Shown here: positions 1 through 64,000 of the stretch, one piece after another
How positions within the stretch are numbered: position 1 is the stretch's first letter
How the letters are laid out: each line of letters begins with the position of its first letter
DNA from: Candidatus Leptofilum proximum
Lineage (GTDB): Bacteria; Chloroflexota; Anaerolineae; Promineifilales; Promineifilaceae
DNA length: 64,000 nt
Assembly (NCBI GenBank): GCA_016710325.1
Contig: JADJXK010000002.1
Location: 946,622 to 1,010,621 of the forward strand
Reading direction: 5' to 3'
Notes under the pieces: generated by a model
Seen by the model: the letters and a program-made list of their open reading frames with translations, nothing else
Database searches by the model: none
What the model was told of the DNA's origin: nothing
Translations under genes and position numbers: made by a program

Positions 1-695
1 GCAATATCCTGCTCATCGCCGACGTTGCCCCTCGGGAGATCGACCCGATGCCGTTTGCGCTGCTCGTGACCAGCCTGCTGCTCTGGTGGAGCGTGTATCG
101 TTACTATTTGCTGGACCTGGCGCCAGTGGCCAGAAACATTTTTGTCGACATCATGCCCAACGGCATGTTGGCCATCGACAGCCGGGAGCGAATTATTGAC
201 ATCAACCAGACGATGTTAGAGGTGATTGGCGCCGAAGCCAGCCAGGTGATTGGACGGCCGTTCACCCAGGTGCTCAAGCCGTGGAAAAACATTGTCCAGG
301 ATTTGTGCAGTGACTCAAACGTTGGCACAGAAATTACGGTTGGCGACCGGTGGTTTGACCTGCAAGTTAAACCGCTCACCAACCGCAAGGGTGAAATGCA
401 GGGGCGGATCATCGTCTTGCATGATATTTCCCAGCGCAAACAGATGGAAGCAGAGCGCGAACGGCTCATTGTCTCCCTGCAAGACGCCCTGTCTGAGGTT
501 AAAAAGCTAAGCGGCCTACTGCCGATTTGCGCCAGCTGCAAAAAAATCCGGGATGATCAGGGGTATTGGCAGGATGTGGCTGTGTACATCCGCAACCATT
601 CTGAGGCGGAATTTACGCATGGCATGTGCCCAGAATGCATGGAAGATTTTTATAAAGAGCTGGCCAACAAGCGCCAAGGCAAAAAGAAGGAGTAG
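1..695 (+). CDS. PAS-domain sensor protein, 5' end cut by the window edge, with a C-terminal CxxC...H...CxxC module instead of a kinase
   Basis: Frame 3 is open from nt 3, and the listed ORF is 48..695. It has a TM-like segment (ALLVTSLLLWWSVY) and a PAS-like core (MLAIDSRERIIDINQTMLEVIG...GRIIVLHDISQRK). The tail reads LLPICASCKKIRDDQGYWQDV...HGMCPECM. Confidence 0.75.
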   Translation, partial: NILLIADVAPREIDPMPFALLVTSLLLWWSVYRYYLLDLAPVARNIFVDIMPNGMLAIDSRERIIDINQTMLEVIGAEASQVIGRPFTQVLKPWKNIVQDLCSDSNVGTEITVGDRWFDLQVKPLTNRKGEMQGRIIVLHDISQRKQMEAERERLIVSLQDALSEVKKLSGLLPICASCKKIRDDQGYWQDVAVYIRNHSEAEFTHGMCPECMEDFYKELANKRQGKKKE

Positions 696-710
696 TTGGC
701 AAAGTGAATT

Positions 711-1736
711 CTATGCCTGAGAGACCTTGTGGTGAACTTTAAGTAGGGCAATTTTGGTGCTGTGATTAAAGGGGGCGGGGTCGGTGATGGGCGGCGTGAT
801 TTGGGTGTGGGGGTAGCCGGTGCAATCCTCCGGCACGGGGATAAGCTGCTCAATTGCCACGTAGCCGTCGGCGCAGAGCGCTTCCAGCTCGGCCAGGTAT
901 GCGGCCCCGCTGACGTACAGGGCGTTGTTGATGGCGATGATGTGGCCGTTGTGGCGGACTAACGGCCGTACCTTGTTCACCAATCTTGCCATCCCCTGGT
1001 TTAAATCCACGGTACCTGCGGCCGTTTGCGCAAAAAACGGCGGGTCGAGAAAAACACAGTCAAACTGCTCGCCCGCCCGCTTGAGCTGGCTCATCTGCCG
1101 CCAGAAGTCCCCCGCCTGGAACAACTTTCGGTCAATGGGAAACCCATTCAGCGTGTACGAGGTTTTGGCCACATTGAGAAAGCGCTTGTTCAGGTCGGTG
1201 TGCAGTACGCGACTGGCTCCGGCAGCGGCGGCAGCGGCAGCCGCTGCCGCCAAGCCCAGGCTGCCGGTGTAAGCAAAGGTGTTCAGCACATCTTTCCCTG
1301 CCAGATTATCCAGCGCCCAGCGGCGTACATTGCGTGTGTCCAGGTAAAAGCTGGCGTCCTGGTTCAGCGTCAGGTCCAGGGCATAACGCACGCCATGCTC
1401 GCGGATTTTGGTCGTAAGCTGGCTGCCCCACACCAGCACGCCGCGCTTCTCATCGTCAGAGCCATTGCGGGATTTAACCAGAACCGCTTGCAGCCAGGGG
1501 AACTGCCCAAGCAGCAGCTGCTGAACGGCCGTTAACACCTCATGCAGTTCTTCCGGCGGATCGGCGTAGTTGTAGAGAACGGCCGTTGCCCCAAACAGCT
1601 CCACCACCAGCTGCGGGCACCCTTCCACGAAGCCGTTGAACAGGCGCACGGCCGTTTCGTGCCGCTCGTCCAGCAAAGGCAGACGAGCCTGGAGGGAATG
1701 GGTTAGGTACGGCCGTACTGTTTCTGGATCGATCAT
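711..1736 (-). CDS. Class I SAM-dependent methyltransferase, RlmI/RlmK-like (rRNA m5C type)
   Basis: 341-aa ORF. It has an RlmI-like layout with FAYTGSLG...GAS (motif I region) and the FLDPPFF catalytic motif. It contains a 10-Ala run. Confidence 0.8.
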   Translation of the reverse strand: MIDPETVRPYLTHSLQARLPLLDERHETAVRLFNGFVEGCPQLVVELFGATAVLYNYADPPEELHEVLTAVQQLLLGQFPWLQAVLVKSRNGSDDEKRGVLVWGSQLTTKIREHGVRYALDLTLNQDASFYLDTRNVRRWALDNLAGKDVLNTFAYTGSLGLAAAAAAAAAAGASRVLHTDLNKRFLNVAKTSYTLNGFPIDRKLFQAGDFWRQMSQLKRAGEQFDCVFLDPPFFAQTAAGTVDLNQGMARLVNKVRPLVRHNGHIIAINNALYVSGAAYLAELEALCADGYVAIEQLIPVPEDCTGYPHTQITPPITDPAPFNHSTKIALLKVHHKVSQA

Positions 1737-1746
1737 GGTCTGAACT

Positions 1747-1808
1747 GTAATTAGGTAATTGAGTAATTGAGTAATCTAATTACCCAATTACTTAATTACT
1801 CAATTACC
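1747..1808. repeat. Periodic hairpin repeat, GTAATTNN family (8-nt units)
   Basis: GTAATTAG GTAATTGA GTAATTGA GTAAT, loop CTA, then ATTACCCA ATTACTTA ATTACTCA ATTACC. Confidence 0.85.
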
Positions 1809-1891
1809 CCGCTATAAAAAAGCCCAGGAACCGCCGCTCCCAGGCTCTTTCTCAATTAATCTCTTAATTCTCTGCGCCCTCTGTGGCCACC

Positions 1892-3283
1892 TTAAATATG
1901 AATCGCCTCACCCTCCACCGCGTGGGCCGCTTCCATCAGCGCCTCGCTCAGGGTGGGATGGGCGTGCACATTGTGGGCGATCTCTTCGGCCGTCAGCTCC
2001 GCATTACGCGCCAGCGTCAGCTCCGGCAGCAGTTCGGTGACGTCTGGACCAATCATATGTGCCCCCAAAATCTCGCCATACTGCTTGTCGGCGATGATTT
2101 TGACAAAGCCATCCTTCTCGCCCAGCCCCAGCGCCTTGCCGTTAGCAATGAAGGGGAACTGCCCCACGTTGATCTCATAACCCGCTTCTTTGGCCTGGGC
2201 TTCGGTGTAGCCAAAGCTGGCCACCTGGGGCACGCAGTAAGTGGCGCGCGGCATCATGCGATATTCCAGCGGCGTGGTGTGTTTGCCCGCAATGGCATCG
2301 GCAGCCACAATGCCCATCGCCGAGGCAATATGGGCCAGCCGGTATTCCGTGGCCACGTCACCAATGGCGTAGATGTTAGGCACGTTGGTACGCATCTGCT
2401 CATCAATGGCAATGGCCCCGCGATCCGTCAGGTCAACACCCACGTTTTCCAGGCCGATATTTTCCACATTGGGCAGGAAGTTAATCGCCAGCATCACCTT
2501 ATCGCCTTCGAGTTTAGTGCCATCGGCCAGGGCCACCGATACGCTGCCATCGCTCTTCTCGATTTTCTCCACACGGGCATTCAGGTGCAGGTTCACACCC
2601 ATCTTCTTGTACGCTTTTTCCAGGAGATCGCTGACTTCCGGCTCTTCATTGGGCAGGAGGTGGCTCATCATTTCCACAATCGTCACCTCGACGCCGTAGT
2701 TGGCCCACATGTAGGCAAACTCCACGCCAATGACCCCGCCGCCGACGATGATCAGCTTCTCCGGCAAGGATTCAGACAGGATGGCCTCGACATACGAGAT
2801 AATCTGCTCGCCGTCGAACTCGACGCCGGGGATGGTGCGCGGCCGTGCCCCGGTGGCAATGATGATGTTTTTGCCGCTGACGGTCTGCTCCTCGCCGCTG
2901 TTCAGTGTCACCTGGATGGTGTTGGCATCCGTTAGCTTGCCGGTGCCATCAAAGACGTCGATTTTGTTCTTCTTCATGAGGAACTGCACACCCTTCACCA
3001 ACCGCCCCGAGACCTGGCGGCTGCGTTTGAAGGCAACGCTGTAATCCAGCTGCAAATCGGTGAAGGAGAAGCCAAATTCTTTGGCGCGGTGCTGCAAGGT
3101 GTGGGCCACTTCGGCATTTTTGAGCAGCGCTTTGGAAGGAATACAGCCGATGTTGAGGCAAACACCTCCCCAATACTCCCGTTCGATGATGGCCACTTTG
3201 AGCCCATTTTGGGCAGCACGGATGGCGGCCACGTAGCCCCCTGGCCCCGCGCCTAAAACGATAAGATCGTATTGATTGGTCAT
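1892..3283 (-). CDS. lpdA: Dihydrolipoyl dehydrogenase (E3)
   Basis: N-terminus MTNQYDLIVLGAGPGGYVAA (FAD fold), redox CLNIGCIPSK, NAD fold IIVGGGVIGVEFA, and C-terminal HAHPTLSE. Start chosen at the ATG at 3283 rather than the ORF start at 3379. Confidence 0.95.
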   Translation of the reverse strand: MTNQYDLIVLGAGPGGYVAAIRAAQNGLKVAIIEREYWGGVCLNIGCIPSKALLKNAEVAHTLQHRAKEFGFSFTDLQLDYSVAFKRSRQVSGRLVKGVQFLMKKNKIDVFDGTGKLTDANTIQVTLNSGEEQTVSGKNIIIATGARPRTIPGVEFDGEQIISYVEAILSESLPEKLIIVGGGVIGVEFAYMWANYGVEVTIVEMMSHLLPNEEPEVSDLLEKAYKKMGVNLHLNARVEKIEKSDGSVSVALADGTKLEGDKVMLAINFLPNVENIGLENVGVDLTDRGAIAIDEQMRTNVPNIYAIGDVATEYRLAHIASAMGIVAADAIAGKHTTPLEYRMMPRATYCVPQVASFGYTEAQAKEAGYEINVGQFPFIANGKALGLGEKDGFVKIIADKQYGEILGAHMIGPDVTELLPELTLARNAELTAEEIAHNVHAHPTLSEALMEAAHAVEGEAIHI

Positions 3284-3689
3284 AAAAAACTCCGTTTTGG
3301 GTTCAATAAGCCGCGGATTTCGCGGATTTACGCAAATTGGTTTTGCTTGGGCAGCGCCAAGAATTATACCAGCGCCCAATCGTAAATCGTAACTTGTTAA
3401 TCGTCAATGCAGGCAAACGCAGGGGGTGTACCAACAACTTGTCAGGCAAAGCAGTTAACTCACGCAAAGACGCGAAGGCACAAAGGGAATATTTAGCGTC
3501 TTTGCGACTTGGCGTGAAATTTAATGACAACTTGTTCGTAGACCTAAACGCAGGCATTTGCGAACAAGTTTCAAGAGAGATGCCATTCCCGCGTAGGCGG
3601 GAATCCACAGCTGCATCTGAGGACGCTTCCTCCTCGGCATGTTTGTGGTCGGTGAGATGAGTAGATCGCAATAAAACGGCCGCAACGCT

Positions 3690-3719
3690 TTGCCTGTGGT
3701 CTTGTGGTTTGCATATAAT
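3690..3719 (+). promoter_or_regulatory. Candidate promoter giving a leaderless mRNA for the SH3-protein gene
   Basis: TTGCCT, an 18-nt spacer, then TATAAT. The ATG at 3727 begins 8 nt after the -10 element, and there is no SD. Confidence 0.3.
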
Positions 3720-3726
3720 ACGCGCC

Positions 3727-4581
3727 ATGGGTTTTCCGACTTGGACATTGATTGGCATGGGCGTTACGGCCGTTCTTGCCCTGCTTATGACGATACTGGC
3801 CTACCTGGCCCAATCGCCGCGCGCCCTCATGCGCCTGGGACTGGTGGGCCAGCGGCTGGATTTGCGCGTGAAGCTGTTTACCGGCTACGCGCTGGCCAGC
3901 CTCATCCTGATGCTGGGCTTTTTTCTAGCCGGGGTGCCGTTGAACGCCCCCGCCACCGTGGCCGAAGCCACACCGCTCAGCGAAACGGCCGTTCTCGAAC
4001 CCACCTCAGCCGTCAGCGAAAGCGGCGCCATGGGCGCTTTGCCGCCATCATCCGAACCAACCAACTTTGTCATTATTAACGAGGATGAGCCGGAAGACGC
4101 CAGCACTACCCAAACCCCGTCCAGCGGTGCGTTTGGCGGACCGCCGCCGGGCAGCGTGGATGAGGTGGCCACGGAAGAAGTAACCCCCTCTGCCACACCG
4201 GAACAAGCCGGACCTTCCCCGACTCCCGGTGATACCAGCGAGACGGCAACGGCCGTTCCCACCAACGCCCCAGCCGACGCCAACACCGCCACTCCTAGCC
4301 CCAGCCCCACGGCAACGGCCACACCGCTGCCCACGGCCACGCCTACACCCACCATCACCCCAACGCCGATTGCTGGCGCTACGGGCACTATCAGCACCAA
4401 CGGCAGCACTCTCTGGGTGCGGCGTTCGCCGGGTGGCCAGCAGCTGGTGATTGTGCAGAATGGTGAGCTGGTGATTGTGGAAAACGGCCGTGCCAATCAG
4501 GGCGGCATCCTCTGGCGTGAAATTCGCACCGTGAACGGTATCGTGGGCTGGGTCCAGGCTGAGTTTCTAGAAGAGCAATAA
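3727..4581 (+). CDS. Membrane-anchored protein with a Pro/Thr/Ala-rich linker and a C-terminal bacterial SH3 domain
   Basis: Two TM-like segments, a low-complexity PT-rich linker, and a C-terminal TLWVRRSPGG...VIVENGRAN...WREIRTVNGIVGWVQAEFL region (SH3b-like). An alternative TTG start lies at 3709. Confidence 0.7.
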   Translation: MGFPTWTLIGMGVTAVLALLMTILAYLAQSPRALMRLGLVGQRLDLRVKLFTGYALASLILMLGFFLAGVPLNAPATVAEATPLSETAVLEPTSAVSESGAMGALPPSSEPTNFVIINEDEPEDASTTQTPSSGAFGGPPPGSVDEVATEEVTPSATPEQAGPSPTPGDTSETATAVPTNAPADANTATPSPSPTATATPLPTATPTPTITPTPIAGATGTISTNGSTLWVRRSPGGQQLVIVQNGELVIVENGRANQGGILWREIRTVNGIVGWVQAEFLEEQ

Positions 4582-4632
4582 TGTGACCAACTGGCCCGCT
4601 GTGCGTCCAAACACAAGGGAAGCAAAAAAGTC

Positions 4633-4670
4633 ATTGAGTAATTGGGTGATTAAGTAGTTACCCAATTACC
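4633..4670. repeat. Short copy of the GTAATTNN-family hairpin
   Basis: GTAATTGGGT ... ACCCAATTAC (10-bp stem) followed by TTTT. It lies downstream of the SH3-protein gene. Confidence 0.75.
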
Positions 4671-4704
4671 TTTTGAATCACCTACAGTTCAAGGAGACCA
4701 TTTC

Positions 4705-5043
4705 ATGAACCATCCAAAATACGAAGTTTACCAGGGCAATAACGGCCAGTTTTACTTCCGGCTGACCGCCCGCAACGGACAAAACATTTTGTCCAGCGAG
4801 GGATATGCCTCCAAGACAGGCTGCAAAAGCGGGATCGAATCGGTCAAAAACAACGGCACCAACGACGAGCGATTTGAGATTAAGGAAGCAGCCAACGGCA
4901 AGTTCTACTTCAGTTTGTTGGCAGCTAACGGGCAGGTGATTGGCAAGAGTCAGATGTACGCTACCGCAGAAACGTGTCAGGGCGGCATTGAGGCCGTGCA
5001 ACGTGTTGCCGCCGAAGCGGGCGTGGAAGACACGACGGCTTAA
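4705..5043 (+). CDS. YegP/UPF0339 (DUF1508) family protein, tandem repeat
   Basis: Two repeats of the NGQFYFRL.A.NGQ.I..S.GY.....C..GIESV pattern. AAGGAG SD lies upstream of the ATG. Confidence 0.85.
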   Translation: MNHPKYEVYQGNNGQFYFRLTARNGQNILSSEGYASKTGCKSGIESVKNNGTNDERFEIKEAANGKFYFSLLAANGQVIGKSQMYATAETCQGGIEAVQRVAAEAGVEDTTA

Positions 5044-5048
5044 GAGTC

Positions 5049-5116
5049 AGTAAAAAGTGAGATGTGAACGTGGCCCTTACTTCTCACTTTTTACTTTTTA
5101 CTTTTCACTCTTCTCC
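5049..5116. repeat. Hairpin plus tandem CTTTTNA-type units between convergent genes
   Basis: AGTAAAAAGTGAGA / TCTCACTTTTTACT (14-bp stem), then TTTTTAC TTTTCAC TCTTCTC. It overlaps the last codons of the ABC1 kinase gene. Confidence 0.8.
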
Positions 5117-6960
5117 CTTCCTTTTCGGTTCAAATAGAGCAGCGTCCCCGACAGCATCCCCGCGGCGCCTAAAATACTCCAGCCCAGCTGGCCAATTCGC
5201 TTTTCGATGCGTTCGTACTGGCGCAGGGTGTCCCGGTCTGCCTGCACGCGCAGACGGCCGTTTTCTGCCAGCGTCAGCAAACGTTGTACCTGGGCGGGGG
5301 TGTTGAGATACGGCCGCACCAGCTGCCACGCCGTCTCCAGGCCAAAACGCTGGCCCTCGCGGCTGGACACCAGCGCCTCGCCATACTTTTCGATGAAATA
5401 CCACGGGTTGATCTGCTCATCCAGCTGCGCCACCAGGCCAGAAACAATGCCCAGCGCCCGCCCCAGGTAAATAAAATCCTGGGGAATTTGGAAAGGAAAA
5501 TCAAACAACAGATCGCGGAACTCCTGGCCCAGCTCTTCAATTTCCGCCGGGTCGGGACGAGCCAGGTCCAGCAAGTTGCGGCCCCAGATGCGGTCCAGCA
5601 CCGCATTTTGCGCCTCGGCGATACGCACCAGGTCGGCGCCGGGCAAAAAGAAGCCCAGGTTTTGGTATGCCTCGGTGAGCTTACGGCCGTCGCGCTGCGT
5701 CACGCTCACCAACACCTGGCGCAAATTGTCACCCATCAACGAGGGCACCCGCCCCACCATGCCAAAATCCACAAAAATGAGCCAGAACGGCCGTCCGCGG
5801 CCACGATCATCGTCATCTTCAGGCGGCCAGGGGAGATCTGAGCGGGGGCGCACAAACAGGTTGCCAGGATGTGGATCAGCATGGAAAAAACCTTCACGAA
5901 AAATCTGGTCGAAGTAAGTATCCAACAGCGTCTCGGCCACCTCGCGTGGATCGATGTCAACAGCTTCCATCTCAGCCACGTTGGTAATTTTGATGGCCTC
6001 CACATTTTCCATGACAATGACCCGATCCGTACAATGCTGGCGGTAGATGGCCGGAATGTAAATGCGCTGGCTGTCGGCGTACATCTCGGCAAAACGCTCG
6101 GCGTTGTCCACCTCGGCCCGATAATCCAGCTCTTCCCACAGTGTTTTGGCAAACTCCTCCATCAGCGCGGGCACATCGGCGCGGCGGGCAATGGGCTTGT
6201 AGCGCATCGTCCAGCGGGCCACGATGCGCAGCGCTGCCAGATCCGTCTCAACGATGGCAGCAATGTTCGGCCGCTGCACTTTGACAACAACGGCCGTTCC
6301 CCGTTCTTCAGACTCATCTCTGGGGTGCAGCCAGGCGCGATGCGTTTGGCCCAGGGAAGCAGCGGCCATCGGCTTCTCTTCAAACTGGACAAAACGCGGG
6401 TAGATGTCGCCCAATTCGGCCTGGATGACGGCAAGAATGCGCCAGGCAGGTTCCGGCGTCACCTCGTCCTGCAGCCCTTGCAGCTCTTCGGTAATTTCCG
6501 GCGGCAGCACATCCACCCGGGCGCTGAGGAACTGCCCCAGCTTGATCATCACCCCGCCCATCTCCAGGGCCAGTTCACGAAAACGATGCGCCCAGCGGCG
6601 GAAGCGGCGCGGGCGGCTCTGGCGCACGGCCGCTTTCACCAGCGGCAGCCGTCCCCCAATAATGTCCCACACGACGAGATGCAAAATCACCCGGGCAAAA
6701 AAAGTGAGAATACGGCGGAAACGGCCGTCAGCACGGAAGTTTTGTGCAGGCGGCTCTGGGGGAGTAGAAGTTGCTTCTGTGGGTGGTCCCGGCTGCAGGA
6801 AACGGCCGTTTGGCGAGTAGGTGCCATTTAAATGCGGCTTTTGCTCAGCCACATCGTATTCAGTTGGCGCCCCGTCGTGCGGTCCGGCCATGTGTGTAAC
6901 CTTTTCTAGCAAAACACAAAACAAATGGCCGGTTGAAAAACGGCCGTTCATGCCCACCAT
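5098..6960 (-). CDS. ABC1/UbiB-family atypical kinase with a C-terminal TM anchor
   Basis: MIKLGQFLSARVDVLPPEI, AAASLGQTHRA, VVVKVQRP and FHADPHPGNL motifs typical of the ABC1/AarF/UbiB family. GGAG lies 4 nt before the ATG at 6960. Confidence 0.88.
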   Translation of the reverse strand: MVGMNGRFSTGHLFCVLLEKVTHMAGPHDGAPTEYDVAEQKPHLNGTYSPNGRFLQPGPPTEATSTPPEPPAQNFRADGRFRRILTFFARVILHLVVWDIIGGRLPLVKAAVRQSRPRRFRRWAHRFRELALEMGGVMIKLGQFLSARVDVLPPEITEELQGLQDEVTPEPAWRILAVIQAELGDIYPRFVQFEEKPMAAASLGQTHRAWLHPRDESEERGTAVVVKVQRPNIAAIVETDLAALRIVARWTMRYKPIARRADVPALMEEFAKTLWEELDYRAEVDNAERFAEMYADSQRIYIPAIYRQHCTDRVIVMENVEAIKITNVAEMEAVDIDPREVAETLLDTYFDQIFREGFFHADPHPGNLFVRPRSDLPWPPEDDDDRGRGRPFWLIFVDFGMVGRVPSLMGDNLRQVLVSVTQRDGRKLTEAYQNLGFFLPGADLVRIAEAQNAVLDRIWGRNLLDLARPDPAEIEELGQEFRDLLFDFPFQIPQDFIYLGRALGIVSGLVAQLDEQINPWYFIEKYGEALVSSREGQRFGLETAWQLVRPYLNTPAQVQRLLTLAENGRLRVQADRDTLRQYERIEKRIGQLGWSILGAAGMLSGTLLYLNRKGREKSEK

Positions 6961-7039
6961 TATACTCCGAACCGGCAGATAGTGCGTATTTGGGTGGGGT
7001 TACGGCCGTGTTCAAACAATTTCCCCACGTTGATGTAAA

Positions 7040-7127
7040 TAGCCATCCAGATTTCATAGGGTTCGGTGTGAAGCGCGAAACGTGAAACGTGATGCCTCTC
7101 TGGTCACGTTTCACGTTTCCCGCATCA
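7040..7127 (-). repeat. GTGAAACGT-family dispersed element, copy 1
   Basis: GAAACGTGAAACGTGA / TCACGTTTCACGTTTC (16-bp stem) plus a conserved flank. Confidence 0.8.
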
Positions 7128-7164
7128 CAACTTTCAACCTCGTGAATTTCCAAAGAACTGCCAA

Positions 7165-7198
7165 TAAAAAAGGCTTCATCCGCAGCGGATGAAGCCTT
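7165..7198 (-). terminator. Intrinsic terminator downstream of tRNA-Glu
   Basis: A perfect 14-bp inverted repeat, AAGGCTTCATCCGC / GCGGATGAAGCCTT, followed on the minus strand by TTTTTTAT. Confidence 0.6.
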
Positions 7199-7202
7199 GT
7201 GA

Positions 7203-7275
7203 TGCCCCGTAGGGGACTCGAACCCCTGTTTTAGCCTTGAGAGGGCTACGTCCTGGGCCACTAGACGAACGGGGC
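7203..7275 (-). tRNA. tRNA-Glu (anticodon CUC), CCA not encoded
   Basis: Reverse complement is GCCCCGTTCGTCTAGTGGCCCAGGACGTAGCCCTCTCAAGGCTAAAACAGGGGTTCGAGTCCCCTACGGGGCA. It has a 7-bp acceptor stem, a TAGCC/GGCTA anticodon stem with loop CTCTCAA, and a GGTTCGAGTCC T-arm. Confidence 0.9.
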
Positions 7276-7311
7276 GTTTGTGAACCCGGTTATGGGATAA
7301 ACTGCGAGCAA

Positions 7312-7340
7312 ATTCTAGCAAACGGCCGTCCCCGTGTCAA
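7312..7340 (-). promoter_or_regulatory. Sigma-70-like promoter for tRNA-Glu
   Basis: On the minus strand: TTGACA, a 17-nt spacer, then TAGAAT. The -10 element ends about 36 nt upstream of the tRNA 5' end. The spacer contains an ACGGCCGT copy. Confidence 0.55.
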
Positions 7341-7355
7341 AGAGTTGGTGATTCT

Positions 7356-8318
7356 GTGGCCACATGCCATAATCCGCCGCTCATGGCAGCATCACACAGC
7401 AACACACCGGCTGAAACGGCCGTCTCCCCCGCCTGGCACTGGCTTAGCCTGGCCCTCATCGCTCAACTGGGCTGGGGCGCCTATCCCGTCCTCCTGCGCT
7501 ATCTACAAACCGTCAGCCTGCTCCCCAGCCTCTCCTTATTGGCAGTCGGCAACTTTTTGGTGCTGCTCCTGGTGCTGGCAGTGCGCTGGCGGCAGGTGGA
7601 ATGGCCCATCTTCCGGCTGCCGCTGCTGTGGCTGTTTGGCGGCCTGGTGGTGCTGCGCGGCATCACCAACCTGTTGGCCACACGCTACACCCTGGCCATC
7701 TACGCCCAGCTCATCTACCTGATGACCCCGTTCATCGTGGCGCTGCTGAGCCGGCTGGTGCTGCACGAGCAGCTGCCGCGCCACACCTTCAAGGCGCTGA
7801 CGCTCTGCCTGGTGGGGGCGCTGCTGCTGATGGCCGGAAATTTTGGTGCGGTGGGGAGTGGAACGGCCGTCTCCCGCAACGATCTCCTGGGCATTTCCCT
7901 GGCCCTGGCCAGCTGCCTCTTCCTGGCCCTATACATGCTCGTCACCCGGCGCACCGCCCAACACCAGGCATCGGGCGATTCCCTGCTCATCGTGCATCTG
8001 ACATCACTGTTCCTCTTTTCGGGTGGGGCCAGCCTGGTCGTGGGTGAAACCTGGCAGCCTTGGACGCAGCTGGGGCCGCTGGACTGGTTTGTGTTTGGCC
8101 TGTTTGCGTTGGGGGTGCTGCTGGGGGCTAACCTGGGGCAGATTCGCTCCATTCAAAAGCTGGGCGCGCCGCTGGTGAGCAGCATGATGGCCACCCGGCT
8201 GGTAAGCGCCCTGCTGTTTGGCGCGTTTTTGCTCAACGAGCGCCTCTCCTCAGGCTGGCAGCTGCTGGGCGCCGCCATCGTTTTTGTGACGCTGACCTGG
8301 TACCTGCGCCAGCGCTGA
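7356..8318 (+). CDS. EamA/DMT-family transporter
   Basis: A 320-aa protein with about 10 TM segments and a duplicated EamA-like organisation. Confidence 0.8.
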   Translation: MATCHNPPLMAASHSNTPAETAVSPAWHWLSLALIAQLGWGAYPVLLRYLQTVSLLPSLSLLAVGNFLVLLLVLAVRWRQVEWPIFRLPLLWLFGGLVVLRGITNLLATRYTLAIYAQLIYLMTPFIVALLSRLVLHEQLPRHTFKALTLCLVGALLLMAGNFGAVGSGTAVSRNDLLGISLALASCLFLALYMLVTRRTAQHQASGDSLLIVHLTSLFLFSGGASLVVGETWQPWTQLGPLDWFVFGLFALGVLLGANLGQIRSIQKLGAPLVSSMMATRLVSALLFGAFLLNERLSSGWQLLGAAIVFVTLTWYLRQR

Positions 8319-8324
8319 GCTTGC

Positions 8325-9902
8325 TCAGGGAACCGGCAGCCAGACGGTGAATGTAGTGCCGCGACCCGGTTCGCTTTCCATGGCAATGTGGCCGTGATGG
8401 GCCTGCACAATTTGCTGGGCAATACACAGCCCCAGCCCCGTACCCACGATGTTTCCCTGCTCCGCCGGGCGCCCCCGGAAAAACCGATCAAAAATGTGTG
8501 CCTGATCTTCCGGGGCAATGCCCGGACCGTTATCCTGCACCTGCACCATCAGCCACTGCCGGTTTTCTTCTTCATACCGTGCCGCTTCCAGGTTGATCGT
8601 TGTGCCGGTTGGTGTATAGGCAAAAGCGTTATCCAGCAGCTCGCTAAAGACCTGCCGCAGTCGGGCACGGTCGCCTTTGAAAAGGGGTAAATTGTCTGCC
8701 GCGGTAAAGTTTAGGGTGTGCTGCGTCAGCTGAGCGCGTCTCTGATTGTTCGCCACGATTTGGCGCAGCATTTCGATCAGGTCAATAGAGCGCCACTCCA
8801 AAACACTCTCGGAGCTTTCCAGGCTGGCCAGCTCCAGGATATCCTGAACCAGGTGCTCCAGCCGTTCCGCCTGCTGGCTCAAGGTGTGCAGGTAGTGGGC
8901 CGCCTTGCCATTGCCCAATCCATCTTCAACCAGCTGGGTGTACAGTTTGATGTTGGTCAGCGGCGTACGCAGCTGGTGTGAAACGTTGGTAATGAAGCTG
9001 TACTGCGCCTTGTCCAACGCCTTAAAGCGGCTGATGTCTTGGTGGCTGGTAACATAGCCGGTGATACGGCCGTCTTCAGCCAACATCGGTACAATGGTTA
9101 GAACCGTGGGGTAAGTACGGCCGTCCTGGCACAACCCAATCACTTCCCCCGACCACACTGCGCCTGCGGCAAACGCCTGCGCCTGCGCCTGGAAATCCCG
9201 CGGGGCAAAATCAAACATCACCTCAAACGACTGCGTCTGCGCTTCCGCCAGGCTAAACATCGTCAGGTTGGTAAAGGCGGGGTTCACATACACGATTTTC
9301 TTATTGGCATCGGCCATGGCCACCGCTTCGGCAATAGAACCGAGCACCGCTTCCAGCTTCTCTTTTTCGGCGGCCAAATCGGCCGTGTGCTGCCGCACCT
9401 GCTGCTCCAATGAGCTGTTCACCTGCCGCAGCGCCGACTCCGCTTCCTTGCGCCAGCGAATATCCCGGGCAAAGTTGATCAACACATCGCGCCCCTGCCA
9501 GAACACCATGCGGCTGCTCACCTCCACCGGGATCAACGTGCCATTTTTGTGCCGGTAAGTAGTTTCGTAGAAAAAAGTGCCAGACACAGACGACTGCCAC
9601 GACGTTTCGGCTTCATCATCGTCCAGGGAACGCGGCATTTCCACCTGATCCAGCCCCAGCTGACACAGCTCGTCGCGGCGGTAGCCCAGGCGGCGCGCCG
9701 CGTTGGGGTTAGCCTCTAAAATTTTCGTGGTGTAGGGATCGACGATGAGGATGCTCTCGCCGGAATTTTCAAACAAGAAATCGCCGTAAGCAGCTGAAGC
9801 GGCCGACTGGTTTTTGGCCTCCAGTTCAGCAATCCGCTGTCGCAGTGCGCCAATTTCCTGTTGCAAGCGTTCATGAGACTGAGATTTATTCAAGAAACTC
9901 AT
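8325..9902 (-). CDS. PAS-domain sensor histidine kinase (cytoplasmic)
   Basis: A coiled N-terminus and two PAS-like regions. H-box FITNVSHQLRTPLT, N-box LLDNAFAY, and G-boxes QDNGPGI and GTGLGL. Confidence 0.9.
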   Translation of the reverse strand: MSFLNKSQSHERLQQEIGALRQRIAELEAKNQSAASAAYGDFLFENSGESILIVDPYTTKILEANPNAARRLGYRRDELCQLGLDQVEMPRSLDDDEAETSWQSSVSGTFFYETTYRHKNGTLIPVEVSSRMVFWQGRDVLINFARDIRWRKEAESALRQVNSSLEQQVRQHTADLAAEKEKLEAVLGSIAEAVAMADANKKIVYVNPAFTNLTMFSLAEAQTQSFEVMFDFAPRDFQAQAQAFAAGAVWSGEVIGLCQDGRTYPTVLTIVPMLAEDGRITGYVTSHQDISRFKALDKAQYSFITNVSHQLRTPLTNIKLYTQLVEDGLGNGKAAHYLHTLSQQAERLEHLVQDILELASLESSESVLEWRSIDLIEMLRQIVANNQRRAQLTQHTLNFTAADNLPLFKGDRARLRQVFSELLDNAFAYTPTGTTINLEAARYEEENRQWLMVQVQDNGPGIAPEDQAHIFDRFFRGRPAEQGNIVGTGLGLCIAQQIVQAHHGHIAMESEPGRGTTFTVWLPVP

Positions 9903-10090
9903 CTTATTCCACCTGATTTGCCGGTGCTCGGTGTATGACAGCGTTTTGGCTTCTAAGTTGAGCAGAGTTTATCAATTTTTTGGGGAAGAGGTTGAAAACA
10001 CACAACGAGCCAATCTCTCCGCGACTATTTTCTGCGGGAAACGGCCGTCTGTCGATAGCATATCCGTCCTAAGTTGTAACCACCAGGCAT

Positions 10091-10118
10091 TAGACAATCA
10101 CCTAATCCAGGCTATAAT
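10091..10118 (+). promoter_or_regulatory. Candidate sigma-70-like promoter of the carboxypeptidase gene
   Basis: TAGACA, a 16-nt spacer, then TATAAT. This leaves a leader of about 55 nt ending in AAAAGGAG before the GTG start. Confidence 0.45.
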
Positions 10119-10176
10119 CTGCCAGATTCACGGTTGTTTTGTATGCAGTTTCCACCCCCCACAAAAGGAGTAATCG

Positions 10177-11850
10177 GTGACCCAAGAGATACGATTTGAC
10201 ACTTATTACCGCTACGACGCGCTGACGGCCTTCCTCAAGCAGTGGGCCGAGGCTTACCCCAAGCTGTGCCGCCTGGAGAGCATCGGCCAGAGCTTCGAAG
10301 GACGCGACATCTGGCTCATGACCCTCACCAACAGCGAAACCGGGCCAGACACGGAAAAACCAGCTTATTGGGCCGACGGCAACATTCACGCCACAGAAGT
10401 TTCGGCTTCCACCGCATCCCTGTACCTCATCAACAAGCTGCTGACGCAGTACGGCCAGGATGACAAGGTAACCTACGCCCTGGACACCCGCGCCTTCTAC
10501 GTGGTGCCGCGCCTGAATCCAGACGGCGCTGAGCTGGCCCTGGCCGAACGGCCGCGCTACATCCGCAGCAGCACGCGCCCCTACCCGCGCATGGACAAGC
10601 TGGACGGCCTGCACCAGGAAGACGTGGATGGCGACGGCCGTATCCTGCAAATGCGCGTTAAAGACCCTAACGGCAGCTGGAAAGCCCATCCCGATGACCC
10701 TCGCCTCATGATCCCGCGCGAGCCGGATGAAGCGCCCGGCGGCGACTTCTACCGGGTTTTGCCCGAAGGCCTCATCCAAAATTACGACGGCGTGCTTATC
10801 AACATGGCGCCGCCGGTGGAAGGGCTGGACCTGAACCGGCAGTTCCCCGTTTTTTGGGAACCCAACCAGCGCGGCGCGGGCCATTACCCTGGCAGCGAAC
10901 CGGAAACGGCCGCACCCATGAAATTTATCGCCAACCACCCCAACATTACCGGTTCGGTGAGCTTCCACACCTTCAGCGGCGTCTACCTGCGCCCGCCAAC
11001 CAAAGGCGCCGACGACACGCTGCCCACGCAGGACCTATACACCTACAAAAAGCTGGCCCAGACGGCCGAAAAGATGACCGGCTACAAAGGCGTCTCCGTC
11101 TTCCACGACTTTAAATACGATCCCAAGGAGTACATCAAGGGCACGTTTGACGACTGGATGTACGAGTACCTGGGCCTCTATGCCTGGACCTGCGAAATCT
11201 GGAGCGTGCAAAAGCAGGCGGGCATCACCGATTACAAGTACATGGACTGGTTCCGTGAGCATCCGCTGGAGGATGACATGGCCATCATGAAGTGGAACGA
11301 TGAGGTTCTGGAAGGCAAAGGGTACGTAGATTGGTACGAATTTGACCATCCGCAGTTGGGCCAGGTGGAGCTGGGCGGTTGGGACTTTTTTGTCACCTGG
11401 CGCAACCCGCCCTACCAGCTGCTGGAAAAAGAGGTTGCTCCCCTGGCCGATTTTGCCCTTTACTCCTGCCTGGTTTCGCCCAAATTGGATTGGCACAGCG
11501 TAGAAAAATCGTCGCAGGGTAAGGTGCACCGGATAACGGCCGTTGTGCACAACACCGGCTGGCTGCCCACCAACGTCTCCCAGCAGGCACTCAAAATGAA
11601 CGTCGTGCGCGAACTGGAAGTGGACATCACCCTGCCCGACGGCGCCAAACTGATCACCGGCAAGCCCAAGACGATGCTGGGCCAGCTCAGCGGCCGCGAC
11701 AACAAAAGCACCAGCACCATCTGGGGCGGCGATCCCACCAGCGAGCGGGCCAAGGTGGAATGGGTCATTGAAGCCGAACCAGGCAGCGAAGTGGAAATTA
11801 CGGCCGTTCACCCCCGGGCGGGCACCATTCGCAAGTCGCTTACTTTGTAG
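10177..11850 (+). CDS. M14-family zinc carboxypeptidase
   Basis: GNIHATEVSAS (HxxE zinc motif), VVPRLNPDG and FHTFSG (second His region). GTG start preceded by an SD. Confidence 0.85.
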   Translation: MTQEIRFDTYYRYDALTAFLKQWAEAYPKLCRLESIGQSFEGRDIWLMTLTNSETGPDTEKPAYWADGNIHATEVSASTASLYLINKLLTQYGQDDKVTYALDTRAFYVVPRLNPDGAELALAERPRYIRSSTRPYPRMDKLDGLHQEDVDGDGRILQMRVKDPNGSWKAHPDDPRLMIPREPDEAPGGDFYRVLPEGLIQNYDGVLINMAPPVEGLDLNRQFPVFWEPNQRGAGHYPGSEPETAAPMKFIANHPNITGSVSFHTFSGVYLRPPTKGADDTLPTQDLYTYKKLAQTAEKMTGYKGVSVFHDFKYDPKEYIKGTFDDWMYEYLGLYAWTCEIWSVQKQAGITDYKYMDWFREHPLEDDMAIMKWNDEVLEGKGYVDWYEFDHPQLGQVELGGWDFFVTWRNPPYQLLEKEVAPLADFALYSCLVSPKLDWHSVEKSSQGKVHRITAVVHNTGWLPTNVSQQALKMNVVRELEVDITLPDGAKLITGKPKTMLGQLSGRDNKSTSTIWGGDPTSERAKVEWVIEAEPGSEVEITAVHPRAGTIRKSLTL

Positions 11851-11943
11851 AATTCGGGTCTTTCGGATTTCGTAGGACTTGGCATGAAACGTGAAGCGTG
11901 AAACGTGATTTTTCCTGGTCACGCTTCACGTTTCACGCATCAC
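11851..11943 (-). repeat. GTGAAACGT-family dispersed element, copy 2
   Basis: GAAACGTGAAGCGTGAAACGTGA ... TCACGCTTCACGTTTCACGC plus the conserved flank CGGATTTCGTAGG. It lies between convergent genes and overlaps the stop codon at 11940. Confidence 0.8.
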
Positions 11944-14063
11944 TCCTCTGCCCCCACTCCCGGCGGCAAGGGCACCACATACACCATCGCCAACGCCTCG
12001 CCGCTGCCCACTTCGACCGGCAGCAGCAGGCGCACCTGCTCCAGCAGGCACAAACTCTCCGCTTTGGCTTCGCAGTAGTAGATAACCAAATCAGCTTGCA
12101 GCTCGCCCGCGCCGCTCACCATGAGCGGAATTTGCAGCGGGAAGCTGGGCGCCACCTGCTGCACCGTGGCGCTGTCTGGATCGAGCGACAAGCCACCTGA
12201 AGCGGAAATTTCAGCCAGGAAGGGGGCGATGTCGTTAAATTTGTAGCCGTCAGGCAGATCGATTTGCAGGTTTAGCGTCGTTGCGCCAGCGGCCACGGCT
12301 TGCGCTTCCAGCGTCACGGTCTTGCCGGTGAACTCGCCATCGGCTGCCCGCGTGAGCAAGCCTTGCGGGTCGGCCAGGACGAGCGTGCTGACCGTGCCAT
12401 CAGCCAGACTGGCTATGCGAATAACGTGGTTGTTGGTGTCGGCGATGTAGAGACGGCCGTTGCCCAAACTCAACCCACCCGGTTCGTCAAACAGCGGTTC
12501 AGCACCGTCGCGCCAGCCGTCTTCGCCCGTGCCCAGGAAGGAGGTGCTGGTTTGTGCGGCCGGATCGATGACCTTAATTTTGTGGTTGTAGGTGTCGGCC
12601 ACGTACAGCAGGCCGTCGGCATAAACCACACCCAGGGGATGCTGGAGGCGCACCTCGCTGCCACGGCCGTCCACGTCGCCAAAGTCAAACAGGCCGGTGC
12701 CCACGATGGTTTGCAGCTCACCGCCCTCGCCCAGGCTGGCGGTGCGAATAGCACTGGCTTCACTGTCGGCGACGTAGAGCAGGCGGCCATCGCTGGCCAG
12801 GCCGCTGGGCTGGTTCAGGCCGCCGCTGAGCAGCGGCCCATCAACCAGTTCTTCGCGGCCGGACCCGGCAAAAACTTGCACAATCCGGGTCGCCGGATTG
12901 TACTGCCACAGCTGGTGCTGCCCGGCCATGGCGATGTAGACGATGCCGTCCACGGCCAGCACGTCCCATGGCGAGTTGAGGGCTACGGCCGTTCCCGTCC
13001 CTTCCAGCGGACCATAGCTGCCGTGACGGCCGTTGCCCGCCACCGTCTCCACAGTTTGCGCGGCTAAGTCTATTTTGCGAATGGCGTGGTTTTCCGTGTC
13101 CGCTACGTACAGCGTGTTGGCATCGGCCAGGGTGAGGCCCTGGGGACGGAAAAATTGGGCCGTTTCATAGCTGCCATCCTGAAGGCCAGAACGGCCGCTG
13201 CCAATCACCGCCTGCACCACGCCGTCCAGATCCGTCACCACAATGCGGTTGTGGTTGGAGTCGGCGATGAAGAGACGGCTGTTGGCCTCATCGGCCAGCA
13301 CTTTGCCGGGGAACAGCAGGGGCGAGTTGACCAGGTTCTCACGCTCCAGCTTCAGGTCCAGCGGCGTGCGGTCGATCAGGTCGCGGGCGTCAAACTCGGC
13401 AATCATGCCGATGATCACCTGGTTGAACAGGTCAAAAATGCCCTCGCCAGAGTGGAAACCCAGCACGTTACCTTCAGGATCGATGAGGACAAAGGTAGGC
13501 CAGGCATTGGCGCCATAGGTGCGCCAGACCTCAAAGTTGTTGTCGTTGATGACGGGATGTTCCAGCTCGTAGCGCAAAATGATCTGGCGGATGTTGTCCG
13601 TTTCGCTCTCGTTGACAAACTTGGCCGAATGCACGCCAATCACCACCAGCTCATCGGCGAACTTTTCTTCCAGCCGCTTCAACTCCGGGATGACGTGTAT
13701 GCAGTTGATGCAGCCGTAGGTCCAGAAGTCCAGCAGCACAATTTTGCCACGCAGTTCGGCCATGGTTAACGGCCGTTCCACGTTCAGCCAATCCAATCCG
13801 GGCGGGAAGTCCGGCGCAGGGATATTTCCGGCATAAGGCCGGGCGTCTGGTGAGGGTTCAGTCACGGGAACCTCCTGTGGGGCAGATGCCGTCGGCGCAG
13901 GTGGCGGACTGGTAGTCGTGGCCACCGCCACGCTGGCGGATGAGGTGGGGGCAACAAATGCCGTGGCCGCTGCTTCTGGCGTTTCGTCCGCAGTGGGCGG
14001 GGTTTGGCAGGCGGTTAGCCAGATGAGCAAGAAGATGGGGATGAGGAACGGCCGTATTTTCAT
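11940..14063 (-). CDS. Lipoprotein with a thioredoxin-like (redoxin) domain fused to an NHL-repeat beta-propeller
   Basis: Lipobox LTAC. VLLDFWTYGCINCIHVIPELK (CxxC). Multiple repeats of the LYVADT.NH.I type (NHL). Confidence 0.85.
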   Translation of the reverse strand: MKIRPFLIPIFLLIWLTACQTPPTADETPEAAATAFVAPTSSASVAVATTTSPPPAPTASAPQEVPVTEPSPDARPYAGNIPAPDFPPGLDWLNVERPLTMAELRGKIVLLDFWTYGCINCIHVIPELKRLEEKFADELVVIGVHSAKFVNESETDNIRQIILRYELEHPVINDNNFEVWRTYGANAWPTFVLIDPEGNVLGFHSGEGIFDLFNQVIIGMIAEFDARDLIDRTPLDLKLERENLVNSPLLFPGKVLADEANSRLFIADSNHNRIVVTDLDGVVQAVIGSGRSGLQDGSYETAQFFRPQGLTLADANTLYVADTENHAIRKIDLAAQTVETVAGNGRHGSYGPLEGTGTAVALNSPWDVLAVDGIVYIAMAGQHQLWQYNPATRIVQVFAGSGREELVDGPLLSGGLNQPSGLASDGRLLYVADSEASAIRTASLGEGGELQTIVGTGLFDFGDVDGRGSEVRLQHPLGVVYADGLLYVADTYNHKIKVIDPAAQTSTSFLGTGEDGWRDGAEPLFDEPGGLSLGNGRLYIADTNNHVIRIASLADGTVSTLVLADPQGLLTRAADGEFTGKTVTLEAQAVAAGATTLNLQIDLPDGYKFNDIAPFLAEISASGGLSLDPDSATVQQVAPSFPLQIPLMVSGAGELQADLVIYYCEAKAESLCLLEQVRLLLPVEVGSGEALAMVYVVPLPPGVGAEE

Positions 14064-14261
14064 AATTGCACTCCAGGTTTATTATTTCCTCTGAAACTCT
14101 GAAGTTTCTGGGGAAATGTCTTAAGCATACCGCATGTGCGCGTGATTGGTCTGAAAAAATCCTTATGAAAATCTTAAACCTGATGAAAGAATTAAAGCTC
14201 TGCTCCATTTCCTCGCGAAAATTTCTGTCTGGCCACGAACCCGCTATAATCCGGTCCAACT

Positions 14262-16448
14262 ATGAAAAAGTATTTGCTCCTGCTTCTGTTTTTTGCCTTG
14301 CTGGTCGCCTGCGGCTCCGATGGCCTCATTCCCCCTATCCAGGACTCCACTGAACTGGTGACGCTGACGCCACTGCCTACCAATACGCCCCGCCCCACGG
14401 AAATGCCCACAAGCGATGATGCCAATGGCTTTGGCCTGGCATTTTACCGGGCGTGGGAGTTAGGTGATTATTTGGGCATGTACAGCTTGCTCACGCCCAG
14501 CAGTCAGGCATTGGTAGACAACATTTCTTTTGTGGCTCGCTATGAAGAAGCAATGAAAACAGCCACCGTTACCGACATTACCACGCAGGCGCTGGGCACG
14601 CTGCAGGATGGCAACACGGCGCAGATGCAGGTACGCGTGACGTGGCAAACGGCCGCTGTCGGCAGCATTGTGCGCGAATACACGGTACCGCTGGCGTTTG
14701 AAAACGGCCGCTGGGGCATCGTCTGGGATGAAGGGCTGATTTTGCCCGAACTGGCCGGGGGCAACACGCTGGTGATGCAGCAGCGCATCCCCGCCCGCGC
14801 CAACCTCTACGACGTCAACGGCAAGGCGCTGGCCTACCAGGGCACCATTCTCACCCTGGGGGTCGTTCCTGGCCAGATTGAAGACGAACCGGCTATGCTG
14901 GCCGCCCTTAGCCCCATGCTTAACCTGTCGCCAGAGGAAATCAAGGAGATTTACGCCCCAGCCCAGCCCGACTGGTACTGGCCCATCGGCGATGTGACCG
15001 AGGCGACGATGCAGCAGTATGGCCCGTCGATCCAACCTTTCATCGGCAAGGGGTTGGCCGAACCAAAACCGCGCCTGGCCCGCCTCTTCTCGGACTCGGG
15101 CGCGGCGCCGCACCTCATCGGCTACACCGGCTACATCCCCGCCGAGCAGCTGGCCGAGTACCAGGCGCAGGGTTTTGCCGGGGATGAGACTGTTGGGCTG
15201 GCCGGGCTGGAGCGCTGGGGCGAGGATTACCTCAACGGCGAACGCGGCGGCACGCTGACGGTGGTTGGACCCAACGGCCAGTACATCAGCACGGTGCAGG
15301 AGCAGGAGCCCAAGCAGGCACGCAGTATCTACACCACGCTGAATCTGGATTACCAGACGGCCGTTGAACAAGCCCTGGCCGAAGCGGTGCAATCCTTGGG
15401 CTTACATGCGGGTGCAGCCGTGGTGCTGCAAGCCAACACGGGCAAGATTCTGGCGATGGCCAGCTACCCCAGCTACGATCCGCGCATTTTTGATCCGTTT
15501 GCCCAGGATTCGGCCGCTGCGCTGGGCGCAGCGTTTAACGATCCCAATCGCCCCTTGCTGAACCGGGCGGCCCAGGGAGTGTATCCCGCTGGCTCTACCT
15601 TCAAAATTGTGACCTACACGGCGGCCATCAACAGCGGCCTGTACACGCCAGACACGTTTTACAACAGCACCGGCACCTGGAGCCGGCTGGGTGACCAGTT
15701 TATCAAGGTGGATTGGCGCGAGGGCGGACACGGCAGTATCAGCCTCAAACAAGCGCTGGTCGTTTCCTGCAACTCCTGTTTTTACGATGCCGCCTTCGAG
15801 ATGGATGCTATGGATCCGAACTTCTTCCCGAATACGGCCGTACAGTTTGGCCTGGGTCAGCCTACGGGCGCGGTAGGTGTGGTGGAATCCGCCGGAACGG
15901 TACCCAGCCCGGAATGGAAGCTGGCCAACAAGGGCGAAGGCTGGGTGCGCGGTGATGCCGTCAACATGGGCATTGGCCAGGGCGACGTGCAGGTGACGCC
16001 GCTGCAATTGGCCAGCATTATTGCTGCGGTGGGCAACGGCGGCACGTTTTACCGCCCCACGCTCATCGACCGCATCGGCGCAGGCGGCGGTGCGCCAGAG
16101 GAACCGTTCCCGGTGCAAATCAACGGCGAGCTGCCGCTGTCGCCAGAAAATTTGGCCATCATGCAAGAAAGCTTGTGGAAGGTGGCCAACGACTCCAATG
16201 GCACGGCGACACACCAGTTCATTGGCCTGCCCATCCAGGTAGCGGGCAAAACGGGTACGGCCGAAGCGCCACCCGGCAATTCTCACGCCTGGTTTGTGGG
16301 TTACGCCCCGGCCAACCAGCCAGAAATTGCCATCGTCGTGATTTTGGAACATGGGGGGGAAGGTTCGGCCGTTTCTGCCCCGCTCTTTCGCCGCCTGGTT
16401 GAGCTGTATTACAGCATCACGCCCATCACACCGTTCCCCTGGCAGTAA
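14262..16448 (+). CDS. Class B penicillin-binding protein (transpeptidase) lipoprotein with an NTF2-like N-terminal domain
   Basis: Lipobox LVAC. STFK (SxxK), SCN (SxN) and KTGT motifs in canonical order. Confidence 0.9.
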   Translation: MKKYLLLLLFFALLVACGSDGLIPPIQDSTELVTLTPLPTNTPRPTEMPTSDDANGFGLAFYRAWELGDYLGMYSLLTPSSQALVDNISFVARYEEAMKTATVTDITTQALGTLQDGNTAQMQVRVTWQTAAVGSIVREYTVPLAFENGRWGIVWDEGLILPELAGGNTLVMQQRIPARANLYDVNGKALAYQGTILTLGVVPGQIEDEPAMLAALSPMLNLSPEEIKEIYAPAQPDWYWPIGDVTEATMQQYGPSIQPFIGKGLAEPKPRLARLFSDSGAAPHLIGYTGYIPAEQLAEYQAQGFAGDETVGLAGLERWGEDYLNGERGGTLTVVGPNGQYISTVQEQEPKQARSIYTTLNLDYQTAVEQALAEAVQSLGLHAGAAVVLQANTGKILAMASYPSYDPRIFDPFAQDSAAALGAAFNDPNRPLLNRAAQGVYPAGSTFKIVTYTAAINSGLYTPDTFYNSTGTWSRLGDQFIKVDWREGGHGSISLKQALVVSCNSCFYDAAFEMDAMDPNFFPNTAVQFGLGQPTGAVGVVESAGTVPSPEWKLANKGEGWVRGDAVNMGIGQGDVQVTPLQLASIIAAVGNGGTFYRPTLIDRIGAGGGAPEEPFPVQINGELPLSPENLAIMQESLWKVANDSNGTATHQFIGLPIQVAGKTGTAEAPPGNSHAWFVGYAPANQPEIAIVVILEHGGEGSAVSAPLFRRLVELYYSITPITPFPWQ

Positions 16449-16525
16449 CGATGCATACTACGCGGTTTTCAATCAAGTTCTCTTTTTGTCTCGAAATATG
16501 GCCGCATCGTTGGCGCGATTAACAG

Positions 16526-17047
16526 TCATTTCTTAGCATCTTTTGCCCGCTGCCGGTGTTCAACAGAGCCGTACGTATTCGGTTCATCGGTCTCCAGGCA
16601 GTGGCGTAAGGCGTTGAGGCGTTTTTGTGTCTCGCGTCTGAGCAGCCAATTCATCACTGGCTCCAGGATCGGGGCCAGCGGCCGGGGACGGGCCCAAAAA
16701 AAGTAGATGTAGGTAACACGAGATCGGTTTTCGCCCAAAGGTTCATGGCGAATGGTGGCGGCAAAGTGGTCAAAAAACGGCGGCCGGTTGGTGAGGGAAA
16801 CGGCCGCAACCCGTCCCGGCTCAAAACGAATGTACTCCGTCTCCAGCGGCAAGTACGCCCCACGCCACGTCCCCACACACAGCGAACGCACCCCCAGCCC
16901 GGCTTCCACGGCCCCGTCCAGCAAAATCGCTTTGCTCAACAGCGTATCCCACTCCAGGCGACGGCCGTAATCGTGAATGAGTTGGAAAACGGCCGTACAG
17001 CTCGCCGCCACTTCCACCGATACCGTTCCTCTAGGCATGGGCCGCAT
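16526..17047 (-). CDS. SRPBCC (START/polyketide-cyclase-like) family protein
   Basis: ORF 16526..17146. Start placed at the ATG at 17047, which has GGAG 4 nt upstream. Composition and length fit the SRPBCC fold. The start is uncertain. Confidence 0.6.
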   Translation of the reverse strand: MRPMPRGTVSVEVAASCTAVFQLIHDYGRRLEWDTLLSKAILLDGAVEAGLGVRSLCVGTWRGAYLPLETEYIRFEPGRVAAVSLTNRPPFFDHFAATIRHEPLGENRSRVTYIYFFWARPRPLAPILEPVMNWLLRRETQKRLNALRHCLETDEPNTYGSVEHRQRAKDAKK

Positions 17048-17555
17048 CCCGCTCCGCATTGGCTTTGATGCCGCGCAGCAAGTAACGCTGGAACAACGCC
17101 AGCACCAGACGCACCGGCAGATACAGACACCAGCCAATAAACCCACGCAGCATAAACTGGCTGGTCAGGACCAGCTGCACCGCATCCTGCCCCGGCACGA
17201 TGCGGTAAGAACCCGCCGTCATCTGGAACGGCCCATCGGCCAAATCGAGCAGGTACCCCACGCGGAAACCGGGGCTGGCCTTGAAGGTGAAATCGTAGCG
17301 GGTGTGAGGCTGCCAGGTGGTGATTTGCTGGGTGAAGGTACGGCCGTTGGCAAAATACGCCACACGCCTGCCACCTTCACCTGCCTGCGTTACCTCTGCC
17401 CGCAGCGGCTTGGGAATACCCAACAGCGCCAGGTAAGCTGGGTGGTCAAACGAGGCGATATCCACTTCGGTGACGTGCCGCCAGACGATCCCGGCGGGTG
17501 CTCGTACGGCCGTCACGTGTTCAATCTGATACTGCTTTTGCCTCAGCCACATCAT
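17031..17555 (-). CDS. SRPBCC-family protein with a C-terminal hydrophobic segment
   Basis: 174 aa. The IEHVTAVRAPAGIVWRHV opening is typical of SRPBCC proteins. It lies in tandem with the downstream paralog-like gene. Confidence 0.6.
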   Translation of the reverse strand: MMWLRQKQYQIEHVTAVRAPAGIVWRHVTEVDIASFDHPAYLALLGIPKPLRAEVTQAGEGGRRVAYFANGRTFTQQITTWQPHTRYDFTFKASPGFRVGYLLDLADGPFQMTAGSYRIVPGQDAVQLVLTSQFMLRGFIGWCLYLPVRLVLALFQRYLLRGIKANAERDAAHA

Positions 17556-17575
17556 TTTTTGTCTAGCCGCAGGGT

Positions 17576-18709
17576 TCAGGTTGCAAGGCGCACCTTGATC
17601 AATATTCCCATCAGAAGGGTCAACACGCTGATACCGGCAAGGGTCAGCATGATCGACGACTCTCCTGCCAGGGGAATAATTTGGGCCACCACAGCTGGCA
17701 CCACCATGCCCCCTACCAGGGACCCGGCCAGAATGTAGACTGTACCGCTGGTTGCGCCAAACGCCTGGTTGAGCCAGTTAAAACAGTTGGGAAAAACGGT
17801 GCCCAGAGAGGCACCGAGCAGCACCACAGCCACCGTGGCCAATGGAGGCAAATTGGCCACCGCCAGCAGCAAAGTAGTCAGGCCAAGGCTGCCCAATACA
17901 ATCTGGTACGGCCGTAAGCGCAAGCTCAAGGGAATGACGGCCAGCCGGGAAGCCGTGAACATCAAAAAAAAGAGCGACGTGGCGGCAGCAGCACCGTCGG
18001 CTGAAACACCGACAGCCAGCAAATAGGTGGCAGCATACCCGATGGTGCTGACCTCCACCCCCACGCCAAAGCCCAATAGGGCGATAAAAGCCAACAAGAT
18101 TCCGCGGTTTTGGCGCGGACGCAGCTCAGTGGCCCTCGTTGGCAGGCGATCATCCATCATCAAACCCAGCGGTACGAGGGCAGCGCCAAAACCGGCTAGA
18201 ACAAAAAACGGCATTCTGGAGTTAGCAAAGTCCAACAAAAAGAGGAGAGGACTCAAAATGGCCCCCACGCCAAAAATGGCGTTCAGCAAATTGACCATGC
18301 CTGGGCTGCGACGGCCGTAGCCCACAGCATAGAGGCTGTTGAGACCAATCGTCAGGGCGCCATAGGCCAAGCCGATGATCAGGCCACCAGCCAGGGTAAG
18401 CAGCCAGCTCAAGCCAAAGCCAATCAGCAGGGCGCCCACTGCCAGCAAGGCACAGGCCAGGCCCACACGCCACCGCGCCAGAGAACGGTTGGCCAGAGGA
18501 ATGGCGCTGGCCACACCCAACAGGACACCTGCATTATGCACGCTCACAAGCAAACCGGCTGCCCCCGCCGGAAGGCCGAAGTTTTCTGTAAAAACCGGCA
18601 AAGAGGGTCCATACAACGCCTGAGCGCCGCCGATCAAAACAAAGCTAAGTAGGCCGGTGACTGTGGCCAGAGAGGAGAGCTGCCGCATCGGCAAAGCTGA
18701 TTCTTCCAT
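17576..18709 (-). CDS. MFS transporter
   Basis: 377 aa, about 12 TM segments, MFS-like loop motifs. Confidence 0.8.
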   Translation of the reverse strand: MEESALPMRQLSSLATVTGLLSFVLIGGAQALYGPSLPVFTENFGLPAGAAGLLVSVHNAGVLLGVASAIPLANRSLARWRVGLACALLAVGALLIGFGLSWLLTLAGGLIIGLAYGALTIGLNSLYAVGYGRRSPGMVNLLNAIFGVGAILSPLLFLLDFANSRMPFFVLAGFGAALVPLGLMMDDRLPTRATELRPRQNRGILLAFIALLGFGVGVEVSTIGYAATYLLAVGVSADGAAAATSLFFLMFTASRLAVIPLSLRLRPYQIVLGSLGLTTLLLAVANLPPLATVAVVLLGASLGTVFPNCFNWLNQAFGATSGTVYILAGSLVGGMVVPAVVAQIIPLAGESSIMLTLAGISVLTLLMGILIKVRLAT

Positions 18710-18769
18710 ATAAACCTGTATTGCAAGTGCCTGTCACTTTTTGAAACTGACCGGCACCTTTGCGCTCAT

Positions 18770-19768
18770 CTATTGGAATTCCAAGGGCTCTGGTTTGTTG
18801 TCCAGGACGGCTTCGATTTTTTCCATGACGTCATCGGTAAGCTGAGGCACCAGGTCCAGTGCCTTCATGTTTTCTTCTACCTGAGACACTTTAGACGCGC
18901 CGGTGATTACCGTGCTGACGTTGGGATTTTTCAAACACCAGGCGATGGCCAGGCGGGGCATCGTTGTGCCCAGCTCTTCGGCAATGGGCACCAGTTCCTT
19001 GACGGATTGCAGCCGCTTTTGCCCTTCTTCGCTTTCCAACATCTGGCGCAGCCATTCGTAGCCGGGCAGGTTCATGCGCGAATCTTCGGGGATGCCGTTG
19101 TTGTACTTGCCGGTGAGCAGGCCAGAGGCCAGCGGCGACCAGATGGTGGTGCCCAGGCCGATGGTGTCGTAGAGACGGCCGTATTCCACCTCAAAGCGAT
19201 AGCGATGAAACATGTGGTACTGCGGCTGCTCCATCGTCGGCGGGATGAGGTTGTACTGCCGCGCCACGCTGTGCGCTTCCATCAGCTGCTGCGCCGACCA
19301 TTCGGACGTGCCCCAGTAAAACACCTTACCCTGCTCGATGAGCGTGTTCATGCTGCGTACCACTTCTTCCATCGGCAATTCCGGGTCCGGGCGATGGCAA
19401 AAGTAAAGGTCCAGGTAATCGACCTGCAAACGCGCCATCGCCTGGTGACACGCCTCGATGATGTGCTTGCGACTGAGACCCAGCTGTGTCGGCTTGGGGT
19501 CTTTGATGCTGCCCCAGCGCACCTTGCTGGAAACGGTATAGCTGTCACGAGACCAACCCAGCTTCTTCAGCGCCTTGCCCATGATCTCTTCCGACTTGCC
19601 ATGGGCATAAATTTCCGCGTTGTCGAAGAAGTTGACGCCAGCATCGTAAGCAGCCTTCATCATGTCTGCCGCCAAATCCACATCGGCCTGGGTGCTAAAG
19701 GTGACCCACGACCCAAATGACAAGGCACTGACCTTCAGGCCAGATTTTCCTAATCTTCGATATTCCAT
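18770..19768 (-). CDS. Aldo/keto reductase (Kv-beta/Tas-like subgroup)
   Basis: [21 protein letters not shown]..., [25 protein letters not shown] and VITGASK. Confidence 0.9.
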
Positions 19769-19855
19769 TTTCTAGCTCCTAATCTGTGGGGCAGCACCAA
19801 ACATGCTGCCAATATCTCTGCCCGTGAGTTTACCGGACGGGGAGAAAAAAATCAC

Positions 19856-19937
19856 CACGAATCGCACGAATAAACGAATGAAACGAATAAAAAATTCGGG
19901 CTATTCGTCCATTCGCCATATTCGTGTTTCGTTTTTC
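19856..19937. repeat. Periodic hairpin repeat (unit about ACGAAT plus 2-3 nt)
   Basis: CACGAAT CGCACGAAT AAACGAAT GAAACGAAT, an A-rich loop, then ATTCGGGCT ATTCGTCC ATTCGCCAT ATTCGTG. Confidence 0.8.
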
Positions 19938-19942
19938 AGCGG

Positions 19943-19971
19943 TTGACGGCCGTTTCCCCCACAGGTAAAAT
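19943..19971 (+). promoter_or_regulatory. Sigma-70-like promoter upstream of the ABC exporter pair
   Basis: TTGACG, a 17-nt spacer, then TAAAAT. An ACGGCCGT copy overlaps the -35 element. Confidence 0.5.
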
Positions 19972-19985
19972 CGCCCCAACCTAGC

Positions 19986-20015
19986 GCCCCGCACCACCCA
20001 TGCGGGGCTTTTTTT
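19986..20015 (+). terminator. Promoter-proximal intrinsic terminator or attenuator
   Basis: An 8-bp GC stem (GCCCCGCA/TGCGGGGC), a 7-nt loop and 7 T residues. It lies about 15-40 nt downstream of the predicted TSS and 21 nt before the ATG at 20037. Confidence 0.6.
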
Positions 20016-20036
20016 GTCGGAATTGGAAGAAAACCC

Positions 20037-21836
20037 ATGCTGCAAAAGCTCAACCTGCCCATCAAACCCTACTGGGATTTGCTGGCCAGCTACCTGAAAC
20101 CGCAAAAAAAGACGGTGCTGTGGCTGGCGCTGCTGCTGGTTGTCAGCATCGGTTTGCAGCTGGCCAACCCGCAAATCGTCAAATATTTCATCGATACAGC
20201 AAGTGAACCGGTTTCCAGCGGCACGGCCGCTTTCCAGCAAGGTCTGCAAAATCTGCTTGGGGCAGCGGCCCTGTTCATGGGCGTGGCCATCGTGCGGCAG
20301 GTGATTGCCTTAACGGCCGTTTACGTGGGTGAAAACGTCGCCTGGACCGCCACCAACGCCTTAAGAGCGGATCTCGCTCTACACTGCCTGCGGCTGGACA
20401 TGGCCTTCCACAAGCAGCACAAGCCGGGCGAACTCATCGAGCGCGTCGATGGCGACGTGAACAAACTGGCCAACTTTTTCTCCCAGCTGTTTATCCAGCT
20501 CACCAGCAACGTGCTGCTGCTCGTTGGCGTGATTGTGCTGCTGTGGCTGGTGGATTGGCGCGTGGGGGTGTCGATTACGGCCGTTTCCCTCCTCGGCGTG
20601 CTGGCGTTGAACTACCTGCGCACCCTCACCGTGCCCCGCTGGGAAGCGCTGCGCCAGACCGAAGCCACCCTGTTTGGCTTCCTCGAAGAGTGGCTCACCG
20701 GCGCCGAAACAATTCGCACCGCGGGTGCCGAACCGTACATCGTGCAAAAAATGCTGCTGCTGGGACGCGAGCGCTGGCTGCGCGTGCGAGACGCCATCAA
20801 GGTCAACGTCTTCGTCTGGAATTTGCCGCTGGGCGTTTTTACCCTCGCCTACATCGCCGCCCACATCTTTGGCACCACCCTCTTCCGCGAAGGCACGCTG
20901 ACGATTGGCGGTATCTACCTCATTTTTTATTACATCGACGTGATTAAAGAGCCATTGTGGAGCATTAACAGGCAGATCGAGGATTTGCAGCGGGCCGCCG
21001 CCAGCATTCGCCGCATCATGGCCCTGCAGGCGGAGCAGCCCACCATGCTCGATGGTCCCGGCGTGCACGTAACCCCTGGTCCGCTGGCTGTCACTTTCGA
21101 CCATGTCTCTTTCTTCTACGCCGACGACCCGGACACGATGATTTTGCAGGATATCGACTTCTGCCTCGAACCAGGCACGGTGCTGGGATTGCTGGGGCGC
21201 ACCGGCAGCGGCAAATCGACCCTCACCAAGCTGCTCTTCCGCTTTTACGATCCCAGCGAAGGGGCGATTTTGCTGGGCAACGATGATGTTCGATTTGATT
21301 TGCGCGACGCCCGGCAGGCGGAACTGCGCCGCCACATCGGGCTGGTGACGCAGGAGGTCCAGCTGTTCCACGCCAGCGTGCGTGACAACCTGACGCTGTT
21401 TGACCCCACCATTAGCGACGCCCAAATCCTGGCCGTGCTGGACGATCTGGGCCTGATGCCCTGGCTGGACAGCCTGCCCGGTGGACTTGACTCACCCTTG
21501 CAGGCGGATGCCAGCCTGTCGGCGGGAGAAGCGCAGCTGCTGGCCTTTGTGCGCATCTTCCTGGCCGATCCGGGGCTGGTGATTATGGATGAGGCGTCGT
21601 CCCGGCTGGACCCGGTGACGGAAATGAAGATCGAGCAGGCGATTGACAAGCTGCTGGCCAACCGCACGGGCATCATCGTCGCTCACCGACTGACCACCGT
21701 GCAGCGCGCCGACGAGATCATGATTTTGGGTGACGGCCGTATTGTGGAATACGGCCGTCGCACCCACCTAGCCGCCGACCCCACCTCCCAGTTTGCCCAA
21801 CTGCTGGTGACGGGGTTGGAGGAGGCAATTACCTGA
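20037..21836 (+). CDS. ABC exporter, fused permease/ATPase (MsbA type), subunit 1
   Basis: A 6-TM domain plus an NBD with GRTGSGKST (Walker A), LSAGEAQLLAF (signature), [11 protein letters not shown] (Walker B) and AHRL (H-loop). Confidence 0.92.
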   Translation: MLQKLNLPIKPYWDLLASYLKPQKKTVLWLALLLVVSIGLQLANPQIVKYFIDTASEPVSSGTAAFQQGLQNLLGAAALFMGVAIVRQVIALTAVYVGENVAWTATNALRADLALHCLRLDMAFHKQHKPGELIERVDGDVNKLANFFSQLFIQLTSNVLLLVGVIVLLWLVDWRVGVSITAVSLLGVLALNYLRTLTVPRWEALRQTEATLFGFLEEWLTGAETIRTAGAEPYIVQKMLLLGRERWLRVRDAIKVNVFVWNLPLGVFTLAYIAAHIFGTTLFREGTLTIGGIYLIFYYIDVIKEPLWSINRQIEDLQRAAASIRRIMALQAEQPTMLDGPGVHVTPGPLAVTFDHVSFFYADDPDTMILQDIDFCLEPGTVLGLLGRTGSGKSTLTKLLFRFYDPSEGAILLGNDDVRFDLRDARQAELRRHIGLVTQEVQLFHASVRDNLTLFDPTISDAQILAVLDDLGLMPWLDSLPGGLDSPLQADASLSAGEAQLLAFVRIFLADPGLVIMDEASSRLDPVTEMKIEQAIDKLLANRTGIIVAHRLTTVQRADEIMILGDGRIVEYGRRTHLAADPTSQFAQLLVTGLEEAIT

Positions 21837-21837
21837 G

Positions 21838-21909
21838 TGGAGAATAGAGATTGGAGATTGGAGACTAAAAATCTCCAATCTCCAGTCTCCAATCTCTTCC
21901 AATTTCCAC
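21838..21909. repeat. Periodic hairpin repeat, GGAGATT family
   Basis: GGAGAAT AGAGATT GGAGATT GGAGACT, loop AAAA, then ATCTCCA ATCTCCA GTCTCCA ATCTCTT. It fills the gap between the two ABC genes. Confidence 0.85.
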
Positions 21910-21910
21910 T

Positions 21911-23740
21911 ATGAACACATTATCGTATTACTGGCGGCTCATCCGCTTTACGCCCAAATACTATGCCGCCGACATCATCACGATATCGATTCACTTTGCC
22001 GTGACCACCGCACTGGGGCTGATTTTGCGCGCCTTTTTTAATGGGCTCACCGGGGAATCCAGCTTTGCCCTGCCGCTGTGGCCCATCGTTGGGCTGCAAA
22101 TTGCCTACGCCATCATCGCTGCGCTGTCCCAAATGGGCGCAGGCTGGGCCTTTATCAACTTCGAGCACATCTCCTATAACCTGCTTATCCGCAACATGCT
22201 GGCGCGCGTCCTGCAAAGGCCCGGCTCCCGCCCGCTGCCGCAAAACGAGGACGGCACCAGCATGTCCACCGGGCAAGCGATCAGCACTTTTCGCGACGAC
22301 ACCCACGAGCTGCTCATGGCCATCGTGGCCGTGGATGACGTGATTGGCCTGCTCATCAGCGCGGGCATTTCGCTGACAATCATGCTGCAAATCAGCGTGC
22401 CGGTGACGCTGGGCACGTTTGTGCCGCTGTTGATTGTGGTGGGCATTGCCCAGCGGCTGGGGGAGCGGGCCAAGCGGTATCGCAAAGCCAGCCGCCAGGC
22501 CACCAGCCAGGTGACGGGCATGATTGCCGACATGTTCAACAGCACCCAGGCGCTTAAGGTAGCCAACGCCGAAACGCGGGTCATCGACCGCTTCCGCCAG
22601 GTCAACGAGCAGCGCAAGCAGACGATGGTGCGCGACAAGCTGCTCACCCAGCTGGTCGATGCCCTCAGCGCAGGCACCATCGAACTGGGCATGGGCTTGA
22701 TTTTGCTGCTGGCGGCGCGGCAAATGTACCTGGGCACGTTTACCCTGGGTGATTTTGCCCTGTTTGCCGCCTACATCTGGCCCGTCACCCAGCTGTTCCG
22801 CATCTTCAGCCGGATGATTACCGGCTACAAGCAGGCGGGCGTCTCCACACAACGTATGGAAACGATGATGCAGGGCGCGCCGGTGGGCGCGGTTGTTGCG
22901 CCTCAGGAGCTGCACCTGGACGGCAGGCTGCCGCCGCTGCCGTACACGCCGAAAACGGCCGTCCACACCCTACAAAACCTATCCACCAAAAATCTCAACT
23001 TCACCTACCCCAGCAGCGAAAACGGCATTCACGACATCAACTTGTCGCTCAAGGCCGGTCAGTTTGTGGTCATCACCGGGCGCATTGGTGCGGGCAAAAC
23101 AACGCTGCTGAAGGTGCTGCTGGGGCTGCTCCCGGCGGATGCAGGGGAGATTTTGTGGAACGGCCGTCCCGTCACTGATCCCGCCAACTTCATGGCGCCA
23201 CCGCGCGTGGCCACCACCATGCAAATTCCGCGCCTGTTCAGCGAGTCGATTCGGGACAACATTTTGCTGGGCCTGCCGGAAAGTGAGGTGGATGTGCGAG
23301 GGGCGGTGCGGACGGCCGTTTTCGAGCAAGACCTGGCACAAATGGAGCAGGGGCTGGACACCATCGTGGGGCCGCGCGGCCAGCGATTGTCTGGCGGGCA
23401 GGCGCAGCGTGTGGCGGCGGCGCGCATGTTTGTGCGCCAGCCGGAGCTGCTGGTGTTCGATGATTTGTCGAGTGCGCTGGATGTGGAGACGGAGAAGGTT
23501 TTGTGGGAAAGATTGTTTAATAGAGATGGGAGATGGGAGATGGGAGATGGGTTAAATCAATCTCCAATCTCCAATCGCCAATCCCCTACTTGTTTAGTCG
23601 TCACTCACCGTCGCACAGCTTTACGCCGGGCGGATCATGTGGTGGTATTGAAAGACGGCCGTATCGCCGACGAAGGCACGCTGGACGAACTGCTGCTGCG
23701 TTGTGAGGAAATGCAGCAGCTGTGGCAGTTGGAAACTTGA
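21911..23740 (+). CDS. ABC exporter, fused permease/ATPase, subunit 2, carrying an in-frame repeat insertion
   Basis: GRIGAGKTT (Walker A), [12 protein letters not shown] (signature), [12 protein letters not shown] (Walker B/D-loop) and VVTHR (H-loop). The extra segment [21 protein letters not shown] lies between the D-loop helix and the H-loop. Confidence 0.9.
23522..23586. repeat. Periodic hairpin repeat (GGAGATG/ATCTCCA) inside the ABC CDS
   Basis: AGAGATG GGAGATG GGAGATG GGAGATG, loop GGTTAAATCA, then ATCTCCA ATCTCCA ATCGCCA ATCCCCT. It is in frame with no stop codon. Confidence 0.85.
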
Positions 23741-23852
23741 CGGTTTCTTAACGGCCGTTTTTGATTTCTTGTCACCCTCTTTACGCCTGAAGGTGTACAC
23801 TGCACGGGTAAATGAGTCCGCTTACCTATGCGCAACCCAGAAGGTATGAGAA

Positions 23853-24584
23853 ATGATTGGGAATCAATTGACCGTTACTTTGGATGAATCGCGGGAGCTG
23901 CAAAAGACGAAAGTGCTCGTCGTTGATGATGATCACGCCATTCGACGATTTTTACGCACTTCTCTCACCGCCCACGGATATGAAGTGTACACCACCGCCA
24001 CCGGAGAAGATGCCGTCTTGCAAACCATCAACCTCCAACCCGATCTCCTCATTCTGGACCTGGGGCTGCCGGGCATGAACGGCATTGACGTCACCAAAAG
24101 GATTCGGGAATGGTCGCAAATCCCCATCGTGTTCCTGTCGGTGCAAAACCAGGATTCGGACAAGATCGAAGCGCTAGATGCCGGAGCCGACGACTATGTG
24201 ACCAAACCGTTTAGCATCGGGGAATTAACTGCCCGGCTGCGCGTGGCCATACGGCACATGCAGCAAGAAGAGGAACAGCTCGTCTTTGTAAAAGACAAAC
24301 TGCGTGTCGATTTAACGGCGCGTGTGGTGACCTTCGGTGGCCAAGAAGTTCAGCTGACACCTACCGAATATGATCTGCTTAAGGTGTTGGTCCAATACGC
24401 CGGACGGGTACTGACCCACCAGCAGCTGCTCAAAGAAGTGCGCGGCGCCGGGGCGCAAACAGACACCCACCTGCTGCGCGTACACATGAGCAACCTGCGG
24501 CACAAAATTGAAGAGGATCCGACCAATCCTCAGTACATTCTAACCGAGCCAGGGGTAGGCTACCGCTTAAGAATTGATATTTAA
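23853..24584 (+). CDS. kdpE: OmpR-family response regulator, KdpE-like
   Basis: VLVVDDDHAIRRFL...DLLILDLGLPGMNG...ALDAGADDYVTKPFSIGEL plus a winged-helix C-terminus. It is convergent with kdpD, and the stop codons overlap. Confidence 0.85.
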   Translation: MIGNQLTVTLDESRELQKTKVLVVDDDHAIRRFLRTSLTAHGYEVYTTATGEDAVLQTINLQPDLLILDLGLPGMNGIDVTKRIREWSQIPIVFLSVQNQDSDKIEALDAGADDYVTKPFSIGELTARLRVAIRHMQQEEEQLVFVKDKLRVDLTARVVTFGGQEVQLTPTEYDLLKVLVQYAGRVLTHQQLLKEVRGAGAQTDTHLLRVHMSNLRHKIEEDPTNPQYILTEPGVGYRLRIDI

Positions 24585-27274
24585 GACTCTGGTGCGGCCT
24601 CTGACCTCCCGGGGTTGGCTTGAGGCAGCCGCATAAAAAAGACCGCTCCACCACCCGGTCGATTTTGCGCCCAAACACGGCCGTTGTGGGCCTCCACAAT
24701 CCCGCGTGTAATCGATAACCCCAGCCCCGTGCCGCTAACGCCGCCAGGGTTCAACCGGAAAAACTTGTGAAAGATGTGTTCCAATTCGGCCTCGGGTATC
24801 CCAGGACCGCGATCTTTGACGGCAAGAATGACGTTTCCTTTTTCCTGGTAAGCCTCTACTTCAATCGACTCCTCTGGCAGCGCGTACTTCACGGCATTGT
24901 CCAGTAGATTCATCAGCGCCTGAATCATCAAGGTCAAATCGATGGCCACGTGCGGAAGGTTGTTGGGCAGGTTGTGCTTAACAATGCGTCCCTGAAGCCG
25001 GTAAGCCATTTGGGCCAGCGTCGCTCCCAACAGCTCCTGAACTTCATAGGGCTGGCAGCGTATTTTTAAGGCCCCGGACTCCAGGCGCGTGATATCCAGC
25101 AAATTACCCACCAGCCGATTTAACCGCAGCGACTGCTCCCAGGCTGTCTGCACCAGATCAAGTCTGGCTTCTTCCGTGAGCAGATTGGCATCGTCCAGGA
25201 TGCTGCTTAAGGCCCCGGTAATCGAGGCCAGCGGCGTGCGCAAATCGTGAGAGATAGAGTTGAGCAGCGTCGTCTGCAATTTTTCGGTTTCTTCCAACAG
25301 TTTGGTCTGGCGCGCCTCTTCGGCGAGCTGGGCCTTCTCCAGCGCCAGGGCGGTTTGGCTGGCGATGGCGTTCAGCAGATAACGCTGTTCGCTGGCAAAT
25401 GAGTGCCGGTAGTCGTCTGAAACTTCCACAGATAACACGCCAATTACCCTGCCCGAAGTTTTCAGGGGCATGTAGTAAGCCGCCACGCCGTTTAACGTGT
25501 CGGTATGGCAGCCAGCGGGCTGCCCGTGGCGAAAGACCCAGTCAACAACTGCCAGACCTTCTGGTTCATGTTGGTAGATGGCCGTACTGGCCTGCAATCT
25601 ACAGCGCTCCCGGTTTTCATCGGCCAAAAAAATGGCAGATGGGCTGTGCAAGGTTGTCTCGATATGGGAAACGGCCGTGTCGGCAATATCGCCCAGGTTG
25701 GAAACGGTGGCCAGCCGCTGGCTCAATTCATAAAGGGCCGCGGTCTGGTTCTCGCGGCGGCGTGCCGACTGTGCCTGCTCCTGGGCGCGGGCCGCGAGCG
25801 AACTGATGACAACTCCTACCGCCAGCAAACCGCCAAAGGTGAGCAGGTATTCGGCGTCAGCCACGACAAAGGTGTAGTAGGGTGGCACAAAAACAATGTC
25901 AAAGGCAATCACACTGAGAAAAGAAGCCATGATCGCTGGCCAACGACCCAGCCAGACGGCCGTTACCATCACAACCACCAGGTAGAGCATCACCAGATTA
26001 GTAGGATTGATAAACGGCCGTAACGGCAAGCCCAGTAACGTCCCCAACAGCACCAAACCGGCACTCAGCAAATACCACTGCCAGGCAATTTGATGCGGCC
26101 CCGACCACAGCGGCGACGGTGGCGACGACAGTGGATCCGCCTTGTCGCTGATGACGTAAACATCCATGTCCTGGCTGTGGCGCAAAATCTGGTCGATGAG
26201 CGAGCCGCGCAGCCATTCATGCCAGCGCGGCCGCAGCGGCTTCCCGGCCACCAGCTTTGTCACGTTGCGGCTTAAAGCGTAGGTTGTCAGCGTCTCCGCC
26301 ACCGAAGGGCCAGACAGCCGAACCGTCTGCGCCCCCAGCTCCTGCGCCAAACGCAGCGTCTGCGCCACCCGCTCTTCCTCCACTTCTGATAAACCAGTTC
26401 GGGCAGGCGCCTCCACGTAAGCCGCAATCCATTCGGCATCCAGTCGCCGCGCCAGCCGCCGCGTCGTGCGCACCAACCGCTCGCTCAAAGGGCTGGGACC
26501 CACACACACCAACAGCCGTTCGCCCGCAGGCCACGGCCCTGGAATAGCGTGGGACTGCATGTAGGAACGCATCTGTTCGTCAATGCGCTCGGCCGCCCGG
26601 CGCAAGGCCATTTCCCGCAAAGCCGTCAGATTCCCAGGACGAAAGAAGCGGCGCAGGGCATGTTCAGCTTGAGCCGGGATGTATATTTTGCCCGCTTCCA
26701 ACCGGGCCAACAGCTCATCAATCGGCAGGTCAATGAGCTCAATCTCGTGCGCTTCATCCAAAATATAGTCGGGAATAGTCTCGTGGACAATAATGCCCGT
26801 CACCTGGTTCACCACGTCATTCAGGCTTTCCAGGTGCTGAATATTTACCGTGGTATAGACATTGATACCGCTGTTGAGCAGCTCCTCAACATCTTGATAG
26901 CGGCGCGTGTGCCGCGAGCCTGGCACGTTGGTGTGGGCCAGCTCATCTACCAGGACGATTTGCGGCCGTCGCTCCAGTATTCCATCGGGATCCATTTCGG
27001 TAAGGCGAATATCGCGGTAAACAATTTCGCGCCGCGGCAATATTTCCATGCCCTCTAGCAGCGCATCCGTTTCCGCCCGGCCGTGGGTTTCAATGTACCC
27101 CACAACAACATCATACCCTTCTTCGTGGCGCTGCCGGGCAGCTTCAAGCATGGCATACGTCTTGCCCACACCGGCAGCGTAACCAAGAAAAATTTTCAGC
27201 TTACCGCGTTTTTCCCAAACCTCTTCACGCTGAATCTGGCTAAGAAGTTGGTCAGGATCAGGTCGTTTGTTCAT
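24581..27274 (-). CDS. kdpD: Full-length sensor kinase KdpD (KdpD N-terminal domain, Usp, 4 TM, GAF, HisKA, HATPase)
   Basis: GKLKIFLGYAAGVGKTYAML (KdpD P-loop). The DUF4118-type membrane region has FDIVFVPPYYTFVV. H-box SISHDLRTPL, and G-boxes DRGPGI and GTGLGL. Confidence 0.95.
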   Translation of the reverse strand: MNKRPDPDQLLSQIQREEVWEKRGKLKIFLGYAAGVGKTYAMLEAARQRHEEGYDVVVGYIETHGRAETDALLEGMEILPRREIVYRDIRLTEMDPDGILERRPQIVLVDELAHTNVPGSRHTRRYQDVEELLNSGINVYTTVNIQHLESLNDVVNQVTGIIVHETIPDYILDEAHEIELIDLPIDELLARLEAGKIYIPAQAEHALRRFFRPGNLTALREMALRRAAERIDEQMRSYMQSHAIPGPWPAGERLLVCVGPSPLSERLVRTTRRLARRLDAEWIAAYVEAPARTGLSEVEEERVAQTLRLAQELGAQTVRLSGPSVAETLTTYALSRNVTKLVAGKPLRPRWHEWLRGSLIDQILRHSQDMDVYVISDKADPLSSPPSPLWSGPHQIAWQWYLLSAGLVLLGTLLGLPLRPFINPTNLVMLYLVVVMVTAVWLGRWPAIMASFLSVIAFDIVFVPPYYTFVVADAEYLLTFGGLLAVGVVISSLAARAQEQAQSARRRENQTAALYELSQRLATVSNLGDIADTAVSHIETTLHSPSAIFLADENRERCRLQASTAIYQHEPEGLAVVDWVFRHGQPAGCHTDTLNGVAAYYMPLKTSGRVIGVLSVEVSDDYRHSFASEQRYLLNAIASQTALALEKAQLAEEARQTKLLEETEKLQTTLLNSISHDLRTPLASITGALSSILDDANLLTEEARLDLVQTAWEQSLRLNRLVGNLLDITRLESGALKIRCQPYEVQELLGATLAQMAYRLQGRIVKHNLPNNLPHVAIDLTLMIQALMNLLDNAVKYALPEESIEVEAYQEKGNVILAVKDRGPGIPEAELEHIFHKFFRLNPGGVSGTGLGLSITRGIVEAHNGRVWAQNRPGGGAVFFMRLPQANPGRSEAAPES

Positions 27275-27326
27275 AGAACACAGTTAATTTTCCCGGGTCT
27301 TCAGGAATTCAGGGGGTTTAAAATCC

Positions 27327-27400
27327 GTGATGCGTGAAACGTGACCAGAGAGACATCACGCTTCACGTTTCACGCCAAACCCCACGAAATCCCAAAGAGC
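27327..27400 (+). repeat. GTGAAACGT-family dispersed element, copy 3
   Basis: GTGATGCGTGAAACGTGACCAGAGAGACATCACGCTTCACGTTTCACGCCAAACCCCACGAAATCCCAAAGAGCC. It aligns with the reverse complements of 7040..7127 and 11851..11943. Confidence 0.8.
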
Positions 27401-27410
27401 CATTTTTCCT

Positions 27411-28004
27411 TTAGGAGTCACCAGCCGCCAAAACATCCAGCGCCAGGTTTAAACGAAGGACATGAACCCGCGGCTCACCCAACAGGCCAAAGATGCGTGG
27501 CTCAGTGTATTCGTTCACCAGGTTGCGGACAACGGCCGCATCCATCCCCCTCACCTCAGCCACCCGTCCCACCTGGTACTCCGCCGCCGCCAGGCTGATG
27601 TGCGGGTCCAGGCCGCTGGCGGATGCCGTGACCAGGTCCACCGGAATGGGCAGCGGGTTGGTGGGATCAGCGGTTTGCAAGACCGCGATTCGGGCGGCCA
27701 CCCGTTCTGTCAACGCCGGGTTGCTTGGGGCAGTCGTAGAACCAGCCGAGGCCGCCGCATTGTAGGGCGATGGCTGCGTCAGGGACGGCCGTCCCCAAAA
27801 GTAGGCCGGGTCATCAAACGGCTGGCCGATAAGTTCCGACCCCACAATGACGCCGTCTTGCTCAAGCAGGCTGCCATTGGCCTGGTGAGGAAAGAGGGTT
27901 TGGGCAACGGCCGTTACCAGCAGCGGATAAATCACCCCGGTCAGCAGGGTAAATCCCCCCAAAAACACCAGTGCCCCTCGCAAATAGCGTAATAATAGTC
28001 TCAT
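27411..28004 (-). CDS. kdpC: K+-transporting ATPase subunit C
   Basis: 197 aa with an N-terminal TM segment. SGLDPHIS motif. Positioned after kdpB. Confidence 0.92.
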
Positions 28005-28022
28005 GAGTCACTCTCTTATTAT

Positions 28023-28114
28023 GGTAATCGGTAATCCGTTATCCGTAAGCGGTAATCCATTCACTGATTACCGCTTACCGTTCACCGCTTACCGTTCACC
28101 GTTCACCGCTTACC
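28023..28114. repeat. Periodic hairpin repeat, CGGTAAN family (7-nt units)
   Basis: GGTAATC GGTAATC CGTTATC CGTAAGC GGTAATC, a loop, then ATTACCG CTTACCG TTCACCG CTTACCG TTCACCG TTCACCG CTTACC. It lies between kdpB and kdpC. Confidence 0.85.
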
Positions 28115-28118
28115 TTCC

Positions 28119-30173
28119 TCAAACCAATCCCAGGGCAACCAGGATCAGATCAATCAACTTAATGCCCACAAATGGGGCCACCAGCCCGCCCAGGCCATAA
28201 ATCAGCAGATTGTCGCGCAGCAGCCGCGCCGCGGGCAGCGGTCGGTAAGGCACGCCGCGCAGGGCCAGCGGCACCAGGGCAATGATCACCAGGGCGTTAA
28301 AAATGACGGCCGACAAAATGGCGCTTTGCGGTGTGGCCAGGCCCATAAAATTCAAGGCACTCAGGGCCGGATAGGTGGCTGCAAACGCCGCCGGAATGAT
28401 GGCAAAATATTTCGCCACGTCATTGGCCACGCTGAAGGTAGTTAGTGCCCCGCGGGTCATCAACAGCTGCTTGCCAATTTCCACGATTTCAATCAGCTTG
28501 GTCGGGTCGCTGTCCAAGTCGACCATGTTAGCCGCCTCGCGGGCGGGCTGCGTGCCGCTGTTCATGGCCACAGCTACGTCGGCCTGGGCCAGGGCTGGCG
28601 CGTCGTTGGTGCCGTCGCCAGTCATGGCCACCAGCCGCCCCTCAGCCTGATATTGGCGGATAAGTTTGAGCTTGGCTTCAGGTGTTGCCTCGGCCAGAAA
28701 GTCATCCACGCCCGCTTCGGCAGCGATGGCGGTGGCCGTCAGCGGGTTGTCGCCAGTGATCATCACCGTTTTAATGCCCATCGCCCGCATTTGCCGGAAG
28801 CGCTCCTTCATGCCCGGTTTCACCACGTCCTTCAGGTGCACCACGCCGATGGCCCGGCCGTTGCGAGCTACCGCCAGCGGGGTGCCCCCCGTACGCGCAA
28901 TGGTTTCAACGGCCGTTTGCAGCGCCCCCGGTATCGTTCCCCCGTGTTCCCGCACGTGCTGCATGATGGTATCTGGCGCGCCCTTTCGGACCGAGTCGCC
29001 GTTCAGATTGATGCCGCTCATGCGCGTCTGGGCGGTGAAGGGGATAAATTCGGCCGATTGTGTGGGGTGGCCATTTGGTTTCAGGTCAAACTCCTTTTCA
29101 GCCAGGGCCACGATGCTGCGCCCTTCCGGGGTTTCATCGGCCAGCGAGGCCAGCTGCGTCAGCCGGGCTAATTCCTGTTTGCGCACGCCGCCCACCGGCA
29201 CAAATTCCACCGCTTGCCGGTTACCCAGGGTAATGGTGCCGGTCTTATCCAGCAGGAGCACATCCACGTCCCCGGCCGCTTCCACCGCCCGGCCAGACAT
29301 GGCCAGCACGTTGCGCCGGATCAGCCGGTCCATCCCGGCAATGCCGATGGCATTCAGCAGCCCGCCAATGGTCGTGGGAATGAGGCAAACCAGCAGGGCG
29401 ACGAGGACGGTGACGGTGACGGCCGTTCCCTGCCCCGCCGCCTGCACGCTGTAAATTGAAAACGGCAGCAGCGTGGCCACCACTACCAGAAAGACGATGG
29501 TGAACCCGGCCAGCAAAATCGTAAGGGCGATTTCGTTGGGCGTCTTTTGCCGCTTGGCCCCTTCCACCAGGCTGATCATCCGGTCCAGAAAACCTTCACC
29601 GGGATTGCTGGTAATCTTCACCACCAGCCAGTCGGAAATAACCCGCGTACCGCCGGTGACGGCGCTGCGGTCGCCGCCCGACTCGCGGATAACCGGCGCA
29701 CTCTCACCGGTTACGGCGCTTTCATCAACGGCGGCAATCCCCATGACCACCTCGCCATCAGCGGGGATAATGTCGCCCGCTTCCACCAGGACCAGGTCGC
29801 CCTGGCGTAGTTCCGTTGAGGCCACAATTTGCTTGAGGGCTTTGGGATCCACCGCTGCCAGCTTTTTGGCCGGGGTTTCGGTCCGGGTGCGGCGCAGCGC
29901 ATCGGCCTGGGCTTTGCCCCGTCCTTCGGCCAATGCTTCGGCAAAGTTGGCAAAAAGCACAGTAAACCAGAGCCAGGCAGCGATGGTTCCGGTAAAGGCA
30001 GGATCGTCGTCAACCGCCGCAACGCCAAACAGGGCGAGGACAAACAAAAATGTTAGCAGCAAACTGCCAATTTCCACAACAAACATCACCGGGTTGCGCA
30101 CCAAGTGGCGCGGATTTAGCTTGACAAAGGCATCGCCCAAGGCACGGCGGTACAGTTTTTGATTGTTGTTCAT
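28119..30173 (-). CDS. kdpB: K+-transporting P-type ATPase subunit B
   Basis: DKTGTIT phosphorylation motif, MITGDN and [17 protein letters not shown]. Confidence 0.97.
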
Positions 30174-30183
30174 AAAAACTCAC

Positions 30184-31911
30184 CTACAACAGCAGCTGTT
30201 CGACGATTGGCCCCAGGGCCAACGCCGGTAAAAAAGCCAGCGCCCCAACCAGCAGCACGATGGCAATCAGCCAGCCAACGAAGAGCGGCGAATCGGTGGG
30301 CAGTGTGCCGGCGCTGGCGGGCACGGTTTGCTTGCGCGCCAGCGACCCGGCAATGGCCAGAACCGGGATCATGAGCCAGTAGCGGGCCATGAGCATGGCC
30401 AACGCGCCGCTTATGGGGTAGAAGGGATGGCTGCCGTTGATCCCGGCAAAGGCGCTGCCGTTGTTGTTGCCCTGGGAACTGAAGGCATACAGAATCTGGC
30501 TGAAGCCATGAGGTCCGGGATTGGTCGCCCCGCTTTGGCCGCCCTCGATAACGACAGCAACGGCCGTTCCCAACAACACCACCAGCGGTGGAATGAGGAT
30601 AATCAGCGTGGCCATCTTCATCTCAAACACCTCGATTTTCTTGCCGAAGTATTCCGGCGTGCGTCCCACCATCAGCCCGGCCACAAACACAGCCACGATG
30701 GCAAAGGCCAGCAGGCCATACAGCCCAGAGCCCACCCCGCCGAAGATGACTTCACCTAACTGCATCAGCAGCAGCGGAGCCAGCCCGCCCAGTGGCGTAT
30801 ACGCATCGTGCATAGAATTGACGGAGCCGTTGGAAGCGGCCGTTGTCGCCGTGGCCCAGAGAGCGGAGTTAACGATGCCCAAACGCGCCTCTTTGCCCTC
30901 CATGTTGCCGCCGGGCTGCGCGGCACTGGCCGCCTGCTCCACCCCCAGCGCGGCCAACCGGGGATTGCCTTGCTGTTCAGCGTAAACGGCCGTCCCCAAA
31001 AAACCCACAAAAATAATGACCATCACCGCCAGCAGGGCATGGCCCTGCCGTCGGCTGCCAACCAATTCGCCAAAGGTAAAACAAAGCGCCGCCGGAATCA
31101 GCAGGATGGCCAGCATTTGCCCCAGGTTGCTGAGCGGCGTTGGGTTTTCCAGGGGATGGGCGGAGTTGACGTTGAAGAAGCCGCCGCCGTTGGTGCCCAG
31201 CTGTTTAATGGCCACCTGCGAGGCAGCCGGACCGCGGGCAATCGTTTGGGTGCTCACGGCTGTGCCCTCAGCGGCGGTTACATCGAGCAGGACGGCCGTT
31301 TCTGCCCCGGCAAACGTCTGCACTACCCCTTGCGACACCAGGAAAATGGCCAGGACGAAGGCCAGCGGCAGCAGGATGTAGAGCACACTGCGGCTCATAT
31401 CCACCCAAAAGCTGCCCAGCTTGTCGGTGCGCTGGCGGCTCAGGCCGCGAATGAGGGCCACCAACACCGCCATGCCGCTGGCCGCCGAAAGAAAGTTTTG
31501 CACCGCCAGCCCCAGCATTTGTGAGAGGTAGCTCAGGGTAGTTTCGCCGCTGTAGAACTGCCAATTGGTGTTGGAGGCGAAGGAAACGGCCGTATTAAAA
31601 GCGAGTTCGGGGGAAACGGCCGTTAGCCCATCGGGGTTGAGCGGCAGCCAGGCCTGCCAACGCAGCAGCAAATAAACCACCAGGAATCCGGCGGCGTTAA
31701 ACAGCAGCAATGCCAGGGCATACTGCTGCCAGGTCATTTCCTGGTTTTCGTCTATTCCAGCCAGACGGTAAAAGAGGCGTTCCAGGGGGCGGAACGGCCG
31801 TAGCAGCCAAAGCTGTTCTCCCTGGTAGATGCGGGCCATAGCCACACCTAACGGCCAGGCCAGCAGCAAAAGCAGCACCAGATAAATTGAAATTTGCATC
31901 AAGGCATTCAT
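30184..31911 (-). CDS. kdpA: K+-transporting ATPase subunit A
   Basis: About 575 aa, polytopic. NTNWQ.Y.GE and GTNGGGF selectivity-filter-like motifs. ATG at 31911, 2 nt after the kdpF stop. Confidence 0.95.
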   Translation of the reverse strand: MNALMQISIYLVLLLLLAWPLGVAMARIYQGEQLWLLRPFRPLERLFYRLAGIDENQEMTWQQYALALLLFNAAGFLVVYLLLRWQAWLPLNPDGLTAVSPELAFNTAVSFASNTNWQFYSGETTLSYLSQMLGLAVQNFLSAASGMAVLVALIRGLSRQRTDKLGSFWVDMSRSVLYILLPLAFVLAIFLVSQGVVQTFAGAETAVLLDVTAAEGTAVSTQTIARGPAASQVAIKQLGTNGGGFFNVNSAHPLENPTPLSNLGQMLAILLIPAALCFTFGELVGSRRQGHALLAVMVIIFVGFLGTAVYAEQQGNPRLAALGVEQAASAAQPGGNMEGKEARLGIVNSALWATATTAASNGSVNSMHDAYTPLGGLAPLLLMQLGEVIFGGVGSGLYGLLAFAIVAVFVAGLMVGRTPEYFGKKIEVFEMKMATLIILIPPLVVLLGTAVAVVIEGGQSGATNPGPHGFSQILYAFSSQGNNNGSAFAGINGSHPFYPISGALAMLMARYWLMIPVLAIAGSLARKQTVPASAGTLPTDSPLFVGWLIAIVLLVGALAFLPALALGPIVEQLLL

Positions 31912-31913
31912 CG

Positions 31914-32003
31914 TTAAAACCACTCCGGTTTGACCAGGGCGACAAACAGGTAAATTAACAAGATCAGGGCCAGAACGGCCGAGATTCCATACAACCAGAT
32001 CAT
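31914..32003 (-). CDS. kdpF: K+-transporting ATPase subunit F (29 aa)
   Basis: Hand translation gives MIWLYGISAVLALILLIYLFVALVKPEWF. This is a single TM segment with the KdpF-like YL..AL..PE.F ending, directly upstream of kdpA. It is not in the supplied ORF track because it is under 60 aa. Confidence 0.8.
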   Translation of the reverse strand: MIWLYGISAVLALILLIYLFVALVKPEWF

Positions 32004-32101
32004 GATTCTGCTCCTGACAGCTTGCTTAAAGCGACGATCAAGCCTGCGCTGCCCACAAAGAAAACGGCCGTCAGCAGCAGCAAAATAAAGTCCATCGACA
32101 T
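32000..32101 (-). CDS. Hypothetical 33-aa hydrophobic peptide overlapping the kdpF start
   Basis: Hand translation gives MSMDFILLLLTAVFFVGSAGLIVALSKLSGAES. GGAGG lies 7 nt upstream. Its TGA overlaps the kdpF ATG (ATGA). Confidence 0.35.
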   Translation of the reverse strand: MSMDFILLLLTAVFFVGSAGLIVALSKLSGAES

Positions 32102-32166
32102 CAACTGCCTCCTTTCAGCAGAATTGAAATTCGCTTCGAATATAGCGGGAAAGGCATCAAGGAAAG

Positions 32167-32184
32167 GTTTAGGATATGTTTAGG
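32167..32184 (-). promoter_or_regulatory. Candidate response-regulator (KdpE-type) direct-repeat box upstream of the kdp operon
   Basis: On the minus strand CCTAAAC occurs twice with 11-bp spacing (plus-strand GTTTAGG at 32167 and 32178). It lies about 23-45 nt upstream of a TATATT -10-like hexamer (32139..32144). Confidence 0.25.
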
Positions 32185-32199
32185 GATGTAGAGAAAGCA

Positions 32200-32703
32200 T
32201 CAAGACAGGTGTTGTTCCAGCAAGTGGGCCATGTCGTTTTGCAGCGTAATGGGCGGCGTCCAGACAAGGGAGGGTTTGAGGTCGTTTAGGGGGAAAAACA
32301 ACTGCTGCTGCCGACCCAGCCGAAGGCGCAGCCACCGCTGCCGGAACTCCTGCCAGTAGGGAAAAGCTGAAGGAGGGATGTGGGCGATAACGGCCGTTGC
32401 CTTCAGCTGAGCCGCCGCGTCGACAATTCCTGGCCAGTAATTAGCGTATTGAAACAGCTGAACGTTTACTGAGACACCGTAATCTTCGGCCGTTGCCACC
32501 ATTTCTTCCAATTCGAGAGCATCTTCAGCGGCAAAATCTAGATAACCTGTTTCTGTGCCCAACAACGCCGGATGCCGTACCGGAATCATTTTTAATAGCA
32601 GCACTTCGATATCACCGCGCCGCGACATGGCGCAGACTAGATGCAGCGCAGCCAATGTCCAGGCTTTATTACCCATAATAATCATCAGTCGAAACTTTTT
32701 CAT
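32200..32703 (-). CDS. Hypothetical protein, USP-like (adenine-nucleotide alpha-hydrolase-like) fold suspected; paralog of 34872..35426
   Basis: 167 aa. FRLMIIMGNKAWTLAALHLVCAMSRRGDIEVLLLKMIPVRHPALLGTE aligns almost residue for residue with the 184-aa paralog. The beta-alpha-beta pattern resembles Usp, but no G-x2-G-x9-G(S/T) ATP motif is present. Confidence 0.6.
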   Translation of the reverse strand: MKKFRLMIIMGNKAWTLAALHLVCAMSRRGDIEVLLLKMIPVRHPALLGTETGYLDFAAEDALELEEMVATAEDYGVSVNVQLFQYANYWPGIVDAAAQLKATAVIAHIPPSAFPYWQEFRQRWLRLRLGRQQQLFFPLNDLKPSLVWTPPITLQNDMAHLLEQHLS

Positions 32704-32897
32704 AAACAGCTCCTATTTGCCTGGTTCAGACCATGGCGGCAAGACAAATCGCATGGGGAACGACTAACAGGAGCTTACAAGAAATGAAATTAAGTTTGTG
32801 TATAGACTGTCAATAAAGGTGACAAATCTGGATCAAGTTTTGTACCCAGAGGTTAAGATTCTGTAAGGACCATCCGCGCAAAATGGGTGACAGCAGG

Positions 32898-34871
32898 CTA
32901 TCGCATCTCGTCTGACCTGAACAGATTTTGATCTACCGGATGGCCATTTCCGTTTTTGCGCCGAATCTGGTGCGGAACGATGGTCAGCACCACCCGCTCC
33001 AGACCATTCAGGGCCAGGTTAAAGATGAGAACGCTGTTCTGGTGCAGCATTTGTTCCCACGCCGTCTCCATGGCCAGGTGCCCCACCACCACATGAATGA
33101 TGGTGTCTGGATTTTCCACCAGGAGTTTTTCCACGTACGTCCGTATTGGCCGGTTGAGCTGCCGGTACGGCGACGGCACCACCACCAGCTTGCCTTCGCC
33201 GATAATCGCATTCCACTGGGCCATGACTTTGCTGGCTTTTTCTGGGTTAATGCCAACGTGTACCGCGTGCCACGGGTGGTTCAGCGATTTGGCAAAATTG
33301 ACCAGTTCCAGCGTGCCGGAGTGAACCCCATCCACCAGCACCAGCGTTTGTACGGGAAAGGTGGTGACGTCATAGTGGTGGGCATCCAGGTGCAGGTTAC
33401 GCGCCACGGCCTTGTAATGATGGTGAACCCGGAAAAAGGCAAACACCAACACCGGAATGAGCACAATGACAAACCAGGCGCCAGAGGTGAACTTGGTAAT
33501 GGCAAAAATGAGCATCACAATGCCGGTGCAGACGGCGCCAAAAGCGCTGATGACCATTTTCAGCCGCCAGCGTGGATCATACTCCATCATGGTTTCCAGA
33601 CCCTGAACCTTTTCGCCGGGCTTTAAACGGCCGATTTTCCGCAGCCGCACCACCATACCCGATTGCGAAATGGTAAAGCTCAGAAACACGCCAATGGCAT
33701 ACAAAGGAATCAGTGCCGTGGTGCGGGCATTCATCACAATCACCAGCAGCGAGGCCATGACCGCCAGCGTAATGATCCCCCAGTTGAAGACCAAACGGCC
33801 GCCGCGATAAGTCAACTGGCGCGGCAAAAAGCCATCACCCGCGTGCAGCGCCGCCAGCCGGGGGAAATCGGCGTAGCTGGTGTTGGCCGCCATCAGCAAA
33901 ATCAGGGCAGTGCCAGCCACGATGGCCAGGTAGAGAATGCTGCCATCACCAAATACCACCCGCCCCAGCTGAGAAATCACTGTTTCCGCTTCGCTGGGCA
34001 GCGCCTGAATCTGGTGCGCCAGAAAGGTAATGGTGAGAAAAATGGAAATCAGAATACCGCTCATCCATTGCAGGGTAACGGCCGCATTGTGGCTGGGCGG
34101 CTCTTTAAACGCCGTAATCCCATTGGAAATCGCCTCGATGCCGGTCAGGGCGGCCGAACCGCTGGAAAAGGCGCGCAGAATGAGGAAAAGGGTCAACGCC
34201 TCCACCGCGCCGGTTTCCACCATCTCCACACCGGTCACCACACCCAGGGTCCCCGTAAAATACCGGAACATGCCCACCACGAGCGTCAGCAGCATGGTGC
34301 CCAGGAAAAAGTAGGTGGGGATGGCAAAAACGGTGCCACTTTCCTTCACGCCGCGCAAATTCACCAGGGTCATCACCAAAATCACCAGCAGGGCCATCTC
34401 CACGCGAAACGGCAGCAAGGTGGGAAACGCCGAGACGATTTGGGCCACGCCAGAGGAAATGCTCACGGCAACGGTCAGGATGTAGTCGGTTAGCAGCGCG
34501 GCCCCGGCAATTTGGGCCGCCACCTCGCCCAGGTTGTCACGGGCCACAATGTAGGCGCCACCGCCGTTAGGGTAGGCGTAAATCGTCTGGCGATAAGAAA
34601 TCGTGACAATCGTTAGCAGCACGGCAATGGCGATGGAGAGCGGGATGGAAATCCCTAGAATGGCGCTACTCGTACCGGCCAGGGCCAGGATGAAGAGGAT
34701 CTCTTCAGTGGCGTAAGCCGTGGAAGAAAGCGCATCGGAGGCAAAAACGGCCAAGCCGATGATGCGGTTGACTTTTTGGTGTTCCAGATCGCGGGTGGCA
34801 ATGGGCTTACCGAAGAGAAATTGCGAAAGGGAAAAGCGCGAGGGCTTTTGCGGTGAAGTAATGTTGTCCAT
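32898..34871 (-). CDS. APC-superfamily permease with a C-terminal cytoplasmic domain, KimA-like (putative K+/H+ symporter)
   Basis: 657 aa. From memory, FLFGKPIATRDLEHQKV...ASDALSSTAYATEEIL and SYRQTIYAYPNGGGAYIVARDNLGE resemble the KimA (YdaO) family. It has about 12 TM segments plus a soluble tail of about 200 aa. Confidence 0.8.
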   Translation of the reverse strand: MDNITSPQKPSRFSLSQFLFGKPIATRDLEHQKVNRIIGLAVFASDALSSTAYATEEILFILALAGTSSAILGISIPLSIAIAVLLTIVTISYRQTIYAYPNGGGAYIVARDNLGEVAAQIAGAALLTDYILTVAVSISSGVAQIVSAFPTLLPFRVEMALLVILVMTLVNLRGVKESGTVFAIPTYFFLGTMLLTLVVGMFRYFTGTLGVVTGVEMVETGAVEALTLFLILRAFSSGSAALTGIEAISNGITAFKEPPSHNAAVTLQWMSGILISIFLTITFLAHQIQALPSEAETVISQLGRVVFGDGSILYLAIVAGTALILLMAANTSYADFPRLAALHAGDGFLPRQLTYRGGRLVFNWGIITLAVMASLLVIVMNARTTALIPLYAIGVFLSFTISQSGMVVRLRKIGRLKPGEKVQGLETMMEYDPRWRLKMVISAFGAVCTGIVMLIFAITKFTSGAWFVIVLIPVLVFAFFRVHHHYKAVARNLHLDAHHYDVTTFPVQTLVLVDGVHSGTLELVNFAKSLNHPWHAVHVGINPEKASKVMAQWNAIIGEGKLVVVPSPYRQLNRPIRTYVEKLLVENPDTIIHVVVGHLAMETAWEQMLHQNSVLIFNLALNGLERVVLTIVPHQIRRKNGNGHPVDQNLFRSDEMR

Positions 34872-35426
34872 TTATTTGTTCCAATTCCTCATGGCAGATG
34901 AGGTTAAATGTATCTGGTGGCGATCCAGCTTGACCGCCAGATCATGTTGCAGCGTCAGCGATGGGGTCCAGGTGAGAGACGGGATGAGGTCATCCAGGGT
35001 GAGCAGCAGCTGGTTTTGCCGCGCCAGCTGACGGTTCAGCAGCCAGCGGCGCACGTGGTGCCAGTAAGGTAGGGTGGTGGGTGAAATATGGGCAATAACG
35101 GCCGTAACCCCCAACGCCTCAGCCGCTCCCACCAGAGCGTGCCAATAATTAGCATACGGGCACACCTGAATCTGCAAACAGACGCCATAATCTTCGGCCG
35201 TCGCCGTCATGTCCTTCAGGACGTCAGCGTCGTCCTGGGTAAAGTCCAAGGCGCCTGCCTCCGTCCCCAGCAGCGCCGGGTGGCGCACCGGCACCATTTT
35301 CAGCAGCACAATATCCGTCTGGCGGCGGCGCGACATGGCGCAGGCCAGGTGCAGCGCCGCCGACGTCCAGGCGAGATCACTCATTACAATCAGCAATCGG
35401 GATTGGCTCACGGCAAACGCCTCCAA
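34872..35426 (-). CDS. Hypothetical USP-like protein, paralog of 32200..32703
   Basis: 184 aa. Its stop codon abuts the ATG of the KimA-like gene (34871), which suggests translational coupling. Confidence 0.6.
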   Translation of the reverse strand: MEAFAVSQSRLLIVMSDLAWTSAALHLACAMSRRRQTDIVLLKMVPVRHPALLGTEAGALDFTQDDADVLKDMTATAEDYGVCLQIQVCPYANYWHALVGAAEALGVTAVIAHISPTTLPYWHHVRRWLLNRQLARQNQLLLTLDDLIPSLTWTPSLTLQHDLAVKLDRHQIHLTSSAMRNWNK

Positions 35427-35577
35427 TAAAGCATCTTTTGGTCCACACTGTTTGTTTTCTGTGGCCCATAACAGCTTATCGTGACGGCCGTAAAAATTGT
35501 GTCAGGGGAAAATGCGACCCGGATTAAGTTTGTATCAAGAAAAGGCCCGGGGAGTTAAGGAATTATCAAGCAGGGTG

Positions 35578-36270
35578 TCAGGCAATATCGACAAAGCGGT
35601 AGCCAATGCCCGGCTCGTTGAGGATGTAACGCACGTTGGCAGCGGGGTCTTCGCGCAGTTTTTTGCGGATCTGGTTAATGTAAGTGCGCACGTAATGGGT
35701 CATCTCGGCGTAGTCGGGACCCCACACTTTGCTGAGGATGGCACGATGGGTCATCAGTTGGCCGGGATGGGTGGCCAGCAGGCACAATACGTCGTATTCG
35801 ATGGGGGTGAGGTGCACGTCTTCGCCACCTACGGTGACCTGGTGTTTAACCAGGTCGATCTTCAAATCGCCAGTCACAATGATGGCCGCGGGGGTGGTGG
35901 CTGGCTCCCGTGCCACCCGCCGCAGCACGGCCTGGATGCGCGCCTTCAGTTCTTCCATGCTGAACGGCTTGGTCAGGTAATCATCGGCCCCGGCGTTAAG
36001 CGCCTGCACCTTGGACCGCTCGTCGCCGCGGACGGAAAGTATGATGATGGGCACATGGCTCCACTGGCGCAGGCGCTGGCATACCTCCAGGCCGTCGATG
36101 CCGCTGCCCAGGGCGATATCTAACACCAGCAGATCCGGTTGGTGCAGGCGTACGGCCGTTAACGCTTCTTCCCCGTTTGCGGCCGTTTCCACCGCATAAC
36201 CGTGTCCGATCAGGCCCGTTTGCAGCAGTTTGCGGATTTGCGGTTCATCATCAACGATCAGAATGCGCAT
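35578..36270 (-). CDS. OmpR-family response regulator, second KdpE-like paralog
   Basis: ILIVDDEPQIRKLL...DLLVLDIALG...ALNAGADDYLTKPFSMEEL plus a winged helix. It overlaps the upstream kinase gene by 20 nt. Confidence 0.88.
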   Translation of the reverse strand: MRILIVDDEPQIRKLLQTGLIGHGYAVETAANGEEALTAVRLHQPDLLVLDIALGSGIDGLEVCQRLRQWSHVPIIILSVRGDERSKVQALNAGADDYLTKPFSMEELKARIQAVLRRVAREPATTPAAIIVTGDLKIDLVKHQVTVGGEDVHLTPIEYDVLCLLATHPGQLMTHRAILSKVWGPDYAEMTHYVRTYINQIRKKLREDPAANVRYILNEPGIGYRFVDIA

Positions 36271-37693
36271 CTGGTTCTTCCGTCAGGGGTGAACGCGGCA
36301 AGGCCATGACAAAGGTTGCTCCACCGCCAGGGGTATCTTCCACCCAGATACGCCCCTGGTGTGCCAGCACAATGCCCTCGCTGATGGCCAGTCCCAGGCC
36401 AACCTGCCCGTTATCACCCCGATAAAATGGTTCCATAATGTGCGCCTTTTCTTCGGCTGGAATGGTCGGGCCGTGATTCACCACGATCAGGCGCACCGTT
36501 TGTTCATCAAAATCGCCGCGAATTTCCACCTGGCTGGCAGGCGGCTCGTAGCGCAGCGCATTGTTGGTAATGTTGCTCAGCGCTTGCAGCATCAGCCCCT
36601 GGTCACAGCGGACCAGCGGCATATCGTCGGGGAAGTCCAGCCGGATGCGGGTGGCGTGGTTCGACTGCCACGCTTTGGCCGCCACGTCCCCGGCAATCTC
36701 TGAAAAGTCGGCCCAATCTTCGTGCAGCTTTAAGGCGCCCGCCTGCAGGCGAGACATTTCCAGCAAGTTCCCCACCAGCTGGTCCAGGGTGTCAGCCTCT
36801 TGCTCAATCACCCGCGTCATTTCCTGTTTTTCGGCCAGAGAGATTTGTTCACGCAGGGCGAGCAGGTTGCTGGCGGCCGTTTTAATAATGGTGATCGGGG
36901 TGCGCAAATCGTGGGAAACGGCGTGCAGCAGCGTCGTCTTCAAACGATCTGCCTCGGCAATGGCCCGGCTGCGCTGCACCTTCTCGGCCAGCTCGATGCG
37001 CTGCAGGGCCATGGCCGCCTGCACCACACAAGACATCAAAAAACGCCGCTGACCTTCCGTTGGCGCGCTGGAAAAATCGGCGCGCAGCGTGCCATAAATC
37101 TGCTCTTTGGTTCCGATCAGAAGGTAAATCGTTGTCTGACTTCGGTCGGTCGGGGGCGATTCTTCCGACGGCAAAATCGTGCAGGCAACGATGGGCAAAT
37201 TTTCCCGGACGACGGCTTGCAGCGTCTGGTAAATTTCGGCGCGTTCGTTGAGGCGGTTAAAGGCGCTGCTTAGTTCATAGAGAATATTTTGCTCATGAGC
37301 GCGGAAACGGGCCATTTCCGCTTGCCGCCGGGCAAAGGCAGCCAGCTGCCCGGTTATCAGCGCCACCAGCAGAAAAATGAACAGGTCGAGCAGTTCTCTG
37401 GGATCTTTAACGGTGAGGGTGTAATACGGCCGTATCAAAAAAAAGTTAAAGCAGAAAAAGCTCACAAAAGCGGCAGTCAATGAGGGTGTGGTGCCCAGCC
37501 AGACGGCCACCACCAGCGTCAGCAAAAGGTAAATCAGCGAAAAATTGGCCAGCGTCAGCGCATTGCGAATGCGCCACAGCGGCAGGGTGACCAGCAGGAC
37601 CAGCCCGGCGGCGATGATGGATCGCAGCGGCACGCGGGTGGGGAGAGGTTTTGTGAAGAGCATATGATGGCTGTCCCGTAAACCGCTAACCAT
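36251..37693 (-). CDS. Sensor histidine kinase resembling the C-terminal half of KdpD (DUF4118-type TM domain, GAF-like, HisKA, HATPase), lacking the KdpD N-terminal and Usp domains
   Basis: FCFNFFLIRPYYTLTV (KdpD membrane-domain signature), H-box AVSHDLRTPIT, N-box ITNNALRY and a G-box. Start is uncertain: ATG at 37693 or 37663, or TTG at 37759. Confidence 0.85.
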   Translation of the reverse strand: MVSGLRDSHHMLFTKPLPTRVPLRSIIAAGLVLLVTLPLWRIRNALTLANFSLIYLLLTLVVAVWLGTTPSLTAAFVSFFCFNFFLIRPYYTLTVKDPRELLDLFIFLLVALITGQLAAFARRQAEMARFRAHEQNILYELSSAFNRLNERAEIYQTLQAVVRENLPIVACTILPSEESPPTDRSQTTIYLLIGTKEQIYGTLRADFSSAPTEGQRRFLMSCVVQAAMALQRIELAEKVQRSRAIAEADRLKTTLLHAVSHDLRTPITIIKTAASNLLALREQISLAEKQEMTRVIEQEADTLDQLVGNLLEMSRLQAGALKLHEDWADFSEIAGDVAAKAWQSNHATRIRLDFPDDMPLVRCDQGLMLQALSNITNNALRYEPPASQVEIRGDFDEQTVRLIVVNHGPTIPAEEKAHIMEPFYRGDNGQVGLGLAISEGIVLAHQGRIWVEDTPGGGATFVMALPRSPLTEEPDAHSDR

Positions 37694-37794
37694 TTTTTGC
37701 GGTTTCCTGCCGTATTCTATCCAGGTGAGGGGTAACGGCACAAGAAACGGCCGATTCAATTGGAGCGACCGGGCACTGACTTTATAATGCGGGC

Positions 37795-38682
37795 ATGGAA
37801 TTTATTTTTTGGCTGACGGCCGTTCTCCTGACCCTCATCATCCTCCTGATTTACGAAACCAGGCGGCGGCGGGCAACACTGCTGGCAACGGTGGACGTGG
37901 TGTCGCTGCCGGCGTTTGCTTCGCAGGCGCTGGGGAACAGCCGAGAGATTACCGTTTTTTTGCCGCCAGGGTATGCCCAGGTGGGTAATCGCCGCTATCC
38001 TACTCTCTACGTCAACGACGGGCAGGACCAGGAAGCGCTGCAACTGCGTGAAACGCTGGCCAAACTGTTCCAGCGGCAGCAGCTTCCGCCGATCATCGTG
38101 GTGGCTGTGCCTACCAATGATGAACGCCTGCACGAGTACGGCACGGCCGTTTGCCCCAACGCGCAAAATTTAGGCACGAAGGCGGGTGAGTACGGCCGTT
38201 TCCTCACCACCGAACTCATGCCCGCCATCAACCAGCAGTTCCACACCAGCCAAGACCCGACCGAAACCGGCATCTTTGGCGTCTCGCTGGGCGGGCTGTC
38301 TGCCTTTGACATTGCCTGGAACCATCCTGATCTGTTTGGCATCGTGGGCGTGATGTCTGGCTCCTTTTGGTGGCGTGCCGCGGCAGATGAGGTGGTGATG
38401 CCGCCCAACCAGCTCATCGCCCATGAGATGGTGCGGCAAACCACAGAAAAGCCTGCCCTCCGCCTCTGGTTTGAAGCTGCCACGCAAGACGAAGCCAGCG
38501 ACCGGGACAACAACGGCATCATCGACGCCATTCAAGATACGCTGGAGTTGGTTGAGGAACTGGAAAAAATTGGCTTTTCACGCGGCATGGACGTGGCGTA
38601 CGTGGAAGTCCCCGGTGGACGGCATAACTACGACACCTGGGCAGAGCTCTTTCCCCACTTTCTGCGCTGGGCGTTTGGTTAG
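37795..38682 (+). CDS. Esterase-family alpha/beta hydrolase (putative-esterase/enterochelin-esterase-like) with an N-terminal TM anchor
   Basis: LPPGY...RYPTLYVNDGQD, and GVSLGGLSA (GxSxG). Confidence 0.8.
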   Translation: MEFIFWLTAVLLTLIILLIYETRRRRATLLATVDVVSLPAFASQALGNSREITVFLPPGYAQVGNRRYPTLYVNDGQDQEALQLRETLAKLFQRQQLPPIIVVAVPTNDERLHEYGTAVCPNAQNLGTKAGEYGRFLTTELMPAINQQFHTSQDPTETGIFGVSLGGLSAFDIAWNHPDLFGIVGVMSGSFWWRAAADEVVMPPNQLIAHEMVRQTTEKPALRLWFEAATQDEASDRDNNGIIDAIQDTLELVEELEKIGFSRGMDVAYVEVPGGRHNYDTWAELFPHFLRWAFG

Positions 38683-38709
38683 TAGGGACAAGGCATGCCT
38701 TGTCCCTAC
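38682..38709. terminator. Perfect 28-nt palindrome shared by two convergent genes
   Basis: GTAGGGACAAGGCATGCCTTGTCCCTAC. It overlaps both stop codons (38680-82 and 38706-08). There is no T-run. Confidence 0.45.
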
Positions 38710-39458
38710 CATTGGCGGTAGTAAAGTTCGGTGGTGTAGAGGATGTGAATACGGCCGTCCACCGCATTCACCGCAACCAAGTCGCGCAGTTCGGCCAGCA
38801 TTGGCTCGTGACGCGGATCACCCGCCAGCGGCGCAAAAGATGAGGAAAGCAGCCCGCCCGTGACGCCCGCCAGATCGTAGGACCATTCGTGCGGGAAGAC
38901 ACGCATCTGCGTCTCCTCTCCCAAATAGGCCAGCACGTTGCCACGCAGCTCATCTTTCCGTTCCGGTTTGTTTGAGAGGTAGCGCTGGTACAGCTGGCCA
39001 TAGCCCCGCATGAAGGGCGAGGCATCAAAATCCATTGTGTTCCACAGCAGAACCACAAAGCCGCCAGGCCGCAAAATGCGCCGCAGCTCCGGCAGCGATG
39101 TTTGCCGGTCGAACCAGTGGGCGGCCTGCCCCGCCGTGACAAAATCGACCGAAGCGTCGGGCAAGGTGGTAGTTTCGGCCGTGCCGTTGATGCTGGCGAA
39201 GTGTGGAAATTCGGCCAGGAATGTTTCGCCCGCTTCGCGCATCTCCTTGTTTGGTTCCACACCAAACACCCGGTTGCCGTTCTGCAAAAACAGCCGGGCC
39301 AGAATGCCCGTGCCGGAACCGATGTCGGCGATGACGGCCGTTTCATCCAGCCCACACTCCACGCGCAGGCAATCTAAAAAGGCCGCTGGGTACGACGGTC
39401 GATACTTAACATAATTTTCCACACGGTTGGAAAAACGTTGGGTGGGTTTGAGGTCCAT
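38706..39458 (-). CDS. Class I SAM-dependent methyltransferase
   Basis: IADIGSGTGIL (motif I) and VDFVTAGQAAHWF. Start placed at MDLKPTQRF (ATG at 39458) rather than the ORF start at 39578. Confidence 0.85.
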   Translation of the reverse strand: MDLKPTQRFSNRVENYVKYRPSYPAAFLDCLRVECGLDETAVIADIGSGTGILARLFLQNGNRVFGVEPNKEMREAGETFLAEFPHFASINGTAETTTLPDASVDFVTAGQAAHWFDRQTSLPELRRILRPGGFVVLLWNTMDFDASPFMRGYGQLYQRYLSNKPERKDELRGNVLAYLGEETQMRVFPHEWSYDLAGVTGGLLSSSFAPLAGDPRHEPMLAELRDLVAVNAVDGRIHILYTTELYYRQW

Positions 39459-39592
39459 AGGGCTGTTTTTAATTAATCGCTCGCCTGCGATGGGTAACAT
39501 TTTACCGTGGATATAAAATCGATCCAACGATCCATTTGTCGCCGCGCATTTTCCGTTAAGATTAACCCAGCTCAACAACCAGGAGAAAAATC

Positions 39593-40162
39593 ATGATTGA
39601 ACAACTGCGCGAGGCGCATTTTCCGGGAAAATTAGATGATGAGGTGACGGTAACGGCCGTTTCCCGGCAAACCTTCTACGAAGTCACCAACCAGCTCTAC
39701 CAGCACATCTTCACCCCGCTTGGCGAACTGGGGCTGTACCAGGACCCCACGCCGCAAAACAGCCTGGCCAAAACGCTGGCCGGGCAAATCCACGCCGAAT
39801 ATTTTGTCTTTTACACCACGGCCAACGAACCCGTAGGCTTCTCGATGGGCAAGGTGGTGAACGGGCAAACGTTTTTCATGGAGTGGAGCGGCATCCTGCC
39901 TGCCTACCAGCGGCGCGGTCTTTACTCCCGCTTTTTAGACGTTTTGATTCCTTACCTGCAAGCGTTAGGCATTGATCGTGTGACGAGCAACCACATGGGC
40001 AACAATCGCCCGGTACTCATCGCCAAGCTGAAGGCGGGTTTCATCATTACCGGCATGACGCTGGATGAGCGACACGGTATGTTGGTCTGGCTGGCGCGCT
40101 TCCTCTCGCCGGAGCGGCAGCACGGCTTTGAAAGTGCCTTTAGCCTGCCAAACTTTGGATAG
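39593..40162 (+). CDS. GNAT-family N-acetyltransferase
   Basis: 189 aa. The QRRGLYSRFLD motif is the acetyl-CoA-binding Q/RxxGxG/A type. Confidence 0.7.
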   Translation: MIEQLREAHFPGKLDDEVTVTAVSRQTFYEVTNQLYQHIFTPLGELGLYQDPTPQNSLAKTLAGQIHAEYFVFYTTANEPVGFSMGKVVNGQTFFMEWSGILPAYQRRGLYSRFLDVLIPYLQALGIDRVTSNHMGNNRPVLIAKLKAGFIITGMTLDERHGMLVWLARFLSPERQHGFESAFSLPNFG

Positions 40163-40165
40163 GGC

Positions 40166-40783
40166 TCAAGCAAACCGCTCTGCGAGCTGGCGGAACACGA
40201 CCGGTGGCACAGGCTGGCTGACAGCGGCTTTCACCTGCCGGGCACATTCGGTGGGAGAGAGATGTGTCGTGTCTACCTCCACGTCGTACCGCCCATGGGC
40301 ATGCACCAGTGGGTAAAACGTCCGTGCCCCGCCCGGCGCCCGATCGCCCCGATCCCGTTCACGCTGCTCCGCCACGGCCAGGTCACAGCGCACGCCGACA
40401 AACCAGACGGGCAGGGTGTGCAGCGCCTTCACCGCCTCATGTAATACTTGCGGATGGTAAAAGACGTCTTCCACAATAATGTTGTTTCCCGCCGTCGCCC
40501 AGCCAGCCAACGAACCATACAGCCCGGCAAAAAAACGGAACCCTGCCGGACCAATCCGCACTTCGGCCAGGGCATCGTTCTGGAAAACCGCCAGCAGGCC
40601 ATCTGCAGCCGCCGGGTTCTGCCCGTCGCTGTAAACCAGGAAATCTTGCGGCCAGCTCTGCTGAAACATATCAACGCTCAGGTGAAAATAGCGCTGGTCC
40701 ATCATGCCCTGCAGCGCGCGAGCCAGGGTGGACTTGCCGCTGCTGGACGTGCCGTTGATCAGTATGATTTTACCCGCAGCCAC
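40166..40783 (-). CDS. Chloramphenicol-phosphotransferase-like (CPT family) P-loop kinase
   Basis: KIILINGTSSSGKSTLARALQ. Length of about 200 aa. GTG start. Confidence 0.75.
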   Translation of the reverse strand: MAAGKIILINGTSSSGKSTLARALQGMMDQRYFHLSVDMFQQSWPQDFLVYSDGQNPAAADGLLAVFQNDALAEVRIGPAGFRFFAGLYGSLAGWATAGNNIIVEDVFYHPQVLHEAVKALHTLPVWFVGVRCDLAVAEQRERDRGDRAPGGARTFYPLVHAHGRYDVEVDTTHLSPTECARQVKAAVSQPVPPVVFRQLAERFA

Positions 40784-40867
40784 ATTCCCGCTCCTTTACT
40801 GGCGATGCCTGCTTACATATCGGAAACTTTTTCATCAACAGCGGTTTCCGGCAGTGTTTAATGGTCT

Positions 40868-41704
40868 TTAGTTCGGATCGGAAGCGACAAATACGCCGGA
40901 ATGCTTGCTGATGTGGATGCCACCTTCTGCCTCGATTTTGGCCGCCCAGGCTTCGCGAATTTGGGCAACGGCCGTTTCCGGCACGCTCTCACCTGGCCTG
41001 ATCATGGAAAAGGCGTAGGCCAACAGCGGCTCCACCTCGGTAATCCACAGGCTGTCCTCATACAGATGCAGCTCGATGGTGTTGAAGAATGGCTCCAGGG
41101 CGGCACGGCCGTTTTCCAGGCGAAACGGCAGCATTTCCGACTCACCCCGCACCAGCGTGGAGCCAGAAACCGCCCGCAGCGCCTCGGGGATGAGTGTGGG
41201 CAGTTCCTGCATGTGTTTGTTGCCGTTGGTAGCGGCGATGAAACGGCCGTCCTTCTTCAACACCCGCCGCACTTCGGCCAGCGCCTGGGGCAAATCGGGC
41301 ACATGGTACAGCATGTGGTTGGCCACCACCACGTCAAACGTCTCGTCGGCAAATTCCAGCGCCTGGATATTGGCCTGGCGGAATTCAAACTGGTGGCCGC
41401 TGCCCGCCAACGCTGCCTCTGCCTCGGCCACCATGCCCGGCGAGAGGTCGGTGGGGGTGATGTGACAGTTGGCCGGAATACGCGCCACGTTTTCCCGCCA
41501 CAGCCAGCCGGGACCGCAGCCACATTCCAGCACGCGCATTCCCGGTTTCAGCTGGAGCAGATCAAATACCCAGGGCTGCCAGTCGGAAACGGCCGTACTA
41601 AACCGCCGGTGCAGCCCCGCCCGCGCATCCAGGTTGCTGCTGTCGCGATATTGGTTTTTCTGCAGGTACGCGGAATCTTGAAACAGTTTCGCTTCGCTCA
41701 TCAT
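40868..41704 (-). CDS. Class I SAM-dependent methyltransferase
   Basis: VLECGCGPGWL (motif I) and FDVVVANHMLYHV. GGAGGAA SD. Confidence 0.85.
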   Translation of the reverse strand: MMSEAKLFQDSAYLQKNQYRDSSNLDARAGLHRRFSTAVSDWQPWVFDLLQLKPGMRVLECGCGPGWLWRENVARIPANCHITPTDLSPGMVAEAEAALAGSGHQFEFRQANIQALEFADETFDVVVANHMLYHVPDLPQALAEVRRVLKKDGRFIAATNGNKHMQELPTLIPEALRAVSGSTLVRGESEMLPFRLENGRAALEPFFNTIELHLYEDSLWITEVEPLLAYAFSMIRPGESVPETAVAQIREAWAAKIEAEGGIHISKHSGVFVASDPN

Positions 41705-41726
41705 TTCCTCCTAAATTTTCTGTAAG

Positions 41727-41784
41727 AAGTGGCAAGTGGCAGGTGAAAACTTACTTGCCACCTGCCACTTGCCACCTGCCACTC
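41727..41784. repeat. Periodic hairpin repeat, GTGGCAN family (7-nt units)
   Basis: GAAGTGG CAAGTGG CAGGTGA, a loop, then CTTGCCA CCTGCCA CTTGCCA CCTGCCA. Confidence 0.85.
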
Positions 41785-42223
41785 ACTTCAAATACACTCC
41801 CAACTGTGCCAAAACCCCACGCCAGTTTTCTTCGTGGCTGTCGCGCGCAGCGGCGGAGATGAATTCGTCGTGAAACAGGGTGAGTTCCGTTTGGTTTGGG
41901 GCCAGCTGGCGCAGCGTCAGCTCGACGTAGGTGTCTTCGGCCTCGGTTTCGTCACCCCAACGCCAGGTGAAGGCCAGCCGCCCCGGCTCGTTGATTTCGT
42001 GGTAAAGGCCGCTGACGCGATACACCGTGCCGTTGGCGGACTGCATCTCGATGCGGTAATCGCCGCCGGTACGCAAATCGGTTTCGGCGTGGGGCGTTTG
42101 CATCTGGTTGTTGGGCCGGAACCAGGCCACCAGCGCCGTCGGCTCAATCCAGGCACGAAACACCCGCTCCACCGAAGCGGCATAGGTTTGGCTCACAGTC
42201 AAACTAAACTCGGATTCACTCAT
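41783..42223 (-). CDS. SRPBCC-domain protein (AHSA1/Aha1-like)
   Basis: 146 aa. ASVERVFRAWIEPTALVAWF opening and ...LTLFHDEF. Confidence 0.7.
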   Translation of the reverse strand: MSESEFSLTVSQTYAASVERVFRAWIEPTALVAWFRPNNQMQTPHAETDLRTGGDYRIEMQSANGTVYRVSGLYHEINEPGRLAFTWRWGDETEAEDTYVELTLRQLAPNQTELTLFHDEFISAAARDSHEENWRGVLAQLGVYLK

Positions 42224-42245
42224 TCACAACACTCCAAAGAGGCAT

Positions 42246-42339
42246 CCACAGATTTCACAGATGACACAGATTAGCACTTTGCTCCGAGACATCTCTCTGC
42301 TCTCCAAACTCTCTGCGTTCTCTGTGGCCCTCTGTGGCC
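42246..42339. repeat. Periodic inverted repeat (CACAGAT / CTCTGTG units)
   Basis: CCACAGAT TTCACAGA TGACACAGAT ... CTCTCTGC ... TTCTCTGTGG CCCTCTGTGG. Confidence 0.65.
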
Positions 42340-42340
42340 A

Positions 42341-45235
42341 TTACCGGAAACCACGACGGCCGCCGCCACCGCTGCGGCGTGAGCTGGAACTGCGTGAGCG
42401 GCTCGAACTGGAGCGGCTCGAACTTGAACGACTGGAGCTGCGCCCGAAGCTGCTGCGCCCGCCACCGGAACCGCCGCTGTACCCACCGCTGCCGCCCCCG
42501 GAAGACGGCCGTGGCGGCCGAATCGTGCGTGCTTTGCTCATGATGTCGTTCATCATACCGTCCAGCGATTGATTGCCGTCCCAATCCAGCTTCACGCTTT
42601 GCCCGGCGGCGTGCAGGACAATATCGGTGGGACTGCCTTCTTTGCTGGGACCAACGGCCGTATTCAACAATTCCGCCAAACCGGTGCTGGCCCGCTCCAG
42701 GCCACCTGCCAGGTTGTCGGAAATGGTTTCCAGGGGCGGACGGCCGTTACCCGCTGCGGGCGCTGGCTTGGGCAAGGTAGGTGTTGTCGCCGCGGGGTGG
42801 ACCGGTCGTGAGGGAAACGGCCGCCACGAGCCGCGCCGCAGCTGCCGCCGCCAGCGGTCACGCCAGGTGCGCCGGGTGGATGGCAGCGGTCGCGCCGTTG
42901 AGCCATCGTGCCACCAGCTGGGAATATGGCCGCCCAGCTGCTGAATGTGGGCCAGCAGCCGGTCATCGACGCCCAGGGCCACGGCGTAGGCAAAATAGTG
43001 GTCCAAAATCTCCTGCGCCTCGGCCAGGTCGCCGTACTGCTGGATCTCGGCCAGGTACGCTTTAAAACCCTGCCACTTTTTCACCTCGGCATCTGCCTGG
43101 TCGGTCAACGTAGGCCCTCCCCTGGCGCTGCGCTGGGCAATCACCAGCCACAAGAACATGGCCCCGACAAAAAACGCCGGAATAGGCACACCCCACTGAT
43201 CCTGCAAACCGCGACCAAAGACCAAAACCAGCAGGCCCAAGACGGCAAATGAGGCAATGACATTGATCAGCGGCTTGCTTTTGGACCAAACGCTGCCCGA
43301 ATCATAGAAGTAGCCCACCATCTCCTCGGCCATCGTTTTGGTGAGTTGGGGCAGGTGCGAGGGCAATGTTTCTAGCAGTTTGGGCAGCGGCACTGCCTCA
43401 CCCGGCGGTAAGATGTGCAGCAGCTGGTTAAACAGCTGCAATAAAAAGCGGGAAACAGTCACTTCCTGCCCCGCAGGCGTGATGAACGTGCCGTTGGCTG
43501 CCAGCGGTTCCTGGCGAACGGCCGTTACCAACAGCGAACCACCCATTTGCAGCTGCACCAACCCCAAATCGGCCAGGTGCAGCACGGAAGCCAGCACCCC
43601 GCGCGCCGTCATTTTGCCCTCCACCAGGTAATTCACCACGCCCGGCGGCAGGTTTGACGGCGGCTCGGTGCGATAGTTGCCCATCGCCTCGCGCAAACGG
43701 CGGCTGCCGCGCAAATACCAGTAGGTGATGGCCCCGAGAACGGCCGTTACCCCCGCCACCATCTGGCCCACCAGCCAGGCCAGGTCAATGCGCGCCTGGC
43801 GCACTTTAAACGCCTCGCCTTCAGCAACCTCGGCTTCGATTTTGCGCTGCCAGGCGGGCGTCCGGGCATCGGTGCCATCTGGCGGCAGGGTCAGTTCAAT
43901 TTGCCAGGGTGAATTAGGCGCAATCGGCGCAGTGTTGGTCACCAGCACCGCGCCATCCGCAGCGCGCGACACGTCACCGCCGCTGACCTGCACATCTTCC
44001 AGGCCCAGGCCGTTGGGCAGCAGCCAGCGCACCTGCACGTTTTCGATGGGCACGCCATAGTTGGCAACAGCCGTCCAGTTCAGCTGTTGGTCATCTGTTC
44101 GCGGTAACACAGCACCTGCCACCAGGTATTCCAGGGTAAACTGGCCGCTTTCTCCCGCCACCAGCGGCGGGATAAACCAGTTCAGCCGCACCTCGCCCGC
44201 CGCTTCTTCATAGATCGCCACCTCGTCATCGGCCGGGCTGTAGCTGGCCCACCAGCTGAACGACGGCTCGGTTTCCACCGTGTAGCAGTCCACGCAGTTG
44301 CTGCCCGGCTCCGCTTCGGTGAAGGGGAACTCCCCCTCAAAAACGTTGACAATCTGGATGTCGTCGGTAAAAAGCAGGCTGAAGCGGCGGTAGCCACTGT
44401 ACAACACACCCGCCTGCACGCTCACCTGCTGCGTTTCGAGTACGTACAGCGTGCCATCGGGCTGCACTTCAATTGTCATGTCGATCTGGTCGATGCTGTA
44501 TTCCAGCTGAGCGCTGTCTTCGGTGATTTGCCAGGGTTGGGGAACGGCCGTTACCAGTTCCGGCGGAAAGTCCAGCAGCACCTGAAAGGCGGTGCCGTCG
44601 GCCACTGCTTCGCTGGCTTCATACACTACCGTTGTGCTGCCACCACGGTCGGCAATTTCGACGGCATACGCTGGACCGAAGGCCTCGGCAAACAGCGCTT
44701 CGGCGGCAACGGCCGTTGGCAGCGTCACACTCACCCGGCTCTGCGGCACGACGAGGCCGCTGCGGTCCGCCGGGATGGCGCGCCATTCCAGGCGGTTGGC
44801 TTCCGGGTAAACCCACAGGCCGCCCTCGACGGTGTATGTCAGCACAAACACCAGCACGTCACCGGGGCTGGTGGCGGCAAATTCCCAATCGACAAACAGC
44901 GTTTCACCTTCACGGGAAAGTGCGTAACTTTCTGGCCCGGCACCCTGCCGGTACGCCGTCTGCTCCGCCAGCGACGGCCCGCCGGTTACGAGAACCTCTT
45001 CGATGCTGGTAGTGTAGGCCAGGGGAATTTCGGCAAAGCCGGTGGTGAATTCGCCATCGAAGCGGATTTGCTGGATTTCCTGGACGGTGAAACGGCCGTC
45101 TGCCAGCACGGTAATGTTGACATCAAACCGCTCATACGCCACATCCGCCTGGGCCAACGCCCGGTAGCCAGGCACGGTCATGGCGACCAGACCAAACAAG
45201 CCAATCAAAAAAAGAAGTTGCCGGATTTGTCTCAT
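42341..45235 (-). CDS. DUF2207-like membrane protein, enlarged (964 aa), with a Gly/Ser/Arg-rich C-terminal tail
   Basis: A signal peptide and a large extracytoplasmic region with a YERFDVNITVLADGRFTVQE...F.G.FT.GF..IP opening. Central TM segments. Tail SGGGSGGYSGGSGGG...SSRSSSSRS. Confidence 0.65.
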   Translation of the reverse strand: MRQIRQLLFLIGLFGLVAMTVPGYRALAQADVAYERFDVNITVLADGRFTVQEIQQIRFDGEFTTGFAEIPLAYTTSIEEVLVTGGPSLAEQTAYRQGAGPESYALSREGETLFVDWEFAATSPGDVLVFVLTYTVEGGLWVYPEANRLEWRAIPADRSGLVVPQSRVSVTLPTAVAAEALFAEAFGPAYAVEIADRGGSTTVVYEASEAVADGTAFQVLLDFPPELVTAVPQPWQITEDSAQLEYSIDQIDMTIEVQPDGTLYVLETQQVSVQAGVLYSGYRRFSLLFTDDIQIVNVFEGEFPFTEAEPGSNCVDCYTVETEPSFSWWASYSPADDEVAIYEEAAGEVRLNWFIPPLVAGESGQFTLEYLVAGAVLPRTDDQQLNWTAVANYGVPIENVQVRWLLPNGLGLEDVQVSGGDVSRAADGAVLVTNTAPIAPNSPWQIELTLPPDGTDARTPAWQRKIEAEVAEGEAFKVRQARIDLAWLVGQMVAGVTAVLGAITYWYLRGSRRLREAMGNYRTEPPSNLPPGVVNYLVEGKMTARGVLASVLHLADLGLVQLQMGGSLLVTAVRQEPLAANGTFITPAGQEVTVSRFLLQLFNQLLHILPPGEAVPLPKLLETLPSHLPQLTKTMAEEMVGYFYDSGSVWSKSKPLINVIASFAVLGLLVLVFGRGLQDQWGVPIPAFFVGAMFLWLVIAQRSARGGPTLTDQADAEVKKWQGFKAYLAEIQQYGDLAEAQEILDHYFAYAVALGVDDRLLAHIQQLGGHIPSWWHDGSTARPLPSTRRTWRDRWRRQLRRGSWRPFPSRPVHPAATTPTLPKPAPAAGNGRPPLETISDNLAGGLERASTGLAELLNTAVGPSKEGSPTDIVLHAAGQSVKLDWDGNQSLDGMMNDIMSKARTIRPPRPSSGGGSGGYSGGSGGGRSSFGRSSSRSSSSRSSSSRSRSSSSRRSGGGGRRGFR

Positions 45236-45438
45236 ACCTGTTCCTTGTTGCTGATGGAGATGGTTTTAGCATACCATACGCGCGATCGCAAAACGATCTG
45301 ATTTGGTGAACGTGGGTTAGAGATGGGTAAGGCGTCAGGCAAAACGGCCGTTAACCCATTAAGGTAAAATAATCGAGACGATCACAAAGTGCGACGCACT
45401 TTTGAAGTGCGTTGCACTGATAAAAATGGAGAAACCTG

Positions 45439-47061
45439 ATGACGAAACAACGTCTTTTGATCCTGTTCTTGCTGCTGCTTGTGGCCAGCTTAGCCGCCTG
45501 CACCGGCGATACTTTCAGCGAACCGACCCCCATCCCCCCGCCACCCACCAGCGATGAGGGCGTAAATCAACCCGCCGCCACCAACACACCCATCGCCAAC
45601 GCCGACGCCACCGAACCGGCCGCCGAGCCAACACCCACGCTGGTGGCCACCGCGACCGCCACAGCTGAAGTGATGGCTACGGCCGTTACCGATCCACCCA
45701 TCCAGGCCATCAACAGCCAGCCGCTGCCTGCCAGCAGCCGCAACCTGCTCTTCCTGGCCGACGGCGCTTTCAAGCGCTGGAACCAGGCCAATGGACAAAT
45801 TGAAACCATTGTGCCGGGACCAGATCCTACCGGCCGCGTCCAGGACGAGACGCTGCCCCTGGATCAGTTCATCGGCGATGTAACCGCCTATTCAACAAAC
45901 GCCGACGGCAAGCGAGCCGTGGTGGCGCGCCTGCTCGCTGAGCAGCCCGTTGGCGAGCCGGAGGCCGGTCTGGCGGAAACCAGCCATGAACTGCTGTTTG
46001 TAGACATGGTCAGTGGCGAAATCTGGACCCTGATGCCCCAAGTAGACAACCTGGGCGACTTCCAGCTCTCGCCCGATGCCCAACAGCTGGCCTTTGCCGC
46101 CACTGGCCTGGACGGCATCCCCGACGCGCCGGGCAGTGGCGTTGACTTTGAGAACGGCGAGCCCATCCCGAACAATTTGTATGTGATGGCAACCGGCGGC
46201 GGCAATCCGGCCAGCGTTAACCAGGTGCATGACTGCGCCGGGCGCTGCTTTGCCCCTGTCTGGCACGTCGAGAACAACCTGGTGGCCTTTGCCGATGAGG
46301 CAGCGCTCTGGCTGTACAATATTGCCGCCCGCGAGCCGGAAATGCTGCTGGAAAACACACCCTACGAGGCGGGCATGGAAGACATCGGCCAGATTTCCAT
46401 CTACTCGCCAGTGGCCTGGGCCAGCAACGGCCGTTACCTGCTCGTTTGGGAAGGTCTGTGGGAGGGTGCTAACCGTGCCGTGTTTGATGTGCCCACCGAC
46501 ATCCTGGTTCCGGTGCCCGACTCGTTCGTTTATGCCGAACCGTTCCCCTCGGAAATTAGCTGGATGCCCGACGACCGGCTGCTGGTCTGGCGTTCGCACA
46601 CTCAGTCTGGTGATCTCACTCCCCAGGTGGAGCTGTGGCGTCTGAACCTCGATGCAGCCGAACTAGTTTTGGAAGAATCGGCGGAACTGTCTGATCTGCC
46701 GCTTGGCTTGCTCGGCGGGGTGCACCTGGAAGACGGCCGTTTTGCCTTCGCGCTTAACACTTCCCCCAGCGCCACAACCAACCAGGCGGCTCGCCAGGCT
46801 GCGGGCACCTACCTGCTCACTTCCCTGGCCGAGACGCCGGAGCGGGTAAACAGCCTGCCGCCAGCAGAGGAAGGACGCCTGCAGAGCGAGGTCTACTTTG
46901 CCAAAGACGGCAGTGGCGCCGTTATGGTGCTGGCGCCGCGCCAGTTTGAGACCGCCGTCTTTTACGCCCCCACCGATGGCGACTTTTTGTATGAGGTAAC
47001 GGCCGTTCTCGGCCAAAACCCGCACAACTTCGAGTGGCAGCCGGAGATTGTGCTGCCATAA
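45439..47061 (+). CDS. Hypothetical lipoprotein (beta-propeller-like?)
   Basis: Lipobox LAAC, a PT-rich linker, and a 540-aa ORF with an SD. No motif recognised. Confidence 0.7.
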   Translation: MTKQRLLILFLLLLVASLAACTGDTFSEPTPIPPPPTSDEGVNQPAATNTPIANADATEPAAEPTPTLVATATATAEVMATAVTDPPIQAINSQPLPASSRNLLFLADGAFKRWNQANGQIETIVPGPDPTGRVQDETLPLDQFIGDVTAYSTNADGKRAVVARLLAEQPVGEPEAGLAETSHELLFVDMVSGEIWTLMPQVDNLGDFQLSPDAQQLAFAATGLDGIPDAPGSGVDFENGEPIPNNLYVMATGGGNPASVNQVHDCAGRCFAPVWHVENNLVAFADEAALWLYNIAAREPEMLLENTPYEAGMEDIGQISIYSPVAWASNGRYLLVWEGLWEGANRAVFDVPTDILVPVPDSFVYAEPFPSEISWMPDDRLLVWRSHTQSGDLTPQVELWRLNLDAAELVLEESAELSDLPLGLLGGVHLEDGRFAFALNTSPSATTNQAARQAAGTYLLTSLAETPERVNSLPPAEEGRLQSEVYFAKDGSGAVMVLAPRQFETAVFYAPTDGDFLYEVTAVLGQNPHNFEWQPEIVLP

Positions 47062-47089
47062 ATCAAAAAATTCTTGCGGTAGGCGTCTA

Positions 47090-47149
47090 ATAAGTAAGTG
47101 AGTAATTAGGTAATTGGGTAATTACTCACTTACCCAATTACTCAATTAC
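47090..47149. repeat. Periodic hairpin repeat, GTAATTNN family (8-nt units)
   Basis: AAGTAAGT GAGTAATT AGGTAATT GGGTAATT / ACTCACTT ACCCAATT ACTCAATT AC. Same family as 1747..1808 and 4633..4670. Confidence 0.85.
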
Positions 47150-47176
47150 GCTCCAACTACCCGCAGGTATTTGCTG

Positions 47177-48247
47177 ATGCGCTACCAACCCGCTGCCGCA
47201 ATTTTTCTGATTTTTTGCTTCTTCCTCTCAACGGGCTGCCAGGAAACGGCCGTACCACCAGCAACGGCCGTTTCCCAGGCAGTTCCTTCCGAACAACCAG
47301 CCACGCCAACGGCCGTGCCGCCAACCGTAACCTCGCCGCCCTCGCCAACCGGATCTCCCCCCACGACCACCTCCACCAACACGGCCACACCAGCACCCAC
47401 CGCCACGCCCGCCATCTGGCAGGAGGTGGCCAGGATGCCCTCGTCTCGTTCGGAAATGTCGGCGGGGGTGATAGACGGCCGTATCTACGTCCCCGGCGGC
47501 TGGACCAACGGCTTCGGCCAATCCACCGCGCTGGAAATGTACGATCCGGCCACGGACACCTGGACCAGGCTGGCCGACCTACCGTTTCATGTAAATCACC
47601 ACGCCACGGCCGTTTACCAAAACGCACTCTACGTCTTCGGGCCAGAAGACACTGCGTTGCGCTACGATCCTGCCAGTGACACCTGGCAGGAACTGGCCCC
47701 CATGCCGGAACGCCGTTACGCGGCGGCAGCGGCCGTTTTGGGCGATTTTGTGTACGTGATCGGCGGCAGCGGCAGCACGTCTGACCTGCTGCGCTACGAC
47801 CCGGCCAGCAACAGCTGGACGCGCCTGGCTCCCCTGCTGCAGGCGCGGGAGCACACGCAGGCGGTGGCTCTGGATGACCAGCTTTATGCCCTGGGCGGCC
47901 GTTGGGATCGCGGCCTGAACAGCGTCGAGCGCTACGACCCGGCCAACGACACCTGGTTCCGCGCGCCCGCCATGAACCAGCCCCGGAGCGGCTTTGGTGC
48001 GGCCGTTTGGGATGGCAAAATCGTCGTGGCCGGGGGCGAGCTGCTTTCCCCGCTGGACATCCTCGACACCATCGAAATTTTTGATCCGGCACAAAACCGG
48101 TGGGAAATGCTGGCGGTGAAAATGCCCGTACCGCTGCACGGCCTGCCCATCGCCGTCATTGGCGATGAGCTGTACCTGCTGGGCGGCTCCGGCCTGGCGG
48201 GTGATGTGGCCAACCGGGGGCGCGTCTACCTGTGCTATCTTGCCTAG
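47177..48247 (+). CDS. Kelch-repeat beta-propeller lipoprotein
   Basis: Lipobox STGC and a PT-rich linker. Six repeats of the type IYVPGG, LYVFG, VYVIGG, LYALGG, IVVAGG and LYLLGG. Start moved to the ATG at 47177, because the ORF start at 47114 lies inside a repeat hairpin. Confidence 0.85.
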   Translation: MRYQPAAAIFLIFCFFLSTGCQETAVPPATAVSQAVPSEQPATPTAVPPTVTSPPSPTGSPPTTTSTNTATPAPTATPAIWQEVARMPSSRSEMSAGVIDGRIYVPGGWTNGFGQSTALEMYDPATDTWTRLADLPFHVNHHATAVYQNALYVFGPEDTALRYDPASDTWQELAPMPERRYAAAAAVLGDFVYVIGGSGSTSDLLRYDPASNSWTRLAPLLQAREHTQAVALDDQLYALGGRWDRGLNSVERYDPANDTWFRAPAMNQPRSGFGAAVWDGKIVVAGGELLSPLDILDTIEIFDPAQNRWEMLAVKMPVPLHGLPIAVIGDELYLLGGSGLAGDVANRGRVYLCYLA

Positions 48248-48416
48248 GGACTTTAGGCTATGGTCAACGGTTACCCCAGGTTTTATGCTACTCACGTTAA
48301 GCAAACCGGTGAAAAATTTTGAAAAGCAAAGCGTGATTTTCCTGTGGTTGCTCAACACCTGGCTATCTCTGAAAGCAAACACTGCAGCCAACCTACCCGG
48401 CACCATTTGAGGAACG

Positions 48417-50990
48417 ATGCTCAATTCCTTACGGACGCTTCTGAAGGGTCCCCAATTCGATGATCCCGACAAAACCCGCGTGGCGCAGTTGGTTTGGGCC
48501 ATGTCGGTTTCGTTTTTTGTTGTCACGTTTTTTGTGTGCGTTCTTTTTGCCCATCAGATTCCTGAACAACGCTGGCTTTCCTTAACCATCTTCCTCATTG
48601 TGTCCAGCTTCACGGTTGGGACACTTTGCCTGCTCCGGCAAAATCGGGTTTACCCGGCCAGCCAGGTGCTTACCTTCAACGTTTTTCTGGGACTGGTGTT
48701 CAACGGTTATTTTTATGGCGGCATTCGCAGCATTAATGGTCCCGCATTTATCATCTTGCTGCTCATTGCTGGTTTGCTGCTGGGCATTCACGCGCTGCGC
48801 ACTTATACGTTTATTTCCATAGGTACCATTGTGATGCTGTACCTTCTTGAAGCCCAGGGATTCATCGGAAACAGCAACATGGGGCCGGTACTCATCACCG
48901 ATGTGGGGATAATAGTCGCGGCGGTGAGCATTGCGTCTGTGCTGCTGCATACGGCCATCAACAGTATCCACCAGGGCTATCTGCTGCTGAGTAATGCGCT
49001 CAAACGGCTAAAAAGCACCACGGTTTCCAAAATTTACGTAGAAAACATTCTGGCTTCCATGCAGGACATGCTGTTTGTGATCACACCCGACACGCGGATT
49101 GACAAGGTAAACCAGGCGGTACTGGATTTGCTGGGTTACACCGAGGAGGCGCTGCTTGGCCAGCCGCTGCAAATGGTGCTGGCGCCGGAGGAACGGCCGT
49201 TGTGGCAGCAGCCCACCACGATCCACTCCCCACTTTTTGCCATGCGCGATCAGGAACTGCGCTTTCTGGCAAAAGATGGGCGGGTGATTGAGACGGCCGT
49301 TTCTACGGCCGTCATGAAAGAAGAAAATACCGCGGCCCACAGCATCGTCTGCGTGGCCAACGACATCACCCAGCGCAAGCAGTTTGAACGTGAGCTGAAA
49401 GCCGCCAAGGCCGTGGCCGAAGAGGCCGCCAAAGTCAAGTCTGAATTCCTGGCCAGTATGAGCCATGAAATCCGCACCCCGCTCAACGCCGTCATCGGCA
49501 TGACCAGCCTGCTGCTAGACACGCCGCTCACCGCCGAGCAGGAGGATTACGTTTCTACCGCCCGCACCAGCGGCAGTGGCTTGCTGGCCATCATTAACGA
49601 CATTTTGGACTTTTCTAAAATTGATTCGGGTAAGCTGGAGCTGGATTCACAAACCTTTATTTTGCGCGAATGTGTCGAGGAGGCAATCGATCTGCTGGCA
49701 GTCCAGGCCACGGCTAAAAACTTGTTCCTCAACAGCTTCATCGAGCCCGATGTGCCCACCATTGTGCAGAGCGACGTCACCCGCCTGCGCCAGGTGCTGG
49801 TCAACTTATTGGGGAACGCGGTGAAGTTTACCGCCGAGGGCGAAATCAACCTCTGGGTGGGATGCCGACAACACGATGGGGAAACTGAGCTGCAATTTAT
49901 GGTGAAAGACACCGGCATTGGCATTCCAGCCGACCGTATGAACCGGCTGTTTGAACCGTTTCGCCAGGTGGACTCTTCCACCACGCGCGAGTTTGGCGGG
50001 ACGGGCCTGGGCCTGGTCATCAGCAAGCGGCTGATCAACCTCATGGGCGGCGACATCTCCGTAGAAAGCACACCAGGCGTCGGCACTGTTTTTTATTTCA
50101 CCATCAAAACCGAAGCAGCAGCCGATTGGGGTGGAAACGAAAACAATGATCTGCAAGAGGCAGGGATGCCTTTTGTGGGCAAGCGGGTACTGGTAGCTCA
50201 CAAAAACCAGACCAGTCGTGTCGTATTAACCCGCCAGCTGCAGCAGTGGGGCATCGAAGCCGCCTGTACGAGCTCTACCCTGGAAATGATGAGCGCCATC
50301 ACTCTCTTGCCCCGGTTTGACCTGCTAATTGTTGATGCTTCCGTTATGCAGCAAGAGGGCAATTTGCAGAGCAAGTTGTTGGAGCAAACGGCCGTTTCCC
50401 ACAGCCACCTTCTCTTATTCACACCAATGGGCCAGCAGTGCTCAATCATGGAAGAACAACCCAATTGTTACGGTCTCAGCCGACCGTACCACACCAATCA
50501 GCTTCGGCACACGCTTACAGAAATTTTTGCCAACAGTCTGGCCAACCGCCGTCTCACCGCGGCCGTTTCTACCCAGTCACAGTTCAATAACGCACTGGCC
50601 GGGAACCATCCGCTGCGGATTTTGCTGGCCGAAGACAACCTCATCAACCAAAAGGTGGCCCTGCGCATGTTGGAACGGCTGGGGTACAGAGCCGATGTGG
50701 CCGCCAATGGCGCTGAAGTGGTGCATGCGCTGACGTTACGGCCGTATGACCTCATCTTGATGGATATTCAAATGCCCGAAATGGATGGAATTGAAGCCAC
50801 GCAGCGCATCCGCGAAGGCTTGCCGCCACAGAACCAGCCGCGCATTGTGGCCATGACGGCCAACGCCCTGGCTGGCGACCGGGAAGCATGCCTCACCAAC
50901 GGCATGGATGATTACGTGAGCAAACCGATCAAAGTGGAAGAGTTAACGCGGGTTTTGCAGAGCAGCCAATCCATTACGCATCCATTGTAG
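48417..50990 (+). CDS. Hybrid sensor histidine kinase (polytopic N-terminus, PAS, HisKA, HATPase, two receiver domains)
   Basis: H-box SMSHEIRTPLN, N-box LLGNAVKF, and G-boxes DTGIGI and GTGLGL. Second receiver ILLAEDN...DLILMDIQMPEMDG...KP. Confidence 0.92.
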   Translation: MLNSLRTLLKGPQFDDPDKTRVAQLVWAMSVSFFVVTFFVCVLFAHQIPEQRWLSLTIFLIVSSFTVGTLCLLRQNRVYPASQVLTFNVFLGLVFNGYFYGGIRSINGPAFIILLLIAGLLLGIHALRTYTFISIGTIVMLYLLEAQGFIGNSNMGPVLITDVGIIVAAVSIASVLLHTAINSIHQGYLLLSNALKRLKSTTVSKIYVENILASMQDMLFVITPDTRIDKVNQAVLDLLGYTEEALLGQPLQMVLAPEERPLWQQPTTIHSPLFAMRDQELRFLAKDGRVIETAVSTAVMKEENTAAHSIVCVANDITQRKQFERELKAAKAVAEEAAKVKSEFLASMSHEIRTPLNAVIGMTSLLLDTPLTAEQEDYVSTARTSGSGLLAIINDILDFSKIDSGKLELDSQTFILRECVEEAIDLLAVQATAKNLFLNSFIEPDVPTIVQSDVTRLRQVLVNLLGNAVKFTAEGEINLWVGCRQHDGETELQFMVKDTGIGIPADRMNRLFEPFRQVDSSTTREFGGTGLGLVISKRLINLMGGDISVESTPGVGTVFYFTIKTEAAADWGGNENNDLQEAGMPFVGKRVLVAHKNQTSRVVLTRQLQQWGIEAACTSSTLEMMSAITLLPRFDLLIVDASVMQQEGNLQSKLLEQTAVSHSHLLLFTPMGQQCSIMEEQPNCYGLSRPYHTNQLRHTLTEIFANSLANRRLTAAVSTQSQFNNALAGNHPLRILLAEDNLINQKVALRMLERLGYRADVAANGAEVVHALTLRPYDLILMDIQMPEMDGIEATQRIREGLPPQNQPRIVAMTANALAGDREACLTNGMDDYVSKPIKVEELTRVLQSSQSITHPL

Positions 50991-51447
50991 CGGCGGAAAC
51001 GGCCGTTGCCCCCTGCTTCTTCTCGTACAGCCAGTTTCCCAAAATTGCCAGAATCACACCCAGATGAATCAACACATCGGCCACGTTAAACACACCCTGG
51101 CGCAGCGGCGTCTCGATAAAATCGAGGACCATACCAGCAAAAATACGGTCTACCAGGTTGCCCATTGCCCCGCCAACAAGCACGGCCAACCCCAGGCGCA
51201 TCAGCCACGCCTGCCGGGGCAACCTTACCAGGTAGACAAAAATCCCCAGCAATAGCAAAAGTGTCAACCAGCCCATCACCGGGCCAATCCCTTGAAACAG
51301 GCCAAAAGCGATACCCCGGTTGTACACCTCGCGGATGGTCAGCCAGCTCGTCACGCGCAGTGGGCCGTTTTCCGCCAGGTACGCCGCCACCCACCATTTA
51401 GAGAAGCGGTCTGCCAGGAAGGCCAGCAGCATAACCAGGTAAATCAT
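50974..51447 (-). CDS. lspA: Signal peptidase II (lipoprotein signal peptidase)
   Basis: NRGIAFGLFQG, NLVDR and DFI...FNVAD motifs. 157 aa, 4 TM segments. Confidence 0.92.
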   Translation of the reverse strand: MIYLVMLLAFLADRFSKWWVAAYLAENGPLRVTSWLTIREVYNRGIAFGLFQGIGPVMGWLTLLLLLGIFVYLVRLPRQAWLMRLGLAVLVGGAMGNLVDRIFAGMVLDFIETPLRQGVFNVADVLIHLGVILAILGNWLYEKKQGATAVSAATMDA

Positions 51448-51806
51448 TCGGTTTCATCCGCCTCTGCGGCGTCCGCTTCAGCTTGAGCCCTAGCCTCGGC
51501 AGCGGCCGTTTCTGCCGCCAGATACACTTCTTCAGTCATAAAACGGCCGCCGCTAATCTCGTGGCTGGTCATCTGGTAATTGGCATCCAGCTGCACGACG
51601 GTTTGGATGCGCCGGAAGCAGCGGCTGTCTACAATCGTTTTGTGCCACTCGTAGCCGCCCTCAGTGTTTTGCAAATCGTGCTGCTTATCGGCGCGCACCC
51701 GCACGCGCGCGCCGCAGTTGGCGCATTCCACATAAAAATAGATGCCCTGTGTGTCCACATATTTTTTCGGCTCACCGCCGCCGAACAACTTTTTGAGGAA
51801 TCCCAT
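51444..51806 (-). CDS. Hypothetical protein with a CxxC motif and an acidic Ala-rich tail, translationally coupled to lspA
   Basis: Starts MGFLKKLFGG at the ATG at 51806 with a GGAG SD. CANCGARVRV motif. Its stop overlaps the lspA start (ATGA). Confidence 0.6.
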   Translation of the reverse strand: MGFLKKLFGGGEPKKYVDTQGIYFYVECANCGARVRVRADKQHDLQNTEGGYEWHKTIVDSRCFRRIQTVVQLDANYQMTSHEISGGRFMTEEVYLAAETAAAEARAQAEADAAEADETE

Positions 51807-51820
51807 CGTATTCTCCTGTT

Positions 51821-51885
51821 GGGGCGAGGCAGTTGGGAGGCAGATCGATTTGCCAGACAACTTTTGTTTGCAACTGCCTCGCCCC
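51821..51885. repeat. Long-stem hairpin, GGGGCGAGGCAG family
   Basis: GGGGCGAGGCAGTT ... AACTGCCTCGCCCC (14-bp stem). It shares CTGCCTCGCCCCTAC with 55818..55880. Confidence 0.75.
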
Positions 51886-51967
51886 TACCACACATTGATT
51901 ATAACCCAACTTCTGCCCCCGCAACTTCCCCCTTCACCATCCCCCATAGACATGCTAAACTTGCGTT

Positions 51968-54900
51968 ATGTCCACCGAACAATTTTGGCAGGCGCTTGAT
52001 GATGCCACCAACCCCACCGCCTACAAGCCGCTGCGTAACCCGCACATCGTGGTGTCGCGGCTGCAAAACCGGGCCGAGACGTATTACGTCATCAAGGAAC
52101 CGCTCTCCCGGTCGTACCTTCGGCTGGGGGAAGAGGATTACGCGCTGTGGTGGCAGATGAACGGCCGTAAATCCATCAAAGAGCTGCTGTACTACTGCCT
52201 CAAACGGTACAAAAAACTGCCCATCGGCCACCTCACCAGCCTCATCGGCGAGCTGAAAGAGGGCAACTTCCTGCAAACGCCCAACACCAGGGTATACGAC
52301 CAGATCGAAGCCGAGTTGGCCACCCGCGCCCCCGCCAGCCGCGGCCAAAAGCTGCTCAAAAGCTTCCTCTACACCGAGCTGGCCATCTCTGGCCTGGACG
52401 ATTTTTTTGTCCCGCTCTACAAACAGCTTAAGCCGCTCTTCTGGCCGCTGGGGCAAACGCTGCTCTTTTTGCTGGTGCTGGTGGGCGGCTTTTTCTTTGG
52501 CCTCAGCTACTTTTTTGGCGACTACAACATCACCGGCAGCGGCCTGGGTGTGCTTACCCTGCTGCTGGCCAACCTGCTGGTGATTGGCCTGCACGAGATG
52601 GCCCACGGCCTGATGACCAAACACGTGGGTCGGGAGCTGGGCCGGGGTGGCTTTTTGATTTACTGGGGCTTCCCCGCCTTTTTTGTGGATACGCGCGACA
52701 CCTGGCTGTCGCCCCGGCTGGACCGCATCAAGGTTTCCTGGGCGGGACCGTACTCCGGGCTGATGCTGGGCGGATTGGTGGGTGTGGTGCTGACGGCCGT
52801 TGCCGCCTTCTCACCCCCCGCATTCCAACAAACGCTCCTGGCCACCTTCCTCTTCCAGATTGGCTTCCTGGCTTACCTCAGCGTGGTGGTAAACCTCAAC
52901 CCGCTGCTGGAGCTGGACGGCTACTTCATGCTCATGGATTGGCTGGAGATGCCCGGCCTGCGCAACCGCGCCTTCGACTTTTTGCGCCACGAGCTGTGGC
53001 CCCGCCTGCGCGAAGCGCGCACACCTGCTAAATTTTGGCGCTCCCTCAACCGCGCCGAGCGAATCTTTACCCTGTTTGGGTTGATGGCCCTCGTCTACTC
53101 GATTTTTGCCCTGTGGCTGGCCCTTACCTTCTGGCAGGGGTACGTGAGCGAATTTTTCCTGAACTTGTGGCACAGCGACGCGTGGTGGGGCCGATTGGTG
53201 GTAGGCTTGATGACGGCCGTTCTCATCCTGCCCGCCCTCTACTACCTGGGGTTGTACAGTTGGAGCCGCATCCGGGCCGGGCTGGAATGGCTGGCTCGCC
53301 GCCAGCTGCTCTCCCGCACCGACGTCCTGGCCCTGCTGGTGGGGGTGCCCATTCTGCTCGGTGCACCGCTGGCTTACTTTTTCCTCAACCGCCTCAATCC
53401 GGCCCAGACCAGCCTGTGGCAGGGTATCTTTGTCTGGCTGCTGCACATCGGCACGGGGGCAGCGCTGGTGGGTGTGGCGCAGCAGCTGCCGGGATCAAGA
53501 TTTCAGTGGGCGCTGTGGGCGTTAACGGCCGTTCCCCTCACCCTTGCCCTGGCCTGGATCAGCCCCAACCCCTTTGGCCGCGATCTGTCCGTCATCGCCA
53601 CGGCAGCGGCCATCTTTGCTGCGGGTGTTGTGTCCTGGTTCACCATCAATCCCGGCTTCCTGGCAGGCAGCGACCGGCTGCTGATGGCCCTTTTCATCCT
53701 GCTGGGCGTTGGCACGTACACCGGGATGACCTACTATTTTGGCAGTGACGTTTTGGCGGGGAACGGCCGTTGGCTGGCAACGGCCGTCATCTGTCTGGGC
53801 GTTGGCCTGGGTCTGGCGTTAATGGCCCCCTTGCTGCTCAACTTTGCCCGCTCCCGCTTTGCCATCCCCTGGGGGCTGTTTGCCCTGGCCATGCTCATCA
53901 CCCCCTGGCTGCAAATTTACCCGCAGCTGGACTTCACCGTCATCACCCTCTGGCTGTATGCCGCCATCCTTTACCTGCTGCTGGGCACCCTGGCCCAATT
54001 CACCCGCCTGGAAACGGCCGAAAGTGAAACCGGCATCTTCAGCGAACGGCAGCGGCTGATCAACAGCTTCAACCAGTTCCTGCACGCCCTCTTCACCAGC
54101 TACGAAACGATCTTCGGCCAGCGCCGCCTAGCCCTAATCCAGAGCCAGATGGCCGCCCTGGGCGCGCTCGACGCCGACTCAACCATCCTGGAGCTGGGGC
54201 AGCACGCCCAAAAAGCGCTGCTGCTGGCCGTGGACCGGCTGGATGACCTGGCCGGGACGCCCTTCACCCGCAAAGCCGGGCAAGCTGCCTACGACAGCCT
54301 GGACTGGCTCGATGCCGAAACGCTGGCCCGGCACGTCCTGGCCAAAACCGAGTGGGGTACCCAGCTTGCCCAGGGCTTCATCCGCGCCCGCGACAAGCGC
54401 ATCGACCTCATCCGCCAGGCGGACCTGTTTGCCGGGTTCGACCAGGAAGGCGTGGAGGCGCTGCTGAAGGTGATGCGCCGCTGGCGCACCCGTCCCAACC
54501 AGATCATCGCCCACGCCGGGCGCGATGCTTTCTACTTTTACCTCATCGAAGCGGGGGAAGTGGGCGTGTATCACAACGGAGTCCAGCGGGCGATTTTGTC
54601 GGCGGGCGGGTATTTTGGCACGGCCGCTTTAGCCGGAACGGGCGTTTACCAGTTCACCTACCGCGCCCTCACGCCGCTCACCACCCTGGTCATCCACCGC
54701 GAGCAGTTTGATCCGCTGCTGCGCGCCGACACGACGCTGGCCCAGCAGGTGAGCTCGGGCGCGGAGGAACGCAGCCTGCTGCGGCAGATGCCCCTCTTCA
54801 GCAGCCTCAGCCCGCAGGAGCTGGCCTCGGTCGATGCCCGGCTCCAGCCGCGCCGCGTGAGTGCTGGCGAGCAGTTTGTGCAGCAGGGCCAGCCGCGCAG

Positions 54901-55201
54901 CCACCTGTTCATTGTTGCCGAAGGGGAAGTGGAAGTGTTTGTCACTGAAGACGGTGTTGAGCGGGTGATTGGCCGACTGGGGCCGGGCGAGCATTTTGGC
55001 GAATACGCCCTCTTTGCCGACACGCCGTACCATGCCAGCGTCCGCGCCGTGGTAGACGGCCGTCTCCTCCTCCTAGACGAACCCACCTTTGACAATCTCG
55101 TCGCCACCTGCGAGCGCATGACCCATTACGTGGAGCAAATCGGAAGCGGCCGTCTCATCGCCACCCGCCGCCGCGCCACTCCGGCGGCCCTTATTTCGTA
55201 A
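51968..55201 (+). CDS. Polytopic membrane protein with an M50-like HExxH site and two C-terminal cyclic-nucleotide-binding domains
   Basis: HEMAHGLMTKH in a TM context, more than 15 TM segments, then two cNMP-like modules (FAGFDQEGVEALL...YFYLIEAGEVGV and LFSSLSPQEL...HLFIVAEGEVEV...GPGEHFGEYAL). Confidence 0.85.
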   Translation: MSTEQFWQALDDATNPTAYKPLRNPHIVVSRLQNRAETYYVIKEPLSRSYLRLGEEDYALWWQMNGRKSIKELLYYCLKRYKKLPIGHLTSLIGELKEGNFLQTPNTRVYDQIEAELATRAPASRGQKLLKSFLYTELAISGLDDFFVPLYKQLKPLFWPLGQTLLFLLVLVGGFFFGLSYFFGDYNITGSGLGVLTLLLANLLVIGLHEMAHGLMTKHVGRELGRGGFLIYWGFPAFFVDTRDTWLSPRLDRIKVSWAGPYSGLMLGGLVGVVLTAVAAFSPPAFQQTLLATFLFQIGFLAYLSVVVNLNPLLELDGYFMLMDWLEMPGLRNRAFDFLRHELWPRLREARTPAKFWRSLNRAERIFTLFGLMALVYSIFALWLALTFWQGYVSEFFLNLWHSDAWWGRLVVGLMTAVLILPALYYLGLYSWSRIRAGLEWLARRQLLSRTDVLALLVGVPILLGAPLAYFFLNRLNPAQTSLWQGIFVWLLHIGTGAALVGVAQQLPGSRFQWALWALTAVPLTLALAWISPNPFGRDLSVIATAAAIFAAGVVSWFTINPGFLAGSDRLLMALFILLGVGTYTGMTYYFGSDVLAGNGRWLATAVICLGVGLGLALMAPLLLNFARSRFAIPWGLFALAMLITPWLQIYPQLDFTVITLWLYAAILYLLLGTLAQFTRLETAESETGIFSERQRLINSFNQFLHALFTSYETIFGQRRLALIQSQMAALGALDADSTILELGQHAQKALLLAVDRLDDLAGTPFTRKAGQAAYDSLDWLDAETLARHVLAKTEWGTQLAQGFIRARDKRIDLIRQADLFAGFDQEGVEALLKVMRRWRTRPNQIIAHAGRDAFYFYLIEAGEVGVYHNGVQRAILSAGGYFGTAALAGTGVYQFTYRALTPLTTLVIHREQFDPLLRADTTLAQQVSSGAEERSLLRQMPLFSSLSPQELASVDARLQPRRVSAGEQFVQQGQPRSHLFIVAEGEVEVFVTEDGVERVIGRLGPGEHFGEYALFADTPYHASVRAVVDGRLLLLDEPTFDNLVATCERMTHYVEQIGSGRLIATRRRATPAALIS

Positions 55202-55225
55202 GGCACTCGGCTTGCTGCCCCCCTT

Positions 55226-55375
55226 TGCGAACGCAGAAATCCTCATACTCTTTGGTCGTCATTTCGAGAACCTGTGCTGACTCCTGTCAGCCGAAATCCC
55301 TCTGAATTTGCCTGGTTTCAAGCTTTCGAATCGCCTCAGGGATTTCTCACTGCGTTCGAAATGACAAGTGTAGAC
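55226..55375. repeat. Cluster of three copies of a short element (TCGAACGCAG..GAAATCCCT) forming a large imperfect hairpin
   Basis: GTCATTTCGA (55259) pairs with TCGAAATGAC (55364). GAAATCCCT (55293) pairs with AGGGATTTC (55339). A third, partial copy is at 55226-55244. Confidence 0.6.
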
Positions 55376-55392
55376 AGCTTTTTATTTGCGGA

Positions 55393-55737
55393 TTAACACG
55401 GCCGTATCACCCGCTTAGCCCAGGCCATCATTTGCACCGTATCTGCCATATTGCCCACTTCGCCAATTTGCAGCATCTCCTGCCGCTGGAAATGTTCCAG
55501 GCAGGTGCCGCAGGTGGTTATACGCGCCCCCCGCGCCTCCAGCTTGCGCAGGCTTTCCAGCCCTGGGCCATCGGCCGTGGTGGTGAGAAAAATGCCGCTG
55601 TTGACGCAGCCCACCACATCCACCCGCACCTCCGAATCCGCCAGCTGTTCCAAAAACGCCAGCAGCAGCTTGCGCCCCAGCTGGGCGTCCCCCTCTCCCA
55701 TCTTGTCCGAATTGAGATACAAAAAGTTCATCACCAC
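55393..55737 (-). CDS. DsrE/YedF-C-terminal-like sulfur (or selenium) relay family protein
   Basis: 114 aa. From memory, MGEGDAQLGRKLL...TCGTCLEHF...IGEVGNMADTV...KRVIRP resembles the DsrE-like domain of YedF-type proteins. Confidence 0.55.
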   Translation of the reverse strand: MVMNFLYLNSDKMGEGDAQLGRKLLLAFLEQLADSEVRVDVVGCVNSGIFLTTTADGPGLESLRKLEARGARITTCGTCLEHFQRQEMLQIGEVGNMADTVQMMAWAKRVIRPC

Positions 55738-55817
55738 GGCTCCTTTATGACCAAAATAGAATTGGTGGAATTTTAGCAGGTTTACGGCCGTATCTCCCTA
55801 CTTTCAACCTTTCTCAT

Positions 55818-55920
55818 GGGCGAGGCAGGTGGAGAAAAGATCGTTTTGTGTGGCTACGATGTCATCCACCTGCCTCGCCCCTACTTTTCACTTTCCACTT
55901 TTCACTTCTCACTTTCCTCC
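55818..55920. repeat. Hairpin (GGGCGAGGCAGGTGGA stem) followed by tandem CTTTTCA-type heptamers
   Basis: A 16-bp stem (55818-33 / 55865-80), then CTTTTCA CTTTCCA CTTTTCA CTTCTCA CTTTCCT. Confidence 0.8.
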
Positions 55921-55925
55921 CCACC

Positions 55926-55954
55926 TTGCCATCCCCCCCGCTTACCCGTAAAAT
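55926..55954 (+). promoter_or_regulatory. Candidate sigma-70-like promoter
   Basis: TTGCCA, a 17-nt spacer, then TAAAAT, about 50 nt upstream of the ATG at 56004. Confidence 0.45.
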
Positions 55955-56003
55955 CCCCAGGCAATAATTTGTCACACACCCTAATCGTTTAGAGGACACT
56001 TTC

Positions 56004-56237
56004 ATGGACGCAGACGTAACCAAACGCGCCGAACAAAAAAAGGCGCTGGAAAATATCAAAAATGGACTGGCCACCAAAGTGCGCATCATGGTCAACCGGG
56101 ACTGCTGCCCCGCCTGCCGCGCCGCCGAAGGCGCCTACGAATTTGACCATGTACCGGAGCTGCCCCTGGAAGGCTGCTCCCATCCTGACGGCTGCCGCTG
56201 CTTCTACGCCCCCGTTTTGGACATGTTTGGCCCGTAA
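56004..56237 (+). CDS. Hypothetical Cys-rich small protein (77 aa)
   Basis: AGAGGA SD. CCPAC...C.H..GC.C pattern (7 Cys, 2 His). Confidence 0.6.
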   Translation: MDADVTKRAEQKKALENIKNGLATKVRIMVNRDCCPACRAAEGAYEFDHVPELPLEGCSHPDGCRCFYAPVLDMFGP

Positions 56238-56247
56238 AAAATAGCCA

Positions 56248-56306
56248 TCAAAGATTTCGCAGATTTACCAGATTTAATCTTCTTAATCTGCGAAATCTCT
56301 GATTTT
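56248..56306. repeat. Periodic hairpin repeat (9-nt units, AGATTTNNN)
   Basis: AGATTTCGC AGATTTACC AGATTTAAT ... AATCTGCGAAATCT. It has a 14-bp stem followed by TTTTT. Confidence 0.8.
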
Positions 56307-56326
56307 TATCCTGCTTGTTCCACGTA

Positions 56327-56710
56327 ATGACTCCACGCTTAAAACTTTGCCTGATTCTATGCCTGCTATGCCTGGCAGCCTGCGGCGGTGGGGCAGAGGC
56401 TGCACCGCCCCCGCCGACCCTTAGCCCGCAGGCGCAGTTGGGCAAGCAAGTTTTCACCCGTGACTGTGGTGCCTGCCACAGCACTTCCCCCGACACGATC
56501 ATTGTTGGCCCCTCATTGGCAGGCGTGGCCAATCGCGCCGCCACCCGCGTGGCGGACCAGGATGCCTACACTTATCTGCTCACCTCCGTCATGCAGCCCG
56601 ACGCTTACCTGGTAGAAGGGTACGAAAACCTCATGCCCAACAACCTCAGCAAACAGCTCACCGGCGAAGAACTCGACGCCGTCATCGCCTATCTGCAAAC
56701 ACTTCAGTAG
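56327..56710 (+). CDS. Class I c-type cytochrome lipoprotein
   Basis: Lipobox LAAC. CGACH heme site. A downstream Met (NLMP) could be the axial ligand. ATG at 56327 preferred over the TTG at 56315. Confidence 0.85.
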   Translation: MTPRLKLCLILCLLCLAACGGGAEAAPPPPTLSPQAQLGKQVFTRDCGACHSTSPDTIIVGPSLAGVANRAATRVADQDAYTYLLTSVMQPDAYLVEGYENLMPNNLSKQLTGEELDAVIAYLQTLQ

Positions 56711-56757
56711 TGGCAGGTTGCAAGTTGCAGGTTGCAAGTTGCAAGTCGCCAGCAACC
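56711..56757. repeat. Tandem heptamer array (TGCAAGT/TGCAGGT)
   Basis: GGCAGGT TGCAAGT TGCAGGT TGCAAGT TGCAAGT CGCCAGC. No clear inverted arm. Confidence 0.8.
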
Positions 56758-56772
56758 AAACCACTTAACACG

Positions 56773-56852
56773 CCCTATCACCCTATCACCTTGTCACCTT
56801 GTCACCTTGTCACCCCCTCACCCCTTCACCCCGTCACCCCCTCACCCCTTCA
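56773..56852. repeat. Tandem octamer array, 10 units of CCNNNTCA
   Basis: The ten units are: CCCTATCA twice, CCTTGTCA three times, then CCCCCTCA, CCCCTTCA, CCCCGTCA, CCCCCTCA and CCCCTTCA. Confidence 0.9.
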
Positions 56853-56933
56853 ATTCCTGGTTCCACACTACCGGTTGCTGGTACAATTCAACAGCCACAA
56901 ACAACTAGCTACTATGCAAAAGAGGAGAATCCC

Positions 56934-59171
56934 ATGTCCACTGTACTGAAATGGATCGTTCGTATCTTTGGCGTCCTGATTGGCGTGCTGCTGCTTATTT
57001 TTGTCGTGGCCGCCGCCATGCCCGCCAAGGCCGACCCCGACGTAGGCGAAAACCACGGCGCGGGGGCCAGCAGCGTGCAGCCATCGTACACCGGCTTGCA
57101 GCGTGAATTCCCGGCTCTGAACGAAACGGCCGCTAACCCCACCACCGACGCCAAAGCCGAGCTGGGCCGCTTACTCTTCTTCGATCCGGTGCTGTCTAAC
57201 AACAACGACACTGCCTGCGCCACCTGCCACCAGCCGGATTTGGGCTTTGCCGACGGCCGTATCCACGCCGTCGGCCCCACCGGTGTTGAGCAGACGCGCA
57301 ACACCCCCGGCCTGTGGAATGTTGGCTATGCGCAGAATTTGTTCTGGGACGGCCGTCTCGACTCCCTCGAAGCCCAATCCGAAATTCCCCTCACCCACCC
57401 GGATGAAATGGGCGTGGCCGACACCGCTGGCCTGGTCTCCGAAGTGGCGGCCATCGACGAGTACGAAGCGATGTTCAACGCCGCCTTCGATGACGGCGTG
57501 ACGCTGGCCAACATTGAAAACGCCCTGGCGGCGTTCCAGCGCACCCTCATCAGCAACAACAGCCCGTTTGACCAGTACGCCGCGGGCAAGGTGGATGCGC
57601 TGACGCCCAGCCAGCGGCGCGGCCTGGCGCTGTTCCGCTCCGGCGCAACGCGCTGCTTTGAGTGCCACACCGCCCCCACCTTCGCCAGCGACGGCTTCCG
57701 CGTGGTGGGCGTCCCCAGCGACGATCCGGGCCGGGCGGGCGTGGTGGCCGATGGCCTGGTAGGCGCGTTTAAGGTACCGTCGCTGCGCAACGTGGCCCTG
57801 ACGGCGCCATACATGCATGACGGCTCATTGGAAACGCTCGAAGCGGTGGTCAATTTTTACGCTGACGGCGGCGGCCGCCTGCACGGGCAAGAAAATGTGG
57901 ATGTGTTTGTCCAGGGCTTTGAGCTGACTGATCAGGAGCGTTTGGATCTGGTGGCGTTCCTCTACGCCTTAACAGATGAAAGCAATATGCCGGAAATTCC
58001 CACGGCCGTTCCCTCCGGCCTGCCCGTCATTGCACCCACCGATAACCCGGCTCGCGCCGAAGTGGCAGCGCACAACGTCGGTGGTAACAGCGGCATTGAT
58101 TTGGGCGACCGGGAACCAATGACGATTGTGGTGCAAGAAGGGGAGAGTGTGCAAACGGCCGTCGATCGCGCCCGCCCCGGTGACATCATCGAAGTGCCCT
58201 ACGGCATTTATCACGAACGTGTCGTTATCGACATCAACGACATCACCCTGCGCGGCATCCCCAACGAGGCGGGTGAATGGCCCATCTTCGACGGCGAAGG
58301 CGTGCGGACGGAAGCCGTTATCGCCTCTGGCAACAACTTCACCGTGGGCAACCTGCACGTGCGCAACTACACCGACAACGGCGTCCTGGTGGAAGGTGTG
58401 ACCGGCGTGCATTTCCACGACATCTTTGCCGAAAACGTGGGCACTTACGGCGTCTACCCCGTACGCAGCACCGAGGTGTTGATTGAGCGCGTGGAGGTCA
58501 CCGGCGTGGATGATGCCGGGATTTACGCCGGACAGTGCGAAAATGTCATTGTGCGTGACAGCGTGGTGTATGGCAATGTGCTGGGCATCGAGCTGGAAAA
58601 CACGATCGGCGGCGAAATCTACAACAACCACGCCTACGACAACACGGTAGGCATCTTCGTCGTCCTCTTGCCGCAGCTCACTTCAAAAGTATCGGCCAAC
58701 ACGCTAGTGTACAACAACATCGCCGAGGGCAACAACCACGAAAACTTCGCCCCACCTGGAGCAATGGCCGAGATTGCTCCGTCCGGTGTTGGCATCCTGC
58801 TGCTGGCTACAGACAACGCCGAGGTGTATGACAATACCATCCGCGACAACAAGACCACTGGCGTGGCGGTCTTCAGCCTCACCAGCACCGGCGCGTTTGA
58901 TGTAAACGAGGTGGATGTGGGGCCGCTGCCGGAAAACAACTGGATACACGGCAACACCTACGAAAACAACGGCTATGATGCCGATCCATTTGTGAAGGAT
59001 TTAGGGATTCCCACGGCCGATATACTCTGGGACGGCACGGGTATGGACAACCGCTTCAACGAAGAGGGTGCTTCCACCTTCCCGCCGCTGGTGCCAGGTG
59101 ATGGCTGGCCCAGCTTTGTGCGGCGCGGCTACACCAACATCCTCGGCTTTTTGGTGGACCAAATCCTTTAA
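56934..59171 (+). CDS. Di-heme cytochrome c peroxidase (CCP/MauG family) fused to a right-handed parallel beta-helix (NosD/PbH1-like) domain
   Basis: N-terminal TM anchor. CATCH and CFECH heme motifs with PSLRNV...PYMHDG. The C-terminal half has repeated G..V....N..V.DN units. Start at the ATG at 56934 with an AGAGGAG SD, because the ORF start at 56799 lies in the octamer array. Confidence 0.85.
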   Translation: MSTVLKWIVRIFGVLIGVLLLIFVVAAAMPAKADPDVGENHGAGASSVQPSYTGLQREFPALNETAANPTTDAKAELGRLLFFDPVLSNNNDTACATCHQPDLGFADGRIHAVGPTGVEQTRNTPGLWNVGYAQNLFWDGRLDSLEAQSEIPLTHPDEMGVADTAGLVSEVAAIDEYEAMFNAAFDDGVTLANIENALAAFQRTLISNNSPFDQYAAGKVDALTPSQRRGLALFRSGATRCFECHTAPTFASDGFRVVGVPSDDPGRAGVVADGLVGAFKVPSLRNVALTAPYMHDGSLETLEAVVNFYADGGGRLHGQENVDVFVQGFELTDQERLDLVAFLYALTDESNMPEIPTAVPSGLPVIAPTDNPARAEVAAHNVGGNSGIDLGDREPMTIVVQEGESVQTAVDRARPGDIIEVPYGIYHERVVIDINDITLRGIPNEAGEWPIFDGEGVRTEAVIASGNNFTVGNLHVRNYTDNGVLVEGVTGVHFHDIFAENVGTYGVYPVRSTEVLIERVEVTGVDDAGIYAGQCENVIVRDSVVYGNVLGIELENTIGGEIYNNHAYDNTVGIFVVLLPQLTSKVSANTLVYNNIAEGNNHENFAPPGAMAEIAPSGVGILLLATDNAEVYDNTIRDNKTTGVAVFSLTSTGAFDVNEVDVGPLPENNWIHGNTYENNGYDADPFVKDLGIPTADILWDGTGMDNRFNEEGASTFPPLVPGDGWPSFVRRGYTNILGFLVDQIL

Positions 59172-59172
59172 T

Positions 59173-59233
59173 CCCGTAGCCGCGGTTTCTTACCGCGTAA
59201 AATCGTGCGGTAAGAAACCGCGGCTACACGGGG
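59173..59233. terminator. Long hairpin between convergent genes
   Basis: CCGTAGCCGCGGTTTCTTACCGC, loop GTAAAATCGT, then GCGGTAAGAAACCGCGGCTACACGG. The stem is about 23 bp with one bulge. Confidence 0.5.
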
Positions 59234-59235
59234 GG

Positions 59236-60570
59236 TCATTCTGAGGGAGTCAACGCCGCCACGCCCCAGAACGGGCCGGGGCAGGTTACTTTGTTGTCGA
59301 AGAAGCGGTAATCTTCGGCCGTTTTCTCCCCACCCGGCAGCGTCACCTCATCCCCCACAGCAAACATTGCCGCCTCAATGCCATTGCCGCGAAAAACAAT
59401 TTGCAGCGGGTCAGTGCCCTCATTGGGCCAGATGTTTGGCGGCCAAAAAATGGTGTAGCCATCTACCTGAAAACAACCATTATCAATGGTCAAAACGCCG
59501 GTAACACTGCCTTCATCCGCAGCCCATTTGGACTGAAAATAGAAAATAGCATCACCGGCAGGCTGCACGTAAATATCGGGAATGGCTTGCTCGGCCAGCG
59601 TCTCGGTGCTGCCCAAAATCCAGTACGGGCCAGGACACGCTTCAGGCATTTCCGGCGCAACAATACTGCTGCCTCCACCACCCCCCATGCGGGTCCACTC
59701 ACCGACGCGGCCGACTGGCTGACCTTCACCGTTCAGCACTGTGATTTCCTCACCCTCAACTGCCAGCGAAAAATCGTAATGCCAAATGACAACTGGGGCT
59801 TCAGCCAACGGTACGCTTTCATGCTGCACACGCAGACAACCGCTGTCATCCAGCACGAGGGTGCCTTCCAGCAGGGCATCCATGCCCGCCACGGCTGGCG
59901 CCTGGCGCGGGAAGTAAATCGTCTGGCCGTCTGGCCCGGTGTATTCATCCAACCCGCCGGAATTGCTGGGCGGGATGTCATTGGGGTCGATCGGTTCAAC
60001 CTCGACCACGGATGGCAGCTCATACCCGGCGTCGGCTACGGCTTGCAAGAACAGCTCCGGGTTACCCACGGTCAGGTAAACGCGGTTGGCCATCACGTCC
60101 ACGCCACCCGCAACGGACATCGGTTCCAGCTGTTCTACGATGCTGAATGCTTCTTGCTGGGCGGTCAGCAGTTCGGCCAGGGTGTATTGGGCAGTGCGCA
60201 GTTCGATAACGTCGGCTAGGGCGGGATAGGTTTGCAGATACGGCCGTATCACCTCCTCTCCCTCATCCCCCACAAACGCCACCACCACCTTGTACTCCGG
60301 CTCGTGCTGAATCCACAAACCGGCAAACGTATCGGCTTCGTTGGCTTCCAGGCTGGCGCCCAGTTCGCCGATGCTGTCTTGCAGCGCCAGGCGCTCGTTG
60401 GCTTCTTCCAGGCTAATTCCTTGAGCTTCGGCATAGGCAGCGGCATCAGGATTTTGCGTGGTTTCGGGGGGAACGGCCGTTGCCTCTTCCATCTCTGGTT
60501 CCGCGCCACCTGGGGCACAGGCGGTTAGCAAAATGACCAGCAAAATAATAAGGTTTTTTCCAATTCTCAT
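59236..60570 (-). CDS. Hypothetical lipoprotein
   Basis: Start at the ATG at 60570 (GGAGG SD). MRIGKNLIILLVILLTAC lipobox. 444 aa, no motif recognised. Confidence 0.7.
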   Translation of the reverse strand: MRIGKNLIILLVILLTACAPGGAEPEMEEATAVPPETTQNPDAAAYAEAQGISLEEANERLALQDSIGELGASLEANEADTFAGLWIQHEPEYKVVVAFVGDEGEEVIRPYLQTYPALADVIELRTAQYTLAELLTAQQEAFSIVEQLEPMSVAGGVDVMANRVYLTVGNPELFLQAVADAGYELPSVVEVEPIDPNDIPPSNSGGLDEYTGPDGQTIYFPRQAPAVAGMDALLEGTLVLDDSGCLRVQHESVPLAEAPVVIWHYDFSLAVEGEEITVLNGEGQPVGRVGEWTRMGGGGGSSIVAPEMPEACPGPYWILGSTETLAEQAIPDIYVQPAGDAIFYFQSKWAADEGSVTGVLTIDNGCFQVDGYTIFWPPNIWPNEGTDPLQIVFRGNGIEAAMFAVGDEVTLPGGEKTAEDYRFFDNKVTCPGPFWGVAALTPSE

Positions 60571-60710
60571 CTGTTTCCTCCGTGACGTAACAAAATAAAG
60601 AGCGCGCCGTGCGCTCTGCTTGTAGAACGTGGTCAAGGGCCATATTGTTCCGCTTGCGCGCTGCTGCCGGAAAACGGCCGTTTTGCTTCGTTCACCTACA
60701 CAGCGGAAAA

Positions 60711-60801
60711 GGGTGCGATTAATTTCTGTGTATGACCACGAGAACCCATGCAGAACCCTCTTAGCTTAAGACCGAGCTATACACAACTTTTAATCGCACC
60801 C
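60711..60801. mobile_element. MITE-like 91-bp element with 12-bp perfect terminal inverted repeats and a 9-bp flanking direct repeat
   Basis: GGGTGCGATTAA (60711-22) and TTAATCGCACCC (60790-801), flanked on both sides by AGCGGAAAA (60702-10 and 60802-10). Confidence 0.3.
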
Positions 60802-60817
60802 AGCGGAAAATTTCTGC

Positions 60818-60846
60818 TTGACCGATAAAAAAAGGCATGGTAGACT
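60818..60846 (+). promoter_or_regulatory. Near-consensus sigma-70-like promoter of the 23-aa peptide gene
   Basis: TTGACC, a 17-nt spacer, then TAGACT. Confidence 0.55.
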
Positions 60847-60892
60847 GTCCGCCGTAGCAAATACTAAAATTCTTAAAGGAGGTACCCACAAG

Positions 60893-60964
60893 ATGGCCCA
60901 AGTGAAAAGTAACATCTTCCAAAACGTTATTGAACGTTGTGTGGGTACACCTGGTAACTGCTAG
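60893..60964 (+). CDS. Candidate small peptide gene (23 aa, two Cys)
   Basis: Hand translation gives MAQVKSNIFQNVIERCVGTPGNC, ending at TAG. AAAGGAGG lies 10 nt upstream. It has its own promoter and terminator. Local GC content is clearly lower than in the flanks. Confidence 0.45.
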   Translation: MAQVKSNIFQNVIERCVGTPGNC

Positions 60965-60999
60965 AGATCCAAAACTAATTCTATTTGGATAAATTTGCG

Positions 61000-61029
61000 G
61001 CCACGGGTGTACATACCTGTGGCTTTTTT
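61000..61029 (+). terminator. Intrinsic terminator after the peptide ORF
   Basis: GCCACGGGT, loop GTACAT, then ACCTGTGGC (9 bp with one G-T pair), followed by TTTTTT. Confidence 0.65.
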
Positions 61030-61103
61030 GTTGCCTGTTTCCGGCAGCTTAACTGTTCCGCTCAGATTCCTTATCTGGCAATCCTACTTTATGCGGAACA
61101 GTA

Positions 61104-61137
61104 GCCACCATCACACAACCGCGATCGGTGGCTTTTT
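61104..61137 (+). terminator. Second, weaker terminator-like hairpin
   Basis: GCCACC...GGTGGC plus TTTTT. It is preceded by a 9-bp CTGTTCCGC/GCGGAACAG hairpin. Confidence 0.3.
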
Positions 61138-61235
61138 GTTTCTCTCCCCCTCATCAACCACACAAAAGCCACATCCCCTGTACAAATTTCAGGATGTTTG
61201 CCGGAGCATAACAAAACCGGCGCAGTATAAAACTG

Positions 61236-62201
61236 ATGAGCAAATTTGCGGCTTTTGAAGAATTTGAAGATTACCAGTATCAAGACAACAGTCGGGAAGC
61301 CCGGCGCAGCCGGACCAAGCCTAACAAAAACAAGCAAGTGCGGAACGGCCGTCCCCAACAAACCATGCAGGATATCCGCGAAATGGATGACGGCATCGAA
61401 ACCTGGGTGCCCAGCTATGCCAGGGCACTCGATCCGCAGCACCACGAGCGGCAGTGGGTCATTGAATCCGTTGGTCCCTTTTACCGTGACCAAATCGTCA
61501 CCGACGTGACCCGTCTGGTGAAAGGGGGCAAAGAGGCCAATGTCTATGCCTGCACCGGCCATCCAGCCACAGGTATAGACCTCATTGCAGCCAAACTGTA
61601 CCGTCCGCGAGAACTGCGCCACCTGAAAAATGACGCCATCTACAAGGCAGGCCGCCAGCTGCGGGATGCAGACGGTAAAGAGATCAAGGGGCGACGTGTC
61701 AAGCTGGCGCTGAGTAAAAAAACCAGCTATGGCAAGTCCGTTGATATTCAATGGTGGATTGGCAATGAATACCGCACCCAAACCCAGTTGTTTGAGGCCG
61801 GAGCCGATGTGCCCAAACCCATTGCCCACCAGGGCAACACCGTCCTGATGGCCTACATTGGCGATGAATATGGCCCGGCACCCACGCTGAGCGAGGTGCG
61901 CCTGCCCCGCGAGGAAGCAGCGCCGCTGTTCCGGCGCATCATGGACAATGTGGCGCTAATGCTGGACAACCACCTCATCCACGGCGACCTGTCGGCCTAT
62001 AACATTTTGTACTGGGATGGCGCAGTGTACCTGATCGACTTCCCGCAGATGGTGGAGGCGCGACACAACCCGCATGCTTACGAGCTGCTGGAGCGGGACA
62101 TCACCCGCGTATGTGATTACTTTGCCGGTTATGGCATTAAAACCAATCCGGTGGCGCTGACGCACAGCCTGTGGGATCCGTATATGGGGCCAGGTGGATA
62201 A
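61236..62201 (+). CDS. RIO-type (RIO1 family) atypical serine protein kinase
   Basis: GGKEANVY (P-loop-like), LIHGDLSAYNIL (catalytic loop), IDFPQ (metal-binding loop) and a basic N-terminal extension. Confidence 0.8.
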   Translation: MSKFAAFEEFEDYQYQDNSREARRSRTKPNKNKQVRNGRPQQTMQDIREMDDGIETWVPSYARALDPQHHERQWVIESVGPFYRDQIVTDVTRLVKGGKEANVYACTGHPATGIDLIAAKLYRPRELRHLKNDAIYKAGRQLRDADGKEIKGRRVKLALSKKTSYGKSVDIQWWIGNEYRTQTQLFEAGADVPKPIAHQGNTVLMAYIGDEYGPAPTLSEVRLPREEAAPLFRRIMDNVALMLDNHLIHGDLSAYNILYWDGAVYLIDFPQMVEARHNPHAYELLERDITRVCDYFAGYGIKTNPVALTHSLWDPYMGPGG

Positions 62202-62206
62202 GACAA

Positions 62207-64000
62207 ATGACACGAGAAATGAGTAACTGGGAGCTGCTGACGCAATATTTACGGCCGTACACCGCCCGTCTCTTAGGGCTGAGCACCCTGCTGGCCGTCA
62301 GTATTGCCCTCCAGCTCTACGGCCCCCAGGTCATTCGTGACTTTTTGGATGCGGCGCAAAGCGGTACGGCCGTACGGCCGTTGGTCACCCTGGGCGCGCT
62401 GTTTTTTGTGGTGACCGTGGCGCAAAAGGCCGTGGAGCTGTGGACGACTTACCTGAGTGAAGACCTGGGTTGGGCGGCCACCAACGGCCTGCGCGCCGAC
62501 CTGGCTGCCCACACCATGCGGCTGGACATGGGTTTCCACAAGCTGCAAACCCCCGGCGAACTCATCGAGCGGATCGATGGCGACGTGAGCAACCTGGCCG
62601 AGTTTTTCTCGCGGCTGGTGATCCGGGTGTTGGGCAACGCGGTGCTGGTCATTGGCATCCTGGTGCTGCTGTTCCGCGAGGATTGGCGCATTGGGCTGGT
62701 GGGGCTGGGCTACGGCCTGCTCACGCTGGGGCTGCTGCAAATCATCCGCAAACCGACGGTGAGCGTCTGGCGCGAGGTGAGCAAGGGATATGCCAGGCTG
62801 CACGGCTACGTTGAGGAACGCATCGGCGGCACGGAAGACATTCGCGCCAATGGCGGCGAGCCGTACGTGTTCCACAAGCTCTACCCGCTGCTGGCCGACG
62901 TGGCCAAAAGCCGCGTCAAGGCCGACGTGATCGGTGGTTACACCTTCAGCAGCAGCTACATGCTGTACGTCCTAGCGATTGTGGTCACGCTGGCGCTGGC
63001 GGGAACGTTTTTCCTGCAAGGGCAGATCACCATTGGCACGCTGTTTCTGCTGGTGGCCTACGTGCGGCTGATGGAATCGCCAATTAAGTACATCCGGCGG
63101 CAAATCAGCGACATGCAGCGCGCCGTGGCCAGCATCGGCCGTATCAACGAGTTTATGCGCCTGGAACCAGATGTGAAGGAGTCCGTAACTGCCAGTTTGC
63201 CCGATGGGGCAACGGCCGTTGCCTTCCACGGTGTCTCGTTTGCCTATAAAGACCGGTTGTCGGTAGTCGGTGAACGGTTATCGGTGAACGGATTGCCGAT
63301 TACGGATAACCGATTACCGCTTACCGATAACGGATTACCGAACGTGCTGCACGATGTCACCTTCACCCTGGAGGCGGGCAAAGTGCTGGGGCTGCTGGGG
63401 CGGACGGGCAGCGGCAAGACGACTCTGACGCGGCTGCTCTTCCGGCTGTACGACGTGGATGCGGGGCGCATCACGCTGGACGGCACCGACCTGCGCCAGG
63501 TGAGCCTGGCCGACGTGCGGCAGCACATCGGCATGGTGACCCAGGACGTGCAGCTGTTTGCCGCCACCGTGCGGGACAATCTGACGCTGTTCCGCCGCTA
63601 CGATCCAGACAAACCACCGATTCCCGACAGTGAGATCGAGGCCGCCCTGCACACGCTGGGTCTGGGCGACTGGCTGGCCAGCCTGCCCGACGGCCTGGAC
63701 ACGGAACTAAAAACGGGCGGGCAGGGGCTGTCGGCGGGGCAGGCGCAGCTGCTGGCTTTTACGCGCGTCTTTTTGCGCAATCCGCAGCTGGTGATTCTGG
63801 ACGAGGCCTCATCTCGGCTGGACCCAGCCACGGAGCAGCTTTTAGAACGAGCGATTGACACGCTGCTGACCGGCCGTACCGCCATCATCATCGCCCACCG
63901 CCTGCACACCGTGCAGCGCGCCGACGACATCTTGATTTTGGAGAACGGCTGCATCCAAGAACACGGCCCCCGCTTACACCTATTCAACAATCCCAATTCC
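62207..64000 (+). CDS. ABC exporter, fused permease/ATPase, paralog of 20037..21836; 3' end beyond the window; carries an in-frame repeat insertion
   Basis: Hand translation from the ATG at 62207 gives [18 protein letters not shown]...[14 protein letters not shown]. The NBD has [31 protein letters not shown] and AHRL. The frame stays open to nt 64000. It is not in the ORF track because no stop lies in the window. Confidence 0.88.
63254..63343. repeat. Periodic repeat, CGGTAAN family, inside the ABC CDS
   Basis: Thirteen successive 7-nt units: GGTTGTC GGTAGTC GGTGAAC GGTTATC GGTGAAC GGATTGC CGATTAC GGATAAC CGATTAC CGCTTAC CGATAAC GGATTAC CGAAC. They translate as [29 protein letters not shown]. 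Confidence 0.85.

Follow-up and report, generated by a model that had tools for sequence, protein, structure and literature searches.

A candidate ribosome-dependent transcription attenuator in the 5′ leader of RIO kinase (rioB) operons of Chloroflexota and, apparently, Deinococcota

The element located 5′ of a RioB-type kinase gene in the 64,000-nt stretch of Candidatus Leptofilum proximum DNA analysed here (the window) is probably the 5′ leader of the rioB operon, acting as a ribosome-dependent transcription attenuator in which the Shine–Dalgarno (SD) sequence of the leader ORF itself serves as segment 1. Sequence comparison of related loci establishes the conserved parts of this leader, the conservation of its reading frame, both alternative pairings and the synteny with the RIO gene. 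A preliminary description had presented the same DNA as a self-contained mini-gene for a peptide with two cysteines.

Results

Organization of the leader in the window

The preliminary description had named a promoter, an SD sequence, an ATG, an ORF, a small hairpin and a terminator within an AT-rich gap, and all of these were recovered at the same coordinates (GC content of the gap 0.40–0.45 vs. approximately 0.6 in the flanks). All features lie on the + strand. The promoter found by promoter scan (60818–60846) is of the sigma-70 type and consists of the −35 hexamer TTGACC (60818–60823), a 17-nt spacer and the extended −10 sequence TG-n-TAGACT (−10 hexamer 60841–60846), and places the putative transcriptional start at approximately position 60853. 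Segment A (60875–60890) comprises the SD sequence AAAGGAGG (60875–60882) and the spacer GUACCCACA (60882–60890) and forms the 5′ arm of an SD-sequestering helix. The leader ORF (60893–60964) has 23 codons; it starts with the ATG at 60893, encodes MAQVKSNIFQNVIERCVGTPGNC and ends with the TAG at 60962–60964. Its codons 16–21 carry segment B (60940–60953; UGUGGGUACACCUG), an anti-SD with two pairing options, namely segment A (60940–60948 with 60882–60890 and 60950–60952 with 60877–60879) or the 5′ half of terminator T1. Between the stop codon and T1 lies the small hairpin AUCCAAA/UUUGGAU (60967–60991; arms 60967–60973 and 60985–60991), which is retained in the close clade only. T1 itself (60999–61030) is built from segment C (5′ arm and loop, 60999–61013), segment D (3′ arm, 61014–61024) and a U-tract (61025–61030), the stem of 11 pairs (60999–61024) being directly followed by the T-tract.

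The preliminary description was also right in placing a second terminator, a RIO kinase and an ABC exporter downstream. The second intrinsic terminator, T2 (61103–61141), reads AGCCACCAUC...GAUCGGUGGCU plus a U-tract and has the stem core GCCAC/GUGGC in common with T1. The rest of the leader contains a degenerate third terminator-like element, CAAAAGCCAC, with the hairpin ACAUCC/GGAUGU (61163–61197), and a further hairpin, GCCGG/CCGGC (61200–61221), which ends 14 nt 5′ of the RIO ATG. The gene at 61236–62201 encodes a RIO kinase/ATPase as judged from its sequence, with a match to Pfam RIO1 (PF01163, E = 4.8e-37), the ATP-binding Lys, a catalytic loop of the form HGD..N and the D of IDFPQ that binds metal. 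In the RIO alignment A3, which combines the Chloroflexota and Deinococcota homologues, GKEA, HGD.S..N and IDFPQ are invariant, and homologues are named 'RIO1 family regulatory kinase/ATPase' in their source. An ABC exporter gene (TMD+NBD; Pfam ABC_membrane+ABC_tran) starts 5 nt past the RIO stop codon and continues beyond the window (62207–64000). The gene order in the window and its relatives is RIO, two ABC genes and a GNAT acetyltransferase gene, and elsewhere RIO and rhomboid; within the window clade, the ABC exporter is probably part of the RIO operon. The RIO gene has no SD of its own, and a search for a separate RIO promoter between T1 and the RIO gene returned only weak, unconserved hexamers; the promoter scan gave no promoter-like site in this interval. 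From the arrangement of these signals we infer that leader and RIO gene are co-transcribed in the window clade.

The minimum-free-energy fold (−53.9 kcal/mol, z = −3.3) contains the 9-bp stem 60882–60890/60940–60948, and the AGG of the SD is paired in addition with the CCU at 60950–60952. The suggestion made earlier that this stem could gate translation has gained weight, as it represents the covarying A:B helix described below. Counts of promoters and terminators in the window alone were not above chance (promoter-like sites: 2 vs. 1.1 expected). The element exceeds chance because it is conserved, with one covariance-model match per locus, always 5′ of the RIO gene, in 51 related loci. No Rfam 15 family reached its gathering threshold in the window (best E on the locus 0.46, for the terminator alone), and none of 20 related loci from three clades matched Rfam.

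Distribution of the leader and its linkage to the RIO gene

Relatives were collected by scanning a genome collection with the RIO protein, which yielded 60 loci belonging to Chloroflexota MAGs (Promineifilaceae, Ardenticatenaceae, "Ca. Leptofilum") and to Meiothermus and Calidithermus. The fetched loci were compared by tblastn, blastn and a covariance model, all sequences being MAGs, metagenomes or unannotated genomes. In 12 species with a RIO protein approximately 80–96% identical, the mini-gene DNA was 83–91% identical over its full length. More distant loci showed an SD and an ATG followed by an ORF of 22–29 codons, located 236–473 nt 5′ of the RIO gene. The covariance model R1, seeded with 43 sequences, produced exactly one match per locus, on the + strand and 5′ of the RIO gene, in 51 related Chloroflexota loci (five outside the seed), which are all the related Chloroflexota loci with sufficient upstream DNA; the 722 kb searched, which include all other parts of the window, contained no further match with E < 0.1. 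Across the loci the RIO gene is the constant partner, and the upstream genes and the ABC exporter change. The conserved synteny that the preliminary description had proposed to check holds for the RIO gene, constant in the 51 loci, and breaks down for the ABC exporter, which is absent from many loci that retain the mini-ORF and the RIO gene.

A metagenome scan with the RIO alignment added 80 loci with a RIO identity of 41–68%, and R1 matched 5′ of the RIO gene in approximately 20 of them. A generic detector requiring an SD, an ORF of 14–36 codons and an A:B duplex at least as stable as −15 kcal/mol was positive in 35 of 67 distant loci, compared with 3.5% of shuffled and 12% of reverse-complement sequences; the detector is crude, and the other 32 loci were negative. 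The named homologues of the RIO protein from one of the distant loci (L134) are labelled Anaerolineales or Chloroflexota. In the distant metagenome loci the SD context is AAAGGAGGC(A/G)CG, the anti-SD is GCGCGCCUCCU, translated as xAPP, and the terminator arm is CCGCAGGCGCG. Since all three differ from the window clade, segments A, B and C must have changed together.

The same layout was found in seven loci of Meiothermus and Calidithermus (Deinococcota), whose RIO proteins are 35–40% identical. Here, a promoter is followed by AAGGAGGUGA, two or three tandem AUG codons, an ORF of 20–28 codons and a strong terminator, which ends approximately 20–35 nt before the RIO SD and start codon. This short distance leaves no space for a separate promoter, and the RIO gene is therefore reachable by read-through only. 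The label 'self-contained' given to the element at the outset is thus misleading, as it is invariably the 5′ neighbour of a RIO gene and the Meiothermus terminator leaves no room for independent expression of that gene. A promoter of the form TTGACn-16..18-TA(G/A)ACT was present 17–48 nt 5′ of the SD in 39 of 40 Chloroflexota-type and 25 of 28 metagenome loci. Judged from these sequences, the leader design is apparently common to RIO kinase genes of two bacterial phyla, Chloroflexota and Deinococcota.

The reading frame is conserved and the peptide is not

In the 43 aligned sequences, each column of GGAGG is either invariant or conserved to 90% or more, and the ATG is invariant or nearly so. 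In 42 of the 43 sequences, ATG and helix anchor are 52, 55, 58 or 61 nt apart, i.e. the spacing changes by whole codons, and the ORF stops 11–20 nt beyond the anchor, again in 42 of 43. Over the same span, frame +1 contains stop codons in 34 and frame +2 in 29 of 46 sequences. The ORF, with an overall length of 20–29 codons, is present in 46 Chloroflexota, 35 metagenome and seven Deinococcota loci.

The encoded peptides are nearly unalignable between clades (e.g. the window peptide given above, MQVQFITFSQAIVCIVRTPAFL, MANISITLVTLREQRCAGPSAPR and MSAKVNSEKAVARRCAGISTPLR). Within the close clade, variable sites are distributed over the three codon positions as 6/6/8 and dN/dS is approximately 0.47, so that the comparison of synonymous and nonsynonymous changes proposed in the preliminary description speaks against its headline of a peptide gene. 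In the same clade the codons AAC AUC UUC and CGU UGU GUG GGU ACA CCU are invariant, third positions included. The second cysteine (Cys23) is restricted to the closest clade; the C-x6-C pair pointed out earlier is real in the window sequence and does not extend beyond these nearest relatives. The RCVGTP core is the translated 3′ arm of the helix, and its variants RCVRTP, RCVSTP and RCAGPS track compensatory changes in the SD-proximal arm. Where this arm changes from GUACCCACA to GUACGCACA or GUACUUACGC, the codons shift too, from Gly to Arg or Ser. A gene defined by its two-cysteine product is thus hard to reconcile with a poorly conserved peptide whose core covaries with the SD-proximal arm.

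As the peptide drifts while the ORF and the helix are kept, it is apparently translation as such and the structure of the RNA that are selected, and not the peptide. The sequences point to selection for translation of a short ORF that is located in the 5′ leader and has its ribosome-binding site, and selection on translation and structure with a free peptide is the hallmark of a regulatory leader ORF. This agrees with one of the roles considered in the preliminary description, a regulatory leader peptide, for which the conserved frame and SD, the variable peptide and the covarying competing pairings all speak. Tandem regulatory codons of the trp/his/leu subtype were searched for and no conserved codon run was found, the N-terminal halves being unrelated between clades. 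The only recurrent leader codons are those for Pro (CCU), which are located on the anti-SD. In the absence of amino-acid-specific codon runs, the signal would be general translation performance.

Nine peptide variants were searched against Pfam and NCBIfam and gave nothing significant (best E = 0.23, below the curated cut-off). A type I toxin or small membrane protein was rejected, in line with the preliminary description, as the peptides are short, mostly polar or mixed, and carry no conserved hydrophobic span. A RiPP precursor, which had been among the suggested roles, was rejected as well. The peptide is unconserved, Cys23 is clade-specific, and the neighbouring genes in the window and its relatives are RIO, ABC, ABC and GNAT or RIO and rhomboid, with no maturation enzymes nearby.

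Segment A pairs with segment B

On the 43-sequence MAFFT alignment, RNAalifold returned no consensus structure, and the A:B helix was then tested as a named structure. On the MAFFT alignment, 89% of its cells are paired, compared with 27–60% when the partner is slid. Both-side changes occur in six of the 10 pairs, with 38 compensatory cells, and none of 500 shuffles equalled this. For the Deinococcota loci, the calculated A:B duplex amounts to −15 to −24 kcal/mol.

Segment B can alternatively pair with the terminator

An intrinsic terminator is located approximately 35–100 nt past the ORF stop (54–99 nt in most loci), and one or two extra terminators often follow 3′ of the first. Relatives such as L014 and L017 have an intact third terminator where the window has its degenerate third element. 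The terminator sequence is unusually conserved, reading GGCCACrGGUGUAC..CCUGUGGC or GGCCACrGGUGUAC...CCUGUGGCUUUUUU. The sequences thus predict an intrinsic terminator between leader ORF and structural gene, except in the GC-rich relatives L040, L041, L045, L047 and L049, in which no canonical U-tract terminator was found.

In the window, CGGGUGUAC (61004–61012) in segment C is complementary to GUACACCUG (60945–60953) in segment B, which provides the B:C antiterminator. Among 25 distinct sequences, 88.9% of the B:C cells are paired vs. 24–66% with the partner slid, with eight compensatory cells and none of 500 shuffles reaching this level; the covariation within this Chloroflexota set is modest, and it is confounded in part since D is a second partner of some C positions. 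A column alignment of B and C across clades failed, CCUCCU giving two registers, and duplex energies of cognate and non-cognate pairs were used instead. The cognate B:C duplex has a mean of −17.6 kcal/mol, compared with −11.6 kcal/mol when C is shuffled. B and C of the same class form duplexes of approximately −17.2 kcal/mol vs. approximately −14 kcal/mol across classes and are thus about 3–3.7 kcal/mol more stable, which shows that, from clade to clade, B (GUACRCCU or YGYGCCU) changes in concert with C (AGGUGUAC or AGGCGCG). The Deinococcota B:C duplexes reach −20 to −24 kcal/mol. No significant B:C complementarity was detected in the subclade L016, L022, L025, L026 and L038 (z approximately 0 to −1.5).

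Constrained folding with the 5′ part blocked, in imitation of an initiating or slow ribosome, converted the terminator into the antiterminator in 19 of 38 loci tested, the window among them, and a ribosome placed over segment B brought the terminator back. When the ribosome was represented by its footprint only, the terminator was not flipped and A:B re-formed around the ribosome in silico; the switch hence rests on the steric assumption that a ribosome between A and B blocks their pairing. For the loci in which the terminator flipped, the models predict an antiterminator that is mutually exclusive with the terminator, depending on ribosome position.

T2 of the window was folded in both modelled states, which weighs against the switch in this clade. 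We also considered a 'domino relay', in which B captures C, the freed D pairs with the 5′ arm of T2 and antitermination propagates through the GCCAC/GUGGC tandem, and rejected it for the window as T2 stays formed. The freed D pairs there with the downstream CAAAAGCCAC element, and this element emerges from the polymerase too late to be of consequence. Inspection by eye shows perfect complementarity of D2 to C3 in L014 and similar relatives, for which a domino relay is possible.

Discussion

A model for ribosome-dependent attenuation

The four segments suggest the following course of events: A is the leader SD plus spacer, B the anti-SD within the ORF, C the SD-like 5′ half of the terminator and D its 3′ arm. 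If no ribosome binds, A:B would close the SD and the start codon, C:D would form, and transcription would stop after approximately 175 nt (OFF). A ribosome that is initiating, or moving slowly within roughly the first 12 codons as C emerges, would keep A off B, so that B:C could form; the terminator would then be blocked and RNA polymerase would continue towards rioB (ON). A fast ribosome that has reached the stop codon would cover B, C:D would form and transcription would end (OFF). With these three ribosome states, the leader would report the pace of translation relative to that of transcription. Expression of rioB would be induced when initiation is possible and elongation is slow, and the peptide would be a by-product. 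We infer both the kinetic order of these steps and the condition for induction, namely translation that lags behind transcription.

Alternative explanations

The main rival is an attenuator controlled by a protein which stabilizes A:B as an anti-antiterminator and thereby causes termination, translation of the leader being auxiliary; candidates are RioB, a ribosomal protein, or the free 30S subunit, the latter via the SD or the SD-like terminator arm. The logic of A:B, B:C and C:D indeed matches that of the Bacillus subtilis rplJL leader (PMC4538822), and the unusual conservation of the terminator stem across clades would suit a protein target. The A:B duplex moreover mimics the SD/anti-SD duplex of mRNA and 16S rRNA, and the Rio proteins of eukaryotes and archaea have precursors of the small subunit as their targets (PMC5815136). 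Nothing, however, points to any specific protein, and the strict frame and the fixed stop relative to B fit a ribosome position, whereas a pure protein switch needs neither. We therefore regard control by a protein as unlikely. An independent sRNA or dual-function RNA appears slightly less probable still. The transcript of approximately 175 nt, ending at T1 or T2, would act in trans and its linkage to rioB would reflect a shared function. Its own conserved promoter, the strong terminators (two in tandem in the window) and the stable fold (z = −3.3) could be taken as signs of such an RNA, and a terminated leader is expected to accumulate under any model. A pure sRNA, already considered in the preliminary description, is disfavoured because the reading frame is conserved, as is the start codon. 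Furthermore, no copy was found apart from a RIO gene, the Meiothermus RIO ribosome-binding site lies directly 3′ of the terminator, a conserved single-stranded seed is not apparent and Rfam gave no match.

Least probable, in our view, is a genuine small-protein gene, whose product of 20–29 amino acids would be the precursor of a RiPP or a signalling peptide, or would serve the kinase or the exporter as partner or substrate. In favour of such a gene are the conservation of ORF, SD and ATG, the two Cys residues of the window peptide and the ABC exporter pair downstream in the window clade. The peptides, however, are nearly unalignable between clades, and those residues that are conserved represent the translated covarying RNA helix, one position being Gly, Arg or Ser. 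Variability is flat over the codon positions, with the dN/dS of approximately 0.47 given above, the second Cys is clade-specific, and the nine variants had no significant Pfam or NCBIfam match. Genes for radical-SAM, YcaO, LanM or peptidase-ABC proteins were not found nearby, and the ABC genes are missing from many loci.

Comparison with known leaders

The proposed attenuator resembles the trp/his-type attenuators of enterobacterial amino-acid operons in its short translated leader ORF and in the mutually exclusive 1:2, 2:3 and 3:4 hairpins, 3:4 being the intrinsic terminator. As in these systems, the stop codon is placed such that a terminating ribosome would mask segment 2, and the untranslated state would also terminate. 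Unlike in the trp/his type, segment 1 is the leader's own SD plus spacer, located 5′ of the AUG, so that the closed state would also shut off translation of the leader. Furthermore, runs of regulatory codons and a conserved peptide are missing here, and the target is a RIO kinase instead of a biosynthetic operon.

With bmrB-bmrCD, an antibiotic-responsive attenuator of Bacillus subtilis (PMC4191407), and with mef/mel-type leaders it has in common a small leader ORF, a requirement for translation and alternative stem–loops including an intrinsic terminator. Like bmrB-bmrCD, it is proposed to respond to impaired translation and not to one amino acid, and the operon of the window clade also carries a heterodimer-type ABC exporter pair. 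In bmrB, in contrast, the terminator lies within the coding region, whereas in the present leader it follows the stop codon, and the gene that is conserved as the target is rioB instead of the transporter.

The B. subtilis rplJL leader has an anti-antiterminator that is stabilized by L10(L12)4, and it encodes a leader peptide, which is translated as well (PMC4538822). In either leader, three structures compete ahead of a gene related to translation, and a leader peptide modulates expression by being translated, or would do so here; the anti-antiterminator of the rioB leader differs in being an SD:anti-SD duplex with no known protein ligand. Finally, as in ermC-type leaders, an SD is masked by a segment that the ribosome on the leader ORF can unmask. 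The masked SD of ermC is that of the downstream gene and the output is translation, whereas the rioB leader masks the SD of its own ORF and most likely acts through termination of transcription.

Literature searches returned no description of a RIO-kinase leader or uORF, and a device of this kind before RIO kinase genes is apparently undescribed so far. As proposed, it would extend the known attenuator designs by one that uses the SD of the leader itself as the anti-antiterminator arm and has a terminator arm resembling an SD. An element that has no Rfam family can now be searched for by covariance model. For genome annotation, it cautions that well-formed cysteine-containing 'mini-genes' can be by-products of RNA structure.

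Implications for bacterial RioB

Bacterial RIO (RioB) proteins are widespread, and their archaeal and eukaryotic homologues are essential factors in the maturation of the small subunit. What the bacterial proteins do in vivo is considered poorly characterised (PMC5815136). The deeply conserved cis-regulatory device ahead of rioB offers a first hint as to how the gene is controlled. If the proposed mechanism applies, expression of rioB would be tied to the performance of ribosomes on a test ORF, for which reporters are feasible in the cultivable Meiothermus and Calidithermus. More tentatively, the leader may be a dedicated gauge of ribosome performance, composed of an SD, a stretch within the ORF that mimics the 3′ tail of 16S rRNA, and a terminator arm similar to an SD, a gauge which has been kept since before the Anaerolineae clades and Thermaceae acquired rioB or diverged with it; we consider this possible and by no means the likelier case. 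Should it hold true, bacterial RioB would be a translation- or small-subunit-related factor which is either induced when ribosomes initiate but elongate poorly or feeds back via recognition of the SD:anti-SD duplex. Bacterial RioB would then be the functional counterpart of the archaeal and eukaryotic Rio proteins in small-subunit maturation.

Coding content of the leader ORFs

The leader ORFs of the Anaerolineales type encode peptides in which a diproline, as xAPP or xVPP, is invariant and is placed exactly on the anti-Shine-Dalgarno sequence GCGCCUCCU. This applies to the leader ORFs of the RIO gene-carrying loci L092, L096, L097, L103, L105, L117, L120, L123, L124, L134, L135 and L139. The N-terminal part preceding the motif varies in length from 12 to 19 residues, and the reading frame is kept throughout. 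Diproline motifs are EF-P-dependent stall sites. A ribosome stalled at the leader diproline would be parked on segment B, the anti-Shine-Dalgarno stretch that pairs with either the Shine-Dalgarno region or the 5′ half of the terminator. Leader ORFs of Deinococcota (L051–L055 and L058), located about 385–570 nt upstream of the RIO match, are opened by two or three AUG codons in succession (MM or MMM).

Terminators and translation start of the RIO gene

Two or three intrinsic terminators stand in tandem in the RIO leaders of the window (60999–61030, 61103–61141 and, in a degenerate form, 61163–61197) and of L012, L014, L017, L023, L028, L031 and L034. They have a GCCAC...GUGGC stem core in common. 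Some relatives show perfect complementarity between the 3′ arm of a terminator and the 5′ arm of the one that follows. The tandem arrangement could provide fail-safe termination or else constitute a register-shift relay, in support of which folding of the window leader gave no evidence.

No Shine-Dalgarno sequence precedes the RIO start codon in the window clade (window 61200–61235), unlike the RIO genes of Meiothermus, which have AAAGGAG. A hairpin is followed by an A-rich stretch of approximately 13 nt and then by the start codon. The structure of this hairpin, not its sequence, is kept in the related loci L003 and L007.

In one Ardenticatenaceae genome (L059) a diverged leader copy is retained at positions 5664–5759 (48 bits). 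The RIO match downstream of it is only 33% identical and its N-terminus appears to be broken; this may be a paralogous locus in decay.

Neighbouring genes and a heptanucleotide repeat

Two neighbouring plus-strand genes of the window are unusual. One (56799–59171) encodes a 790-aa protein in which a di-haem cytochrome c peroxidase (CCP_MauG) is fused to a NosD/right-handed beta-helix domain; the other (51968–55201) encodes a 1077-aa protein whose sole Pfam matches are two C-terminal cyclic-nucleotide-binding domains.

Within the ABC exporter gene, an in-frame heptamer/14-mer tandem repeat (63261–63341, plus strand) with the units GATTACC and ACGGATTACCGATT encodes a stretch of the exporter that lies between its transmembrane and ATPase domains. 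Among the relatives, L014, L017 and L028 have RIO-leader spacers in which the reverse-complement motif, CCGTAATCCG, occurs as a repeat. These repeats may represent a lineage-specific heptanucleotide family that invades coding and non-coding DNA alike.

Follow-up and report, generated by a model that had tools for sequence, protein, structure and literature searches.

Background

The STRR1-3 units of heterocystous cyanobacteria are CCCCAGT, TTGGTCA and CAACAGT, and Vioque reportedly described in 1997 an STRR lying within an RNase P RNA gene, which stays functional with the repeat inside it. The cyanobacterial STRRs and the long heptanucleotide SSRs of bacteria are the closest described repeats built of 7-nt units (Mazel 1990; Mrazek 2007; PMC4692102, PMC4679880), and such repeats are described as under-represented in coding regions (PMC4692102, PMC4679880). 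The RPEs of Rickettsia are dispersed palindromes that sit in frame inside numerous housekeeping genes of unrelated function (Ogata et al. 2000 Science 290:347; Ogata et al. 2002; Claverie & Ogata 2003; as summarised in PMC6649704). They are translated, sited compatibly with the protein function, and lose their repeat identity with time (PMC6649704). Another coding case is neuO of E. coli K1, whose heptanucleotide VNTR makes the gene phase variable, with 65.6% of the genomes being OFF (PMC13001214).

We present here the analysis of a heptanucleotide array inside an ABC exporter gene of a Promineifilaceae-type Chloroflexota genome. The window, i.e. the whole stretch of DNA that was analysed, is 64 kb long, and the coordinates of the relevant features are collected in Table 1.

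Table 1. Features of the insert, its host gene and the related arrays in the 64 kb window
Feature	Coordinates	Strand	Remarks
Type I ABC exporter half-transporter (TMD + NBD)	62207..64000	+	Intact; CDS 62207..>64000 continues beyond the window end
A-loop tyrosine codon (Y347)	63245..63247	+	Two codons 5' of the insert; Y347 invariant in 121 sequences
Insert, ~12.5 heptamer units, 87 nt, 29 codons (residues 350-378)	63254..63340	+	Bounds set against homologues
Left hairpin arm, CGGTNNN units, 13 residues	63253..63291	+	Best conserved part among orthologues
Hairpin loop ATTG	63292..63295	+	MFE structure
Right hairpin arm, NNNACCG / CCGATNA units, 13 residues	63296..63334	+	Another unpaired unit to 63340
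Walker A (GRTGSGKT, residues 398-405)	63398..63421	+	19 codons 3' of the insert
In-frame heptamer array, other family (GAGATGG / CAATCTC)	23523..23583	+	Within ABC gene 21911..23740, immediately preceding the H-loop strand (TCLVVTHRR)
Intergenic CGGTNNN-family hairpin, between kdpB and kdpC	28023..28114	.	KdpB and KdpC flank

Results

The host gene and the insertion site

The host ABC gene encodes subunit 1 of a heterodimeric pair. A preliminary description of this DNA had reported an in-frame, stop-free array inside the gene, and the translation confirms it: the coding sequence is open over 598 codons, with no stop codon in the reading frame of the insert. The protein has the Pfam domains ABC_membrane (residues 28-289) and ABC_tran (residues 381-535), together with the Walker motifs and IAHR. 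The substitutions in the flanks of the insert are distributed over codon positions 1:2:3 as 99:59:358, a pattern indicating purifying selection on the host gene. The order RIO1 kinase, host ABC gene, partner ABC gene was found in 9 fetched loci.

The insert is preceded by Y347, which we take to be the A-loop aromatic from the established knowledge of ABC NBDs, and is followed by a Walker A motif in which R399 is nearly invariant (at least 90%) and G398, T400 and G401-T405 fully so. Residues 349-377 in the AlphaFold model have pLDDT values below 50 (26-43) and no predicted secondary structure, and they lie between the strands 338-345 and 381-388. The homology of the host protein to PDB entries picks up again at residue 379/380, after the insert. 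The insert is predicted to be a disordered loop joining the NBD strands β1 and β2, and the low pLDDT values support the earlier proposal of a tolerant surface position on the NBD. The paralogue at 20037 was likewise correctly described as having no insert, and reads VSFFYADDPDTMILQDIDF. The encoded segment is rich in serine, asparagine and glutamine, which make up 15.7%, 10.9% and 10.1% of the insert vs 4.6%, 2.7% and 4.5% of the rest of the protein. Since the frame is conserved among relatives, the insert is probably translated, and its position appears compatible with the fold.

Anatomy of the array

The span 63254-63343 reads CGGTTGT CGGTAGT CGGTGAA CGGTTAT CGGTGAA CGGATTG CCGATTA CGGATAA CCGATTA CCGCTTA CCGATAA CGGATTA CCGAAC, and no two adjacent units in it are identical. 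TRF reports arrays of period 7/14/21 at 63261-63341 with matches of 75-88%. The heptamers at 63254 are hence real, as had been stated; the 13 units do not form a plain tandem but two inverted half-arrays, (CGGTNNN)x5 on the left and (NNNACCG)x7 on the right, with about 12.5 units up to 63340. The left arm carries a stop-free variant at each third unit (CGGTTGT, CGGTTAT).

The two halves pair with each other. The arms 63256-63291 and 63296-63331 are complementary at 78% around a loop of 4 nt, and the RNA fold of the insert region has an energy of -50 kcal/mol (z -7.46), a stability reached by 0 of 200 shuffles. The terminator scan gave no terminator-like site overlapping 63254-63340, the stem being followed by AACGTGCTG, and the Rfam scan of the element gave no match. 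The flanks, AAAGAC on the left and AACGTG on the right, have no direct duplication of the kind left by MITEs at their target sites, and the element is periodic throughout, without bounding TIRs, which sets it apart from MITEs.

Age and turnover among the orthologues

The insertion had been taken to be possibly very recent, and this does not hold. The insert is found at exactly the same site in 120/120 of the best 120 homologues (59-89% identity) and in 18/18 of the fetched orthologous DNA loci. Its length ranges from 13 to 42 aa with a median of 26 in 121/121 sequences. Protein-level conservation in homologues, named in the preliminary description as a finding that would speak against it, holds by half: it applies to the presence and the position of the segment across the family and does not extend to its sequence or length. 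The distant homologues (about 30, of ~50% identity or less) have 2 aa at the site; this state, seen only at such distances in the homologue alignment, is on the sequence evidence the ancestral one. In distant Chloroflexota the same loop holds non-periodic acidic or Pro-rich inserts.

Each of the 19 DNA inserts is divisible by 3 in length and free of stop codons, over a set of 12 lengths between 39 and 120 nt, and no out-of-frame length occurs in the 58 loci measured at this site, both counts (19 heptamer-bearing loci; 58 loci) being those of consensus assemblies. Several orthologues have insert lengths that differ by exactly 21 nt. The substitutions in the insert fall almost evenly on the codon positions, at 33:34:45 vs 99:59:358 in the flanks, and by this sequence measure the insert is under no protein-level selection.

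The right arm has been replaced repeatedly. We observed at least 5 switches between two heptamer families among 35 close homologues, with the A'-type and B-type right arms interleaved on the tree, and in other orthologues the right arm is swapped for the CAATCTC family. The hairpin varies as well: among 19 loci it is strong (z <=-4) in 10 and absent (z -1.1 to +1.4) in 7, and in two loci (L084 and L085) the encoded proteins are almost alike while the hairpin z-scores are -0.9 and -4.2, respectively. In a covariation test on 7 orthologues 85% of the cells are paired, with no signal above shuffles and 1 double change in 33 pairs, a result that neither supports nor excludes selection on the hairpin structure. 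The point divergence of the insert, calculated on 7 gap-free pairs that form a biased subset picked for gapless alignability, is 0.19 per site, lower than the 0.32 at the flank third positions, which hints at some DNA-level constraint or homogenisation.

Related arrays in the window and in other genes

The array shares its family with the one between kdpB and kdpC, as the preliminary description had held. The pattern CGGTNNNCGGTNNNCGGT with at most 1 mismatch has 14 matches in the window, confined to 28063-28115 and 63254-63340, against 0.38 +/- 0.60 in the shuffled window, and 0/100 shuffles reach 14; the two loci thus belong to one family, far above chance. The intergenic copy folds with -39.9 kcal/mol (z -6.65). 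A comparison of the two loci had been suggested as a way to the direction and age of copying, which cannot be derived from it, because the two loci, at 83% identity over 58 nt, stand too near the ~71% seen for any two arrays of the family. The 21-nt super-period of the insert was considered as a proof of frame selection and dropped, since the intergenic 28060-28114 also has a 21-nt period and one open frame.

The window contains 11 period-7 arrays, 8 of them outside ORFs, as well as octamer arrays, and the sequence of the unit differs between arrays. They represent at least 6 unit families, including CGGTAAT, GGAGATT, GTGAAAC and AAGTGGC, and 7 of the 8 arrays that were folded have z-scores between -4.9 and -9.8. 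Arrays of period 7/14/21 are enriched in the clade, numbering 114 in 307 kb of it vs 76 in 776 kb of other loci. We rejected an assignment to the cyanobacterial STRR proper, given these four units and a Chloroflexota organism. HIP1 is not enriched, with 1 match vs 1.87 expected.

Two loops of the NBD are used again and again. The partner ABC gene has arrays at the loop homologous to the insert site, and the partner ABC genes of relatives have an array at the same pre-H-loop site as that of 23523..23583. The arrays of the two ABC genes (ABC-A and ABC-B) share ~85-110 nt of near-identical sequence in L004 and L009 with unrelated upstream flanks, the near-identity reaching some tens of bases downstream, with 17 consecutive identical bases in L009. 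These alignments show at the sequence level that arrays are exchanged between the paralogous ABC genes by gene conversion. The similarity of ABC-A and ABC-B arrays is also significantly higher within genomes than between them; this comparison is confounded by phylogeny, so the claim of conversion rests on the direct alignments. The arrays at 23523 and 63254 had been regarded as two independent events, a view not supported here: they lie in two recurrent loops common to paralogues, whose arrays are exchanged. The coding arrays in the fetched loci lie nearly all within ABC genes, and their counts are not independent, because the loci are centred on the ABC operon and the sites are orthologous.

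That coding insertions are common, the remaining earlier claim, was borne out by the partner ABC genes and by metagenomes. A 20-mer of the CGGTNNN family is present on at least 120 metagenome contigs, and the same heptamers lie in frame in genes for MutS, UvrA, LeuC, HypF, NuoE/F, a histidine kinase, an FAD oxidase, an AMP-binding enzyme, MoCoBD and others. Most of the metagenome arrays in these other genes are short and unstructured, with a single arm; their hairpin z-scores were computed on 160-nt segments and are diluted by the flanks, so that they show only the predominance of short one-armed arrays. The 10 matches of the 20-mer in viral_contigs were rejected as arrays, being one conserved phage gene of 46% GC.

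Discussion

Origin and maintenance of the insert

We consider it likely that the insert is an STRR-like repeat element lodged in a permissive loop, analogous to the Rickettsia RPEs and without function for the host. It is a member of a dispersed family of STRR-like heptanucleotide arrays that is abundant in this Promineifilaceae-type Chloroflexota genome, the arrays being mostly intergenic and many of them made of two inverted half-arrays that could fold as a hairpin. As to the first entry into the gene, we infer that in the ancestor of the family an array lodged in frame in the β1-β2 turn of the NBD, two residues past the A-loop tyrosine. It would have been retained because the exposed turn tolerates extra residues, because the open frame gives a hydrophilic, disordered Ser/Asn/Gln-rich peptide, and because an exact excision is improbable, so that the array shrinks, grows or is overwritten and is not lost. 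Its DNA turns over fast through the gain and loss of units and the G-to-A decay of the arms, and sequence from other arrays overwrites the arms, whether by gene conversion or by templated copying; the homologous loop in the partner ABC gene holds one such source array. All that can be seen of a constraint at the host level is that the length stays a multiple of three and that stop codons are absent. It counts against this reading that it names no transposase or other enzyme mobilising the arrays.

The insert has never been lost in 121 homologues and both subunits of the heterodimer are occupied at the same loop, so the loop could have gained a role. An adapted protein loop, i.e. a flexible regulatory or interaction loop near the ATP site with a minimum length selected in both subunits, would fit these facts, the lack of any insert shorter than 13 aa and the acidic or Pro-rich inserts that distant Chloroflexota carry in the same loop. 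We regard it as unlikely, since the substitutions are even across the codon positions, close relatives differ not only in sequence and length but also in the repeat family, disorder is predicted for the segment, and both the 20037 paralogue of the same genome and all the distant homologues work with 2 aa. Selection could instead act on the nucleic acid, with the stem making ribosomes pause once the membrane domain is out, setting the stability or processing of the mRNA, or binding a protein in the manner of REP elements. Seven of the 19 orthologues have no hairpin, the covariation is not above shuffles, neither a terminator tail nor an Rfam match was found, and the coding arrays in other genes mostly lack structure; a functional hairpin is quite unlikely on these grounds, even if the stem is very stable, is kept strong in 10/19 orthologues with differing sequences, diverges less than synonymous sites and has counterparts in the intergenic hairpins.

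A third idea is a phase-variable contingency locus of the NeuO type, in which the slippage of a single 7-nt unit toggles the transporter on or off. A change by one unit would indeed break the frame, such a switch operates in neuO of E. coli K1 (PMC13001214), and several orthologues differ by exactly 21 nt. The units here are heterogeneous without identical neighbours, which disfavours slippage, the array sits mid-gene in a cytoplasmic housekeeping-type domain, and it is out of frame in 0/19 arrays and in none of the 58 loci, to be compared with the OFF fraction of neuO given above. We think that such switching is very unlikely. Least probable of all, to the point of being hardly credible, is an insertion that took place very recently, in this genome alone, and has not yet been removed by selection. 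The well preserved hairpin and the resemblance to the intergenic copy might suggest it; it is refuted by inserts at this site in all the relatives down to 59% identity and in the 18 syntenic orthologous loci, and the left arm is homologous across the orthologous loci.

Implications

The reading as an STRR-like element has a wider form, which we put forward tentatively. Promineifilaceae-type Chloroflexota would carry, lineage-wide, translated heptanucleotide arrays that are an SSR-built counterpart of the RPEs in free-living bacteria, copied between paralogous and unrelated sites by conversion or templated repair, subject to no filter but frame and stop codons, and entrenched in the form of disordered, hypervariable loops. 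The hosts may then be dozens of housekeeping proteins, including both exporter NBDs, MutS, UvrA, LeuC and HypF. At its strongest, this reading adds that the palindromic copies in the ABC genes may also act on the mRNA, e.g. as a pause site.

Simple-sequence-type repeats, besides defined mobile elements, can on this evidence colonise essential genes of free-living bacteria and persist over family-level divergence, a natural example of a hardly reversible insertion. The alignments document gene conversion as a route by which inserts spread between paralogues. The results also locate two insertion-tolerant loops of the ABC NBD, one past the A-loop and one before the H-loop, that could serve for tagging or engineering. 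The arrays break local alignments, as the restart of the PDB homology past the insert illustrates, can make sequences look more diverged than they are, and probably interfere with the assembly and annotation of MAGs in a group important for wastewater treatment.

Comparison with known systems

The array shares with NeuO the coding heptanucleotide repeats, in which 7 codons correspond to three units and translation passes through only when the number of units is a multiple of three. The NeuO repeat is perfect, unidirectional and at the 5' end, whereas ours is degenerate, palindromic, mid-gene and always in frame. The coding palindromes of Nematomorpha mitochondria are similar in being long hairpin inverted repeats within conserved coding sequences, gained and lost between species; they are perfect, encode conserved residues in both arms and are not built of short units (PMC6649704), in contrast to the imperfect and periodic arms here, which encode a non-conserved loop. 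The REP/REPIN elements also form within-genome populations of short dispersed hairpin doublets near gene ends, but they are conserved in sequence, extragenic and tied to a RAYT transposase (PMC3116915), while the arrays in the window are tandem heptamers with some of the copies coding.

Like the RPEs, the insert belongs to a dispersed family that is palindromic, occurs in frame in genes of unrelated function and loses its repeat identity with time. The RPEs are ~100-150 bp long with a defined consensus, whereas the insert is made of degenerate 7-nt units of several families, a heptamer build that differs from that of the RPEs; the insert is probably unrelated to them in sequence, and it has no Rfam match. 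The hosts differ too, a free-living filamentous Chloroflexota as opposed to a reduced intracellular genome, and so does the behaviour, as in the present case arms are replaced time and again and paralogues exchange arrays by gene conversion. With the cyanobacterial STRR our arrays have in common the 7-nt unit, several unit families per genome, a dispersed and mostly intergenic distribution near gene ends, and an array inside a functional gene that is not destroyed by it. They differ in unit sequences and phylum, and in that they are often paired inverted halves and lie in frame within protein-coding genes.

Repeat arrays in the window

The insert (63254-63340, 87 nt, 29 codons) lies in the ORF starting at 62207, which encodes an ABC exporter half-transporter (Pfam ABC_membrane at residues 28-289, ABC_tran at 381-535). 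The preliminary description had reported 13 consecutive heptamer units here, in frame and free of stop codons. The sequence, the arrays of period 7, 14 and 21 found by TRF at 63261-63341 and the translation, open through 63254-63343, confirm the in-frame array. The units do keep one 7-nt phase, but they make up two inverted half-arrays, five CGGTNNN followed by seven NNNACCG, and this hairpin layout had been overlooked. The arms (63256-63291 and 63296-63331) pair with 78% complementarity across a loop of 4 nt, and the RNA fold of -50 kcal/mol (z -7.46) is matched in stability by none of 200 shuffles. The insert has no T-run terminator in a terminator scan and no Rfam family match.

The repeat was also said to be shared with the copy at 28023, and this holds far above chance: pattern CGGTNNNCGGTNNNCGGT has 14 matches in the window, confined to 28063-28115 and 63254-63340, against 0.38 in shuffles. 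At the equivalent position the 20037 paralogue has VSFFYADDPDTMILQDIDF, as claimed.

Further repeat arrays of the window
Position	Units	Location
1747-1809	octamer version, GTAATTAA / AATTACNC-unit hairpin, z -9.8	outside ORFs
7068-7119	GTGAAAC / TCACGTT	ORF call doubtful
11885-11943	TGAAACG / TCACGCT	between convergent genes
21838-21896	GGAGATT / AATCTCC	between ABC genes 20037 and 21911
23523-23583	GAGATGG / CAATCTC	inside ABC gene 21911..23740
28023-28114	CGGTNNN family	between kdpB and kdpC
41727-41783	AAGTGGC / TGCCACC	outside ORFs
47094-47149	octamer version, GTAATTAA / AATTACNC-unit hairpin, z -5.8	outside ORFs

Seven of these eight arrays have fold z values from -4.9 to -9.8, and the coding copy (23510-23595) has just -1.8. 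The four heptamer hairpins at 7068-7119, 11885-11943, 21838-21896 and 41727-41783 (z -4.9 to -7.2) adjoin gene ends and all lack a T-run, hence they are REP-like rather than terminator-like. The array at 23523-23583, with GAGATGG four times and then CAATCTC, is in frame and encodes a peptide immediately N-terminal of the H-loop strand TCLVVTHRR. An 80-nt direct octamer array of CCCTGTCA-like units at 56773-56852, at the start of ORF 56799..59171, is probably located upstream of the true start of that ORF.

Position and age of the insert

The insert lies in a predicted surface turn of the nucleotide-binding domain (NBD) that tolerates extra residues. It begins two residues past the tyrosine of SFxY, which from established ABC-domain knowledge we take to be the A-loop residue stacking on adenine, and finishes 19 residues ahead of Walker A. 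Y347 and D349 are invariant among 121 sequences, and homology to the solved NBDs of TM_0288, Sav1866 and ABCB1 restarts at residue 379/380, immediately past the insert. In the AlphaFold model built from 121 sequences, residues 349-377, between strands 338-345 and 381-388, have pLDDT below 50 (block means 26-43) and no secondary structure, and the insert is thus predicted to extend the β1-β2 turn as a disordered segment.

The insertion is old, at the family level, since it is found at exactly the same site in all of the best 120 homologues (59-89% identity) and in syntenic orthologues. The very recent insertion proposed in the preliminary description is therefore refuted; orthologous sites do not count as independent events. 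Judged by the names of its homologues, the window belongs to Promineifilaceae (Chloroflexota, Ardenticatenia, Promineifilales) or to a nearby group. The inserts are 13-42 aa long (median 26) and contain 15.7% S, 10.9% N and 10.1% Q, against 4.6%, 2.7% and 4.5% in the remaining protein. Nine closer loci (80-89% identity) have in common the order RIO1 kinase, host gene and partner ABC gene. In a wider comparison with one genome per species, loci L001-L009 (at least 60% identity) have 39-96 nt with 7-nt periodicity at the site, and about 30 loci at ~50% identity or below (Paenibacillus, Poribacteria, Ktedonobacteria and most Anaerolineales) have 2 aa. In certain other Chloroflexota this loop holds 15-37 aa that are acidic or Pro-rich and lack periodicity; those of 15-27 aa in L010-L012, L016, L020, L042, L045 and L072 (Promineifilum and other Chloroflexota) may be decayed arrays.

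The post-A-loop site appears to be a recurrent acceptor loop. In the distant homologue of a Chloroflexaceae MAG (L023, 48% identity), an independent insert of 111 nt, GPPTTDHRSAPSDNRGSTANDASAGDAPSSVVGRRSS, occupies the same loop after the FAYKD equivalent. Its fold energy is -57.9 kcal/mol (z -3.7), and the peptides TTDHR and VVGRR at its two ends are translations of reverse-complementary sequence. Gene order in the operon (RIO1 kinase, ABC, ABC, (ABC), GNAT acetyltransferases, RsgA) is conserved, except that in L082, L088 and L089 the two ABC genes are separated by one or two small genes (AAA_33/zeta-toxin-like, GNAT). The orthologue P0004 (88% identical) is labelled "helicase" in NCBI/nr despite being an ABC exporter, probably a mis-annotation.

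Selection on the frame and turnover of the DNA

The reading frame is kept and the sequence of the encoded peptide is not. All 19 orthologous inserts, and every length at the site in the 58 loci measured, are divisible by 3, and no in-frame stop occurs in the 19 inserts, which span 12 different lengths. By chance the frame would be kept over 12 lengths with a probability of (1/3)^12, about 2e-6, which is not expected of untranslated or excised sequence. Seven pairs align gap-free; they are a biased sample, since indels or arm replacements separate most pairs. In these seven, the insert substitutions by codon position are 33:34:45, not different from uniform, and those of the 480-nt flank are 99:59:358, indicating purifying selection on the gene and none on the peptide. 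At 0.19 per site, the point divergence of the insert lies between those of flank positions 1+2 (0.07) and position 3 (0.32).

We phased the 19 inserts by heptamers. The left arm is the best-conserved part, being of the CGGTNAN or CAGTNAN family (RLSVNGN, QLSVNGN, QYSVNGN) in 15 loci; L004 clearly departs (GTGGCAA), and L001, L003 and L006 have other variants (CAATTGT, GAACAGT). The right arm is either the complementary CCGATNA (PITDNRL), giving a hairpin, or the unrelated CAATCTC (SPISNLQSQ), giving none. Hairpin z is -4 or below in 10 loci, intermediate in L001 (-2.2) and L087 (-2.8), and from -1.1 to +1.4 in seven. L084 and L085 have nearly the same protein, and CCG-to-CAG changes in L084 disrupt the stem (z -0.9 vs -4.2). 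When the 35 closest homologues are placed on a tree with the insert columns left out, neither right-arm type groups together; the two alternate among the branches, implying at least five switches. Over seven orthologues the window structure is 85% paired, against 16-47% in slid controls, and shows no covariation above shuffles.

The arrays are exchanged between ABC paralogues. In the partner ABC gene, downstream of the orthologues, in-frame arrays occupy the homologous site after the A-loop (e.g. L083 13016-13096, LQFDFGNRYSVNGNRLSVNGERITDYGSPITDNWSLS) and a second site directly before the H-loop strand, that of the window's 23523-23583 array (L084 7128, L088 14083, L089 14850, L001 9579, L003 4579). 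In L004 (7012-7200 vs 9028-9270) and L009 (7018-7210 vs 9022-9200) the two genes have post-A-loop arrays that are near-identical over ~85-110 nt, idiosyncratic units included. The shared tract continues past the arrays for tens of bases of downstream coding flank, with 17 consecutive identical flank bases in L009 (ACATCACCTTCACCCTG), and the upstream flanks are unrelated; this is the signature of gene conversion between paralogous NBDs. A permutation test on 12 genomes finds greater similarity for the two arrays of one genome than for arrays of different genomes (p <5e-5); the test is confounded by phylogeny.

Spread beyond the locus

The clade has 114 arrays of period 7, 14 or 21 in 307 kb, and other loci have 76 in 776 kb. 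A single scan of metagenome contigs for CRGTTATCRGTRAACGGTRA matched at least 120 contigs. Among the matches listed, many are intergenic and others lie in the RLSVNG/QLSVNG frame inside real genes (L103, L158, L165, L195, L120, L132, L128, L142, L187, L104), with ORFs called by stop-to-stop heuristics and genes identified by Pfam. The hosts among these matches are MutS (in domain III), UvrA, LeuC/aconitase, HypF, a NuoE/F fusion, a hybrid histidine kinase (HATPase_c domain), an FAD oxidase, an AMP-binding enzyme, a molybdopterin enzyme, a TIR protein and additional ABC orthologues; the coding arrays listed are mostly short, one-armed and without hairpin. MutS and UvrA combine a left CGGT-type with a right CAATCTC-type array, as also seen at the ABC site. 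HypF (L195) additionally contains another in-frame repeat, EVRGQRSEVR, which is present twice. Ca. Leptovillus affinis (L001) has a 236-nt tandem array of a longer GCCATGCACCGGCCATTTTGT-like unit outside ORFs at 12639-12874.

Explanations and known systems

We consider it probable that the insert is an STRR-like heptanucleotide repeat element in a permissive loop, translated as a disordered peptide and filtered for frame and stops only. Its turnover would combine the gain and loss of units with mutational decay and conversion by other arrays, and the insertion would be effectively irreversible because exact excision is unlikely. A palindrome might arise from a one-armed array through template switching. 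An alternative hypothesis is an adapted protein loop, in line with an insert that is never lost and is present in both subunits; given the substitution pattern we regard it as unlikely. A selected mRNA or DNA hairpin is slightly less likely again, as the hairpin is absent in 7 of 19 loci and shows no covariation. Phase variation of the NeuO type is very improbable: the units are heterogeneous and none of 19 arrays is out of frame, against 65.6% of neuO genomes OFF (PMC13001214). A recent private insertion is refuted.

Our literature search, of incomplete coverage, turned up no earlier account of heptamer hairpin arrays lying in frame in Chloroflexota. For heptanucleotide repeats generally, slippage of the polymerase on the 7-nt units is a proposed mechanism (Mrazek 2007, as cited in PMC4679880). 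The closest systems in build are the cyanobacterial STRRs and other heptanucleotide SSRs, which PMC4692102 describes as a little-studied class located mostly between genes and under-represented within coding sequence. In behaviour, the nearest analogue is the Rickettsia palindromic element, which differs in build and which PMC6649704 presents as a selfish palindrome, in frame in many genes, compatible with their function and decaying over time.
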